This document shows positions 1 to 64,000 of a stretch of 64,000 nt of DNA, one piece after another; position 1 is the first letter of the stretch; every line of letters starts with the position of its first letter. The DNA is from Okamejei kenojei. Its lineage: Eukaryota. The stretch covers positions 24,180,001-24,244,000 of the forward strand of contig CM069162.1 in assembly GCA_035221665.1 (NCBI GenBank), read 5' to 3'. The notes beneath the pieces were generated by a model. It saw only the letters and a list, made by a program, of their open reading frames with translations, had not been told where the DNA came from and did no database searches. Both the position numbers and the translations under genes were made by a program.

Positions 1-746
1 CCTTCCTAATTACAAGTAGCACCTGCACATTCATTCTGTGCACAAATACCCTTGGATCCCTACGTGCAACAGGTTTCTGCAGTAAATTTGAACAATGGCT
101 CGCATTTCTATTCTTTCTACAAACGGGGATAACTGAATGATTCCCCACATTCTACAGAGTCAGAGTCATACAGCATGGGTACAGGTCCTCCGCCTCAACT
201 CATCCATGCTGACTGAGATGTCCCAGGCTAATTTTGCCAAAAGATGGACTATGGTTACTATTAACATCCAGGCTACAGAATGCTGAACAACAAAAATAAA
301 GTAAGTGAGCCAGGAAGATAATGCATTGTTTTTCTATTGATTTATTTCCTAATTTACTAAGAGTCAATCTATTAGTTCAGGACAATACTACTCTGATCCA
401 GGTTCAATTTAAGGTCAAACCTAGATCTGCCCCTCACTCAAGTGTGGTCTGATTTATGCCATTGAACACAAATCTTGAACAGCAATCTAAAAATACCAAT
501 AAAAAAACAGCCCTTCAGAAGTTTAAGCTCAACACTGATGGTTTCAGCAAGCTCTGCACATGATGTAGGTTCCTGCCTTCTGTCAGACATCCACGCACAT
601 TAACATGGAAGAACGCGTGGATCTGCCCACGTGTGGGATAGTGGGCAGTTAAGGGGACAGATTCCTTTCCTAACTAAGATTTGGTGACAACTCACTTGGC
701 ACACTGCACTCGGTGTGCCTGCAAGAGCAGCTAGCTGGTTAGCCCA

Positions 747-796
747 CAACAAAAGCGTTTCACTGTACCTCGGTACGCGTGACACTAAACTAAACT
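747..796 (+). mobile_element. Rex1/Babar-type LINE 3' terminus
   Basis: aaaagcgtttcactgtacctcggtacgcgtgacactaaactaaac; the same tail occurs inverted at about 22740-22795. Confidence 0.55.
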
Positions 797-869
797 GTAG
801 TGTTCCCACAGGATTGTGATGCAAACAAGTAGACACCTTCATCAGAAAAAGTGCCTGATTCGTCTTCCT

Positions 870-2440
870 TTATCCCTCCAAACATGTGTCTTTTAACTGT
901 CATAATTGTACTTGCCTCGATCACTTCTCTGCCTGTTTGTTCCATGTAAGCACCACCCACTGTGTGAACAAGCTGCCACTCAGGCCCTTTTTAAATCTTT
1001 TTCTTCTCACCTCAGACCTGTGCCGTTGAGTTTTAATCTCGTCTCCCTAACATGGGGAAGAGATTATCTATGCCTCTCATGATTTGAGATATCCCTACAA
1101 GGTCCTCTTTCAGTCTCCTACGCTCCAAGGAGATAAGACACTGTTTGTCCATCCTGCCCTTGTAGTTCAAACCATCCAGGCCCTGCAACAGCCTGATCAT
1201 TTTTTATGCCACCTGTTCTTACATAATTACATCTTTCCTGTAGCAGGATGACCAGAACTGTGTACTACTCCAAGAAGGGTCTCGACCTAAAACGTCCCCC
1301 ATTTCTTTTATCCTGAGATGCTGCTTGTCCCTCTGAATTACTCCAGCTTTTTGTGTTCACCTTCAATTTAAACCAGCATCTGCAGTTCTTTCCTACACAA
1401 ATGTATTGTAAATGCTGTTGTACTCGCACCCCAGGTCTTTCTGTACTTAAGTGCTTAATCTACGAACTACTGTTGTATAGCGTTAGTACCTCCACCAATG
1501 TAAAGCACATTGGTCAACGAGTTGTTTTTTAAATGTGCTATAGAAATAAAAGTGACCACTTGACGACTTCTGTTCTACAACATTCCCCAGTGCTCTACCA
1601 TTTACCATGCAAGTTCTGTCCTACCGAAATGCAACATCTCGCATTTAAACGCCATTTGCCATTCCTCAGACCATTGGCCCAGTTGATCAAGATCCCATTG
1701 TGTTCATGGATAACTTTCTTCACTGTCCACTACACTACCAATTTTAGTGTCTTCTGTAAATTTACTAACCTTGCCGTCTAGATTCACATACAGTTAACAG
1801 AAATAACGAGCAGCAGTCGGCCCAGCACTGATCCCTCAGGTGCACCGCATGTTACTGGCCTACAGTCTGCAAAAACAACCTTCTAACATCACCCTCTGTC
1901 TCCTACCATCTAGCTAATTTTGGATTCAATTGCTAAATCGCTCTAGTTCCCGGCAATCTAACTATCCAGACCAGCCTACCATGCGGTACCTCGTCTAGGT
2001 TTTCGAGTTAGACATTATCTACTGCACTGCCATCATCGATCTTCTTGGTCGCCTGTTCAAAAAACCATCAAATTCATGAGATACCATTTCCCATGCAGAA
2101 AACCATGCCAACTATCCCTGATCAGCCATTGCTTTTCCAAATGTGGGTAGATCCTGTCTCTCGGAATCTCCTCCACTAACTTTCCCAACATTGACGTAAG
2201 GATCACCAGTCTGGATTTCACAGGTTTTTCCTTGAATCCTTTCTTAAATAGAAGGACAGTATTAACTATCCTCCAGTCTTCCGGCATCTCAGCCTTGACT
2301 ATCGATTAACAAATATCTCTGCCAGGCTTCCTGGAATTTCTTCTTTAGCTTCCCACAATGTCCTCAGATTCACGTGATCAAGAACCGGGGATTTATCTAC
2401 CATCATATATTTTGAATTGTCCAGCACCTCCTCTTCTGTA
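870..2440 (-). mobile_element. Degraded CR1 LINE (ORF2 RT and 3' region), interrupted by a Penelope-derived element and an L2-like tail
   Basis: ORF 2057-2287 (PEDWRIVNTVLLFKKG…LTSMLGKLVE…WHGFLHGK) is the CR1 RT motif PxDWRxANVxPLFKKG…LTSxxGKxxE…QHGF. CR1 3' features at 870-1270. Confidence 0.85.
1272..1399 (+). mobile_element. Short Penelope-derived element with degenerate hammerhead motif
   Basis: aagaagggtctcgacctaaaacgtc…gagatgctgc…ttactccagc…aaaccagcatctgcagttctttcctacaca; same family as 40693-40910. Confidence 0.75.
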
Positions 2441-2945
2441 ATTGTGAGTTATCAGATAGATTTATACTCCTTCAAGTAACAATTAGTACTGGCGGCAGAG
2501 ATAAAATAAAAATCACCATTTTACTGTTAAATAATTGGATCCTATCTTGTTCTGTGGCTTACATACTAAAAATTAGAAGTAAGTTTTGTTTTAAGGTGTT
2601 AAATTTAAAAAAAGACACCGAGGTTGTGCTTTGGAATGAAGAATGTGACTGCCACATTGATGGTGAGAGATTAGCAGCACAGTTGTGGTGGCACAAGAGG
2701 CTATGCTTGGGAACCTGAAAACCTGCTCTGAGGAGATTTTTCATGCTCAGAGAATATTACGAGCTGTTCTAGCTCATCAACTCGAGGTTTTAGCAGTCAG
2801 CTCACAGTTCACCGGCCATGAGGCTTCTGGTACAGAACAACAATTGCATTGCTCATTAAATATTTTAAATAGTAATGCATGCACGTTTGTGACCACAACT
2901 CATTTAGCCATAATGCTGGGCTAATAAAATTGCATTGACACTTAC

Positions 2946-3013
2946 CTGGTTTTAGGGGATGTTGTTAACCATTCTTCATGTTTCTCGAATGTTATTAAGT
3001 AAGCTGCAATTTC
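2946..3013 (-). CDS. CAMTA1: Internal coding exon (68 bp) of calmodulin-binding transcription activator 1, CG-1 DNA-binding domain
   Basis: Minus strand reads tttgtctttttcag|GAA ATT GCA GCT TAC TTA ATA ACA TTC GAG AAA CAT GAA GAA TGG TTA ACA ACA TCC CCT AAA ACC AG|gtaag, giving EIAAYLITFEKHEEWLTTSPKT(R) with canonical acceptor and donor. The peptide matches my recall of the vertebrate CAMTA1 CG-1 segment (…RWNTNE-EIAAYLITFEKHEEWLTTSPKTR-PQNGS…); CAMTA2 differs here. Too short for the ORF track. Confidence 0.95.
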
Positions 3014-3196
3014 CTGAAAAAGACAAATGGGAAAAGACTAATTTAGATGCAAAGTGGAATTCAAACAACATTTACCAGATTTGCTTACATGGGAGTCCCA
3101 CTCCAACAGGAACCCTGTCAAATATTAAATAGCACAGTTTTTATAGCTTCCTTCCTTTTTATTTGGATACTATAGATACTGGATTCATTGGAATAA

Positions 3197-3510
3197 AAGC
3201 CCTGTCCCACTGTAGGAGTTCATTCAAGTATTCTCCCGAGTTTGCCCTGATTCGAACTCGGAGATTTACGGTAATGGCCGCTTGAAGGTACTCGGGGCTC
3301 TCGTGGACATTTTTCAACATGTCCACATGTTGAAAAATCTTCACGAGTCTTCCCGAGCTTACCGCGTTTCCCGAGCACCTGCCGTTAGCGTTACTGGCCG
3401 CTAAGAGACGTCCTCGAGCACCGACGTACATTCTACGTGCTTCCACGAGTTTGATTTTTTTTAAAGCTCGGGAGAGCTCTTGAATGAGCTCGTACAGTGG
3501 GACAGGGCCA
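3197..3510. mobile_element. PIF/Harbinger-like MITE, copy 1
   Basis: TIRs gccctgtcccactgta…tacagtgggacagggc; flanked by TAA and TTA; near-identical copies at 32917 and 54209. Confidence 0.85.
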
Positions 3511-4321
3511 TTATTGTATCATGGCTACCGAGGAGGTTAACAAATAAATATGAGTATTCATGAACATCCCTTATTTAAAAAAAGAATGTAGGTTAATAAA
3601 TTCCTAAAAATACCGCATACACATAGACTAAATCCACAATAACTGCCCTATGGCCACAGAATATAAACCCTCAAGTTTGTTTAAAAAACATCAACATTAT
3701 ATTGTACATTCAAAAACACCAGCAAACCCAAATCTTTGCTTTAAAAAGCATTTCATTTTTTTTACATTTGAGATCTAGACCAAACCCCCTTGCCCCTTAA
3801 TGTCTCAACCCTGTGGTGTCCCCATAGAAGCCCCATTCCCATGCCTGAGATCTGTCCTGCTATCTGTAAGGCTTATCCCTCCTCAGTAGCCATGATACAA
3901 TCATTCCAATGATTCCAGTATCAAAAGTATCCAGATATTAAAGGAAGGAAGCTATTAAATCTGTGCTGGCTCCTTGATGCAGCCATCCAATTAGTGGTGT
4001 TCACTCCTAATGAATGCTGTAACATTTAAAAACAATCACTCAAATGAACGGCGCCATTGACCTACTCTGCCTTGAGCCTTCAGGATAAGTAGGTGATACA
4101 AGAATGCCCAACTGGGTGAACTGCACCCGCCCGCAGCCCCTCCATCAACCACTACAATTAAATGAGCCAAGTCGTAACTCAATTCAACCACCATGAACAG
4201 TGGCAAATTACTCAAGATTTCTACCGAGGAAATACTCTGGGGAACATATGGAATAAATGGTGACATTCACTCCAATTGGGCACCAAAGTAGACCCAAGGA
4301 ACTGCAACTAAAGGAGGTCAC

Positions 4322-4860
4322 ATCAGGAGCACCAAATGCAGTAGATGAGGTTGGAGGAGTTGCACCTGAAACTTTGTCTCACCTGGAAGGACAGCTGGGG
4401 GTCCTTGAATGGATGTGAGGGGGGAGGTACGGGACAGGTGTTACATCTCTTGCACTTGAAAGGGTAAGTATCCAGGCAGGGAGATGGTTTGTGTGGGAAG
4501 TGAACCAAGGGGTTGCAGAGGGAGTGAAAACAGAAAGGTGTAGGGATGAATGATGCAGAGGCTGGTGGGGTAAAAGGTAAGGACCAGGGGAACTCTATCC
4601 TTATTATGTCAAGGGGGAGGATGAGCGAGAGCAGAATTACAGGACACAGGGGAGGTGCAGGTGACAGGACCACCTATGACATGAGGGGGGAAACCATGTT
4701 TTCTAAAGAAAGAGGACATCTTGGATGTCCTAGAATGGAAAGCCTCATCTTGGGAGCAGATATGGCAGAGGTGGAGAAATTAAAAATAGGAGATGGCATC
4801 ATTTGTTGCAGAGGCTGGGTGGTAGGAGGTGGAATCCAGTTATCTGCGGGAGTCATTGCG
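4322..4860 (-). mobile_element. Penelope-like retroelement fragment (linker and start of GIY-YIG endonuclease)
   Basis: ORF 4323-4673 ends YPFKCKRCNTCP…SFQVRQSFRCNSSNLIYCIWCS, the Cys-rich PLE linker leading into the GIY-YIG domain (FxCxSxNxIYxIxC). Confidence 0.85.
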
Positions 4861-6289
4861 TTTGTAACACAGGTCCACCACTGATTTTTATGGCACCCTT
4901 GGTTCAAGGGCCTTTCTGGATTATCCCTTTTGCCGGACCAACAGAGGTCACAGCCTCTGCGAGGAATCCAACGGTCCCAGAATTGTCCATCTAGGCTGCC
5001 GAGGAGCCGAGATACCGTCCCGAAACATCGGCTATTGGTTCCCGGAGGTTGGCTATGGGAACAGATGTGCCGGCTATGCCGGACTAGAATTTCAGAGCCC
5101 CGGCCACCAAGGTAAAGTGCGACCCGTTGATCGGCCGCAGAGGACGGCTATGGCGATGGGTCTGCCGGGCTGGAGTTCCAGAGCCCCAGTCACAAGGGGC
5201 AACCCACCAGTGAGCGCGGCAGTCCCAATGAGGTTGACATCGGCCGCCTCACCTGGCTTAGGTGTCACATTCTCGGGGGGACTTCCAAGGGGGATTTCAA
5301 GTGCGCTCTCGTAATTTTGTCTGGATTAAAGGAGGTGCTGGACCACTAGTTGGCGGAAAATCTGGAGGTGGACCAGTGGTAAAAATGACTGAAAATGCAA
5401 CAATGTTCATGGCTGGAACTGGCTCAAAGAGTTTGAAGGGTATAGACCCCATTCGAAGGACATGGCTTCGAAATGATCCAAAACAGATATGTACTCTTGC
5501 AACAATTGTCATAGATGGTGTAAGTCACTCATTGAACCAATAAGACATCTGAGATACTGCACCATCTATGTCTTCAGCCACAATATCCACCATCTCCTGT
5601 AAGTGAACCTTTCCAATGAATCGTTCAAGTACTGTAACAACACTGTCTATAAACAATAGATTACAATTACAACTGAGGTTTCTTGGCAGCATGGGGACAC
5701 TGCTGGATTATTTCAGACACTTTGGTATTTAAAGACTTGTCTTCTTAATGGTCCTGTAAAAATCCCTTTATACCGCAGTAACTTTATGCAAATGCTCTGG
5801 ATTCAGAAATTACCTCAAGGCTCAGAAAGGTTTTTATAATTTCCCATCCCTTAGCCTAACTGTAATGACAAGTGTGGGCTAATTCTATACTGTGGATATG
5901 TTCAGAATTGGGTTGCGTCTGCCCAACTCAGTACTTGTAGGCTCCAATAAATGCTGCAATAAATACATCCTCTTTTTATCACCATCTCAGTACCATTGCC
6001 TCTGCCGTCTTCCAGTTTCAAGCAATGCATTATAAACAGAGCAGGGGATGGATGGAATACATCACACAAGACTGAGCAGATTTATACAGCCTCTGACACG
6101 CTCAGAGCAATCACAAAGTCAGGCACATCAACAACAGGGGACAATCGTTGAATGATAAAAGAATGTTAAAAGACAACTTCTAAAAAATTTATAGAATTTT
6201 GTATGATTGAGTTCCCAGGATCATCACAAACATAACCCATAGGTACAGTATGTGGAAACCCAGTGCAGTATCTGAGAGAAGAATACAAG

Positions 6290-6480
6290 GACAATTTTTG
6301 ATTGTTGTTTATGAGATGAGGCTATCGCTGGCAATGCCAGCATTTAATGCTCATCCCTAATTGACTTTCAGGATGGTGAGCCTCAGCCCAGAACCGCTGC
6401 AGTCTTTCTGATGAATGCATTTCCACAGAGAGCACAGTTGCGGGATTTGTACCCGACAGAGATTAACAAAGGACAGTTCA
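6290..6480 (-). mobile_element. Old CR1/L2-group LINE 3' fragment
   Basis: gctggcaatgccagcatttaatgctcatccctaattg…gaaccgctgcagtc; related tails at about 9350-9600, 34960-35060 and 41530-41566. Confidence 0.55.
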
Positions 6481-7049
6481 TTTCTTAGTTTGAAGATTGG
6501 AGAATAATCATTACATGATAGCTTTCAAATGCACTTGCTGCTGCTATCCTGGTGGGAGAGGATGTGGTCTTTGGGGAGGTGATGGGTTCAGGGGAGGTGG
6601 TGGGTTGGGGAAGGGGCTGTTGGAAGCAATGCTGACAAGTAATTGCATTGTATTTTCTAGCGAGCACACACTGCGGGGCAGTGTGACTGTGGCAGAGAAA
6701 GCAAACATGTGAGGCGGTGGACGGGGGATGTGGCCAAGCATGTAGCTGTCAACCAGATGTGTTGGCAGCTACATTTCTGTTAGTGGATTCTACTGACATT
6801 CTTCAATCCAGTTCCTCAAATCCCTTCTTGGGCCCTTCTGACACCCCCGTCCCACCCCACCCGTAATGTTCCACTTCCCAACCAGAGAGCATCAGGAAAT
6901 GGATGAACTGACGACAGAAGCGCAAGATCTGCAAAATCGTTCTTCCATAATAATGTCCCTTGCGGTTTAAAGGGTAGCACTATCATTTCTCAATCAGCAG
7001 AACAAAAATCACAGACAACAAATTCGTGAGCATAAAGTTTAGTGTGAAT

Positions 7050-7310
7050 TCCCAGTGCAGCAACACAAGGGAATGCTGCATTCTTGGAGAATGCACACCT
7101 ACACCCCACATTTTTTTCAGAAATACATTTTTAAAAATCCCAATTATTCAGCTCAATATTTATTCCTCAAACTGTATTGTTGGAAGAGATTGGTTGGTTG
7201 CTGTTGTATGTAGCTATATAACACGTTCCCTGGATCTCAACGACAAATACAGTTGCATTTTAGGACATTCTGAGGTCCTGAAGGGCACCGTGAAAATACA
7301 AATTCTTTGT
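7050..7310 (+). mobile_element. DeuSINE-type (SacSINE1-like) fragment
   Basis: caatatttattcctcaa…ttttaggacattctgaggtcctgaagggcaccgtgaaaatacaa; diverged match to the better copy at 42320-42592. Confidence 0.5.
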
Positions 7311-9087
7311 TTCTTTTGCTCTAGTCCCAGCAGTAGAGCAGCATCCTGCACAGTTCCACTGCGATCTCCCACAACAAACATCACTGAGTGAACTTGCCAA
7401 TTCGTGCTGAGTTATGGCCAGTTTCTTGCTGCTGATGCATGTCCACAAGCTCATTGTTCGGCTCAGGTCCCAACCACAAGAAACTGGTCTAAAAACCACG
7501 CACAGTTCGCTCCTCCCTTTGCCTCTATAAACTATATTTTATAGCCTTCACATAGGCAGTTGATGACAATAAAAAAACTTGTTATTCCAAAGGCGTTACT
7601 CCATAAGTACAGAATAGCACTTTAAGCAGTGTTACTTATCCAGTCACCGGCCCCAACAGACCAATTTCACTGAACAATTCTTTCCTTGCTACATAATCTG
7701 GACGGTCTGCATCTAAACCCGAGTGCCACAAATCTCTCTCACAAACACATCAGCAACAAATAGTTCTGGGATATTGATACAAAGAAAGAGGACTGGAAAC
7801 AATGCTAATAGCTACAAACTGGGAGTCTTCAGTTACACTGCATTGAAGCACTTCACCTCAGCAGTATATAGGTTTTGTGTAAAGTGGCACAAAAGGGTTA
7901 ATTTATTGTTATAGAACATAGTACAGCATAGGATGAGGCCCTTCAGCCCACAATGTCTCTGCTGAACCTGATGCCTAGGTCCAACTGAAGCTATTAAAAT
8001 GATGTTAGAAGGGAGGGGAGAACCTTTCCTTTCAGGAAATTCCAGAAAATGGGTTACAACATAAAAAATAATTGAGGTGTGGTTACACGAGCTCACGCTT
8101 TCTGAAAAATCTGTTGAGGCAAAGGGCTCTGAAATTAGAAAACTAATATTTTTGTTAAGCAATGATATGAAAAGATACAAATCGAGAGAAATTAGATGCA
8201 TGATGAATTATGCTGCATGACGGAATAGTCTCTGCTTTCCTGAACTTGTCAAAATCTATCCCTAGATCTCCTGTGAAATGCATCTTGTGTCAGCTAGTGA
8301 TCGGTGAGTATTTGTCTCTACTCCCCTGGCAGTTTCAAGTGTCTGCCTCTCCTCAGAGTCTCACAGAAGTACAAACAAAAGCACTGCACAGCATTAGGAC
8401 CAACACGCGGCGGAGGGCTCCAGAAAGCATATCTTGGCCGAAAGCCACACCTATCCACCTTCTAGCAGAGGTCATGAGAAATCAGAAGCTTGATTGTATT
8501 CCCTGTCCATGGATTACGGGGCTCCAATGACATTACTGTGTACCTGAGACCTGCCAACTCAGCAAAGACTCGGAATGAAATCTTGTGGCCCTGTATGGTT
8601 CAATATTTCATCATGCATTTACCTGCTGAATTAGCAGGCAGTTAAATCATCAGTTTTTATGCATTCATTTTTTGCATAATTAGAAAGAAGCTATTTAATT
8701 TTCCATGTGATTTGATCACAGGTGTTGAGGTTGAGCAATCCCCAGCAACTGTTACGTTTGCCCAGGGCAGACTGTGTTTTCTGCTCCCTGCAATGTCCTT
8801 GCCGTGCGATGCAGCTGTGATAAGGACCACACCAGGTGAGCCCTGCAATATCACCTGCCACCTTTCACTGAGCACACAGCCAAGAAGGGGCAGATAGACG
8901 GTGGATAGGGATAATTGCATTTGAAAGTCAACGCAGTCGTTTATAGAAATCACAATTACAAACATCTGCTGTCCACCTTTCTCGTCATCAAATGGTCAAA
9001 TGATCGTGTGTCTGCTCCACTAAAACTGACAGCATCCAATCCGCATGACAATCCACCCTGTTACAAGGTGATAAAGAATTAAGTGTT

Positions 9088-9211
9088 AAAGAAGGAACTG
9101 CAGATGCTGCAAAATCGAGGGTACACAAAATGCTGGAGAAACTCAGCGAGTGCAGCAGCATCTATGGAGCGAAGGAGATAGGCAACTTTTCGGACCGAAA
9201 CCCTTCTTCCT
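9088..9211 (-). mobile_element. Short Penelope-derived element, degenerate hammerhead
   Basis: aaggaactgcagatgctg…tgctggagaaactcagcg…ataggcaacttttcggaccgaaacccttcttc. Confidence 0.75.
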
Positions 9212-9833
9212 GCTGTAACAGTGTGCAAAATTGGATTTGGAAAATATTTTTTTACTTCTTTGTCAAAATGGCTCTTAAAGATGTTCTAGTCGTTTGAACT
9301 TCATGAAGGAAGCCCTCCATTACAACTAAATAGCTTTAAACACAATTAGGGTTGAGGCAATGCTGGTCAAGGCTTCCATTTCTTGTCCATCTTTTATTGT
9401 CCTTGAGGAAGTATTGCGGTGAGCTGGCTTCTTCAACCACTGCAGTGCTCGTGGTGAAGGCACTTCCACTCACTCTGCTGGTGAAAAGGGGTTTCAAGGA
9501 TTTACACTCAGTGACAAGAAAGAACCATCCAAATCAGGAAGGCACGAGACTGGAAATATAGCAGCGTGTTGTGGTGCTCCTATACCCGTGCTGCTTTTGT
9601 CCATTAATTTTGGCTGATATTTCCAAAGTTGCTGTCCATTTTATTTCCTAGTTTGGTTATCAGCCCCATAAAATCAAATTTTTAAATTCTCCTAATTGCT
9701 ACCCTGGTTTTCCTCGCATAATACATCATCACACTTGCCCAGCAATTCCCCCCTTTTTTTTCCCCCTCTGTTCTGCTTTCAACTGGTCCCCGTTACATGA
9801 CAAATCAACCTTCCTTTATTTGCCATTTCACAT

Positions 9834-9835
<2 letters not shown>

Positions 9836-9896
<61 letters not shown>

Positions 9897-9916
9897 TGTG
9901 TGTGTGTGTGTGTGTG
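9836..9916. repeat. Compound microsatellite (TG)n(CGTG)n(TG)n
   Basis: Directly visible. Confidence 0.98.
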
Positions 9917-10837
9917 ATAAAATTCAAGGCAATTTTAAATCCACCCAAATGATTATTCCATGTTTTCTACTCATTTCCCTAACTTGTTTGCAAACTTTCT
10001 TCTCCATCCACAATTAGGTTGGTACATTGACACTAATAGCATGATTTACATGATATTATTTCTATCTATAAGGATTTCCTTTCTCTGACGGAAAACTGTA
10101 AGATAGCATTCGGAGGCTGTATGATCACTGTAATCATCTTATTCTTCTCTGGTTATTCTAATAAGTACAATTACTTTACCTCTCCCTTTTCTTTCTTAAT
10201 CTTTTCTAAATATGCTATACTCAATAATATTTATTTCATAGCTCTGATTTGCTGCAGCAAAATCCCTGTAATCACAACTATAACTGCTTCCCCACAATGC
10301 ATTATTAACTCCAATTCCCCTGTTATACTTCTGTGAGCACTGCTTTACTGTTTAACTCATATTTGATAGCAATTCCCCTCACTTTATTTTTAACCATCTT
10401 TTTATACCTACATTATTCATTCCTGACTGGCTGCCTTTCATGACACTTCCATGGTCACAGCAGGACCAGGATCATACTCCCTGGAGAATCTGACTCTCTG
10501 TGCCTGCTATCTTTTAACCTTCATTTGTAACCTGATACTTGTCCAAATACAGTTTTTATTAAAATAATGAACAACGCGTTTAAAAAAAAAAGGAGTTTGT
10601 TATCCAGGAGGAAGAAAATGCCGAGGGATTCTTCTGACCTCTCGTCATATTCCGAACAGAATCCCTGAAGAAACCACAATTTCCCCAGGGTTACCATTGA
10701 CTTGCGTGACATTGGAGGAACTGATAGGGGACATTTACATGATGGTGAAATGTTTCTCTTGATCGTAGGCTGGTTAACTTTACTCTCAACTTCTGTGCTC
10801 AAGTCTAATTGCTAAACCAAGGATGTATCAAATATAT

Positions 10838-10967
10838 GTGGAGGAGGGAACTGCAGCTGCAGATGCTGGTTTACACCGAAGATAGACACAAAATGGCGAG
10901 TGACTCAAGGGGTAAGGGTGCACCACTGCAGAAAAGGAATAGGTGATGTTTCCGTTCTTCAGACTGA
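10838..10967 (-). mobile_element. Short Penelope-derived element
   Basis: gggaactgcagctgcagatgctggtttacaccgaagatagacacaaaat…aggaataggtgatgtttccgttcttcagactg; hammerhead stem II deleted. Confidence 0.7.
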
Positions 10968-11039
10968 GAGTTAGAGTAGAGGGGAATTAGAGCTATGAAA
11001 AGGTTCAGAATGTACAACATTTATCTGTGGTAATTCCTG

Positions 11040-11550
11040 GGCTACTCTCCAAGGCAGCAAGGATAATGGACATTCCCCTTTTGCTGCAGATTGGCAAAAG
11101 TAGAGCAAAAGCTGAGGTTAGGTTTACTGAGGTCAGATCGTGGGTGGGCCGTGTAAAGTGAAGGAGAATCGAGACTGGGGTGGGGATGAAAGGGAAACAC
11201 AGAGCGGCGCTGAGGCCAGGCAGATGGAATCAGTTGTAGAGAGGCCAAAGGACATTGGCAGCAAGAAGCAGAGTGATGGAGAATTATCTTCAAAGGGGAT
11301 TATCCTTGGGAATCAGAAGATTCCGACTTCCTGGCAGCAGTCCCAGTCAGGTCAGGTCATTTCTGAAGGCCACATACACATCAGATGTTTCTGTGAGTGG
11401 CATCAAACAATGCACCACATTATGGTGGCTTCCATTCACAGGCACGTCATCTACACAGAAGTGCTAGCAACAAATGTGGCAGGTAGTCTTCCACTCCGAC
11501 CTGAAGATGGCCCTCCAGGCCCAAAGATTTTGTCCCCTCTGACTAAACCT
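11040..11550 (+). mobile_element. Possible old non-LTR retroelement 3' fragment (Vingi/RTE-X-like zinc-knuckle remnant)
   Basis: ORF 11140-11613 contains CFCEWHQTMHHIM, resembling the CxCG…QTxxHI…C knuckle; heavily decayed. Confidence 0.3.
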
Positions 11551-12442
11551 TTTAATATTTTGAAGATCAAGATCAACTCCGATATCAGTTTTTTTTTTAC
11601 TAAATCCTGTTAATACAAGTTGCAATGTTGTTTTTAGTAGTTGCAACTGAATTGCCAGAATAATCTTCCCACACTGCTGTGAACTTTCACTAATGCTTCA
11701 ATGAACCATTCAAAGCCTCTATATTGACACCATGGAGTTAACATTGCTCCATCACCATTACTGAATGAATAGGTGACCGATGCAAAAATCATGCAGATGC
11801 AGAGAGATCATGTTGTGGAAAAACTGTCGGCCCCGGCAGCAGCCAACACACTTCAAAAAAGAACTTAATTAGTTGGACGTTGATTGTCATTTGCAATAAA
11901 TATATACAATTCTTTTAGGTTGGAAGAACAAATCAGTGCTTTCTGAAGAGAAGAGATACGCCTGTGATAAGATAATTGTGCATGGAATCTGGATGCAGGT
12001 CAATGTGTTACGGACAGAAGAAATGTGTTACACAGAAGAAAATAACAGCAACATCCTCGAAGGGGGAGGGCAAGTGCTACTGAACAGTGTTGCATTTTCT
12101 GCATGCTCAGAGCATTTGCTGTTATTATCCTCTTTATATTTGTTCCTAGTAATTGACTGGTCATGTTGATAACAGGCTCTCGTTTGAGATGCTCACAACA
12201 CAGTCAATAATAGTAATCAAGGCACTCCTTAGAACAGTGAAATGAAATGTGATTCATGTAGCAAACAGCAGTACATCTTCCTCACTCATGGATCCCATTG
12301 CCCAAAAGTTGTTCTTCATAAATATGCAGAGAGTGATGGTTGGCTATTTGACTGCACAGGGCATACTTACAAGCTGCCCTTGGCCCTACTGATGGACCAT
12401 GATCATCCAGATATCAGTCTGGAGATGCTAAAGGACAGAACA

Positions 12443-13344
12443 ATAGACAATAGGTGCAGGAGTAGGTCATTCGGCCCTTCGAGCCAGCACCGCCATTCAA
12501 AGTGATCATGGCTGATCATCCTCAATCAGTACCCCGTTCCTGCCTTCTCCGCATATCCCCTGACTATGCTATCTTTAAGAGCCCTATCTATCCCTGTCTT
12601 GAATGTTTCCAGAGAACTGGTCTCCACCACCCTCTGAGGCAGAGAATTCCACATACTCACAACTCTCTGTGAGAAAAAGTGTTTCCTCGTCTCCATTCTA
12701 AATGGCTTACCCCTTATTCTTAAACTGTGGCCCCTGGTTCTGGACTCCCCCAACATCGGGAACATGTTTCCTGCCTCTAGCGTGTCAAACCCTTAATAAT
12801 CTTTTATGTTTCAATAAGATCCTCTCTCATCCTTCTAAACTCCAGAGTATACAAGCCCAGCCACTCCATTCTCTCAGCATATGACAGTCCCGCCATCCCG
12901 GGAATTAACCTTGTAAACCTACGCTGCACTTCCTCAATAGCAAGAATGTCCTTCCTCAAATTAGGGGACCAGAACTGCACACAATACTCCAGGTGTGGTC
13001 TCACTAGGGCCCTATACCACTGCAGAAGGAGCTCTTTGCTCCTATACTCAACTCCTCTTGTTATAAAGGCCAACATGCCATTCACTTTCTTCACTGCTTG
13101 CTGTACCTGTATGCTTAGTTTCAATGACTGATGAACAAGGACCCCCAGATCCCGTTGAACTTCCCCTTTTCCCAACTTGATACCATTTAGATAGTAATCC
13201 GCCTTCCTGTTTTTGCTACCAAAGTGGATAACCTCACATTTATCCAGGTTAAACTGCACCTGCCGTGCATCTGCCCACTCGCCCAACCTGTCCAAGCCAC
13301 CCTGGCATTCACTTAGCATCCTCCTCACAGTTCGCACTGCCACC
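12443..13344 (-). mobile_element. 5'-truncated CR1 LINE, relatively young
   Basis: ORF 12804-13400 LDRLGEWA…QFNLDKCEVIHFG…RDLGVLV…LVRPHLEYCVQFWSP and ORF 12526-12765 TRGHSL…FFSQRVV…WNSLP; ends in a ctattgt-type tail; candidate TSD cagaaca at 12436-12442 and 13345-13351. Confidence 0.93.
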
Positions 13345-14264
13345 CAGAACAGCCTTTGTAAGGATTGTTTCAGCTGAGATAGAACAATCAGGTTTCCCAT
13401 TCCGAGCCGATGAATAGAGGCATAAAAAACATCAGTTCACTGGAAGAATTTAATTATCATGTTAATGTTTAGTGGGGTCGCTAATTTTGTTAAACTATCG
13501 TGTCTTGCCCTTGACCCTTCAACTCTTCACTTCTAGATCAATTGGCTTTGACCTCTTTGATAGATGAAATATACGTGCGTCATCCAGAAACATACAAAGG
13601 CAGCATGAGTACATGCGTCACACTTACTTTAAGGTAGCTTTGAGACAAGAATAGCCCACATGCATGCAGATAACTGGAATGGAAATTACTCTCATGTGGT
13701 CCACAGACTTGCACGGCCTTAACTCCTTCAGTTCCAAACCAGCTTTCAAAGACATCTCGCCCATTAATAAGAGATGTTTTGAGAACAGGAGAGGCTAATT
13801 AGCCCTTCCACACCAGGCCTTCTTTGTAGATTCAACCTACCCTCATGCCTTCCCATTGCCTCAGAGCCTGCAACCCACAAACTTTCCACATCCTTACTAT
13901 ATTTCCCAATCTCATATAACCATTCCTGTCCAGTTTCTCACTTTATGTCCCAATGCGGTGTACGCTCTGTATCCCTCAGTACAACCTAGTGACCACGTCT
14001 CAGTTCACTTCTTCCGCCAAGAGCATGTTCATTGTGCCCCATTAACATTGTCCTCCTTGCTAACTAATTCCATAAATTAAAGATAATTGGGTGCATGGAT
14101 AGATTTCCAAATCCATTCCTACTCTCAGTCCAAAACCTGTTACCCTTCTTTGGCACTTGAATATTTTGAGTAGTGCTCTTTTCTCCCACCCTTTGCATGA
14201 TACCATGGGATAATGGTAGCCATTATCAGCCATGATTGAATGGTGAAATAGACTTGATGGGCCA

Positions 14265-14513
14265 AATAGGCTGTGGGCCGAGCATCAAAACTGTGTCTAG
14301 AAATCAACTTTCCTTGTCTCGGAACTACATGAAATTTTGCACAGATTTAGATAAAATATAATTGAGAAGGAAGTCATAACTCTTCAGTGCCAAAAGTTGC
14401 ACATTAATTAATTAAACTAATTAGAAAATGAGATAAAAAAAGTAAGCACCATCTAGTGTCCAAAGCCAATATTACACCATGGGGAGCCTATTTCCGTGGT
14501 GCAGTCTCTTTAA
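14265..14513. mobile_element. Possible TTAA-targeting (Kolobok/T2-like) non-autonomous DNA element, one intact end
   Basis: Ends ggtgcagtctct|ttaa (minus strand TTAA-AGAGACTGC); internal atgaaattttgcacag; other end not clearly defined. Confidence 0.35.
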
Positions 14514-14649
14514 ACCATATATTATTATACCATATATATATGACTTGTGAATATGACTGCAATCATATATAATCATGTATAATTATATTATATAAAAATA
14601 ATATAATGAATATTATTGTGAGGTTTTTTTTTAATGAGACTGCCGCAGA

Positions 14650-15220
14650 GGTCCTCTTGAACCAGCCTAATTAATAGGTGAGTGCAGTTCCTGTTGGTTC
14701 CCCCGTTTACTGAAACCCACTGACTGCCAGTGTGCAAAGTGGGGGTCACAGCCATAGTGGGACTGGGGTAGTGCCAGGCTGGGGGGTAGATCAAGGCAGG
14801 AAAATGCCTAACCCTAACTCGCCCCCCCTTCCAGAGCTGCCCACGGCTGGGGCTGGAGCTGGAGCCACTTTGGGACCGGCTGCGGGCTCTGTACATGTGG
14901 CCCTGCAGCGCGTCCACTCGGCCAGCATGCCCTTCTGGTGGTGATGATGGTGGGGAACAGCACTGCCCTGCTCGCCGTCCGGGCCGCCTTCAGCACTCCC
15001 ATAGCGCCGGCTCCGTCAGACCGCCCGCTCGCTTGCTGCAACACCGGCCAACCGACAGCCCGACTGACCCCTCGCAGCACTCACCGGAGACCCGGCCCGA
15101 CGTTCACCACCGGTGGCCCGACGCTCACCGCCCGACCAATCCTCCACAGCATCCATCGGCCTACCGACAAGCCCGACCGACAGACGGATCAATTGACCGA
15201 CACTGACCCTAACCCTAACT
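14650..15220. repeat. GC/CpG-rich segment with CCGAC micro-repeats and two short CCCTAA doublets
   Basis: cctaaccctaac at about 14807-14818 and ccctaaccctaac at about 15207-15219; repeated ccgac(a/c/t/g) motifs at 15050-15200. Confidence 0.6.
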
Positions 15221-16098
15221 CTACATTTGTTATTTATCATTTTTATTTAACAGTTCACATTATAACTTTATAAAGATAAATCAATTGAAAAACAAAATGA
15301 TCAGCAAGGTGAGCATGACCTTTATTCCTTGGAAACCTTGCTATTGTTTTGATGTAATGAGGAGGCAGCCATGATCGCAGAGTCCTCACTGTCTAGCAAC
15401 CATAAAACAAAGCGCGGGATTGGTCAATTTGCTTCCGACCTCAATGTCAAACGTGCATTGATTGGGCAATTACTACTCAGAAAATGTGAGGTTTTTCTCA
15501 TATTTCTTAAAAGTGTGCAGGTTTTGTTGTTGATGAGTTTCAGGTATGGTTTATATATTTTTACACAACATGTTAGTTCCGTGAGTTGGGTCACGAACCT
15601 GAATGAAAAAGCTCCTCGGCCCACTGCCTAAAATGACTTAATTCTGCTCCTACAACTTATTAACTTATAATGAAAGACTTCACCATCTCTCAGGGCAAGT
15701 GTAGGTTGAACTGAGCTCTCAGAAAATGATAATTTCCTTCTTTCGCCCCCCCCCCCCCCCTCCTTCCACCCAGTCGCAGTAACCTCTATGCACATGTAGG
15801 TGAAGGACTTGATTGCATAATCCATGAAACACATTTAAACTCATCATGGATATCTTTGCCAAGACTGTGAGCAGTATAACAGTCAGCACCACAGGACACT
15901 ATAGTTTTAGCCCTGCTGAATCACAGTGGTTAGTCATGATCATTTGAAGTCCAGATCAGACATGACTATGATATCTTGTGCAGAAATACAGCCTGCTGAT
16001 TCCCCTGTTTTAGCCTTGTTTAGGAAGAGGAATTACTTTGAAGAGATATTGATGGAAATTCAACAACAGTGGAAACATAACAGAGGAGAAAAAGAGAA

Positions 16099-16154
16099 AA
16101 AGGATTGGTGGCTTCTTTTAGGTTGGAAGAACAAATCAGTGCCACCAATCCTTT
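16099..16154. repeat. Perfect 14-bp inverted repeat enclosing a copy of 11910-11939
   Basis: aaaggattggtggc (16099-16112) and gccaccaatccttt (16141-16154); 16113-16142 is identical to 11910-11939. Confidence 0.95.
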
Positions 16155-16699
16155 ATGGGGGCATAATGAAACAGAATTAAAGTAACAGCTAAACCTCTGC
16201 TTATTATTTTATTTCTTTGCGTAAAAGATTATTTTAATTCCATTTGCTACATCCCAGTTTATATTCCTGTGGCAAGGCATTAAGTTAAAAGGTGCCATTG
16301 AACGAGTGCTGAAATGAGTTAAGTGGCTGTACTTAACTGCAGATTAAGTGCTCAAGTGTATGACAGCGTTACTGCCGAAGCAACATTTGAGTTTCGTGTC
16401 TGCTTCAGGATTGGTCTTCTAGGCAAGAGCTAGAAGATAACATTTTACTGTTTTATAGCCTTTTATAAGAGAATGGCATCAGAAAGTGATCTGCAACAAA
16501 CAACACTTTCAAAGTGTGATCACTCGGTGGCAGGCACTATATGTGAAGCATGATCCCACAAACACAATGTGACAAATCATCAGACCATCTATTTTAGTGA
16601 TGTTGGTTGGGGTATTAACATTAGCCAATAGAACAGCACAGCACATAAAGTGCAAAGAGTGCAACAAGGTAAATTGGAAGATCGGGTAATTCATCACTC

Positions 16700-17480
16700 A
16701 CATATGAGAGGCGAGTTCACGAGTCAGATAACAGCAGGGAAGAGGCTGTTCATGAATCTGGTGGTACATGCTTTCAAGCTTTTGTCAACTTGGTAAAAGA
16801 CCCTCTTTGGTCCACAGCCTAGGTTCCTTCAGCTGCTGGACATGGGGGGGTGGGGTGTGGTGGAGACACCCCTCAATATAAGGGAAGGGATTCCACGCCA
16901 GTGGGCCACGTGAGGGGCAAAGGTGTTGGGTAAAATTGTGATTTGGGGAAACTGTATTGAATGTATGTGTAGCCTCCCAGAATGTCGGATGGAGTTTTGT
17001 AAGGCTCATGTATTGTATATATTTACTTGTCGAATAAAGTCTATTTTGAATTTTTTTTTTTAAATTGTCTAATGGGTGTGAGTCATCCTTGATTACAAGA
17101 CAAGTAGATGGAGTCAATGGAAGGAGACTGGTTTATGTGATGGTCTCCGATCACAATTCTCTGCAATACCTTGTGGTCTTGGGCAGACCCGTTGCCAAAA
17201 AACAAGATGTGATGCATTCCAATACGATGCTTTCAATGATGGAAGTGTGGACATTGGTAAGAGTCATTGGAGACATGCTTACTTTACTAAGCCTTCTGAG
17301 GAAGGAGAGGCATTAGTGTGATTTCTTGGTCATTGTTGTCAATGTGACTGGACCAGGACAAATTGTTGATGATGTTTACTCTTGGGAACATGAGGCTCTT
17401 GACCTTTTCTACTTTAGTACCACTGATACCTGGGGAAAGTACTCTGCACAACTTCCTGAAGTCATTGACCAACTCGCATT
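16700..17480 (-). mobile_element. Rex1/Babar-type LINE fragment, interrupted by a plus-strand L1/Tx1-like 3' end (about 16790-17060)
   Basis: The minus-strand translation gives …VEKVKSLMFPRVNIINNLSWSSHID…, matching the Rex1 motif VExFKFLGVxIxxxLSWxxHI. Also gataacagcagggaagaggctgttcatgaatctggtggta. Confidence 0.7.
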
Positions 17481-18199
17481 GTTTTTGTGAACATAGACGA
17501 TAAGGTTGTTGTCTTTTCTCCTTGTTACTCTCTCTCTCTCTCTCTTCTTCTTGTACATAACTGACCTCAATCATCCCAATACCTCCTTCCACTTCAGTTG
17601 GAAAACACATACGATTTGTTATAAATAGACTGCCTCCAACCATCTGGAGAATACAGAGGTCACTCCCAATGTCCTACCACAGTCAAGGAGTCTGGCTGCT
17701 CCTCCCTGTTGAGTTGAACAGTAATGACTGTTTTGTAATGTAGCCTGTAAGGGATAATTGGAATTTAGATGTTAAATTAATTTAAATGTAATCTCAGCTC
17801 GCCAACATGAGGAAATATGAAATGCATTGGCCTTCAGGGTTAGAGTTTCACAGCATCAATTTATAACTGTTTCTATCTTCGAGTAGCCACAATAAAATAT
17901 TACTGCACATTTCAACTCTGCCATGAAACCACCAGGATTTTGTTGCCTCTCTGCATTGATACCACCATAGCATTTACTCTTTTGAATTTCCATTTTTAAC
18001 TCCTGAACTCGCAATTTCCCCTTCTCCTGCTGGTCTTCCTATCCTTATATCACCCAGTGACTGAAACAAAGCTCACCATAACATCGTGTACAATCTTAAC
18101 TTTAACACTGCATAAGTTCCTCCCTCTCCCCTTCCACCACCAAGTCCTGGATTCATCTCAGTCACTACTTTCTCAGTAAATCAAACAGTAATTTTATAC

Positions 18200-18860
18200 A
18201 GGCAGTTGCTGGAATCGTGAGCAAAACACAAACTGCTGGAGCGGGTCGGGCGGCATCCATGGAGGGACTAGACGGATGATATTTCAGATCGGGAACCTTC
18301 TTCAGATTGATGGGAGTCGAGGGGGGACAGCTGGTAGAGAGAGGTGAGGAGATCCAGGTGAGGAGGGTTTGGTTGGCACCCACCTTTACCCAATCCCCCC
18401 TTTCCCACTGGTGTACACCCTTCTTTCCACTCCCCACCCACCCTCCCCTCCCCTCCCCCGGTCCTTGTCAATTTGATGCTTTCCCCTCCTCCACCTCCAA
18501 TGTTTGCTCATCTCCCGCCCCTCCCTACTCCAGAGATCCGCCATTTTCTATTCCCCCATTCCCATTTGCTTCTGCCCACCAACACTCCTCCAGCTTTACA
18601 TCCCACTCCCCATCTTTCTTCATCGTCACATTTCCACCATTTGTACCCTTTTGTCTTCTTCACCTCCAGCCTTGGTTACTTTCTCCATCCTTGCATCTCT
18701 TTGCTTTTGTAGAAGTCCTCCTTCCCTCTCCCATCTGACATCCATCAATCGGCCCCAACTCGCCTGGATATACCTAGTGATGCCAGCTCTTGCCCTACCT
18801 TTTCCCCTCACCTATTTCCACCAACTATCTTCTTCCCTCTGCAGTCTGCAGGGACCTGAC
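18200..18860. mobile_element. Penelope-derived remnant with inverted halves; hammerhead core on minus strand at 18278-18305
   Basis: Minus strand reads CTGAAGA-AGGT-TCCCG-ATCT-GAAA-TA-TC; pyrimidine-rich PLE 3' UTR-like sequence follows on the plus strand. Confidence 0.65.
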
Positions 18861-19129
18861 CTTATGGGTTTGTATTTGCAATGTGGGTTTTCTTTCAGAT
18901 TGCAAATGAATATATGGTGCACTCATTTTCCATGTTTACCATAAATTGTTATTGGTAATTTGTTTCTCTAAACAGATTGAATTCAAATTAATTCAGGTTT
19001 ATTGAGGCTGAGACATGCATAAGCAATCTACAGCAATGATTAACCACCCTTACAAAGATATAAATACCCATCCATCGGCCCACACCCACATTAATGCATG
19101 GTTGCACTGAACTGACACATAACAGCTCT

Positions 19130-20560
19130 TATTTATATACGTAGCACCTTTAATGTAACATAATTAACGCAAGCTTCTTCACAGGAAACCATTTAGATTA
19201 AAAATGTTGCACTCAGTCACATTAGGACACCTTAGAGCAGAGATCAAATGATGTGGGTTTTAAGGAAAGACTTAAAAGAGGAGAATGCCAGAATTAATGG
19301 GCCACAGATAACTCAAAAGGTTGCAAGGTTGAGGGAGGCTGCAGTCAAGGAAGAATTGAGGCTATCGAAAAGTTTGAAAATATAGTTGAGACTCTTAAAA
19401 CAAGGCATTGTTCAACTGGTCCTATGTAGGGCAGAAAGTGTAGTTATGGTGGCTGTAAGTTAGAACATAGCCATGAGCTTTGGATGAGTTCAAATCTGCA
19501 GAATGTGTTTAAGATAGGCTGGGCACGGTAGCATGGAATTAGTCAAACATAGGTAGCAAGGATTGACTCAAAAAGCTGGAGTAACTCAGCGGGATAGGCA
19601 GCATCTGTGAAGAGAAGGAATGGGTGACGTTTCGGGTCGAGACCCTTTTGTGTCTATCTTCGATTTAAACCAGCATCTGCAGTTCTTTGCCACACAATAG
19701 GTAGCAAGGACATAGATGAGGGGCTTCAGTAGCAGATAGGCAGGGCCAGGTGATATTACTGGAGGTGGAAATAGGCTGTCTTAGAGATGCCACAGATAAA
19801 TCACTCAAAGCATCTCAGGGTCTAGAATGATACTAGCGTTGCTAATAATCTGGATCAAGTTCATGCAATTCCTAGCACCAGCGAAGAGGGTTTGCGATAG
19901 GGACTTAAAGCAATGCTTTTCATCCTCCCAATATTTGGTGCGAGAAAATCTCTACACATCCACTGAGTGCTGGATACATAGTCTGACAAAAATGGTTGTC
20001 AAATAAAAATGGATGTCATCGGCATGTCCTCAGATGATATTGCAACGGTGCAGCATGTTGATGAAAGGTAAGTAGAAGCCAAGGAGACATAAGCGATGCA
20101 GGCGCTGGAATCAAAGCAAGCGGACAGGTGCAGGAACTCAGCAGACCAGGCAGCATCTGCAGAGGGACGGTGCTGAAGGGTCTCGACCCGAAAGGTGATT
20201 GTCTATTTCCTGCATTGTGGCAGGACTGGAGACTTGACTGGAATAATTCAAACAAGGACTTTGGGTAAAATTAGCCAAACTTGGAAGGCTACAACAGTTA
20301 AAAGACACTAGAGAGTGCAGGAAGGCTGGAGATAGTGTGAGGGTGACAAGGTCAGAGGGTCAAGGGTTTGTTTTGCGGCTGGGTCCATGACATCAGATTA
20401 AGTTCGCCAGGGGAGTAGCTGAAGTGAGAAATCTATTTGGAAGATCTTCCTGCATGGAGGACAAGGAGGTTGGATGGTCAGCACAGTTTCGTTGGAATAG
20501 TGTCTTGGGGCAGAAGTGAGTATATATAGACAAGCTCATTTTGAGTTGGCTTAAGCAGAG
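19130..20560 (-). mobile_element. Old L2-type LINE, degraded, hosting two Penelope-derived inserts
   Basis: Starts atttatatacgtagcacctttaatgtaaca…cttcacagg (L2 3' end, inverted); gtcatcggcat and ggagtagctgaagtgagaa segments resemble inverted RT sequence. Confidence 0.6.
19563..19696. mobile_element. Fold-back Penelope-derived element with 14-bp TSD
   Basis: TSD ataggtagcaagga at 19549-19562 and 19697-19710; the inverted arm breaks at gacgtttcgggtcgagaccc. Confidence 0.85.
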
Positions 20561-20699
20561 ATAGGGCAGAAAGGTGTATGTATGTTCAGGGCGTCAACGC
20601 TGGATCAGCCTCCATGAACACAAGTTCTTTCACGGGGTAATTAATAATGACCAAACAACTTTTTGGCACCTTTCAGCAAAACATACGATCACATACCTT

Positions 20700-21080
20700 G
20701 GTCACACGATCAATTGCACAGCATATTGCCAGGATAAACACCTCCTTCACACTGGCATTATCGCACCCATCATCCGCCCACCGTTGTTCACAGTCCATCC
20801 TCACACTGATACATTAACACACCCGTAATCCTCTCATCATCACCGTTGTTAACACACAGTATCCACATATTGGTATTAATACACCCACCTGCCTCCAGAC
20901 CTACAGCACAACATTCATCTCTCTCGCGCAATCAGTGCACCCTCGACCACCGTAACATTGATCTTAACACACACACTCCATTCACACTGACGTTCTTGCA
21001 GCTGTGTACAGTCCACCCTCACACTATGTACTAACAGCGTCAAACACACACAATCCTATCACACAGCAAACTCTTCAAAT
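20700..21080. repeat. Degenerate CA-rich tandem or low-complexity repeat
   Basis: Recurrent acagtcca(t/c)cctcacact and ttaacacac units. Confidence 0.5.
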
Positions 21081-21085
21081 CCCTC

Positions 21086-21600
21086 TATTCTTGCCATAGA
21101 GGGAGTACAGAGAAGGTTCACCAGACTGATTCCTGGGATGGCAGGACTTTCATATGAAGAAAGACTGGATAGACTCGGCTTGCACTTGCTAGAATTTAGA
21201 AGATTGAGGGGGGATCTTATAGAGACTTACAAAATTCTTAAGGGGTTGGACAGCCTAGATGCAGGAAGATTGTTCCCGATGTTGGGGAAGTCCAGAACAA
21301 GGGGTCACAGTTTAAGGATAAGGGGGAAGTCTTTTAGGACCGAGATGAGAAAATAATTTTTCACACAGAGAGTGGTGAATCTGTGGAATTCTCTGCCACA
21401 GAAGGTAGTTCAGGCCAGTTCATTGGCTGTATTTAAGAGGGAGTTAGATGTGGCCCTTGTGGCTAAAGGGATCAGGGGGTATGGAGAGAAGGCAGGTACA
21501 GGATACTGAGTTGGATGATCAGCCATGATCATATTGAATGGCAGTGCAGGCTCGAAGGGCCGAATGGCCTACTCCTGCACCTATTTTTCTATGTTTCTAT
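21086..21600 (+). mobile_element. CR1 LINE 3' end (young)
   Basis: ORF 21138-21356 GLSYEERLDRLGL…LEFRRLRGDLIETYKILKG…TRGHSL; tail ctatgtttctat. Confidence 0.93.
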
Positions 21601-22598
21601 AACATTAACACTATGCACTTAAAATTTTACTTAAAATGTTGTTTGAAATCCCACACTATTCCATGAAACAGTTTATCTTTTACCTCAAGGTTTATGGATA
21701 AATTAAAATATCAAAGAACGTCTTGCAAGAAAATGACAAATTGAAGATTGTATTGCAGTGCCTCCCTTGGATGTAAACCTCTCAATGGATGAAAAATATC
21801 TTTGCATTTGTAAAAATTATCCTCTCAATAAATATTTTACTTAAGATGTTGAGTTGGTACAATTTTTCCTCCAGGTATTTTAATTCGTTTCATACTTAAA
21901 GACAAGATAAAACTTTGAATGATTGGTTTATATCAGCCCTTAGACTCAAAAATAAAAAATTGGGAAAAAACAGGAGCCTGAAGATATCTGCTGCTTCCTA
22001 CTTTAGCTGGCGATATTTGCAAATCTGAACGTATGCAAAATGTGAAAATGTTCCATTTTCTCGCCTTTCGCCCAAGCCACAACACAATGTCTGGTCCAAA
22101 GAGACATTGCAAGATATATCCCAGATTATTTATTCTTTATGTGGCTTTCTGGATTGCCAGTTGACTAAACATCAAATAAACCACATCTTAACACAGAGCA
22201 TCTAACCTGCTCATCAAAATGATGTATCCCACAACAGAAATCCATCAAAAATATTTTCTTGCCATGTGTTCAATGCATGGATCGGTCCTTTCTGAGGAAA
22301 AGATGATGAATTTGTTTTTGGTCTCTGAGTCTGTGTCATTGTTCCAATGTTTACCACTTAATTTTAGGCAACATCCAAGTTCACGTTTTCCAAGCACATA
22401 ATTACATGATGTGCCTCAATAACAACTCCTCCACAGTGTGAGAAGCAATGGGTTGATTTTAACTTAGAACAGTCGGGAAACCACTGAAAGTTAATTCTTG
22501 CTAAGCAAAATTGGCAGAACGGATGATGGTTAACCATTAACTTAGTCATAGTTTAATGCCACCAGTTTGTTTCTCAGAGTTTAGTTAGTTTAGTTAGG

Positions 22599-22739
22599 TT
22601 CTTCTTCTTGTGTATGGCGTGCACAGCCTAAAGTTGTCGGACAACTTGTTCTATTTGATCTTATTTGATTGTGCACGCCAGGTTGATTGCATTTTGTCGA
22701 AACAGGGCGGACCACGTGAAGGTTGCAATCTTCCACCCC
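22599..22739 (-). mobile_element. Short (~140 bp) SINE-like retroelement: HDV-like ribozyme head, stem-loop body, (GAA)n tail
   Basis: Minus strand: GGGGTGGAAGATTGCAACCTTCACGTGGTCCGCCCTGTTTCGACAAAATGCAATC-AACC-TGGCGTGCACA…TGTGCACGCCA-TACACAAGAAGAAGAA. Inserted in a (TTAGT)n tail, with candidate TSD tttagttagg (22589-22598) and tttagtttgg (22740-22749). Confidence 0.8.
22685..22739 (-). ncRNA. HDV-like (CPEB3-type) self-cleaving ribozyme, minimal P4
   Basis: P1 GGGGUGG/CCGCCCU (G1•U wobble), P2 GAUUGCA/UGCAAUC, P3 ACC/GGU, L3 UUCACGU, GU after P1 (P1.1), UUCG mini-loop in place of P4, then candidate catalytic C followed by A's. All elements are in the HDV order. Confidence 0.82.
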
Positions 22740-22866
22740 TTTAGTTTGGTTTAGTCTATTGTAACCTGTGCCGAGGTACAGTGAAAAGCTTTTATGGCGT
22801 GCTAATCAGCCACGGGAAAGACAATATATGATTACAATCGAGCCATTCGCAGTGTACAAATATATG
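22740..22866 (-). mobile_element. Rex1/Babar-type LINE 3' end (host of the ribozyme element; tail continues at about 22578-22598)
   Basis: tttagtctattgtaacctgtgccgaggtacagtgaaaagctttt is the inverse of the tail at 747-796. Confidence 0.6.
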
Positions 22867-22867
22867 C

Positions 22868-22982
22868 TAGTTTAGTTTAATTTAGAGATACAGAGTGGAA
22901 ACAGGCCATTCGGCCCATCGAGCCTGCACTGACCAGCAATCCTGACACATTAACACTACCCAACACACACTAGGGACAATTT
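22868..22982 (-). mobile_element. HE1-like V-SINE 3' part, cut by the assembly gap
   Basis: tttagagatacagagtggaaacaggccattcggccc…cacacactagggacaattt; related to 62862-63148. Confidence 0.7.
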
Positions 22983-23633
22983 NNNNNNNNNNNNNNNNNN
23001 NNNNNNNNNNNNNNNNNNNNNNNNNNNNNNNNNNNNNNNNNNNNNNNNNNNNNNNNNNNNNNNNNNNNNNNNNNNNNNNNNNNNNNNNNNNNNNNNNNNN
23101 NNNNNNNNNNNNNNNNNNNNNNNNNNNNNNNNNNNNNNNNNNNNNNNNNNNNNNNNNNNNNNNNNNNNNNNNNNNNNNNNNNNNNNNNNNNNNNNNNNNN
23201 NNNNNNNNNNNNNNNNNNNNNNNNNNNNNNNNNNNNNNNNNNNNNNNNNNNNNNNNNNNNNNNNNNNNNNNNNNNNNNNNNNNNNNNNNNNNNNNNNNNN
23301 NNNNNNNNNNNNNNNNNNNNNNNNNNNNNNNNNNNNNNNNNNNNNNNNNNNNNNNNNNNNNNNNNNNNNNNNNNNNNNNNNNNNNNNNNNNNNNNNNNNN
23401 NNNNNNNNNNNNNNNNNNNNNNNNNNNNNNNNNNNNNNNNNNNNNNNNNNNNNNNNNNNNNNNNNNNNNNNNNNNNNNNNNNNNNNNNNNNNNNNNNNNN
23501 NNNNNNNNNNNNNNNNNNNNNNNNNNNNNNNNNNNNNNNNNNNNNNNNNNNNNNNNNNNNNNNNNNNNNNNNNNNNNNNNNNNNNNNNNNNNNNNNNNNN
23601 NNNNNNNNNNNNNNNNNNNNNNNNNNNNNNNNN
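22983..23633. other. Assembly gap (651 N)
   Basis: Run of N. Confidence 1.
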
Positions 23634-25363
23634 GGACACTTCAACAGTTGAATATTCCTTCGATGTAATGCCTACAATTCTATCATGCAAAGATTCACAA
23701 GAACAATGAAGACTCGGGAGGGCTGAAGCTTGATTCGGTGTTTCATCCTACACACCACTGCGGGATAGTCTTCCTCCAGACACATATCCACCTTAATGTT
23801 CCACTTTTCCTGAAAGGCCTCATATTATTTATTTATTTATCCATTTCAAGTTAAAACAACAAGCTCATTTCCCAAACGTGTTCTGAATATTCTAAAATAT
23901 GAAGATTGGATTGAAACAGATTTGGAAAAATTCTGAAAACTAATCAACAATTACAATATTTCAGTCCAAGAAGCGAGTGTGAGATAATTCTCTCACCTGG
24001 AGGTGATTATAATATTTATTAAAAAACTCACATCAGTGAGCATTTTATTTTTTTTATATGAAATCCCGCTGGGAAAAATAATATTACCATAAGTCATTTG
24101 CTAGCCCAGGAACGAATCACATTGGTGATTTACAACAGTTCCCAAATATCTCAACACTTTACAGAGACAATCTTATTACTAAACCCGGGACTTAACTTGC
24201 CAGGTTGGTTCTGTTGATTGCCAACTTCATTAGTTTTTACTGCTGTAAAGTAGGACAGCAATTAACTTTCTCCACACTGAAAACACTGCACAATAAGGCC
24301 AATGAACAACATTTGTTTAATGGCATGTTGAAGATGATGAGGCAAGAGGTCGGGACAACACTGTGAATTGGAAATTGGATAAGCGATGTCTTTCTTTTCG
24401 CATTGCCGAAAATAAATTGTTTGGACAAAACTCACAGATCAGACCAAACACTTCAGTTTAAGAAAATGTATGAAGCATTACTTTATTCTAGGAAATGCCA
24501 TGGTCAACAAGTTGCAGAAATGATTTGGAGTGGAGAGGAAAGCATTTCCAAGTGCCCAGGGACCCAGCATCACCATCAGGCTACCCAGTAAAGCACAGGT
24601 CAGATGCTGATTAAAGATTGCGTGCCTCAACTCCAGCATGACAAAGTGTCCTCTAGAGCACCTTGGCAATATTTTCCATTTCACACATCAATTGTCCTGT
24701 AGCCTGAATGAGACTCTGCTGTTTAAGAAAAAAGAAAAAAATCTGCAGCAGTATTTTTGTATTGATAAAGTGCTTCTGACTACAAGCGATTGAACATCAA
24801 AGGGCCTCGCTGCCTGTAATGCCTCTTGAGATGTCCTGACGTCATCATAGTACCTAAATAACTACAAATCTTCCTTTCTGAACTTCAGGAGGTTCCAAAG
24901 CTCTCTGCAATCCAAGTTGTGCTTTTGGAGACGCAAGAGACTGCAGATGTTAGGATCTTGAGCACATTTCACTCCTCACCTCTCCTCTGTCATCTGCAGT
25001 CCCTCGTCTTCCCCAGATCATCTCCCGTCTCTGTGATCATCTCCATCCTTCTCTCACTAATCTGATTCATCTGCCAAGCAATCCCTCTTCATGTGGATCC
25101 ACCTATAAATTGAAGTTCTTGCCTCAACTCTTACTCTCCGCTTTCTACCAGCTATCTCCCCTCTTGTCCATTCGTAAAGAAAGGTCTTGACTCAAAATGT
25201 CATCTGTCCTTATTGATGCTGCCTGGCCTGCTGAGTTCCTTCATCACTTTGTTTTTTTTTATCATGTTGTACGTTTTATGTAAAGTACGAAAGCACGCAA
25301 CCAGTTTGCACACAACAAGCTTTCACAAACAACAATAGATAATGACCGGATCTTTTTTTTTCA

Positions 25364-25535
25364 CAGATACAAAACGCTGGAGTAACTCAGCGGGACAGGC
25401 AGCATCTCTGGAGAGAAGGAATGGGTGACATTTTGGGGTTCGAAACATCACCCATTCCTTCTCCCCAAAGATGCTGCCTGTCCCGCTGAGTTACTCCATC
25501 ATCAGTGTAAACCAGCATTTGCTGGTCCTTCTTAC
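25364..25535. mobile_element. Fold-back Penelope-derived element inserted in a minus-strand DeuSINE remnant
   Basis: Arms tggagtaactcagcgggacaggcagcatct…gaaggaatgggtga and tcacccattccttctc…agatgctgcctgtcccgctgagttactcca. Confidence 0.85.
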
Positions 25536-26949
25536 TCGTTGTTCTTCCTGATGGTTGAAGGTTGAATATCATTCAGGATACTAAGGAAGTGTCCCTTTTC
25601 TTTGAGTAGCACTGTGGGATCCCTCGCATGTAACTGAGGAGAGGGCTTCAATTCCGCATCATGCCTGAAAGTTGGCAGCAGAAATGGCAGCTTAGATTCT
25701 AGGTTCAGGTCACGGAAGTGGGAACTTAAAAAGTAATGCAAGTGCAGGGTGCTCTGCTGACACCATGCTGAATTAAGTGCCCATACTCCTCATGGAAGAA
25801 TCCTAGTCATAGAGTGATACAGTGTGGAAACAGGCCCTTCGGCCCAACTTGCCCACACCGGTCAACATGCCTCAGCTACACTCCACCACCTGCCCACGTT
25901 TGGTCCATTTCCAAATCTGTCCTATCCATGTACCTGTCCAACTGTTTCTTAAATGTTGGGATAGTCCCTACTACCTCCTCTGGCAAAGAAGTTCTCCAAA
26001 GAGGTTTGGATCTGTGCAAATTCATTTCAGGAAGATGCCTTATTTCCATTAATCAAAGTTCAACCTCAGCCAATCAGTCTGGGTGTATTAATAATGATCA
26101 ACATAAACTTTTTTTTTTCCCAAACCAAAGATTATTAGAACATGTTCATTTTAACCATAAGACACTAATGCAACTACAGCACCTGAGAAAGAATGAGTTA
26201 ATGCCTCAGGAAAAGGAGAAACAGCAGCGGGATGGGTCTGATCTTAATTCCACTGGGGGAAATACGACCCGTTGGTTTCTTGCTGTTTGGGAGTTTCTTT
26301 GATTTGAACCTAGACTATGAGAAAACATACTAATTCGACAAAAAAATCAAGTTGCTTATAATCCTTGGAAAGCCAGAAATATGTTAGTAAATTAGATCTT
26401 GTCCAGGATCAGAGATGAGTGGAGAAAATGGGAAATACATCAAAAATGAATTTGGAGGTAAAAGTTGTTGCAGCACTCCAGTCAAATATATACATTTCAG
26501 ACTGTCACTGTTCATTAGCAAAGAAACAAACAGCTAGAGGAACTCCAGATTTAGTCGACTCCAGCAACTGCAGTCTCTTGTGTCTCTGTGTCACTGTTTA
26601 TTACTCTAACAGCGTCCTGAAAGATCCATGTTCATTATCCAGATACTGTCAGAGGTTATGAAAAATATTTGCCTACGTTGGTTTTTTAGTTGAAAACACA
26701 GACAAATTCAGACAGTGATTTTTCAAATGAGTTCTAAATGAGTATAGCTCAATCTTACAATGATGGTTTATATTCCATCACTTAGCTTTGGAAAAAAATC
26801 CATCTGCTGTGCCCTGAATACCTACCAACACTGATAGGATTTCTGTTTTTGAACCACAATGTTTCCACAATGCCCTGCTACTGGCATCTCAATTGAGGCC
26901 AACTATTCAACTGATTGCAATCAAGCCTGGGATTTTCCTCTTCCATTTA

Positions 26950-27950
26950 TAGATACTCATACTCAGTGAGGAAGCTCCAGGTTTGTTTCTCATTGTCGCC
27001 AACGAGTTGAATTGCAAATGTTTCTCCTAGTGGAAAGGCTAAGATTCAAACTTCTTTTCCAAGGATCCATTGAGGACTGAAGGTCAGAAACCAACACTGA
27101 TATTTAGCAAAGTCACGTGTCCAGGAGTTACCAATACTTCCCAGTCCAGAACATGTGAACAGCCTGTAATTCAGGATTCTACAGGACTATGGTAAGATGA
27201 TCAGTCTAATTTCTCTCTGACAAAATTTCCTTCAGTCCATTTTTCCATTGGAGACATCTTCATGATGCTTCAAAATGAGATCTTGACCAACTGTCTTTTG
27301 CTTCCTTTGTGAACATGTGTATCTACATGGGAGTTGTCAATGCCAAGGATTCTGCATTTTAAATACTCCATTTGGATGCTAAGATAGTTGGCTTAAACAA
27401 GGGCAGAGCTTCTCATGGAAATTCTTCCTTCTGGTTCGCAGTGATGTCCACAATTACATATTTTGCGGTGGAAAAGCCCATTTGCTCCCAGTTTAGATGC
27501 CAGTAGGGTACAGTCCAGCGTGCGACAGTCTACAGAGAGAGAGAGTGCATCAGCAATTTGTGGCACAAGAGGATCAGGAATACTCCTCTTTAGCCCCTAG
27601 GTTTGCCCCATGTCTGCTCCACCCTGTTGTATACCTGTCCCAACTAGGGTACTGGTTTGGATATCCACCCCCTCCAAACGCCAGAGATGGGGATAAGACT
27701 CATTCTCTCCCCTGTGAATGTAGTTGGCTGATGGATCCACACAGCCTGTTCACTCAGCTTCTGGTTGATTATAGAGTACATATGAACAGGCCGTATGGAT
27801 CCATTAACACTGGAGCCGTTGTCCTCGCCTTCAGCTGCCAAGTTCAATGAGACCTGGGAAATGCAACTAGCCACGGAAGCCTGAGAACCTTATTGAAGTG
27901 TTTAAGTTGCCAATCCATGTCCTAGGAGTGGGTTGGCTGCCACCTCTCTC
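26950..27950 (-). mobile_element. Highly decayed RTE-like LINE 5' part (endonuclease remnant)
   Basis: Frame-broken minus-strand motifs KNFHEKL, ILGIDNS and GQDLIL resemble RTE endonuclease motifs KxxFYxxL, LxIxNT and QxDxIL. Confidence 0.35.
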
Positions 27951-29076
27951 CGTCTCAGATATTGGAATAATGGAGTTGTATTTTGTACATTATTAAATTT
28001 TAACATCTGACCCAACACCAGTCCATACAATTTTGGGTGTTAAAATTCAGCTTGTCCTGTCAGCATATATCCTCAAAGCAAGTTCAGTGAAGGATAGGTC
28101 CAGAATAAAATTCCCTCTACAATATCCAATCAAAACTTCCAGCGGTGGTATATCATGTGGTAGCTATAAAATGAAGCTCCATCTACACTTTCCTGTCAAA
28201 CATTCCCAGGACAGCAGTAGGAAAGTGTAAATTGTTCTCTGTTCTGCCAATATTGCCCAGCTTTGCATTACTGTGACTTTCCCATTCCTTGAATCGCCAC
28301 TCTTGCATTTTGGCATCATTTACTTCTGGCATCATGTTCGGCATGGACACTGTGGGCCAAAGGGCCTGTTCCTGTGCTGTATTCTTCTCTGTCTACCTCA
28401 GTTAGCTCCTGGGATGGGAAGGAGACGGTAAAGCAGGGTTCCCATTCCAGATTGGTATCACTGGCATCTTATACAAATATGGCTGCTCCCAGCTACCTGA
28501 CGAATGCAGTATTCGGCTCTGTGAGTGCACGTTAAGACTCATCACTGAAACCACTATAGGATCATGTGTTGGGAAACTTTACCTGATTTATATGATTTGT
28601 TATGATTTATACTTACTCCTTTACGTGGAAGACTTAAATTGTTTTTTTTTAAATCAGCAAAGATTGTGGTAGTGGGCTGTTAATCCAGAGGGGATGTGAA
28701 TGAATCCGCTTGTGAAATTAAATATTGTAAATCTGTTCTTCGTGAATTTGTTTAAGGAAGTTGCTGGACTGTGTAGATGCATTCACAGTTTTTTTGACAG
28801 GCACATGGATATTGGGGGGATAGATATGAATCACGAGCTGGCAGAGGAGATGAGTGGCATGTTCGGCATGGATACTGTGGGCCAAAGGGCCTGTTCCTCT
28901 GCACTATGGTTCTCTGATCCAAAACCGCTCTGGTTTCACTAAAACCTGCCCAGATTTTATTACTTTGTCACTTGCAGCTGCATCTTCATCCAAAAAGCCT
29001 GAAGTTCTGGAATTCTATAAACCTCTCCACCTTACTACCTTGCGATTTGTTTTTCAGCATTTAGAGACGTTCGGAT

Positions 29077-29215
29077 ATAGAAACATAGAAACATAGAAAA
29101 TAGGTGCAGGAGTAGGCCATTCGGCCCTTCGAGCCTGCATCGCCATTCAATATGATCATGGCTGATCATCCAACTCAGTATCCTGTACCTGCCTTCTCTC
29201 CACAGCCCCCTGATC
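29077..29215 (-). mobile_element. CR1 3' terminal fragment
   Basis: atagaaacatagaaacatagaaaataggtgcaggagtaggccattcggcccttcgagcc… is the inverse of 21480-21600. Confidence 0.9.
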
Positions 29216-30249
29216 TTCTATTAGCTCCAAATTTTCTCTCATTCTACACCCGTGAAGTACCTCGGGAAACCACCTTTAAAGAGGAGTCGTCCTTGACGAA
29301 GCTGCCTTTTTCACCATAGCTGGCCAGTACGTAGCTCCAGACCCACACCACACACAGTTGACTGCAGAGTAATTAAGAACTGGCAAACCTTAGCCTTGCG
29401 AGCGGTGCCCATTTCCAAAAGACAAATGTGGAGGAAGCCACCCCCTTTGAAGCATAGTGGCATCATGTGGGTGCTTCTGTGAGAGGAAAGATCTGCTAAT
29501 GAAATAAATCAGGGCCTGTAGCAGAGGGCAGTCGGTGATAAATGTTGTGCCTGACGACCATAATAGTGACATATTCAAAATATGAGCCAATTAGAGGGTT
29601 CCAGATGTTATCCCATGTAAAATTGCAAATTATCTTGTCATTTCAGACTAATCAGAATAACTCCACCGTGGGTTGTGAGCTGTCTTCGAGGTCTACCTAA
29701 ACCTCTCTAATCTGCAGGGCCCCACATCATGACAGACATCAGCAATCAGTCCCACCACCTACAACAAGCTCATCAACATCAGTTTCAATACTGGCCCAGC
29801 GGAAAAGTGAAATGAGAGGAGAATTAAAAAAAAAACTAATGAATAATTAAATGTTACCTGCTGTTCTTGGACAAATTAAAACTGAAATAAAATATTGAAA
29901 TTCCCTTTTCCCAGGCCTGACCCAAACTCCAAGCTCAACTGCGCAGCCCATGCTTTAGCAGCACAAACTGCAGATGCCTCCAGCTGTGGCATTTATTGAG
30001 TTTGTTTTGTAGGGAGGAGAAGGGTTTGATCATGAGTGCCTTTTATTATATTCAGGGGAACTGCTGATGGCCAAAGGTGAATTGCAAGGCCTTGATTCAG
30101 TGTTGGGAATTCAAATGACAACTTTAATAGCCGAGATTTAATTAGTCTTTCACTTTCCACTATCTTTCCCTTTCCACCTCGGTTGAGTTTTGCAATGGAA
30201 ATGAGCACTGCTGAATGATCAGCTGACCAATGTGCTACCATCGTGATGG

Positions 30250-32390
30250 AACTACACCAGATTCAGACATGAATACAAAGACTGAGTTTGAGGAGCCGGG
30301 GGCCAAACTGCAAAGCAGGAACACAAGGGTGATAATCTCAGGACTATTACCTGACCCACTAGCAAAGAACCAGCATAATTGGGATTTGAGAGGTAAATGC
30401 ATGGCTCAAAGCTTGGTGAGGGAGAGAAGTGGGTTCCCATTCATGGGACTGTGCACAGGTACTGGGGAAGAAGAGAGCTGTTCCGTTGGGATGGGAGCCA
30501 CCAGCATCATGCTCGGACTGAGTGGATCACATAACTAGGATTGTGAACGGGTCTTAAAACCTGTTGGGAACAGTCTATTTTAGATGTGATCTTATGCAAT
30601 GAAGAAAGATTAATAAGGGGTCTTGTTAAAGATCTCCACGGAAATAGTGACCACAATCTGATAGAATTCCAAATACAATTTGAGCTAGGTCCGTATCTAG
30701 TGTCTTCAATTATAGTTATACGAGGGAGGCGTTGTCTACGATGGCTGGGTGACCAAACTAATAGAAGGCCAGAGGAGCAGTCATGGCAGAGATACAAACA
30801 GCTGGACTATAACATTGAACAAGTGTTCATCCCAATAAACCAAGGGATTCCAGGAAAAAACACAGGCAGGCAGGTTGGACCAAACAGTCAGGTGGGATTG
30901 GTGCAACTGGGACATGTTGGCCGGTGTGGACAAGTTGGGCCAAAGGGCCTGTTTTCACACTGTTTCACTCTATGACTATGACTCTGTGAGAAGGAGGCAC
31001 AATCTGTGGTTGACAAAGGAGCTAAAGGCCGATGTTAATTTGAAAACTAGAGTGGGAGGTTTTCAGGCTCCAGCAGAAGACTATAAAGCTGACAAGAAGA
31101 AAATGAATTCTGAGAGATAACTTGCACATAGTAGTGAAAACAAACAGTGCAAATTCCTATGTATATATATGTATAAATAATTAGGAAGAAGGCAGCTAAG
31201 GTAAATGTGGGGCCTCTAGAGACAAGGTTGGTGAATTAATAAGAGCAACAATCAAATGGCAGACATATTGAATAACTTCTTTGCATCAGTTTTCACTGTG
31301 GAAGAAGTCGTTAAGATATCAGATGGGCTAATTACAAATACTAATGTAGAACATACAAATATCCCTATAACAAGGAATACGGTATTGGAAACGCTCAGGG
31401 AACGGGCGGTAAAGGTGGATAAGTCATCAGGATCCAACAGACTGCATGCTAGGATTTTAAAGGAAGTGGCAGCTGAGGTGGTCGATCCATTGCTTACAAA
31501 TTTTTTATAATTTGCAAAATTCTGGAAAGGGTTCCAAAAGATTGGAGGACAGCCAATGTGACTCTTTCTTATTCAGAAAAGGAGAAAGAAATAATTATTG
31601 TGTTGATTTTAACAACACAACAAATATTTTTATCGGTTATAGTTTAATAATTGGTAAAAAAATTAATACTAAGATTTTGGAAAGGTCCTACTTCCCCTAC
31701 AACTAAAATGTGGATTACAGAAATGTCGGAGACACTTCACCTGGAACGATTAAGACTTGTCCTGATGGACAGGCTGGATCAATTCAGAGGAATATGGTCT
31801 CCATTTATTGAATATTTAAAGGGTCAAGATGGTCCGGTTCGAAGCCATGATTGAAGCCTGAATGTATGAATGGATGAAGAATTATAGACAATAGATCATG
31901 AATATGTCTCCAATGAAGAATATCTCGTTTAATACTCCAGTCAATTAGTTTCTCTCTTTTTTTTTCTCTTTCTCTTTTTTTATTTCCTACTGTTATAAAA
32001 TAAAAAAGAAAATTATAGAAGTACAAATAAGATTGATTGCAACTTTTAAAAATATTAAGAATGTACGTGACGATAATATTTTCTTTTGTTTTAATTGGAT
32101 TTTATATTTCTTCTTAATATGTAATTACTTCTAATAAAAATAGTTTACAAAAAAAAAAAAAAGAAATGGAGAAAGGCAGAAGGCAGGGAACTACAGGCCA
32201 GTTTGTTTAACAGCTACCACTGGCAAGGTGCTAGAGTCAGTAATCAAAGAGGAAATAACTAATCACTTAGGAAGACTGACTATAGTTACGCCAAATCACA
32301 GGTTATATGAAAGGTAATCGTGTTTGACAAATTTGTTTGGATTCTTTGAGGATGTAAAAGGGAGAGTTGATAGAGGGGAAAACGTAGGTA
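30250..32390 (+). mobile_element. Old CR1 LINE (ORF1 end, endonuclease, RT start) hosting nested inserts
   Basis: ORFs VIISGLLP (30230), LCNEERLI…GNSDHNLIEF (30586), MADILNNFFASVFTVE…KSSGSNRLHARILKEVAAEVVDPL (31256); the RT resumes at 32162. Confidence 0.85.
31589..32161 (+). mobile_element. L1/Tx1-clade LINE 3' end with poly(A) and TSD
   Basis: ORF 31651-31854 KKLILRFWK…MWITEM…LERL…FRGIWSPFIEYLK is a typical L1-clade ORF2 C-terminus. AATAAA at 32133; poly(A) at 32149-32162; TSD agaaa(a/t)ggagaaag at 31575-31588 and 32162-32175. Confidence 0.85.
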
Positions 32391-33430
32391 TGACGAACAA
32401 GGAAGTCGTGGGGGGAGCGGCCTCTGCGGAAGACAAAGGGATGGGGATGGGGGTGGGGGGGATGTGACTGGTGGTGGGATCATATTGAAGGTGGCGGAAA
32501 TGTCAGAGAATATGTTAGATGCACAGGCTGATGGGGTGAAAGGTAAAGACCAGGGGAAGTCTATTCTTGTTCCGTCTGGAAGAGGGGGAGCAAGATTAAA
32601 ACTACTGGACTCTGAGGAAACGTGGGTGAGGGATCCATCTATGTCAGCAGGGGATCAGCCACGTTTACTAAAGTAAAAGGATATCTCAGATGTCTTGGAA
32701 TGAAAATCCTCAACTTGCACATGGTGGAGACAGAGAAAGTGAGAGGAGGGATGGCCTCTTTGCCAAAGGTGGGGCTGGAGGAGGTGCACAGTGGGGGTCA
32801 GTGCGTTTCAGGTAGATGTCAGTCGATACTCTGTGCCCTGTGATGGAGACAGAGAGATCAATAAACGGGGACGTGTCAGAGATAGTCCAGGTGAATTTGA
32901 CGATGGGGTGGAGTTAAAGCCCTGTCCCACTGTACGAGTTCATTCAAAGAATTCTCCCGAGTTTGCCCTGATTCGAACTCGGAGATTTACGGTAATGGCC
33001 ACTCGTCGGTACTCGGGGCTCTCGTGGACATTTTTCAAATGTTGAAAAATCTTCACGAGTCTTACCGAGCTTACCTGCCATTAGCGAGTCTTCCCGAGTG
33101 CCTGCCGTTAGCGTTACGAGCTGCTAAGAGACGTCCCTGAGCTCCGACGTACCCGCTACGTTCATTCTCCGTGCTTACCACGGGTTTGATTTTATTTTTT
33201 AACTCGGGAGAGCACTTGAATTAACTCACATCATGGGACAAGGCCATTAGAATAAAAGTTAATGAAATCAATGAGTTACGCACAGCTGCAGGAAGCAGCC
33301 CCAATGTCGTCCCCATAGTGGGGAAAGTTGGGGAATGGTGCTGGTGTACATTTTTTTGAACAAGGACTGTTTGATGTAACCGACCAAAAGGCAGGTTTAG
33401 CTGTTGCCCAAGTGAGTATCCATGATACAC
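32390..33430 (-). mobile_element. Penelope-like retroelement fragment (RT C-terminal region), split by a MITE
   Basis: Same family as 4322-4860 (gctgatggggtgaaaggtaaagaccaggggaagtctat vs gctggtggggtaaaaggtaaggaccaggggaactctat); resumes after the MITE with gttaatgaaatcaatgagtt…gcaggaagcagccccaatgtcgtc (inverted YxDD-like region). Confidence 0.8.
32917..33246. mobile_element. PIF/Harbinger-like MITE, copy 2
   Basis: TTA TSD at 32914-32916 and 33247-33249; TIR gccctgtcccactgtacgag. Confidence 0.88.
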
Positions 33431-33723
33431 CTTTCATGAAGAAAGTGAGAGGAGTCAAAAGAAAAGTTGTGAGGATATAGAGGGATTTAGATGTTCTAGT
33501 GCATGAAGTGTGTAGGGGAGACAGCAACAAGAGTGCAAGCGTCTGGAGTTACAGCGGGAAAGAGAGAGAGTGGGGGAGAGGGAGAAGGAGAGACGGACTT
33601 AAGATAGACAACCTGGAGAGACTGGGAGCTGGAATATAGTGTTCAATCAGGGAGATAGCAGTGCAGGGGGGAAGACAGTGCCAAGTCGGTTTTCTCCCAG
33701 CAAGTGTACACACTGAGCAGGCA

Positions 33724-33952
33724 CAGTGCCCACCAAACATTATGATGCCCTGAAATGGGGGGACGGTGTATAAACACTGCTGTGATTTCTACTTGGTGCA
33801 ACCAAAATGAATAAAAAATACCATTTAATAAAATCTGACAATGTGCACTTTAAACACATGTGATTTTTTTCGATTACAAATCTCAAATTGTGGAGTGCAG
33901 AGGCAAATAAATAAATGATGGGTCTTTGGCCCAAACATTATGGAGGGCATTG
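33724..33952. mobile_element. Tc1-like (IR/DR) transposon remnant
   Basis: Right end ccaaacattatggagggcattg|ta; left cagtgccc joined to a second ccaaacattatg direct repeat. Confidence 0.65.
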
Positions 33953-34904
33953 TAGATGGCATGAAATGCAGATGCCTTGGCACCAGGTTTGAGCCTGACC
34001 TCACCTACAGCTGACATGCACTTTACAGTCGAACTAGCTGACATGTCCCCTACAGTATATCTGGCTCTTCACCGTGTATTTTGCCACAGTGCACGGATAC
34101 TGATTTAATGCAGCTGTTCCTTCCGTTTCCAACCCCAGAGACTAATGTAATTCACTCTCCACCAACCCCGAGTCAGATGGCCAAAGATCTAAGGCAGGCT
34201 GCCTGTAATTAGCATTGGTCCATCTGTACCAGGTAGCACAGTCGCTCACCAAACCAGTCTCATGAATACAGATTCAGTAAGACAAGAAGATTGCAAACCT
34301 CACAACTCGCAACAGATTTGCCACCAGACATAACATGGTACCAGGAGCCCAAAGAAATTATGTTTCTTCAGGGACGTGAACAGAACCAATACGATTTTAG
34401 GGGAAACTAACAACGGTAAAACAGCAAAAAAAAAGAAATATATTTTTGGAAATTAATTCTTCCTCAAGGGAAAGGAGCATTTGTAGGTAATGTTTCACAC
34501 CATTTTATTAACAGATGTGCAATGTTGAAAAAATATTGTTCTACAGCTGTGTTAGACTGGTGAAGATTGAATTCTGTGGGGATTTCATTAGTTGTGGATG
34601 GGTTGATGCCTGTGGCTGCAGGATGAGTGGCAGGACACAGCAAAGCTGCTTCTTTCCTATTTCCTTCATGTTTGTTTTTATTTCACCAGTTTGTTTTGGC
34701 TCTGGGTAGGAATATAACTATGCACATATTGCTTCCCAATATCACTAACAGCAGCAGCAAAATCTCCGTCATTCACCAGCCCTCAATACTTGCTCAAGTG
34801 CACAATTGCTACTGTGATTTAATGATGAACGGATGCATTCCAGTCGGAAGAATGAAAAGGCTACATGCATTAAAAAGGCTCAATTTGAAAAGGTGAACAG
34901 AGAG

Positions 34905-34907
<3 letters not shown>

Positions 34908-34940
<33 letters not shown>
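34908..34940. repeat. Poly-G tract (33 nt)
   Basis: Directly visible; similar tracts at 46847-46872 (G) and 15745-15760 (C). Confidence 0.95.
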
Positions 34941-34941
<1 letters not shown>

Positions 34942-34944
34942 CGT

Positions 34945-35378
34945 TTTTATTTATTCATCTTATTGGAATAAGGCTGTGACTGGAAAAGCCAGCATTTATT
35001 GCTCATTGCAAATTGCCTTTCAGACAGTGGATGTGGCTCACCTTCTTGAACCACTGCAATCCAAAGAGAGCCAGTGTGGTCTTAATGAGTGGCTTATTGG
35101 ATCATTTGAGAATCAAGCCCATTGATGGATCTGGTGTCACAAACAGGCTAGGCTGGGGACGATGATAGATTCACATTCTGGACATCAAATCCAGCTGGGT
35201 TTCGGTAGCAATGTGGGAGCTTTGGTGATATTATTACAAACGACTAACTCTTTTGAAATTCTTTTAACTTTCTTTTAAATTGAATGAATTTTTATTCCAT
35301 TGTTGCCATGGTGTGACTTGAACTCTGGTCTCTGAATAGCGCGTGCAGGACTCTGGATTGCCGGTCCAGTAACTTAAC
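34945..35378 (-). mobile_element. tRNA-headed SINE-like element with LINE-derived tail
   Basis: The minus strand has a B-box-like gagttcaagtc near 35320; the tail matches 6290-6480. Confidence 0.55.
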
Positions 35379-38300
35379 TGCTGAGCCTCCAACGTTCGAT
35401 GCACGCATGTGTGCACTAATCTTTGAATGTGGCAGTACAAACTGAGCAAGCCGTTAAAACATATGGGAACCTGGGCTTTATTAATGGTGACAGAGTGCAT
35501 AAGCAAAACCATTTTGTTAAAGTATAAAACACGGATCAGGGCACAGATGGAACACTGCGAGCACACCATGTTGAAAGAAAGCTAAGACCTTGGGAAGGGT
35601 TGCTGTCAGGTTTATGTGGAGATTTGAGAAACTGAAGGTGTTGTCCTTTAGTATAAGTGGAGTTGATAGCTGTATTCAAAATAATAAAAGGTAAAATATT
35701 GTTCTGGCAGCTGGGGGGTGGTGAATGGATGATATCAGCTTAAAGTAATAGGATTATCGGTCAAATCACAGGAGATTCGAGAAAACCCGTTTCTTTAAAA
35801 ATCAAAAATTCACTCGTCAAACACACGGTGAAAGCACATTCAATGACAACTTTCATAAGTGGATTGGACAAGAAGTTACATTTTTAAAACAAAATTGCAT
35901 GACTTTGGGGGAATGGGATTAATTGAAGAGTTAAATCAAAGAGCTGGCACAGCCACGTGCATCCAGTGACCTCCTATGTACGGAGATCCTATGCAAAGAC
36001 AGCCAAAGATGGACAACCAGCTTTCTCTGAGAGAGAACATTGAGTAATGTGGCAGAAAGCCTAATCTCGCCCTCTCTCGGTGTCCATGCCTGCCCTGTTA
36101 CCAACACATTCCAGGATTTCCTCCTTTATTCCACCCTTCATAACATCACTGCATGTGCAGTCACTAACGCAAAGTCCCTCTCATCCATTACCCCCATGAT
36201 GACTTACAATGGCTCCAAGTTAAAGAATGCTTTAATATAAAAATTCTCATCAGTTTTCAAATCCCTTCATGCCAGACCTCTCATTATCTATAATTTCCTC
36301 AATCTCAACAATTCTCTGAGATTTCAGAGTTTTCCCAGTTCTGGCAATCCCCTGATTGAAGAGCTTCACCACTGGAAACTGCACCTTCAGATGCCACACT
36401 CTGAAAATGGACACCGACACCTGTCCCACTTCCACTCCACACTGTCCACCAGCCGACTGCTCATTCCATCTTTGGCCAAGTGTTTGATAATGTCCTAATT
36501 TTGTCATGTCTCGCTGTCAGACTTTGATGATGCTTCTCTTCTGCGACAGACTGATGAAGACCAACATGCCAAAAGTCCTTTTCACCTCCCTATCCACCCA
36601 TGATGCCACTTTCAGGGAATATTGGCTTTGGCGATAACACATACAAAAATGTAATTACACTCAACATTAATAGGTGAACTAAACTGAACTGATGTGAGGA
36701 ATGACCTTCTTAGTCCAGCTTAATAGGTGATAAAATGGAATATTAATTATCACAAGTAATAATACAATTACCACTGGTATTATTTCTATTTTGGGGCAGG
36801 GAAAGTTGGAGTTCAAGTGAATGCTAGTTTCACCTAGAATTCAAGTGGGTGACCCCTTATTTTTAAACAGTGAATGCTAATTTTACATTTTTGCACCAGA
36901 GGAAACATCCTCCCCACTTCTGACATGTCAGGACTTCCGAGGGACGTATGTTTCAACTCTGTGAGGTGGGTTGTTGGGGAAGTTCTGGAGTCACACATGA
37001 GCCTAGCATAGTTAAGGACAGAAAGCTTCCTGCACTAAAAGCACATGAGTAAACCAGATTGTTTTAGGGGATCTCAACCATGCCATCATTACTCAACATC
37101 CTCAGATGTAGGATTGAAAAGGGCCGTACTCAAGAGGAAATCCGACCAAAAGCTCACCTTGCTAGCCCAGAAACAAGTGGCACAGGGAGAACAAACACAG
37201 GAAGCAGAAATGTTAAAAATATGTTCCTCATCAGCAGAGTTCCATCTGAAAATATTGGGGAATCTCCCAAAAATATCCAAGATACTTTGTGCACTGATAT
37301 AGGTGGTTTCAGATGTGATGGCTGTAAGTTACAATTGGGTAAGGAATGGGGCAACCGATCAGCCAGGGTATCCATTTCTGACAGACAATCAGTGACCCCC
37401 CCCCCCCCTCCAGGCCGGTCCTGGGATGTGATGATCCCATGATGGGACGAGCAGCACTCCCTCTCTCCATGAAACATGACAAATGGGTCACTTCAAGATG
37501 GATGTGACAGCATGCAAAGCATACATCAGCACCTTCAAGAGAAGAGGTAAAGGAATTGGAACCTGGGCAGGAAAATAATTTTTTCACTACTCCTATCTCT
37601 GCCTTGTAGCGTTTTGCCTTTGATCATTGGCATGCATGGCACAGTACAACAGGGTATTAATAAATCTCATACATTATTCGTGTTTCACATAGAAGAGCAT
37701 TCGCCGGAATGCGTAATACTCATGTCTAACAATTTGATGTACGACAATTACATTCCCAAGCGGGGATTTCCCCCAAATCCAGCCCCATGTTCAGAGCAAA
37801 CCGCAGCACCCTGGTTTAAATGTCTATCGTTGTCGTCTAGTTTAAAAGCAGGCAAGTACTTGGTGTGCAGACAAGCACTCATGCTCACACACCTTAGCTC
37901 CTTCAGCCAAACCTAATAAGAGCTTTACGAGGTTTCAGTGTATGGGTTTATCTGTACTCTTTCAATGATGAGAAAAATGGGCAATCTCTCTTCTACCAGC
38001 TGTCTTCAGCATCTGCTGCAGCCACAAACTGCAATTATATTACTCCCAAATGACTAGTAAAAATATCTCGTCTCCGATACTCCTAGTTTTAAGACGGGAG
38101 CTTAATGTCCTGTGGGTATTTCAATGTTGCTGAATCTGTCGCTACTCCGTGCGCCTGGATTTTTGAAAATCTCTTTACGGATTAACAGATCCAGATCTGG
38201 CAAATATAACAGAGGTCAAAGCTTTACCCTTCAAACGCAAGCATATCTTACAGATGTCTGAAGGAGGATAGAGAAAAAGCTTTCTGAGATCAATTGGCCA

Positions 38301-39394
38301 ATATCACAATATACCATCAGAAAATAATTAATATTACAAGCCGTGAGCTGATTGATCCATCACATCCAACACGGGTCTTGGATAAAGCTTTGCTGATCTC
38401 CTCTGTAGAAGTAATACAGCAAGACTGAGATTCAACGCTGCTTCTTTATTCAGCTCTTGTGCCAATCTTCTGCAGATGACTCCGAGGTTAATTTGATCAA
38501 CTACAAAGCCTTTAACCGGTGCATTTTTTTTATTACTGTACCTGCAAACTTTGCCAACTTCATTTGGAACTTCAACTCCCAAAGTAGCTTTGGGTCGTTT
38601 AATTTTCAGGTCTGGTATACATTCGCATATCAAGGTCTTAATTTAGCTGCTCAAACAGCGAGTGCTGCAGAACACAGGGTGGGGAGAGAACCAGTGAACA
38701 ACATCATTCAAGTTTTAAACTAGTCTATATTTCATATGGAGTCTGACTTTTTTTCCACGTCACAGGCTGATCATCATCGAGAGTTTGCTCACACGTCTCC
38801 ACCAAAGCCACATTTTTCAGCCAAGAACATAACCATACTTCATCCTTCCCCAGAGATGTGATTCCTGATTTGAATGGTAGTTGCACATTACATTTGGGTC
38901 AGACATCAATTGGCTGCCTTATGGTTCTGGCTTAAATGCTCATTAATGGACTTTCTCAGGTTATAAACATTAAAGGGAAAGGTAGCCTTTGGGAGAACAG
39001 CATAGAAGAAACATGAATATATTTCAGACATGGACCATATCTTGCCTCCCATGCACATTCTGCTCTCTGAAGGAACAAAGTAATATGTTGCAACTTACAC
39101 TGCTTATTAAAAAGCAAAATACTGCAAATGCTAACAAGCTGAATACAAACTGTGAATGTGTTCTCATCTGTGTAGAGAGAAACAGAATTGATCAATGATC
39201 TTTTATAAAAATTCACGGAACTGCACTGAAGGCCAAATGACCTGGAACATTAACTGTTTCTCTCTCCACAGATACTACCTGCCCTGCTGAATTTTCCCAC
39301 CATTCTGATTGTGTTTCAGGTTTCCAATAACATTTCAAACCAACAACGTTTCATCACAACCGAGAAAAGAGAGGAGTCAAATATGTATTAAGTC

Positions 39395-39530
39395 GTCCTC
39401 ACATTCACCCCACTGGCCTCCATCATCCTCTGAAATGTCCTTTACCCACCAGACATAACATCCCCTCCCTTGCCAGCATCCTCAAGAAACTGTTCTCCCC
39501 GTGACACTCTTCCTTCTCCATCAACCCCCA
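39395..39530 (+). mobile_element. Penelope-like coding fragment
   Basis: gtcctcacattcaccccactggcctcc…tcccctcccttgccagcat…ccgtgacactct (LTFHP…PSPPLxAF…RD), inverse-homologous to about 4510-4600. Confidence 0.5.
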
Positions 39531-40692
39531 GTATATTAAGTTATTCATAAATCAATGGAAAAATAAAAAGACAGTACAAAAAAAACAAACATTAGTGCAA
39601 AACTATACAATTCGAAAACACTTATTTAATGCGTAATTTTCCCCACACATACTCATTGGAGGCTTTTCTGCATCATTGTTACTGAGAACGACTCGAGAAG
39701 GCAGTGGTGGTGATTGGGGAACTGCAGCATAGAGGCCGACAGTGGTCGACATGTTGCCAATGCTTCCTCTCCATTCAGTTCACAATCACGTATCATTCTG
39801 GTGACCCACCAAGTAAAATCCAAATGTTTTTTTTTCCAGAATGAATAATTGAAAGTAAGATTAAGAACTACCCCAATTTTCCTCCAGAGAGTCAGTGAAG
39901 AACTGCAAATGAGACGTGGCGCTTCTCCCTTTCACACAACACACTCCAACCACAAGTGACAAGGAGGCACAGAAAGAAAGGACTGTAGAGGAAAAGGAGA
40001 ATATTAATTCCACTGTACAAAAATAAAGGAAGAAAGATATCTTCTAGGAATTCTGTACTTTCAGTACCTGTTTTATTTTGACAAATTGAGGCATTTTAGA
40101 TGAAACATTCCACAATGGGATTGCTTTATTTTGAGTGCCTGAAAGTAAGCATCTTCATTGTTAACATGCCTACATAACATGCATTGAATCGTACAACAGG
40201 ACAAGACAACTATTTTGCCCTCTGATGAGTGGTCCGTTTTGCTGAAATACTTCAGGCACTCTCTGAAATTGTTGCATGGAGTGTGAATAAGCTTTTGAGA
40301 CTAAGGAGGCTTACTGTTTGAGCAATCAATTTCAGCTGGGGAAGTTTAAAATGCTAATAGAGTGCGTGCAGTGGCAGGGACCAGTGTTCTCAGGGCAAAA
40401 CGCAGATCCGTGGCTGGTTCAATTTCATTTAATTTGGTCAGGCAGAGAAAGTGGCAGAAAGCCTGCAATTATGAGGGAAATTCACAATTGTGTTTGTTTG
40501 TGAAAGGTTTAATGTGTAGGTGTCAAGAACTCTGTCTTTTCATTATGTGGACCCGAATACAAATACAGTCCAGCTGGATTCTACAGAGGAAGCAAAGTCT
40601 ATTTTGCTTTCCAATTTTTAAAAAGGTTAAAATATTTGTTAATTATAGTCTGATCTTTTTCTCCAGAAAGAAAAGGGGCAACTTTTTCATAT

Positions 40693-40910
40693 GTAGACAA
40701 AATTGCTGGAGAAACTCAGTGGGTGAGGCAGCATCTATGAAGCGATGGAAATAGGCAACGTTTCGGGTCGAAACCCTTCAGGTCTGAAGAAGGGTTCCGA
40801 CCCGAAACGTTGCCTATTTCCTTCACTCCATAGATGCTGCCTCACCCGCTGAGTATCTCCAGCGTTTTAGTCTACCTTCGATTTTCCAGCATCTGCAGTT
40901 CCTTCTTAAA
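40693..40910. mobile_element. Fold-back Penelope-derived element with 14-bp TSD, inserted in a CR1 3' fragment (about 40660-41136)
   Basis: Inverted arms of ~90 bp at 40693-40781 and 40784-40875; TSD caacttttt(c/t)atat at 40679-40692 and 40911-40924. Confidence 0.9.
40780..40815 (+). ncRNA. Minimal type I hammerhead ribozyme motif
   Basis: AGGU-CUGAAGA-A-GGGU-UCCG-ACCC-GAAA-CG-UU-GCCU: intact core, 4-bp stem II, palindromic ACGU in place of stem III, 4-bp stem I. Predicted cleavage 3' of 40811. Confidence 0.75.
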
Positions 40911-41213
40911 CAACTTTTTTATATAGTGGGTTGTGGGTATATGGAACGAGCTGCCAGAGGAAGCAGTTGAGGCAGCTACTACAACAACATTTTAAATATA
41001 TTTGGACAGGTACATGGATAGGTACGGTTTAGAGGGATATGGGCCAAACATAGGCAAGTGGGACAAGTGTAGAAGGGGGCATCTTGGTCGGCATGGGTAA
41101 GTTGGACCGAAGGGCCTATTTCCGTGCTGTATGACCATTAATCAATCAAGGTATGCCTATCCATCGTATATGAAGCTCTTTATGATATTTCTGGGAGTCA
41201 AGATAAATGTTAT

Positions 41214-41416
41214 GTAAAAAAAGAGACAAAGTGCTGGAATTACTCTGCGGGTCAGACAGGAACTTTTGAGAACATGATGAGGTATCATTTCAGTTTGGGA
41301 CCCTTGAAGAAAGGTCCCCGACCTGAAATGTTACCCATCCATGTACTCCAGAGATGCTGCCTGAAGTGAATGACCGCAGCACTTTTTATGTAAACCAGCG
41401 TCTGCAGTTCTGTTTC
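41214..41416. mobile_element. Fold-back Penelope-derived element with 10-bp TSD
   Basis: TSD taaatgttat at 41204-41213 and 41417-41426; degenerate core ttgaagaaaggtccccgacctgaaatgtt. Confidence 0.8.
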
Positions 41417-41569
41417 TAAATGTTATACAGTATAAACTATTTTTTAAAATCTATTTCTCTCCCCCTTTCCCAGGGAGCTGGGAGTAAAGATTTTAAATGA
41501 TGTTATTTTCATATTTGTTCTCATAATGTGGAAAACACTGGCAAGACCACATTTATCACTTCTCCCTAA

Positions 41570-41857
41570 AGCCCCTGTCCCACTATCCCGAGTTTTCCCC
41601 TTGATTCAAACTCGGAGAACGTCCGTAGCAAGTCCGTAGCAAGTCCGTAGATATTTCGTAGCGGCTCGTAATGCCAGCCGTCAATACTCGGGGCAGCAGG
41701 TAAGTCGGGACGTTTTTTCAGCATGTTGAAAAATGTCCATGAGTAACAAAAATAGCCCTGAGTACCTACAACTGGCTATTGCCGTAATTCTCCGACTTTG
41801 AATCAAGTGGAAAACTCGGGAGAATTCATGGTAACTCGGGAAAGTGGGACAGGGTCT
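41570..41857. mobile_element. PIF/Harbinger-like MITE, related subfamily
   Basis: TAA TSD at 41567-41569 and 41858-41860; TIRs ccctgtcccact and agtgggacaggg. Confidence 0.85.
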
Positions 41858-41859
41858 TA

Positions 41860-43330
41860 ACCGTTCTGATATTGTGTTGGTGGCACTGAGCATTGAAAAT
41901 GATGGTGACATTTGTCCTGCATTGGTCTTAGAGTGGAGAATCAAAGATCCCGATTCAATGATTACAAAGGAATGTCAAAACATGGGAGAAATGGATATAG
42001 CTTGGAGGGAGATTAGTAAATGGTGTTCCCACCGATATTGCTATCCTGCCCTCGGTCGGGTTGGCAAGACCGAGAGGTGTTGTTAAAGGCACCTTGAAGA
42101 GTTATTACATTGCGGTCTACAGATTGTACATATTGCAGCTGGTTTTCCATGGAGAGGGTAGAGATGAGTCTTGTGGCAGGCAAATCAATCAAGTACATTC
42201 CTTTGTCCTGAAAGATGTTGAACTTCCTGAATACAGTTGAAGCGCTAACTACCGCAGCAAATGGCGAATGGTCCTTTATTCCCGAGATCTGCCATTCTTT
42301 AAACCACGGACAGCCATAAATAATCCAAAGACATTATCTATTTCAAAGAACAGCAGGGATGTTATTTACAATGTCCTGGTCAATAATTATTGCTTAACCA
42401 ACGCCTCCAAACCAGAATATATTGTCTAAACCACTTTGTGGGACTTTGTTTTGCATAACTGGCTGCTGTGTTTCCTACATTACAATAGCGATGATGCTGC
42501 AAAATTACTTCACTGGCTCGAAAAGTGTTTTGGGAGGCTTTGAAAAGACTGTGAAAAGTAGCATTGAAATGCAAGTCTTTCTATGTATCTTTTTCCCAAG
42601 ATGTGACTTTTTGAGAAGATAATGGCCTTTCTCAGGTCCCGAGCCTAACTAGTCAGTGATTTCTAAAACATTTTTCTTGATCTTGCGGTCACAGTGATGA
42701 TGCCCCAACTCAAGGGGCAAATGGTGAGATACAGGGTGTGAATGGTTACAGGATGGAAGATGATGCCAGTGATGATCTAGGTCCTCTTTCATTCATGCCA
42801 TACACTGCCTGGTGCTTAAGTGGCATCAATATTGCCTGGCATCTATTAGCAAAGACTGGCTAGTTTGACTTGGTGAAACATAGAAATGGCTGCTTTATCA
42901 TCATGGGGATTGTGAGTGAGGCTGAAAATTGGGAAAGTATTAGTGAGCATTCCTCACCTTGGGATGGAATGTAGATCATGGGAGAACAAGGTGCAGGGAT
43001 GTCCAAACACTGTGATGATCACAAAGGTCATCCTTTTATCGGATATAAGTTTAGTTAATAGACTTTTGCTTTTAATGGTCCACAACCTTAACTGTGTCGT
43101 TGTTTTACTAGGTGGATGCATCACTTGAGATATGCATGGTAGTGACCCTGGCGCTTCCCTCAACATCTACCTGTGAATAAGGGTGGGCATCACAGTATGA
43201 TCGTTTGTGTCCATTGGTAGCAGATGCCTATTTAATTTGGTGAACATTTCCTTATGACAGCTCCATTAACGGAAGCTTTACTGAATCAGTAACTGCTATT
43301 TCCAAGTGATGGTCAACATGGAAGAACACT
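41860..43330 (-). mobile_element. Old CR1/L2-group LINE remnants (discontinuous)
   Basis: Continues the tail family begun at about 41530; gatgttgaacttcctga…caggtccc and ggtggatgcatcac segments typical of inverted LINE ORF2. Confidence 0.45.
42320..42592 (+). mobile_element. DeuSINE-type (SacSINE1-like) element: Deu domain and tail
   Basis: ctatttcaaagaacagcaggga…gtcctggtcaata…tgtgggactttg…tggctgctgtgtttcctacattacaa…tacttcactggc…gtgttttggga…gtgaaaag…aaatgcaagtctttct. Confidence 0.7.
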
Positions 43331-43728
43331 GCTTCTTCAGTTAAGGGTAGACATGTAGGTGTTGCTCTGCACCTGTATCTCATCTTCCTCTGATATTTCT
43401 AGGCTTGACTCATGCCTGCATAGATGAGAATCAATTTCAGTAAAATGCACTCCTTCAGAAAAGGAGAATAAACTGGAGGAAAGAAAATCCAAATATATCA
43501 TTTGAAATGTACTGCTGCAGTGCTCACTGGATTCCATTGTGTTCAATATTGTGTTCAATGGAATAAGTGCATTAGACTGACATCACTTCATGCTGAATGA
43601 TGTGTAACAGTGCTTTTTGATGTTACACCAAAACCTGAGGGGCAACCTTTTCACTGAGAGGGTGGTGGGTATATAGAACGAGATGTCAGATGAGGTAGAT
43701 GAACCATATAAGTGCATCTACAATACAC

Positions 43729-43895
43729 TTGTGTAGGAAAGAACCGCAGATGCTGGTTTAAATGGAAGGTTGACACAAAATGCTGGAGTAACTCAGTAAC
43801 TTTGGGACAGGCAGCATCTCTGGAGAGAAGGAATGGGTGACGTTTCGGGTCGAGATCCTTCTGCAGTCCCAAAACGTTACTCATTCCTTCTCCCC
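43729..43895 (-). mobile_element. Penelope-derived element with short fold-back
   Basis: tgtgtaggaaagaaccgcagatgctgg…gggtgacgtttcgggtcgagatccttctgcag; core reads CUGCAGA (mutated). Confidence 0.8.
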
Positions 43896-45044
43896 GTCCC
43901 CGAGACACCAATACAGTACCAGCACCAGCCTAATCTAAACACTCAAACTCCCCTGGCTGCTCAGCCCCACCAGCAAGTTGTGGTAATTGGCTCTTATTCA
44001 TCCATCTTACCGTGGAAGTTGATGAAAGAAATAGATCTAGTATGACTGACTCAGAGGTTTGTGTACATGAGGCATCAGCCTGAAATGGTAGATCACTTGT
44101 GAGAGTGTTGCTGCTGTTCAAAGTCTTATTTGAAAAGACTTCCATTCGCAGTTCTGGTTGTTAAGTATTAATCTACATCAACAGGCAGCACGCTGGGACT
44201 TTTAACTCACTTCAGCTCATCAAAGGTCTAATGTGCTGCACCAAACCAGGGCCAATATTCAGTGATCAGCAAAGCAAACTGAAGGCAGAAATTAACTATC
44301 GGGAGCCACTGGCAGTTTCAACAACTATAACAGGCCTCGTTAGAAATTTAGCAATGACCTTCAGTGATGTATAGTAACATTTACAGGTTTTTCCCTTTCA
44401 GAAAGCACATATAAACTTGTGCAGTCTAAAGTTAAAAGTCAAGTGCAACGGCAATCTCAATCCATTTGCTAATACGAGCTCATAACCACCACTACTATCA
44501 ATTTGGCAATATCATCAAACAAACCACCGGACAATTGTATAAAACTGTCACAATGTAATGGAACATCCTATAAATGTAGAGGTTGAGGATGAAGCACGAT
44601 GTTGGGCCAACTTTACTCTGCATATGTTAATCTGATCTGCGCAGTGCTAGCACATAAACCATTTATTCCACCAGTATTAATGTCTTTTTACCCTGAGCAG
44701 CGAGAAAATTCATGGCCCAGTGAAGCAAAGCTGTGAAGCTGTATACATGAGGGGACAATCCACAATGCCTGAATAATGCAACTTCAACAACACTTAAGGA
44801 GATCAGCACCAGACAAAACATAACAGCTCAATTGACTGGCACCTAATCCAACGCTGGAACTATTCACTGCCTCCAATCTGCATGGAAACTATCTCTGGAA
44901 TGCATTACAGTTACTCATCAAATACAAACTGGCAGAAACACTCAGCAGGGTGTGCAGATTACGGGGCCTTTGTCAGTTCAAAACTGAATTATTTACGGCA
45001 TTTTCTGTTTTAGTATTTGAACTTCCAGCATCTTCCGTTTTTAA

Positions 45045-45175
45045 TGGAGGAGTCACTGTGGTGGATGTTTGCGTTAAAATGTATTTTGAGTGTTCTGTTG
45101 CTTTTTATTTGGATGACTGACTTGGCAAATGAAATTCCTCGTATGTTGCAAAACATACTTGGCTAATAAAGAATA
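45045..45175 (+). mobile_element. Rex1/Babar-like LINE 3' tail
   Basis: gaaattcctcgtatgttgcaaaacatacttggctaataaag, a terminal stem-loop plus AATAAA. Confidence 0.5.
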
Positions 45176-45617
45176 ATTGTTTTGTATTGCAGATCTTACG
45201 CACCGAGACTGCATGGACAGCACCTGCAAAACCCGTGAGCTCTACCAACACGAGGAACAAGGCGGCAAGAAATGGAACGCTTTTTACGAGAATGCTGCTA
45301 GATATAAAGAGAGATTGGACAGATGTGGTGTTTTTAATGGAAGGTCAGAAGTTAAGGGGAAACCTGGTCAAAATGTATCAAATTATGAGAGGCATAGAGA
45401 GGGTGAAATTTTTATGAGAGGCTTAGAGAGGGTGAAAATGTCAATGACCAGAGGCCATAGCTTTAAGGTGAATGGGGCAAAGTTTAGCAGAGATGTGCAG
45501 GGCAGGTTTTTTACACAGGAGATGATAGTGCCTGGAACACACTGCCAGAAATTGTATGTCATTGAGGAGTCTGAGCTAAAGAAACATGAAGATAAATAAT
45601 AGCTACTACATTATTTT

Positions 45618-46128
45618 ACATAGATACATAGATACATAGACAATAGGTGCAGGTGTGGGCCATTCAGCCCTTTGAGCCAGCACCGCCATTCAATGTGATC
45701 ATGGCTGATCATCCACAATCAGTAGCCCGTTCCTGTCTTCTCCCCATACCCCTTGATTCCGCTAGCCCTAAGAGCTCCATCCAACTCTCTTTTGAATGCA
45801 TCCAGTGAACCGGCCACCACTGCCTTCTGAGGCAGAGAATTCCACAAATTCACAACTCTCTGGGTGAAAAGGTTTTTCCTTATCTCAGTTGTAAATGGCC
45901 TACCCCTTATTCTTAAACTGTGGCCCCCTGTTTATGGACTCCTCCAATATCGGGAACATGTTTCCTGCATTTAGCGTGTTCAATCCCTTAATAATTTTTG
46001 TATGTTTCTATAAGATCCCCTCTCATCGTTCTAAATGCCAGTGAATACAAGCCCAGTCGCTCCATTCTTTCATCATATGACAGTCTCATCATCCCGGGGA
46101 TTAACCTCGTGAACCTACGCTGCACTTC
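45618..46128 (-). mobile_element. CR1 LINE 3' end
   Basis: Close match to 12443-12930; (acatagat)n tail. Confidence 0.9.
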
Positions 46129-46544
46129 CAAACTGTGTCAAACTCCATTTTCTAACTGTACACCTGTAACCTTCAACTGTGCATGGGGCACTTTCTCCTC
46201 ACAGACTGTCTTCGAAGGCTCTGCTTTACTTCTTTTTGCTTTAGGGAGGGGCCGATACTATTCATTAGACCTTTCAATAGCAAATGCTGCTTTCCCCCTA
46301 CACCCTACGGTTCTCTTTTTTTTCTTTTTACAAGTTAAACCTCCATAAAAATTAAACAGCGCAAATCAATCACAAATATTTAAATTAGTTAAATTATAAG
46401 ATTACCCTTTACAATTTGGAGGATAGGCACACAGAAGAGGGAGATCCCACACGGTGATGGTTACTCACCTCCCGGAGGCTGGAGCCCAGTCTCCGTGCCT
46501 CAGCCAAGGAAGAGCAATAAATCCAGGAGTTCCTGCTTTGGAAA

Positions 46545-46770
46545 GGACAGGTGGTTTTTCACACAAAGGGTGGTGGCTGTATGGAACAAGCTGCCAGGCG
46601 AGGTAGTTGAGGCTGGGACTCTCTCATCGCTTAAGAAACTGTTAGACAGGTACATGGACAGGACAGGTTTGGAGGGAGGAGGGACTAGTGTAGCTGGGAC
46701 ATTGTTGGCCGGTGTGGGCAAATTGGGCCAAAGGGCCTGTATCCATATTGTATCACTCTATGACTCTATA
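46545..46770 (+). mobile_element. CR1 3' fragment
   Basis: ORF 46495 …FFTQRVVAVWNKLPGEVVEAGT…KKLLDRYMD; tail ctctatgactctat. Confidence 0.85.
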
Positions 46771-47501
46771 TCATTGAATGGCCTGTGAAGGACCACAAAA
46801 TAATGTTGCAACTGCCAAAATTCTGCAAATTACTTTCAGGAGGTAAGGGGGGGGGGGGGGGGGGGGGGGGGGTAGTGGAGGAAATGAAGGCTCCACTGCT
46901 TTGTCTGAATTTATTACATTTTAATTTAAAAACAAATCCCTCCCTCTGATTGTAATGAAATAAGCGATATTACCGTCACCCACGCTGGTGCATCACCCTG
47001 CCATGTCTACCAGTGTCCTGATTCAGTAAGAAATACCAGAAGACATGGCTTACAGTTCAACCTTGAAAATCACTTGTTCAACCACATCTATCATTTAAGT
47101 AGAGAAAGCAACAGAGCAGAACCCTTTGATAGTAAAATCTTAATTGCCACAATAAATGTTAGCTTATTGAGAGTTTCTCCGTATCGGGAGCTTGCAGACT
47201 GACCATGTGATGAAATGAAGATCACAGCCACTGAACAGTGAAGTTTCTTGCTGAATCTCATGCATTAGTTGCCGCTCACACTAACCTCACAGCTCGCATT
47301 ATTCTAATTATTCAGTCTCTCTGTGTAGGCTCAAAATGTAATAACTTTTTCCCCCACAGCGTAACTCCAACATGCCCCATATTCTGCAGTCTCACGCACT
47401 CACAGAAAACACAAATTCTGGTCCCCTGAGCTGAAGCAATGTTAAAACACTCCTCCACCAATTGCCAAGGCTGTTAATTTGAGCGAGGTAGTATAATGGT
47501 A

Positions 47502-47622
47502 ATGTGTAGGAAGGGACTGCAGACGCTGGTTTGAACCGAAGAGAGACACAAAAAGCTGGAGTAACTCAGCATCTCACGAGAGAAGTAATGGGTGACGTCT
47601 CGGGTCAAGACCCTTCTTCAGA
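47502..47622 (-). mobile_element. Short Penelope-derived element
   Basis: Minus core CUGAAGA-A-GGGUC-UU-GACCC-GAGA-CG-UC, with GAAA mutated to GAGA. Confidence 0.8.
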
Positions 47623-48395
47623 CATATCCAGGGGCCTTTTGATCGGCGGTTGCGCCTCTTAATTGCATCACTTTCAGAGCAACTGAGGTGTTTAAAATTA
47701 AGTAAGTAAATACATCTGAAATAAAACGCAATGCTGTCCAGGGAACAAACATTAAAAGTTGACGTATTTGTTGAAGGAAACAGGCCATTATGACCAGGTC
47801 TGGGGTCCATGTGCGATTCCAGGTCCACAGCTAATCAGATCATGGCTAATTAGGGATGGGCAATAAACACTGACCAGCAATAACCTTACCCCTTGAGGAC
47901 ACTCCTGAAACCAAACCTCTCTGACCATGCATCTTGTTGCATTACACCACCCGAAGAAGAGCAGTCAAATTTTGTTTAACATTCCTCCTGTGAAGCAGCT
48001 TGGGATATATTACTGCAATAAGGCTGCTACTAAAGGCAAGTTGTTGCCGTTATCTTACAGCCATTAGAGGTCCACTCAGCCCTGACCATTGCGTCTTCTC
48101 ATTCAGGCCTGGTCCTGTGGCACTGTGAATCTTTTTCAGAGCATCAAGCACCCCCAGAGATGACTGCAACTGCAGAGTACATTGCTCTCTAACAGGCTTT
48201 GTTGCAGATGGTAAGACAGTTTCAATGGATTGTGAGCTGATTCTTTAAGCAAATGAAGATTTTTCTTTTTAAATTAAAACCTCCATGGAAATAAAATCCA
48301 ATAAAAGTAGTACAATTTAGGTGAAATTTCACAGGAATGTTGTATAGTACCACCCAATTTTTAAATGATTACAAAGCAACAAGGAATAAAGGGAA

Positions 48396-48477
48396 GGTAG
48401 ACACAAAATGCTGGAGTAACTCTGGAGAGAAGGAATGGGTGACGTTTCAGGTCGAGACCTTTCTTCAGACTGGAAAA
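48396..48477 (-). mobile_element. Short Penelope-derived element with 15-bp TSD
   Basis: TSD aaggaataaagggaa at 48381-48395 and 48478-48492. Confidence 0.85.
48437..48472 (-). ncRNA. Minimal hammerhead ribozyme motif (sense to CAMTA1)
   Basis: CAGU-CUGAAGA-A-AGGUC-UC-GACCU-GAAA-CG-UC-ACCC: intact core; the first stem II pair is A-U where other copies have G-C. Stem I is only about 2 bp. Confidence 0.65.
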
Positions 48478-49151
48478 AAGGAATAAAGGGAATATTGAGC
48501 TCATTCTATTCATTCTTCCAGAGATATTATGATCAACATCATACACTCTGCATTAAATGCCAAGGCTTCCACCCTGCCCCTTTATTTGGGAATCTGTGTC
48601 CATGTCCTTATGCCTGCATGAAGGGCGAGTACGGATATCAGTGCAACCAGTTTGATGAAAGGTGTAAGTGGAGGGGGGTCGCAATGATTTATTTATTCAT
48701 TGTTTTCCCTCACTCCATGAATGTTAGTGATTCAGATTAGTTGTAGATAATTAAAGAACATTTGGCAAATACAAATACTGGCAAATTGCAGCAAACCTAT
48801 TATTTGCAGAATGAAGATATTATTGCACCATGTACAACTCCATTTCGACAAGAGACCTCCAGACGTGTCAGTCAATTCCCTGTTAATTTCTGCACAGAAT
48901 AATTCATACCGTGACCTGCGGGAGCGTTCAGCCAGTAGCAGCCTATGAATCTACAGCAGAGTATAAGCTTGGAGATCTCCGGGACTCAACTCAGGGTGAA
49001 GAGATACTTTTCTTGTTAAAATAAAAAATCCAAACTAAATTCCTGAAGTAATTCTTTAGCCTTCAGCGCAAATGGGCAGTAGTTTCTGCCAAAATAATAC
49101 GCGATCAAAGGGAAATGGTTGTCTTCCGAAATAATGCTCCCTCTGGAGGAG

Positions 49152-49329
49152 GTAGACAAAAATGCTGGAGAAACTCAGCGGGGTGAGGCAGCATCTGTGG
49201 GGCGAAGCAATAGGTGACGTTTCGGGTCACCTATTCCTTCGCCCCACAGATGCTGCCTCACCCACTGAGTTGCTCCAACATTTTTGTCCACCTTTGATTT
49301 TTCCAGCATCTGCAGCTCTTTCTTAAACA
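49152..49329. mobile_element. Fold-back Penelope-derived element with 15-bp TSD
   Basis: TSD ctccctctggaggag at 49137-49151 and 49330-49344; ~70-bp arms joined at ataggtgacgtttcgggtcacctat. Confidence 0.9.
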
Positions 49330-50387
49330 CTCCCTCTGGAGGAGCAAACCCGTCACAACACACCCTCCATAACGCATCAAGAATTCATCCTTTGGAAAAC
49401 CAAGCTGCCACTGAATTCCATCGCTGAAACACCCCTCCAGTGAATGAACCCTTTATTTGTTCCCCTGGGGGAAACTGGAAAGTGAACCTGCAACCGAGGC
49501 TCCTGGAGTAGATGCCCTCTTGAAAGTGGGCCTATTACTGAATCCAATCAATCACACCATTTCATGGCCTGGAATGAAATTCTGGAAAGTAAGATTATTG
49601 CTGAATTGCATAAGTTACATTCTCTCGAAGAAATGAACTTCGCACTGGCACCCTGGGAAGAGATCTCCAATCAAATGAACCTGTGACCAGAGAAATAGAA
49701 TGCATTTTCGAGATAATGCACTTAATTACAAATTCCCTTAAAAACCCAAACTTCTACCTACGTTGATGTCTTGTTATTTTTTACTCCATCTTTCTAATTA
49801 ATCAATAACAAAACACAAACACAACCAGCACATTATGGGATATATATTTTGTTCACCATTGTGCTTCGAATCCAATAATCTTATGACAAGGTTTGGGCCA
49901 TCAATGGTGCTCAAAATGTTGATACCTCAGTGCTAGAGATTGGATTGTTGAGGTGCTGCACTCTCAGGGCAAGGCCTCAATGCCTTGCTGAAGACTACGA
50001 TTTTGAGCATATTCGTTTCTGATCGACACAACACGAGAATTGAAAATTCTTGCCATAACAGTGTCACTTCCACTTTCATTAATGTTTGGGAGACTTAATT
50101 GTTGACATTTCAAGGTGCATTTCCCTTGAAACCACTTGAGGGGAAAAAATAGATTTTCATTCCTGGCACCTGGCCCGTTTTCGATCCATGACCATCAACA
50201 CAAAACGATAATAATTTGTTTTTTGTTTTTTTCCCCCTCCTCAAATTTCCCATCCCAATTTCCCTTGAAAATGATTGCAAGATAGCCAACAATGTTTTCA
50301 GCGACAGCTCACGTGAAAAACTGAATATTCAATTGTAAGAGGCATCAGACCAAAAGTAATCACATCATCACCAAAAATCATTGAAGA

Positions 50388-53300
50388 ATCATGGGTGACT
50401 TTAATCCACATATAGATTGGTGTTGAGGAGGAGGATTTCTGGAATGCATACGGGATGGGTTTTTAAACCAATATGTAGAGGAACTGAGCAATATGTAGAG
50501 GGCAGGCCATTCTAGACTGGGTATTGTGTAATGAGGAAGGATTAGTTAGTGATCTTGTTGTGCAAGGCCCCTTGGACAACAGTGACCATAATATGGTGGA
50601 ATTCTGCATTAGGATGGAGAGTGACACGGCTAATTCAGAGACTAGGGTCCTGAACTTCAATAAAGCAGACTTTGAAGGTATGAGATGGGAATTGGCTTGG
50701 TTAGATGGGCAAATTATGCTTAAAGGGTTGACAGTGTAGATGCAATGGCAAAGATTTAAAGACCACATAGAAACATAGAAACATAGAAATTAGGTGCAGG
50801 AGTAGGCCATTCAGCCCTTCGAGCCTGCACCGCCATTCAATATGATCATGGCTGATCATCCAACTCAGTATCCCGTACCTGCCTTCTCTCCATACCCTCT
50901 GATCCCCTTAGCCACAAGGGAGCCAATGAACTGGCCTCAACTACCCTCTGTGGCAGAGAGTTCCAGAGACTCACCACTCTCTGTGTGAAGAAAGTCTTTC
51001 TCATCTCGGTCTTAAAGGATTTCCCCCTTATCCTTAAACCCTGGCCCCAACATCGGGAACAATCTTCCTGGAGAATTTTGTAAGTTTCTATAAGATCCCT
51101 CTTAATCTCCTAAATTCCAGAGAGTATAAACCGAGTCTATCCAGTCTTTCTTCATAAGACAGTCCTGACATCCCAGGAATCAGTCTGGTGAACCTTCTCT
51201 GCACTCCCTCTATGGCAATAATGTCCTTCCTCAGATTTGGAGACCAAAACCGCACGAGGTGTGGTCTGGCTATGAAAGATGTACCATTAATCGGCCACCA
51301 TTTAAATAATAGTCTGCTTTCCTGTTTTTGCCACCAAAGTGGTGCATCTGCCAAACATTTGCCCACTCACCACAGCCTATCCAAGTCACCTTGCAGTCTC
51401 CTAGCATCCTCCTCACAGCGAACACTGCCTCCCAGCTTAGTGTCATCCGCAAACTTGGAGATATTGCCTTCAAATCCAGATCATTAATATATATATATAT
51501 ATATATATTTAAAGACCACATGGATGAATTCCAGAAATTGTTCATCCTGTCTGGCAAAAAAATAAAACTGGGAAGGCGGCTCAACCGTGGTTGATGAGGC
51601 TAAAGCCATGGAAGAGGCATATAAAGCCAGAAGAAGCGGCAAACCTGAGGACTGGGAGACATTTAGAACTGAGGAGGAAAAAGGGGTTAATTAAGAGTGG
51701 GAAAAAAGAGCATGAAAGAAAGCTTGTGGGGAATATAAAAACTGATTGTAAAATATTCTTTAGGTATGTAAAAAGGAAAAGATTAGTGAAGACGAATGTA
51801 GGTCCCTTGCAGTGAATTTATAATGGGAAATAAGGAGATGGCAGAACAGTTAAACGAGTACTTTGGTTCTGAGGAAGACATAAACAATCACCGGGAAATA
51901 TTAGAGGACTAAGGATCAAGTGGGAGGGAGGAACTGAAGGGAATCCACATTAGTCAGAAAATAGCGTTAGGTAAACTGTTGGGAATGAAGGCAGATAAAT
52001 CCCTAGGGCCTGATGGTCTGCATCCATGTGTACTCAAGGAGGTGGCCCTAGAAATCGTGGATGCATTGGTGATCATTTTCCAATGTTCTCTCGACTCTGG
52101 ATCAGTTCCCGTGGATTGGAGGGTAACCAATGTAACTAACTCCACTTTTTAAGAAAGGAGGGAGAGAGAAAACAGGGAATTATGAAACAGTTAGCCTTAC
52201 ATTGGTAGTGGGGAAGATGCTTAAGTCGACTCAATAAAGATGTTATTGCAGCACATTTGGAAAGCAGTGACGGGATCGGTCAAAGTCAGCATGGATTTAT
52301 GAAGGAGAAATGATGCTTGACTAATCTTCTGGCATTTTATCAGGATGTAAGTAGTCAAATGGATATGGAAGAACCAGTGGATGTGGTGTATCTGGACTTT
52401 CAAAAAGCCTTTGACAAGGTCCCACACAAGAGATTAGTGTGCAAAATTAGAGCACATGGTATTGGGGGTTAGGTATTGACGTGGAGAACTGGTTGGCAGA
52501 CAGGAAGCAAAGAGTTGGAATTAACAGGTCCTTTTTAGAATGGCAGGCAGTGACTAGTCGAGTGAAGCAAGGCTCGGTGCTGGGACCCCAGTTGTTTACA
52601 AATGTAACATCTCTTAATTTGCGGAAGACACAAAGCTGGGTGGCAGTGTGAGCTGCGAGGAGGATGCTATGAGGCTGCAGGGTGACTTGGATAGGTTGGG
52701 TGAGTGGGCAGAAGCATGGCAGATGCGGTATAAAGTGGATCAATGTGAGGTTATCCACTTTGGTGGAAAGAACAGGAAGGCAGATTATTATCTGAATGGT
52801 GTCAGATTAGGAGAAAAGGAGGTGCAATGAGACCTGGGGTATGTTTGCACATCAGTCACTGAAAGCAAGCATACAGGTACAGCAGGCAGTGAAGAAACCT
52901 AATGGCATGTTGACCTTCATTGCAAGAGGATTCGAGTTTCAGAGCAAGGAGGTCCTACTGCACTTGTACAGGGCCCGAGTGAGACCGCACCTGTAGTATT
53001 GTGCGCAATTTTGGTCTCCAAATTTGAAGAAGGACATCATTGCTTTTGAGCGAGTGCAGCACAAGTTCACCAGGTTAATTTCCGGGATGGCAGGACTGAC
53101 ATATGATGAAAGAAAGGGCCGACTGGCCTTGTCTTCACTGGAATTTAGAAGGATGAGAGGGAATCTTATAGAAACATATACAATTCTTGGACAAGGTAAA
53201 TGTAGGAAAAATGTTCCCGATGTTGGGGGAGTCCGAAACCAGGGGTCACAGTTTAAGAATAAGGGGTAGGCCATTTAGGGCTGAGATAAGCAAAATCATT

Positions 53301-53537
53301 TTCACCCAGAGTTGTGAATCTGTTGAATTCTCTGCCACAGAAGGCCGTGGAGGCCAATTCACTGGATGTTTTCAAGAGAGGGTTAGATTTAGCTCTTCGG
53401 GCTAACGGAATCAAGGGATATGGGGGAAAAGCCAGAACAGGGTACTGATTTTGGATGATCAGCCATGATCCTATTGAATGGCGGTGCTGGCTCGAAGGGC
53501 CGAATGGTCTACTCCTGCACTTATTTTCTATGTCTAT
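50388..53537 (+). mobile_element. Long degraded CR1 LINE ORF2 (endonuclease to RT to 3' UTR)
   Basis: MGDFN at 50391, DNSDHNMVEF (ORF 50524), KIFFRYVKRKR, GPDGLHP, QHGF, YLDFQKAFDKVPH, QGSVLGP, LQGDLDRLGEWA; frameshifted and internally deleted; CR1 tail at about 53530. Confidence 0.95.
50769..51506 (-). mobile_element. CR1 3' fragment nested in the longer CR1
   Basis: TSD atttaaagaccacat at 50754-50768 and 51507-51521; (atagaaac)n tail; (TA)n at the 5' junction. Confidence 0.92.
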
Positions 53538-53879
53538 AAAACTCAGCAGGTCAGGTAGTGAATGCTGAGAGTTGGCTGTCACTGTGGATGTAGGTCACTC
53601 TGGGTACTTGTGGATGGGAAGCACAATAGTTCTGTGTTCATTTTGCTGGGTGTTTGTTTCAGATTTCTGATATCTATGGTCTTTTGCTTCTCATTCACCT
53701 TGTGCTCAGCAGATTTTTTAGCTTAATTTAGAGATATTTCCCCTTGTTATACTCTAGAATTTGAAGATTTAGGGTGGGGGGGGGGGTGGAGAGGGGGGTT
53801 GGAAGGCAGGGATCGTCTCTAAGCAGGTTACTTACTTTTTTAATTCTCTAGGCAATCGGTCATTTTAATGAATAGAAGA

Positions 53880-54160
53880 CTGAAATCTGCCCCTTGGCCT
53901 TTCCTCCCTCCAGTTATCACTGTATAGCAACAGAGAATTTGACTTCTGAAATATTCGATCTTCAAAGCTGAGATGATTGTTGCTATTGCTTTGGCTGAGA
54001 TCACCCAATCCATCAGAGACCAGGAATCAAAAGTGAAGTGATCTGTTTTTATTTGCAAGAATAGATATTGTGACCTTTCAACTCAATCACAAGGGACTGA
54101 CATCCTAACCATACAGTTGTTTCATAAGATAAATCAGCATTATGGACTGAGCTGATTACA
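53880..54160 (-). mobile_element. DeuSINE-type remnant
   Basis: atctgtttttatttgcaagaatagatattgtgacctttcaactc…gggactgacatcctaac…ggactgagctga. Confidence 0.4.
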
Positions 54161-54208
54161 ATTTATAACTTGAAATCGAATGCTGATGTACAAAAGCCAG
54201 AAGAGTTA

Positions 54209-54542
54209 TGGGGCTGTCCCACTGTACGAGCTAATTCAAGAGTTCTCCCAATTCGAACTCGGAGAATTACGGTAATAGCCGCTCGTAGGTACTCGGGGCT
54301 CTCGGGGACATTTTTCAACACGTTGAAAAATCTTCACGAGTCTTCCCGAGCTTACCGCGTTTCCCGAGTACTGCCGTTAGCGTTACGAGCCGCTAAGAGA
54401 CGTCCCGAGCTCCGACGTACCCAATACGTACATTCCACGTGCTTACCACGAGTTTGATTTTTTTTTTAAACTCGGGAGAGCTCTTGAATTAGCTCGTACA
54501 GTGGGACAGCCCCATAACTGTTCATACAGTGGGACAGCCCCT
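54209..54542. mobile_element. PIF/Harbinger-like MITE, copy 3, with duplicated right end
   Basis: Perfect 34-bp TIR tggggctgtcccactgtacgagctaattcaagag; TTA at 54206-54208 and 54543-54545; second terminus at 54524-54542. Confidence 0.9.
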
Positions 54543-55874
54543 TTAGCAGGCTACAAAACCAAAAAGTATGTCGGATATTTGGATAGTCCAAACAGCACAT
54601 TGACGAGAACTCAAGTTGAAAATCTGAAAATAATTAATAAGCTTTGGTTCTCTGGGGATTGCAGGGAAGGCCAGGGAGAGTGAGATGATGCATCAGACTA
54701 AGATGTTATGCTTGCTTTCAGGATTTTGAGTCTGAAGAAAGAATAAAATGACAGTCCATTGGACAGGGAGAATGAACCTGCATACTTTCATATTACACCT
54801 TTCACAAACCCAGCAAGCGCCGAAATGACTGTTGTAAAGGAAACACTGCAACTCCCCACGACAAACGTGGCTAAGACTAAGTGGTTTCGGGGAGATCTTG
54901 GAATAAATTCTTTCACCAAGAAACTGGGTGGAATCTGGAATGCACAGCCTGATTATGCAATGGAGGCAGAGCCTCTGACAAAATGTGACATGAATCTGGG
55001 CAAGCATTTGAATCTCAAAGGCAGAGTAGGCTATGGACCAAGTGTAGAAAATTGCTTGATGGTTGGCATAGACATGATGGGCTGAATGGCCTGTTTCTAC
55101 AATGATTTACTCTATATCTTACATCGATTCAATGCAATAATGACCAATTCTTGTGATGTGATGTTGGTCTTCACAATCCCCCATAACATTTAAAATACCT
55201 ACCAGAGAACTGGACAGGTTCCCCATTTAACCTTACATCTGCCAATGCAACCTCACTACTGCACTGGGATTGTAATTCAAGATTTTGTGTTCAAATCTCA
55301 GGATTGGATACTTTAATTGAAAGGCAAGAAGGATACCAAACTACCATAATGGAAGCATGATTTAGACCAAGAGGTGGTGTAATATAATGGAGGTAAAATA
55401 ATTGAAATTGAAGCAGTCCAAAATGACCCATGAGTGAGGCAAAAGACAAGTGTAAAAATATAAAAGTCCATTCCTGACACTGTTCATGTGCCCTGTGATC
55501 TATTGCCAAGTCACAGTTTCAGATTAAAGGTTATGAATAGTTTCTCCCATGCACTCAAGCAAGTCCAACTAATTTAACTTGCATACAAACACATTTGTCT
55601 TTGACACATTGTGTTCTACAAGTTTGGGATCTCATCACCTCAACGACCTGAATTTTCTGAGGGTATTTAATTATTTTCTCTGTACTTAAACTTACATTCC
55701 TCTGCTATGCACCTATTTAATCATGGCAATTTAATGTAGTTAATAAACTGTATGAACTGCTTTAGTTAGGACTCAGACCCATTACTCTCCAGAAAAAGTA
55801 ATTTTACTTATTCCATCTGGCTTGAGGCATGTTAACTTTTTACTTTGGTGTTCCATGTACATAGTTCTCATTTC

Positions 55875-56000
55875 TTTTTTTTAAATTTTTTTTAAATTTT
55901 TGTTAGAAGTACAGTAGTGTGGTACTTAAGTACCTAATACATACATACATATTTCCATTCTTGTACAACTTTGTACTTTTGATTTAATAATAAAAGAACA
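55875..56000 (-). mobile_element. Poly(A)-tailed LINE (L1-like) 3' fragment
   Basis: Poly-T start followed by tttgttagaagtaca; flanked by repeated ttctcatttc (candidate TSD). Confidence 0.5.
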
Positions 56001-59000
56001 GTCCTCTTCTCATTTCAAAGATCTAGATCACTTTCTCTCAGTCTTTATTTCTCCCCGGCCAGCAGGTTCTGTTCAAAGAGTCTCTCAATTAAACCTGTAT
56101 GTCTTAGTCATTCTTATCACAAAGCTCCTTGATGCATTCATATCTTGTGATGCTGGAATTCTCCAAAAGTGACGAGGGTATTTCTATCATGGATACAAGA
56201 GTCACATCAAGGTCACCTTCTTCAGAAATTAATCAGCATCACTGATTACAGGTGTTCTGGTCATTTAACACACAGCGGTAGAGCGAATGTGCTTCAAGCA
56301 AAATGACCCTGCAATGGCCAACAAGACAACACAATGACCTCACTTAAAAAGAACTCCTTGTCCGAGTAATTTTAATGAAATTGAGGATCTGACATCTACT
56401 ACATAAATGCATGTTCTTTCTAACTTTATGCTGACAGATTCACATTAACCATGCTTCCAATAAATGCAGCACTTTGTATTTTTGCAGCCACATTAAGTCC
56501 ACACCTGTGCCTTGCCTTCATTTTATATATTGCCCTTTGCAATTTATATATCTTAAGTACAATCCCTGCTATTCCTCAGCCACACCACATAACTGCTCCA
56601 AGTCACCTTTAATGCCCCCTCAGAAGCCCATAAAACCAGGTATCCTTGGAAATTATTATGGACGGCAGCTATTTCCATTTACAAATAAATAGATTTAACA
56701 CAAGGGTCTCAGATAGAAACCTGTGAAAGCCATTGACGCATGCCCCTTAAACACTGTTTCTGAAGTGCGATGAATTTAGTTCCCCATTTCAAACATCATT
56801 TTGTCATAATTAATTACACTCGCTGTTTAATTTATTGCTTCCAAATGGCCAGGCTACATGAATTTATTGGGTTATACTATGTGGAAGCGGACAAAATTCA
56901 CTTTGAAACAACTGTAATATAAAAACATCTCATGGCAATTCACAGAAACATTATCAAACAAAATTTGACAAAGTCACACATTAAACTTTCATCAAAGAAT
57001 TAGGATTTAAGCAGTGCCTTAAAGGAGGAAGGGGCGGTGAGTCAGAGTGATTCTGAATACACGGAAACGTCACCTATCCATCTCTTCCTTCATTCCCCTC
57101 TCTCTCAGCCTCCCCCTTGTTATTGTCTCCCAAAGAACCTCTCCCTCTCAACACTCGATCTTCCCGCTCAACATACTTCTTTCTTAGTCCTTGCTTTGTT
57201 TTTACTGCCTCGATCCCCCACCCTCTTCCCAGAAATTTCTCACCCCATCTCTATCCAATCTTCACTTGCAGTTACTTGCTATTGCCAAGAGTTAAATCAT
57301 CCCTTGACAACCACCATCAATCTTTGTGGCTGATCCATAATTGTCAATCATTCTGCTCCTTTGTCCCAGCAGCATCACAACCCAAAGCCTGTGGCCTAGC
57401 CAAAACCCTACTCTATCTCTCCTTACTCCTAAACTGCTCCTGGAAATTCCCTGGAGAGCCTGCCTGATGTGTGTGACCCCCAGTGTCCTGGTGGTCATCA
57501 GACCGGCTGTTGGTCCCAACATGAGCTTTCCACGTGCATTCATCAGTCAGATTGTTCCTGCAGCAGTGGGAACACCTCACTTGGCCACTACCATCATCTC
57601 CAAATCCAATCCGGCTTTGAACACAATGGAGACAATGAGACTATGTAGAGAAGTGGTTGTCATATTGAGCGGGATGTTGTCAGAATACATGCGTAGGAGA
57701 ATTAAATAGCATCTGGAGATTCTGTTTTCACTGGATGATGGTTGGAATCTGGAAACTGCCACACGAGAAGCTGATGGAGGAAGGTACTAGCAAACATTTA
57801 AACAGTAACTGGATGAATTGTTGAATTGCCTGTGCATGGATGGATAGCAACCGTGTGCAGGCAAATGTGATTAGTATAGATGGTACGTGATGGTTGCCAT
57901 GGACATGGTGTAGCAAAGAACCCACTACTGTGCTGTAGTGCTATGCGGACATTTAACTATTTCTCAAAGCTGCAGCAATGGGGAGCATTTTAACAGGAAA
58001 TAGAAGGGAGCTGAGCCTGAATTACTGGGGGACACGGGGAACAGAAACTATTGGAGCTGATTCTCCAGCCAAATGGATGGATCCAGATGGATAATAAAGA
58101 GTCAGGTGAGGGTGGCTTCTCCAGATTGATGACAATGACAGAGGTTTCAGACAAGATGGAACGGTCAACAGTGTTAATATCTGCAGATGTACATGAGGAT
58201 GGGGGATGAGGAATGGGTTACCTACGTCTCAGTGCATGGATTTTACTAGTGGTTTAAATTAGAGCTGTATCAGTTCTGTGACTGGGCACAAACATAATTT
58301 GAAGGATTAAAACTAGGAATTTGGAGGGAATTTGGATGGCTAGATTATGTGGGATGATATTTGAGAGGGATGGGAGGTTGGCAAGAAAAAGGTGTCATGA
58401 GTTTATAGTCTCTGCTAACGGTCTAGGAAAAGGTATTCGTCATACAGCACTGAAACAGGCCAATGTATCCTATCCATGTACCTGTCCAAATGCCTTTTAA
58501 ATGTTGTTATTGTACCTGCCTCAACTACTTCCTCTAGCAGCTCGTTCCATATACCCGCCACCCTTGTCTGTTTTGCTTTTTTTGAGAAGATCTTTCAAGA
58601 AACATGCGGCCAACCTTATGAACAAGATGCGCACCATGAGAGCATGAAGGGAGAAACTGGAGTAAACTCTATCTATGCGATGGCTCCCACCGTTTAATTA
58701 GTTAGCTTGTTAAAGAATTGCAATGAATTTGCTGCAACGCATCCTGATTCTGTCCAAATTATCATTGAAAGAACCAATCTGACTTTCATCCTCATTCTGC
58801 TATTGATTGTTTAATAGCCATTGGATCATCCTTAATGCCTTGTGCATGTTTGGTTATAATGATGATTTCTCTTTGGCCCTTGTGTAATTTGGATTTTCTT
58901 ATTGAATTGAACTCTCTGTGTCGTCCATTTTCTCAGACAAATATCCTTTCTTTCATCTCTACACAACACGTTAATCTAAATAGAAATAGGATGGCTAAAA

Positions 59001-59058
59001 TTAAAGTTTTCAAATGGACACCAGCGTGAGGGAACATCACAGTGGCGAGCCTCTAAAG

Positions 59059-59829
59059 CAGCGTTTTCTCAACCGGGGTTCCCCGGAACGCTAGGGTTCC
59101 GTGAGAGGTCGCTAGGTGCTCCGAGAGAAATAGTGATAAATAGACTAATCATATGTAAATGCATTTTTGAGTCTTTTTTGTGTTTAATTTCATATTGATA
59201 ATTTTATTATACACGTGCGGCATATTTAGCGAAGTCTATACGGCGCCAGTGTGAAACGGTCTTTAGTGGTCAGTGGACAAAGCTGGATGTGAGGGATTTG
59301 TGTATCACCAAGTGACTCACTCGAGTACAGACGTCTGCACGGTCTCCATCAGTCCTGTTTGTGTTTCCTGGCGTGCAGGTACAGTCCCTCATTCACCCAC
59401 ATTATTTAGTCATTTTTATCCATCATTTAGCGATGTTATATGAATTTTTAAAATGCATGTATGTTTCTGTTTATTTCTGTTAGTTTATCAAAAGTTGATT
59501 AATGTTTGTTATTGTTAGTTTATGAAAAGTTTATGTGTTGTTTTCTCTCTCTCTCTCCTCCAAGGTTTGTTCTTCTGTTTGCCTTTATTTGCTTTAGTTT
59601 TAAACAAGCAGTTTAATTTCAGTTATTTTTTGTGCATTGTCAATAAACTTGAGAAAAACGCATTATTTTTTGCTTAAACCAGTTATCAGAAAAATATATT
59701 ATGTTTGCTTTATGAACTTTAAGTTTATGAAAGAGAAAGAAAGAGATGAATAAAGATTTATAATAATTTTTATGTAGGGGTCCCCTGAGACACGAGAATT
59801 ATTTCAAGAGTGAAAAGGTAGCAACACTG
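59059..59829. mobile_element. Non-autonomous hAT (Charlie-like) DNA transposon
   Basis: Perfect 8-bp TSD ctctaaag at 59051-59058 and 59830-59837 (close to the NTCTAGAN Charlie target); termini CAGCGTT…AACACTG; subterminal ggggttcc repeats. Confidence 0.9.
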
Positions 59830-60037
59830 CTCTAAAGTGATAATTAACGTCAAAATTATCAAAAGGTTCCAGAATGCAAGGAGTTAGTTAGCACTTTAGG
59901 TCCATGCCTGGTCAATGCAAGAGCCGGTCACCTCATCCCATGCCTTGTCCTCCCTCCAAAGCTCTGTAATTCTTCTCCTTAAAGGGCTTATGTACAACTT
60001 ATCTTGACCGACATTTCAAATTAACAATATATGTTCA

Positions 60038-60133
60038 CTGAAGAAGGGTCTCGACCGAAAATGTCACGTATCCACGCTCTCCAGAGATGCTGCCCGGCCC
60101 ACTGAGTTATTCCAGTACTTTGGGTCTTTTTTC
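60038..60133 (+). mobile_element. Short Penelope-derived element starting at the hammerhead core
   Basis: ctgaagaagggtctcgaccgaaaatgtc…agagatgctgcc…ctgagttattccag; candidate TSD atg(t/c)tcactg at 60031-60040 and 60134-60143. Confidence 0.8.
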
Positions 60134-61189
60134 ATGCTCACTGTTAATTCAGTCTAGAAAGTCATGGTGCATAAGACAGTTTTAAATATTTTCCACCTAA
60201 AGATAAGCAGCCCTGGCCCCTCCATCTGTACAACTCTAGAGGATCAGCACAGATTTTAACGCCAAGACTTGGTGGTATGATTTAAATCACAATCTTTTTA
60301 ATATGAGATGAGAATGTTACCAATGGAGCCGTGTCTCATTTTAAAAGATGGATGAATTCAACATGTATTTCGAGCCCACGACTTATTTCTGAATATCCAT
60401 TACCTCTAAAAGAAACCATCCAAACTACTCAATTACATCTGCAATACACTTTCAGGTATTATTTTCTATATGCAATTCCCTCAAATCTGTTGATTAGATC
60501 CACACTTATAATTCACATCTAGATATCCATTAATCTATCTACAAACCCATTGAATTCTTCAATTAGATTCCAACTTGCAACTCTTTCCCAGAATTCCATT
60601 AATCCCCCTGCCATAAAATGATAAGACCTAACTCTTCAAAACAACTAGTTCCAGGCAAACTCAATCTGCCTCATGCAGTAAATACGAGACCACCTCTGCC
60701 GTGTGCGTTAGGATGAGTCGACACCGCTCCCACCCACTCGATTTCTCAATTAGATCATCATGCTGGAGTTAGACAGTCAAGAAGATTGCAGGAAGATGAA
60801 GAGGACAATAAAATAAAATAAAATTATGTTTTCTAATAAGGTTTCAGAAAATCATTGCACACTGGAAAACCAAATATGAAAAAAACACTCACTAAGCAGT
60901 TTCAAAATTAAATTTCCATCACTCATTACAAAACCATTAACCAGTGCAGCAGCAGAACTAACAGGATTCGGTGTGTAAGCAAGGATCGTTAAACAAGGGC
61001 ATGTAAGTGGAGACGTTGCCTCAACGAACTGTTCATGACGGTGGAAAGAAAAGCACAATTTGTCCATCACCTCCACTCGTGGAGATTTGTCCACTCCCTG
61101 TGGAGTCAACACAGGAGGCTAGTCAGTCCATAGTATCTGGTGAAAAAACTAATTCCACAGACCTGCTCTCTTCTGCACTCAGAAGAAAT

Positions 61190-62170
61190 TAAATGACCCA
61201 ACGGCTCAACAGGATTGCCCTAATAGCATAACTGAGATGTGGTTGAATGGTGACCAAGGTTGGGAACTTAATATTTCATGGTATTTGCCTTTTAGAAAGG
61301 GCAGATAAAATCAAAAAGATAGGGCGCTGGTTCAGAGCCATTTCTTTTTTTTTTTGCAGTCAGAAAGACTTGCGGGAGGGAACAATACAGTGAAATTAGT
61401 GTTGGATTACAGTGATAAAAGGCCAATAATGGGTGGACTCGCCTCCAGTCCTTTAAAAAATGGCAAGGGAGAATAAGCATGAATGAACTTGGCCCAAAAG
61501 AACAGAAAATAGAATCAGGCATGAAGTAACAAGGGAATAAACCAATTGTGGGAATTTACAGGCCCCTGAACAGCAGTTAAACTATAGGACAGGGAATGAA
61601 TACAGAGTTAGGATATTTGTAGCAAAGAGAATATGATAATCAAGATGGTCCATAAATGTAGTCATACAGAATGGACCAACCAAATCGGCAAAAATGGCTT
61701 GGAGGATGAGTTCAATTATAACAGTGTTTGGAGCAAAATGTCTATTTTAGACTTTGTGTGATGCGAGTTAATTAATTATGCCACAACAATGGATCATCGA
61801 GGGAAAAATGATCACAATATGATAACATTTTGTATTCAGTGCAAGAGAGATGCCGTTCAGTCATGAACTTGTTTCTTACTTTCAAGGAGTGAAAAAAAAG
61901 GGGAGATTGAACAATGAGATTAAAAGACTTTCCACTTGTTTAGCAAATTAATGAATGATATGTTACATAAGTCTCAATAACGATACATTCCATTGGGAAT
62001 TAAAAATTCCACCGGTTCCATCTGGAACCAATTGAGAAGGTCAAGAAACATATAAAAGGAATAGATTCTTAATTACATTCTTAATGTTGGCAAGAAGTGT
62101 GGTAAGTCTTAGATTTGGGAGGGGATAGGAAGCTCCGCAGATGGGCAAAATAATTGATGAGAAACATGAA
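61190..62170 (+). mobile_element. Old CR1 endonuclease-region remnant
   Basis: atagcataactgagatgtggttg (AITExWL), gtgggaatttacaggccc (GxYRP), aatgatcacaatatgata (DHNMI). Confidence 0.7.
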
Positions 62171-62199
62171 TTAGCAACAATACATCAAAATATTATAGT

Positions 62200-63350
62200 C
62201 ATGAAGTAGTACACGCACAGAAACCGGGACTTCAGTCCTCCATGTACCGGCCAACCACCTAATAGCCATTGTAGAATACCATTTTCCAACACTTGCCCCA
62301 TAGTTTTCTATGCCCTGGTGTTTAAAATCTTACATTCTTAAATGTAAGATCTCAGCCTTCACCATGCACATCTATCAGGATTCAATGCCATCTGCCCTTG
62401 CTCTGCCCATCTTACCAATACAACAATATCATTCTGCACCAATCCTAAGAGCACCCTCCTCACCATTGATAACACAACTCATTTTCATGCCATCTGCAAA
62501 TTACCAACCACACCTCAGTTCACATTCAAGTTATGAATGTGTATAATAAGCCCCATATCATAAATGCCTGTGGCGCACCAGCGACCACAGCCTTGCAATC
62601 ATAACAAGAACTCTCCACAGCATCACCATCTCCCATTGCCAAGCCAAATTTGGATACGATTTGCTAACTTGCTTTTTGGTTTAGTCTCCTGTGTAGGATC
62701 TTGTCAAAGGCCTTACTGAAATCCATGCAGACTACCTCCCGCCGCCATCAATACATCTTGTTAACTCTGAAAAATTTGCCAAACTGGTCAGACAGGATAA
62801 AGCCCTCAGAAATATATGCTCATTACCCTTTTTTAAATTCCCTGCTTTTCCAGGTTTTAATGTCAGATATACAGCATACAAACAGACCCCTCAGCCCACT
62901 GAATCCACGCCGACCATCGATCACTGGTTCACACTAATTCTATGTTGTCTCACTTTTACAGACGCCAGTAAATCTACAAACCCGCGCTTCTTTGGGATGT
63001 GGGAGGAAACTGAAGCATCCCGAGGAAATGCACGTGGTCGCAGACAGAATGTGCAAACTCTACACAGACAGCACCAAGATCAAGTTCCAACCTGGGTCTC
63101 TGGCATTGAGATGCAGCAGCTCCACTCACTTTGCCACTGTGCCACCCCATGTATCATTAATTTATCTCTCAGCATTTTCTTCCAATATTTCCTCAGCACT
63201 GACATTAGATTCACAGGCTGATAATTACTTGGCTCATCTATGCAGTTCTTCTCGAATAAAAATACCACATTTGCTGTCCTCCAGTCTGGCACCTGAGCTC
63301 TGAGCTAAAGTTCTCAGTCGGAGCCTGGCCTTCTTCTCCCTTGCCTTTCA
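62200..63350 (-). mobile_element. Old CR1 remnant hosting a V-SINE
   Basis: ORF 63080-63292 PDWRTANVVFLFEK…NYQPVNLMSV; ttgtcaaaggccttactgaaatccat is inverted DFSKAFD. Confidence 0.8.
62862..63148 (-). mobile_element. Full-length HE1-like V-SINE (tRNA head, V domain, CR1 tail)
   Basis: Minus strand: A-box-like TGGCACAGTGG; gagacccaggttggaac (B-box-like); V-domain tgtagagtttgcacattct…ttcctcccacatcccaaaga; CR1-type tail. Confidence 0.85.
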
Positions 63351-64000
63351 ACCTGTTTTGTCATTCAACATAGTCAGATTCTTAGGTAGCAAATACGTCT
63401 GGAGGTCAGTAAAAGAATACTTTGAAGTGTTTTTGCGTCATATTCTGTGTGCATCACTCTGAAGGATATTGAAGCCAGAGAATAGAACACCTCATTTTCA
63501 GAGATCAATTTATCAAAGCGGCCCAGACCCAGCCTTGATTGCTCTTTGTTTTAGCCACAGAACCTATACAGTCATAATAGCTTCTGTAATAGAACATGAA
63601 ATGCAAGATATTCTTTTTAGCAGTCATTTCTCAATACTCATTGGGGACAAGCATAAGTTGGAATAGAGATGGCTAAAGAATGGCATAAGTGTGATTTTCA
63701 AAGCGAGGAAAAGTTTGATGGAACAACTGGAAAACCTATTCTTTTAAGCAATGACCAGAGGTCAATTATTTAAAATGATTGTCATAAAACCTAAAAAGGG
63801 AATGCAGAAGATGCTTTCTGTAAATAAGGTGACTGTAGGAACAGCCAGTTGAAAAGTTGGTAGACGCAAATCTCTTAAACAATCTTGAAGGAAGATGGGG
63901 AACACACAGGGGATTAGACCAAAAAAAAGTGGATTTGGAATAAAGCAAAGGCATGACAAGCCAAATTCTGTGCAGTCGGTTTACTAAGGACCTGGACGTA

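Follow-up and report, generated by a model that had tools for sequence, protein, structure and literature searches.

In the 64,000 nucleotides analysed here (the window), which are eukaryotic intron DNA with many dispersed repeats of types resembling those of a skate or ray, a 30-nt piece occurs at two places 4203 bases apart, and at the second of these it fills the loop of a perfect 14-bp hairpin. On balance we favour an origin in a single germline event of repair or replication restart at about position 16112, shared by multiple species and probably neutral. The cassette is most likely an ordinary one-off repair scar in a large vertebrate intron and not a working element. As a scar it would provide a clean natural example of a patch drawn from two templates, with a capture over kilobase range followed by fold-back from a 2-bp primer, in multiple related fish species.

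Anatomy of the duplicate and its hairpin

The coding exon near the start of the window is matched by 57 library proteins at E<=0.001, and three long protein matches, 96% identical over the 68-nt exon, carry the CG-1, TIG and ankyrin domains of the CAMTA architecture. We take it to be exon 4 of CAMTA1, not of CAMTA2. It is the only exon recognised in an unsystematic inspection of the window. Both copies of the 30-mer, site A and site B (Table 1), lie in the intron 5' of this exon; the host gene belongs to the CAMTA family and is encoded on the minus strand, so that in the sense direction site B is transcribed earlier than site A. Within the 30-mer there is an acceptor-like pyrimidine run ending in AG (11910-11920 and 16113-16123), but it reads on the + strand, opposite to the host gene. 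Each site falls inside a short + strand open frame behind this motif. Pfam returned no family for any of the three peptides tried, a weak test, as the true exon was also missed.

Table 1. Coordinates of the duplicate, its hairpin and the host exon in the window
Feature	Position	Strand	Basis
Site A, presumed donor, in unique intronic DNA	11910..11939	+	exact match to 16113-16142
Site B, 30-nt copy of site A, comprising the 28-nt loop and the GC common to the right arm	16113..16142	+	exact match
Left arm, presumably the flank first present at the break and the fold-back template	16099..16112	+	reverse complement of 16141-16154
GC primer, 2 nt, with which the donor copy finishes and which can pair with 16111-16112	16141..16142	+	common to donor end and start of inverted copy
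12-nt inverted copy of 16099-16110 in the left flank, presumably made by fold-back or by a template switch to the opposite strand	16143..16154	+	sequence match
Weak internal stem of 5 bp (16113-16117 pairing with 16127-16131) where the copied piece begins; the donor has it too	16113..16131	+	DNA folding
Coding exon, 68 nt, CG-1 domain of a CAMTA-family protein	2946..3013	-	open frame between AG and GT

The two sites are identical at 30 of 30 positions on the same strand, and their flanks (20 bases on each side) agree at 5/20 positions on the left and 4/20 on the right, which is the level of chance. The arms are perfect reverse complements over 14 of 14 positions, with pairing that ends immediately outside and inside them, and the GC that closes the 30-mer also forms the opening two bases of the right arm. 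An earlier reading of the sequence alone (the sequence-only reading) had described a 30-mer present twice in one orientation with unrelated flanks, bracketed at site B by exact 14-bp arms with a GC overlap on the right, and this description holds in full. It had also placed the odds of a chance match at roughly 1e-9 to 1e-8 for random sequence; the computed expectation is 4.2e-9 exact 30-mer pairs. A search of the window that allows up to three mismatches returns only the two matches, a number reached in 0 of 100 shuffles, and the 30-mer is the only non-overlapping exact repeat longer than 16 nt in the unmasked DNA; in order-3 Markov simulations (n=60) the longest direct repeat measured 14-19 nt. 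The probability that 12 further pairs would close the loop of site B by chance is 8.4e-8. Because both chance figures are so low, the copy and the hairpin must have one cause.

The hairpin at site B folds far above shuffled sequences on both strands (z -3.5 and -3.7), and the internal 5-bp stem, at -1.1 kcal/mol (z 0.21), is not stronger than in shuffles. Hairpins with arms of at least 10 bp number 18 in the unmasked DNA of the window against 7.7 expected, an excess that carries no inference, some of them probably lying in repeats that escaped the mask. Site B is the only one of the 18 whose loop has a match longer than 15 nt elsewhere, the next best reaching 15 nt.

Read along the + strand, site B consists of the left flank, the 30 nt of site A, a 12-nt reverse complement of the left flank and the right flank, so that every base of 16113-16154 is accounted for by two templates with a 2-nt overlap and sharp ends. 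The first (left) junction has 0 nt of visible microhomology. The second template is entered via the shared GC, and the inverted match ends after 16154, inside a T run. There is no poly(A/T) tail at site B, and the right junction is formed by the 2-nt GC overlap with its 12-nt templated filler. The left arm would be the older one, because the 2-nt primer overlap exists only for synthesis in the + direction.

This anatomy can be read as the outcome of two steps. In the first, a free 3' end at 16112 would have changed templates, moving 4.2 kb within the intron to a site from which 30 nt (11910-11939) would have been copied in the same orientation. In the second, where the junction is observed and the process is reconstructed, the new GC end would have paired with the GC at 16111-16112, whether within one strand or across to the opposite strand of a sister, and 12 nt of the left flank would have been copied backwards before rejoining, leaving the perfect 14-bp hairpin as a by-product. 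The internal 5-bp stem could have cut the open loop to 9 nt during the fold-back, and the T run at the end of the copy could have supplied microhomology for the final join. Such an event would work like a polymerase-theta or SD-MMEJ templated insertion superimposed on a proximal repair-mediated duplication, with a presumed order of steps and a presumed enzyme. Against a single event stand the geometry of a 28-nt loop across a 2-nt primer, which is not a favoured one, and a first junction with no visible primer.

That blunt first junction would also be expected if a free 30-nt oligonucleotide from site A, either an excision-repair product or a replication flap, had been ligated at its 5' end and extended at its 3' end by fold-back, and the length equals that of the ~30-nt excision-repair product (PMC9023299). 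We think it very unlikely that the cassette arose in this way, as a single case cannot establish a length rule, microhomology may hide inside the 30-mer, and published proximal duplications vary widely in length, with a mean of 162 bp above a 50-bp cut-off (PMC2671141). A literature search on the capture of excised oligonucleotides at breaks gave no paper on the topic among the titles listed. An empty allele with a blunt first junction, together with many patches whose lengths peaked near 30 nt, would point to capture of free excision products, and the cassette would then matter more.

If the 30-mer is removed from site B, what remains is a spacer-less 26-bp palindrome, again perfect, a feature that the sequence-only reading missed. 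The inverted repeat may on this ground have come first, as a 26-bp palindrome at 16099-16154 that broke centrally and received a patch of 28-30 nt copied over a distance of 4.2 kb, and the repeat copies at 3309-3338 and 54310-54331 provide a case of length change at the centre of a palindrome. However, the spacer-less palindrome follows automatically from the GC shared by the 30-mer and the right arm and is hence not independent evidence, and two rare events are required. We regard this order of events as unlikely, if plausible; it would still make the cassette a neutral repair scar, though one of two events.

Both sites in contigs from other runs

Of the 24 runs listed, 20 contain part of 10000-19550, from six organisms, and four of the 24, one each of organisms A, B, D and F, were compared over 11760-16420 as contigs, not raw reads. 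In run X1 (organism A) one contig, assembled separately, covers 15773-16420 with 1 substitution (15867) and 0 gaps, and it contains the cassette letter for letter. Over two other unique stretches the same run differs from the window at 6/691 and 7/980 letters, so that it represents another haplotype, another individual or a close species. Run X10 (organism D, ~4.8% diverged) has a contig over 15642-16419 with 10 gap letters, of which 2 fall at 16365. At most 8 unplaced gap letters can then lie over site B, which means that no 30- or 42-nt piece is missing there; the length of site B is kept, and some of the 19 substitutions in the region may fall in the cassette. The cassette is real and common to related species, and its age is at least that of the split from organism D.

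These contigs settle the question of a local assembly artefact, which the sequence-only reading had listed among its options. The window does come from a gapped assembly, with an assembly gap of 651 N at 22983-23633, and it was contigs, not raw reads, that were compared. We nevertheless assign an artefact a next to negligible probability, given the gap-free contig of run X1 and the contig of run X10, in another organism, which spans the site at the same length; together they rule this candidate out.

The two remaining runs are less direct at site B. Run X18 (organism F) has a contig over 15639-16420 that lacks 29 letters net, all of them deletions, which depth arithmetic leaves unplaced, short chance matches adding similar amounts. 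The number is near the 28-30 predicted if a palindrome stood at 16099-16154 before the patch, but the 29 letters may belong to 15639-15815, a stretch of C-run and old repeat that probably also accounts for the 8 unplaced gap letters of run X10. In run X6 (organism B), of which about 91/100 was read, there is no long contig over 15816-16420; this run covers both other unique stretches, and the absence may reflect the unread part or a real deletion. Neither of the two outgroup runs that cover site B, X10 and X18, shows a placed gap of 30-42 nt that would mark the empty site, and this counts against the single event that we favour. The proposal in the sequence-only reading of a templated insertion with fold-back synthesis agrees with the anatomy of the junctions and with published classes and is the one we favour, though the empty site is not seen in X10 or X18.

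At site A one single-copy contig spans the locus in all four runs, with no 30-nt gap. In run X6 the 30-mer itself carries a substitution, at 11916; in run X18 the DNA beside it is short of 1 letter at 11940 and of 18 letters at 11951, so that site A has changed within or beside the 30-mer in organisms B and F, which supports the single event. The opposite direction of copying, in which an old hairpin already possessed its loop and the exposed loop templated an insertion at site A, would explain why the shared piece falls on the loop, which is what copying from exposed single-stranded DNA should produce. There is very little chance that this is correct, since site A is intact in all four runs, the two most distant organisms included, and the origin of the perfect hairpin would be left unexplained.

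Depth at 11916 is about 21-34 in all four runs, and for the three runs covering site B the bins there have 24-36, in comparison with thousands to millions in true repeats nearby. At 11916 no extra contig indicates a third copy in any of the four runs, and the extra depth over site B in run X1 is about half of what one additional 30-nt copy would contribute. About 13-15% of the window is repetitive by self-comparison alone, which makes it conceivable that the two sites derive from a dispersed repeat, whether of low or high copy number, or from a mobile element. Yet self-BLAST of the window finds no repeat at either site, where the sequence-only reading had recognised none, and searches for exact matches to the 30-mer gave none among viral contigs and none among metagenome contigs. 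The concern that the 30-mer might belong to a high-copy repeat is thus removed by single-copy depth at both sites; a dispersed repeat or hairpin-type mobile element, which would be multi-copy, is largely refuted, and we consider it extremely unlikely.

Other small rearrangements are present in the window. Just to the right of site A lie an 18-nt tandem duplication (12002-12041) and an 18-nt inverted repeat of 89% identity (12034-12133), so that the neighbourhood of the donor holds several small local changes, tandem, inverted and, with the 18 letters absent from run X18, a difference in length. A dispersed repeat copy at 3309-3338 has a central perfect palindrome that is longer than in the copy at 54310-54331, a lengthening that was probably another small fold-back event. 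Furthermore, one short repeat family forms head-to-head pairs at 25378-25498, 40693-40875 and 49181-49263, and these fold into long hairpins with perfect arms of 16-30 bp.

Divergence, possible selection and the proposed guide-like loop

The segment around site B, 15640-16420, is less diverged than the two nearby unique stretches in each covering run: 19/768 against 81/1667 letters in run X10 (p=0.006), 26/753 against 73/1427 in run X18 (p=0.08) and 1/648 against 13/1671 in run X1 (p=0.13), three tests that share a branch and are not independent. In organisms D and F it has diverged roughly half as much as unique DNA nearby, and a conserved non-coding element may lie in it. The difference suggests that some part of these ~770 bases around site B is constrained, not necessarily the cassette.

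The perfect identity of the copies has to be seen against their age. If the split from organism D is taken to have left ~2.4% change on each lineage, the probability of 0 changes in 86 sites is 0.13-0.23, and selection is therefore not needed if the event is little older than that split. For an event older than about 3.5% per lineage, perfect identity becomes unlikely without selection or conversion.

Whatever its origin, the cassette could by now belong to a regulatory element of the intron that is kept by selection, for example as a duplicated binding site or as a DNA or RNA stem-loop in a constrained stretch. The same-length site B in organism D, the low divergence of the segment and a hairpin above the level of shuffles are all consistent with this. 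On the other side, stability is a by-product of any fold-back copy, as described for template switches in PMC7954356, the low divergence is measured over about 770 bases and is not assignable to a cassette of 56 nt, and the donor has changed in organism B. We hold such selection to be decidedly unlikely. A literature search on a conserved non-coding hairpin in the skate CAMTA1 intron found no paper. Conservation of the cassette across distant rays and sharks would make it matter more.

A second functional proposal, put forward in the sequence-only reading, is that of a guide-like RNA, in which a stem-loop in the pre-mRNA would present its 28-nt loop for pairing with the template DNA strand at site A or with antisense RNA. 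The geometry is possible, as the centroid structure of the minus (sense) strand keeps the loop open, and site B is transcribed before site A at a distance of 4.2 kb. Within the pre-mRNA, though, both copies run in one sense, and for this reason they could not pair directly there; template DNA or antisense RNA would be needed. The 18 hairpins of the window include no second such cassette, and the putative target carries the substitution at 11916 in organism B. Covariance models lend no help either, with 0 Rfam matches at gathering threshold in the 64-kb window and 6 weak matches in 15800-16600 that score 15-22 bits against thresholds of 40-100, at most half of what is required. On these grounds the proposal is not borne out, and the chance that such a guide operates appears minute. 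Equally hard to credit is its strongest form, a selected cis-acting guide in CAMTA pre-mRNA that would be kept across relatives, in a segment with about half the local divergence, and whose 28-nt loop, held open by the 14-bp stem, would invade the template DNA at site A. If it were true, a repair scar would have become a means of RNA-DNA targeting. For a miRNA precursor the structure, with its 14-bp stem and 28-nt loop, falls short of the length required. Among known structured RNAs (miRNA precursors, snoRNAs and other Rfam families) there are 0 covariance-model matches at the curated score in 64 kb.

Relation to known repair products

The single repair event that we favour can be set beside four classes of published sequence change. 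One of these comprises the class 2 templated sequence insertion polymorphisms, which, like the cassette, are breaks patched with sequence from elsewhere that lack the marks of retrotransposition (PMC5110952). They differ in that their donors are distant and their inserts measure 73-414 bp in the experimental set reported there, whereas the donor here lies in the same intron and no polymorphism is seen.

Short-range template switches, as described by the four-point model, share with the cassette a reverse-complement copy of ~12 nt, a perfect inverted repeat and a stable hairpin; in apes the reversed segment has a median of 12 nt, and stable hairpins arise as a by-product (PMC7954356). In that description the templates are local only, in contrast to the present loop, which holds 30 nt from kilobases away.

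The second step resembles the snap-back insertions of TMEJ and SD-MMEJ (PMC11292364, PMC9303309, PMC5068794) in its inverted copy of a flank, its length within the range of 3-30 bp, its 2-bp primer and the perfect inverted repeat that it creates, and patches from multiple templates are known there as well. On a stem-loop, purified human Pol theta begins synthesis at two terminal base pairs, and for mammalian cells there are reports of templated insertions in inverted form, 3-30 bp long (PMC11292364); here 12 nt of the adjacent flank are copied in inverted form after a 2-nt GC. The likeness is weaker for the loop, as snap-back favours loops of about 6 nt (PMC11292364) and use of the primer declines as the loop lengthens (PMC9303309). 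This is a preference and not a strict rule, and of the 28-nt loop found here the weak 5-bp stem could leave 9 nt open. The first template, 4.2 kb away, would also belong to a minority class: among deletion-insertions of C. elegans, 2-3% have a template over 1 kb distant, and in that account snap-back, too, forms a minor class (PMC5068794).

The first step has its counterpart in proximal repair-mediated duplications, which comprise two copies on the same chromosome, less than 5 kb apart and with unrelated flanks, no poly(A) tail, short microhomology with filler, and patches made from two templates (PMC2671141). In humans, two-copy insertions have their donor within 5 kb in 824 of 1,136 cases, the proximal cases inspected have a poly(A/T) tract in 0 of 39, and 20 acceptors are chimeras of two donors; zebrafish has 80 cases of the class (PMC2671141). 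The cassette agrees in having two matches in the window and no extra contig in any of the four runs, a non-tandem donor on the same chromosome at 4203 bases, and a junction of microhomology and filler with no tail. It departs from the class in that its second template is the break's own flank, reversed. It is also shorter, at 30 nt, than the lower limit of 50 bp applied to the class. The 'doublets' of Thomas et al. 2004 reportedly cover a shorter range, into which 30 nt falls. Pace et al. 2009 describe these doublets too, and by their account the 50-bp cut-off is a limit of the method (PMC2671141).

Short ectopic duplications from break repair are also listed for rice in a review (PMC7407515). 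The proximal class is reported in mammals, chicken and zebrafish, with no cartilaginous fish among the genomes listed in PMC2671141. As a scar, the cassette would extend a known repair process to another lineage, with the process itself unchanged.
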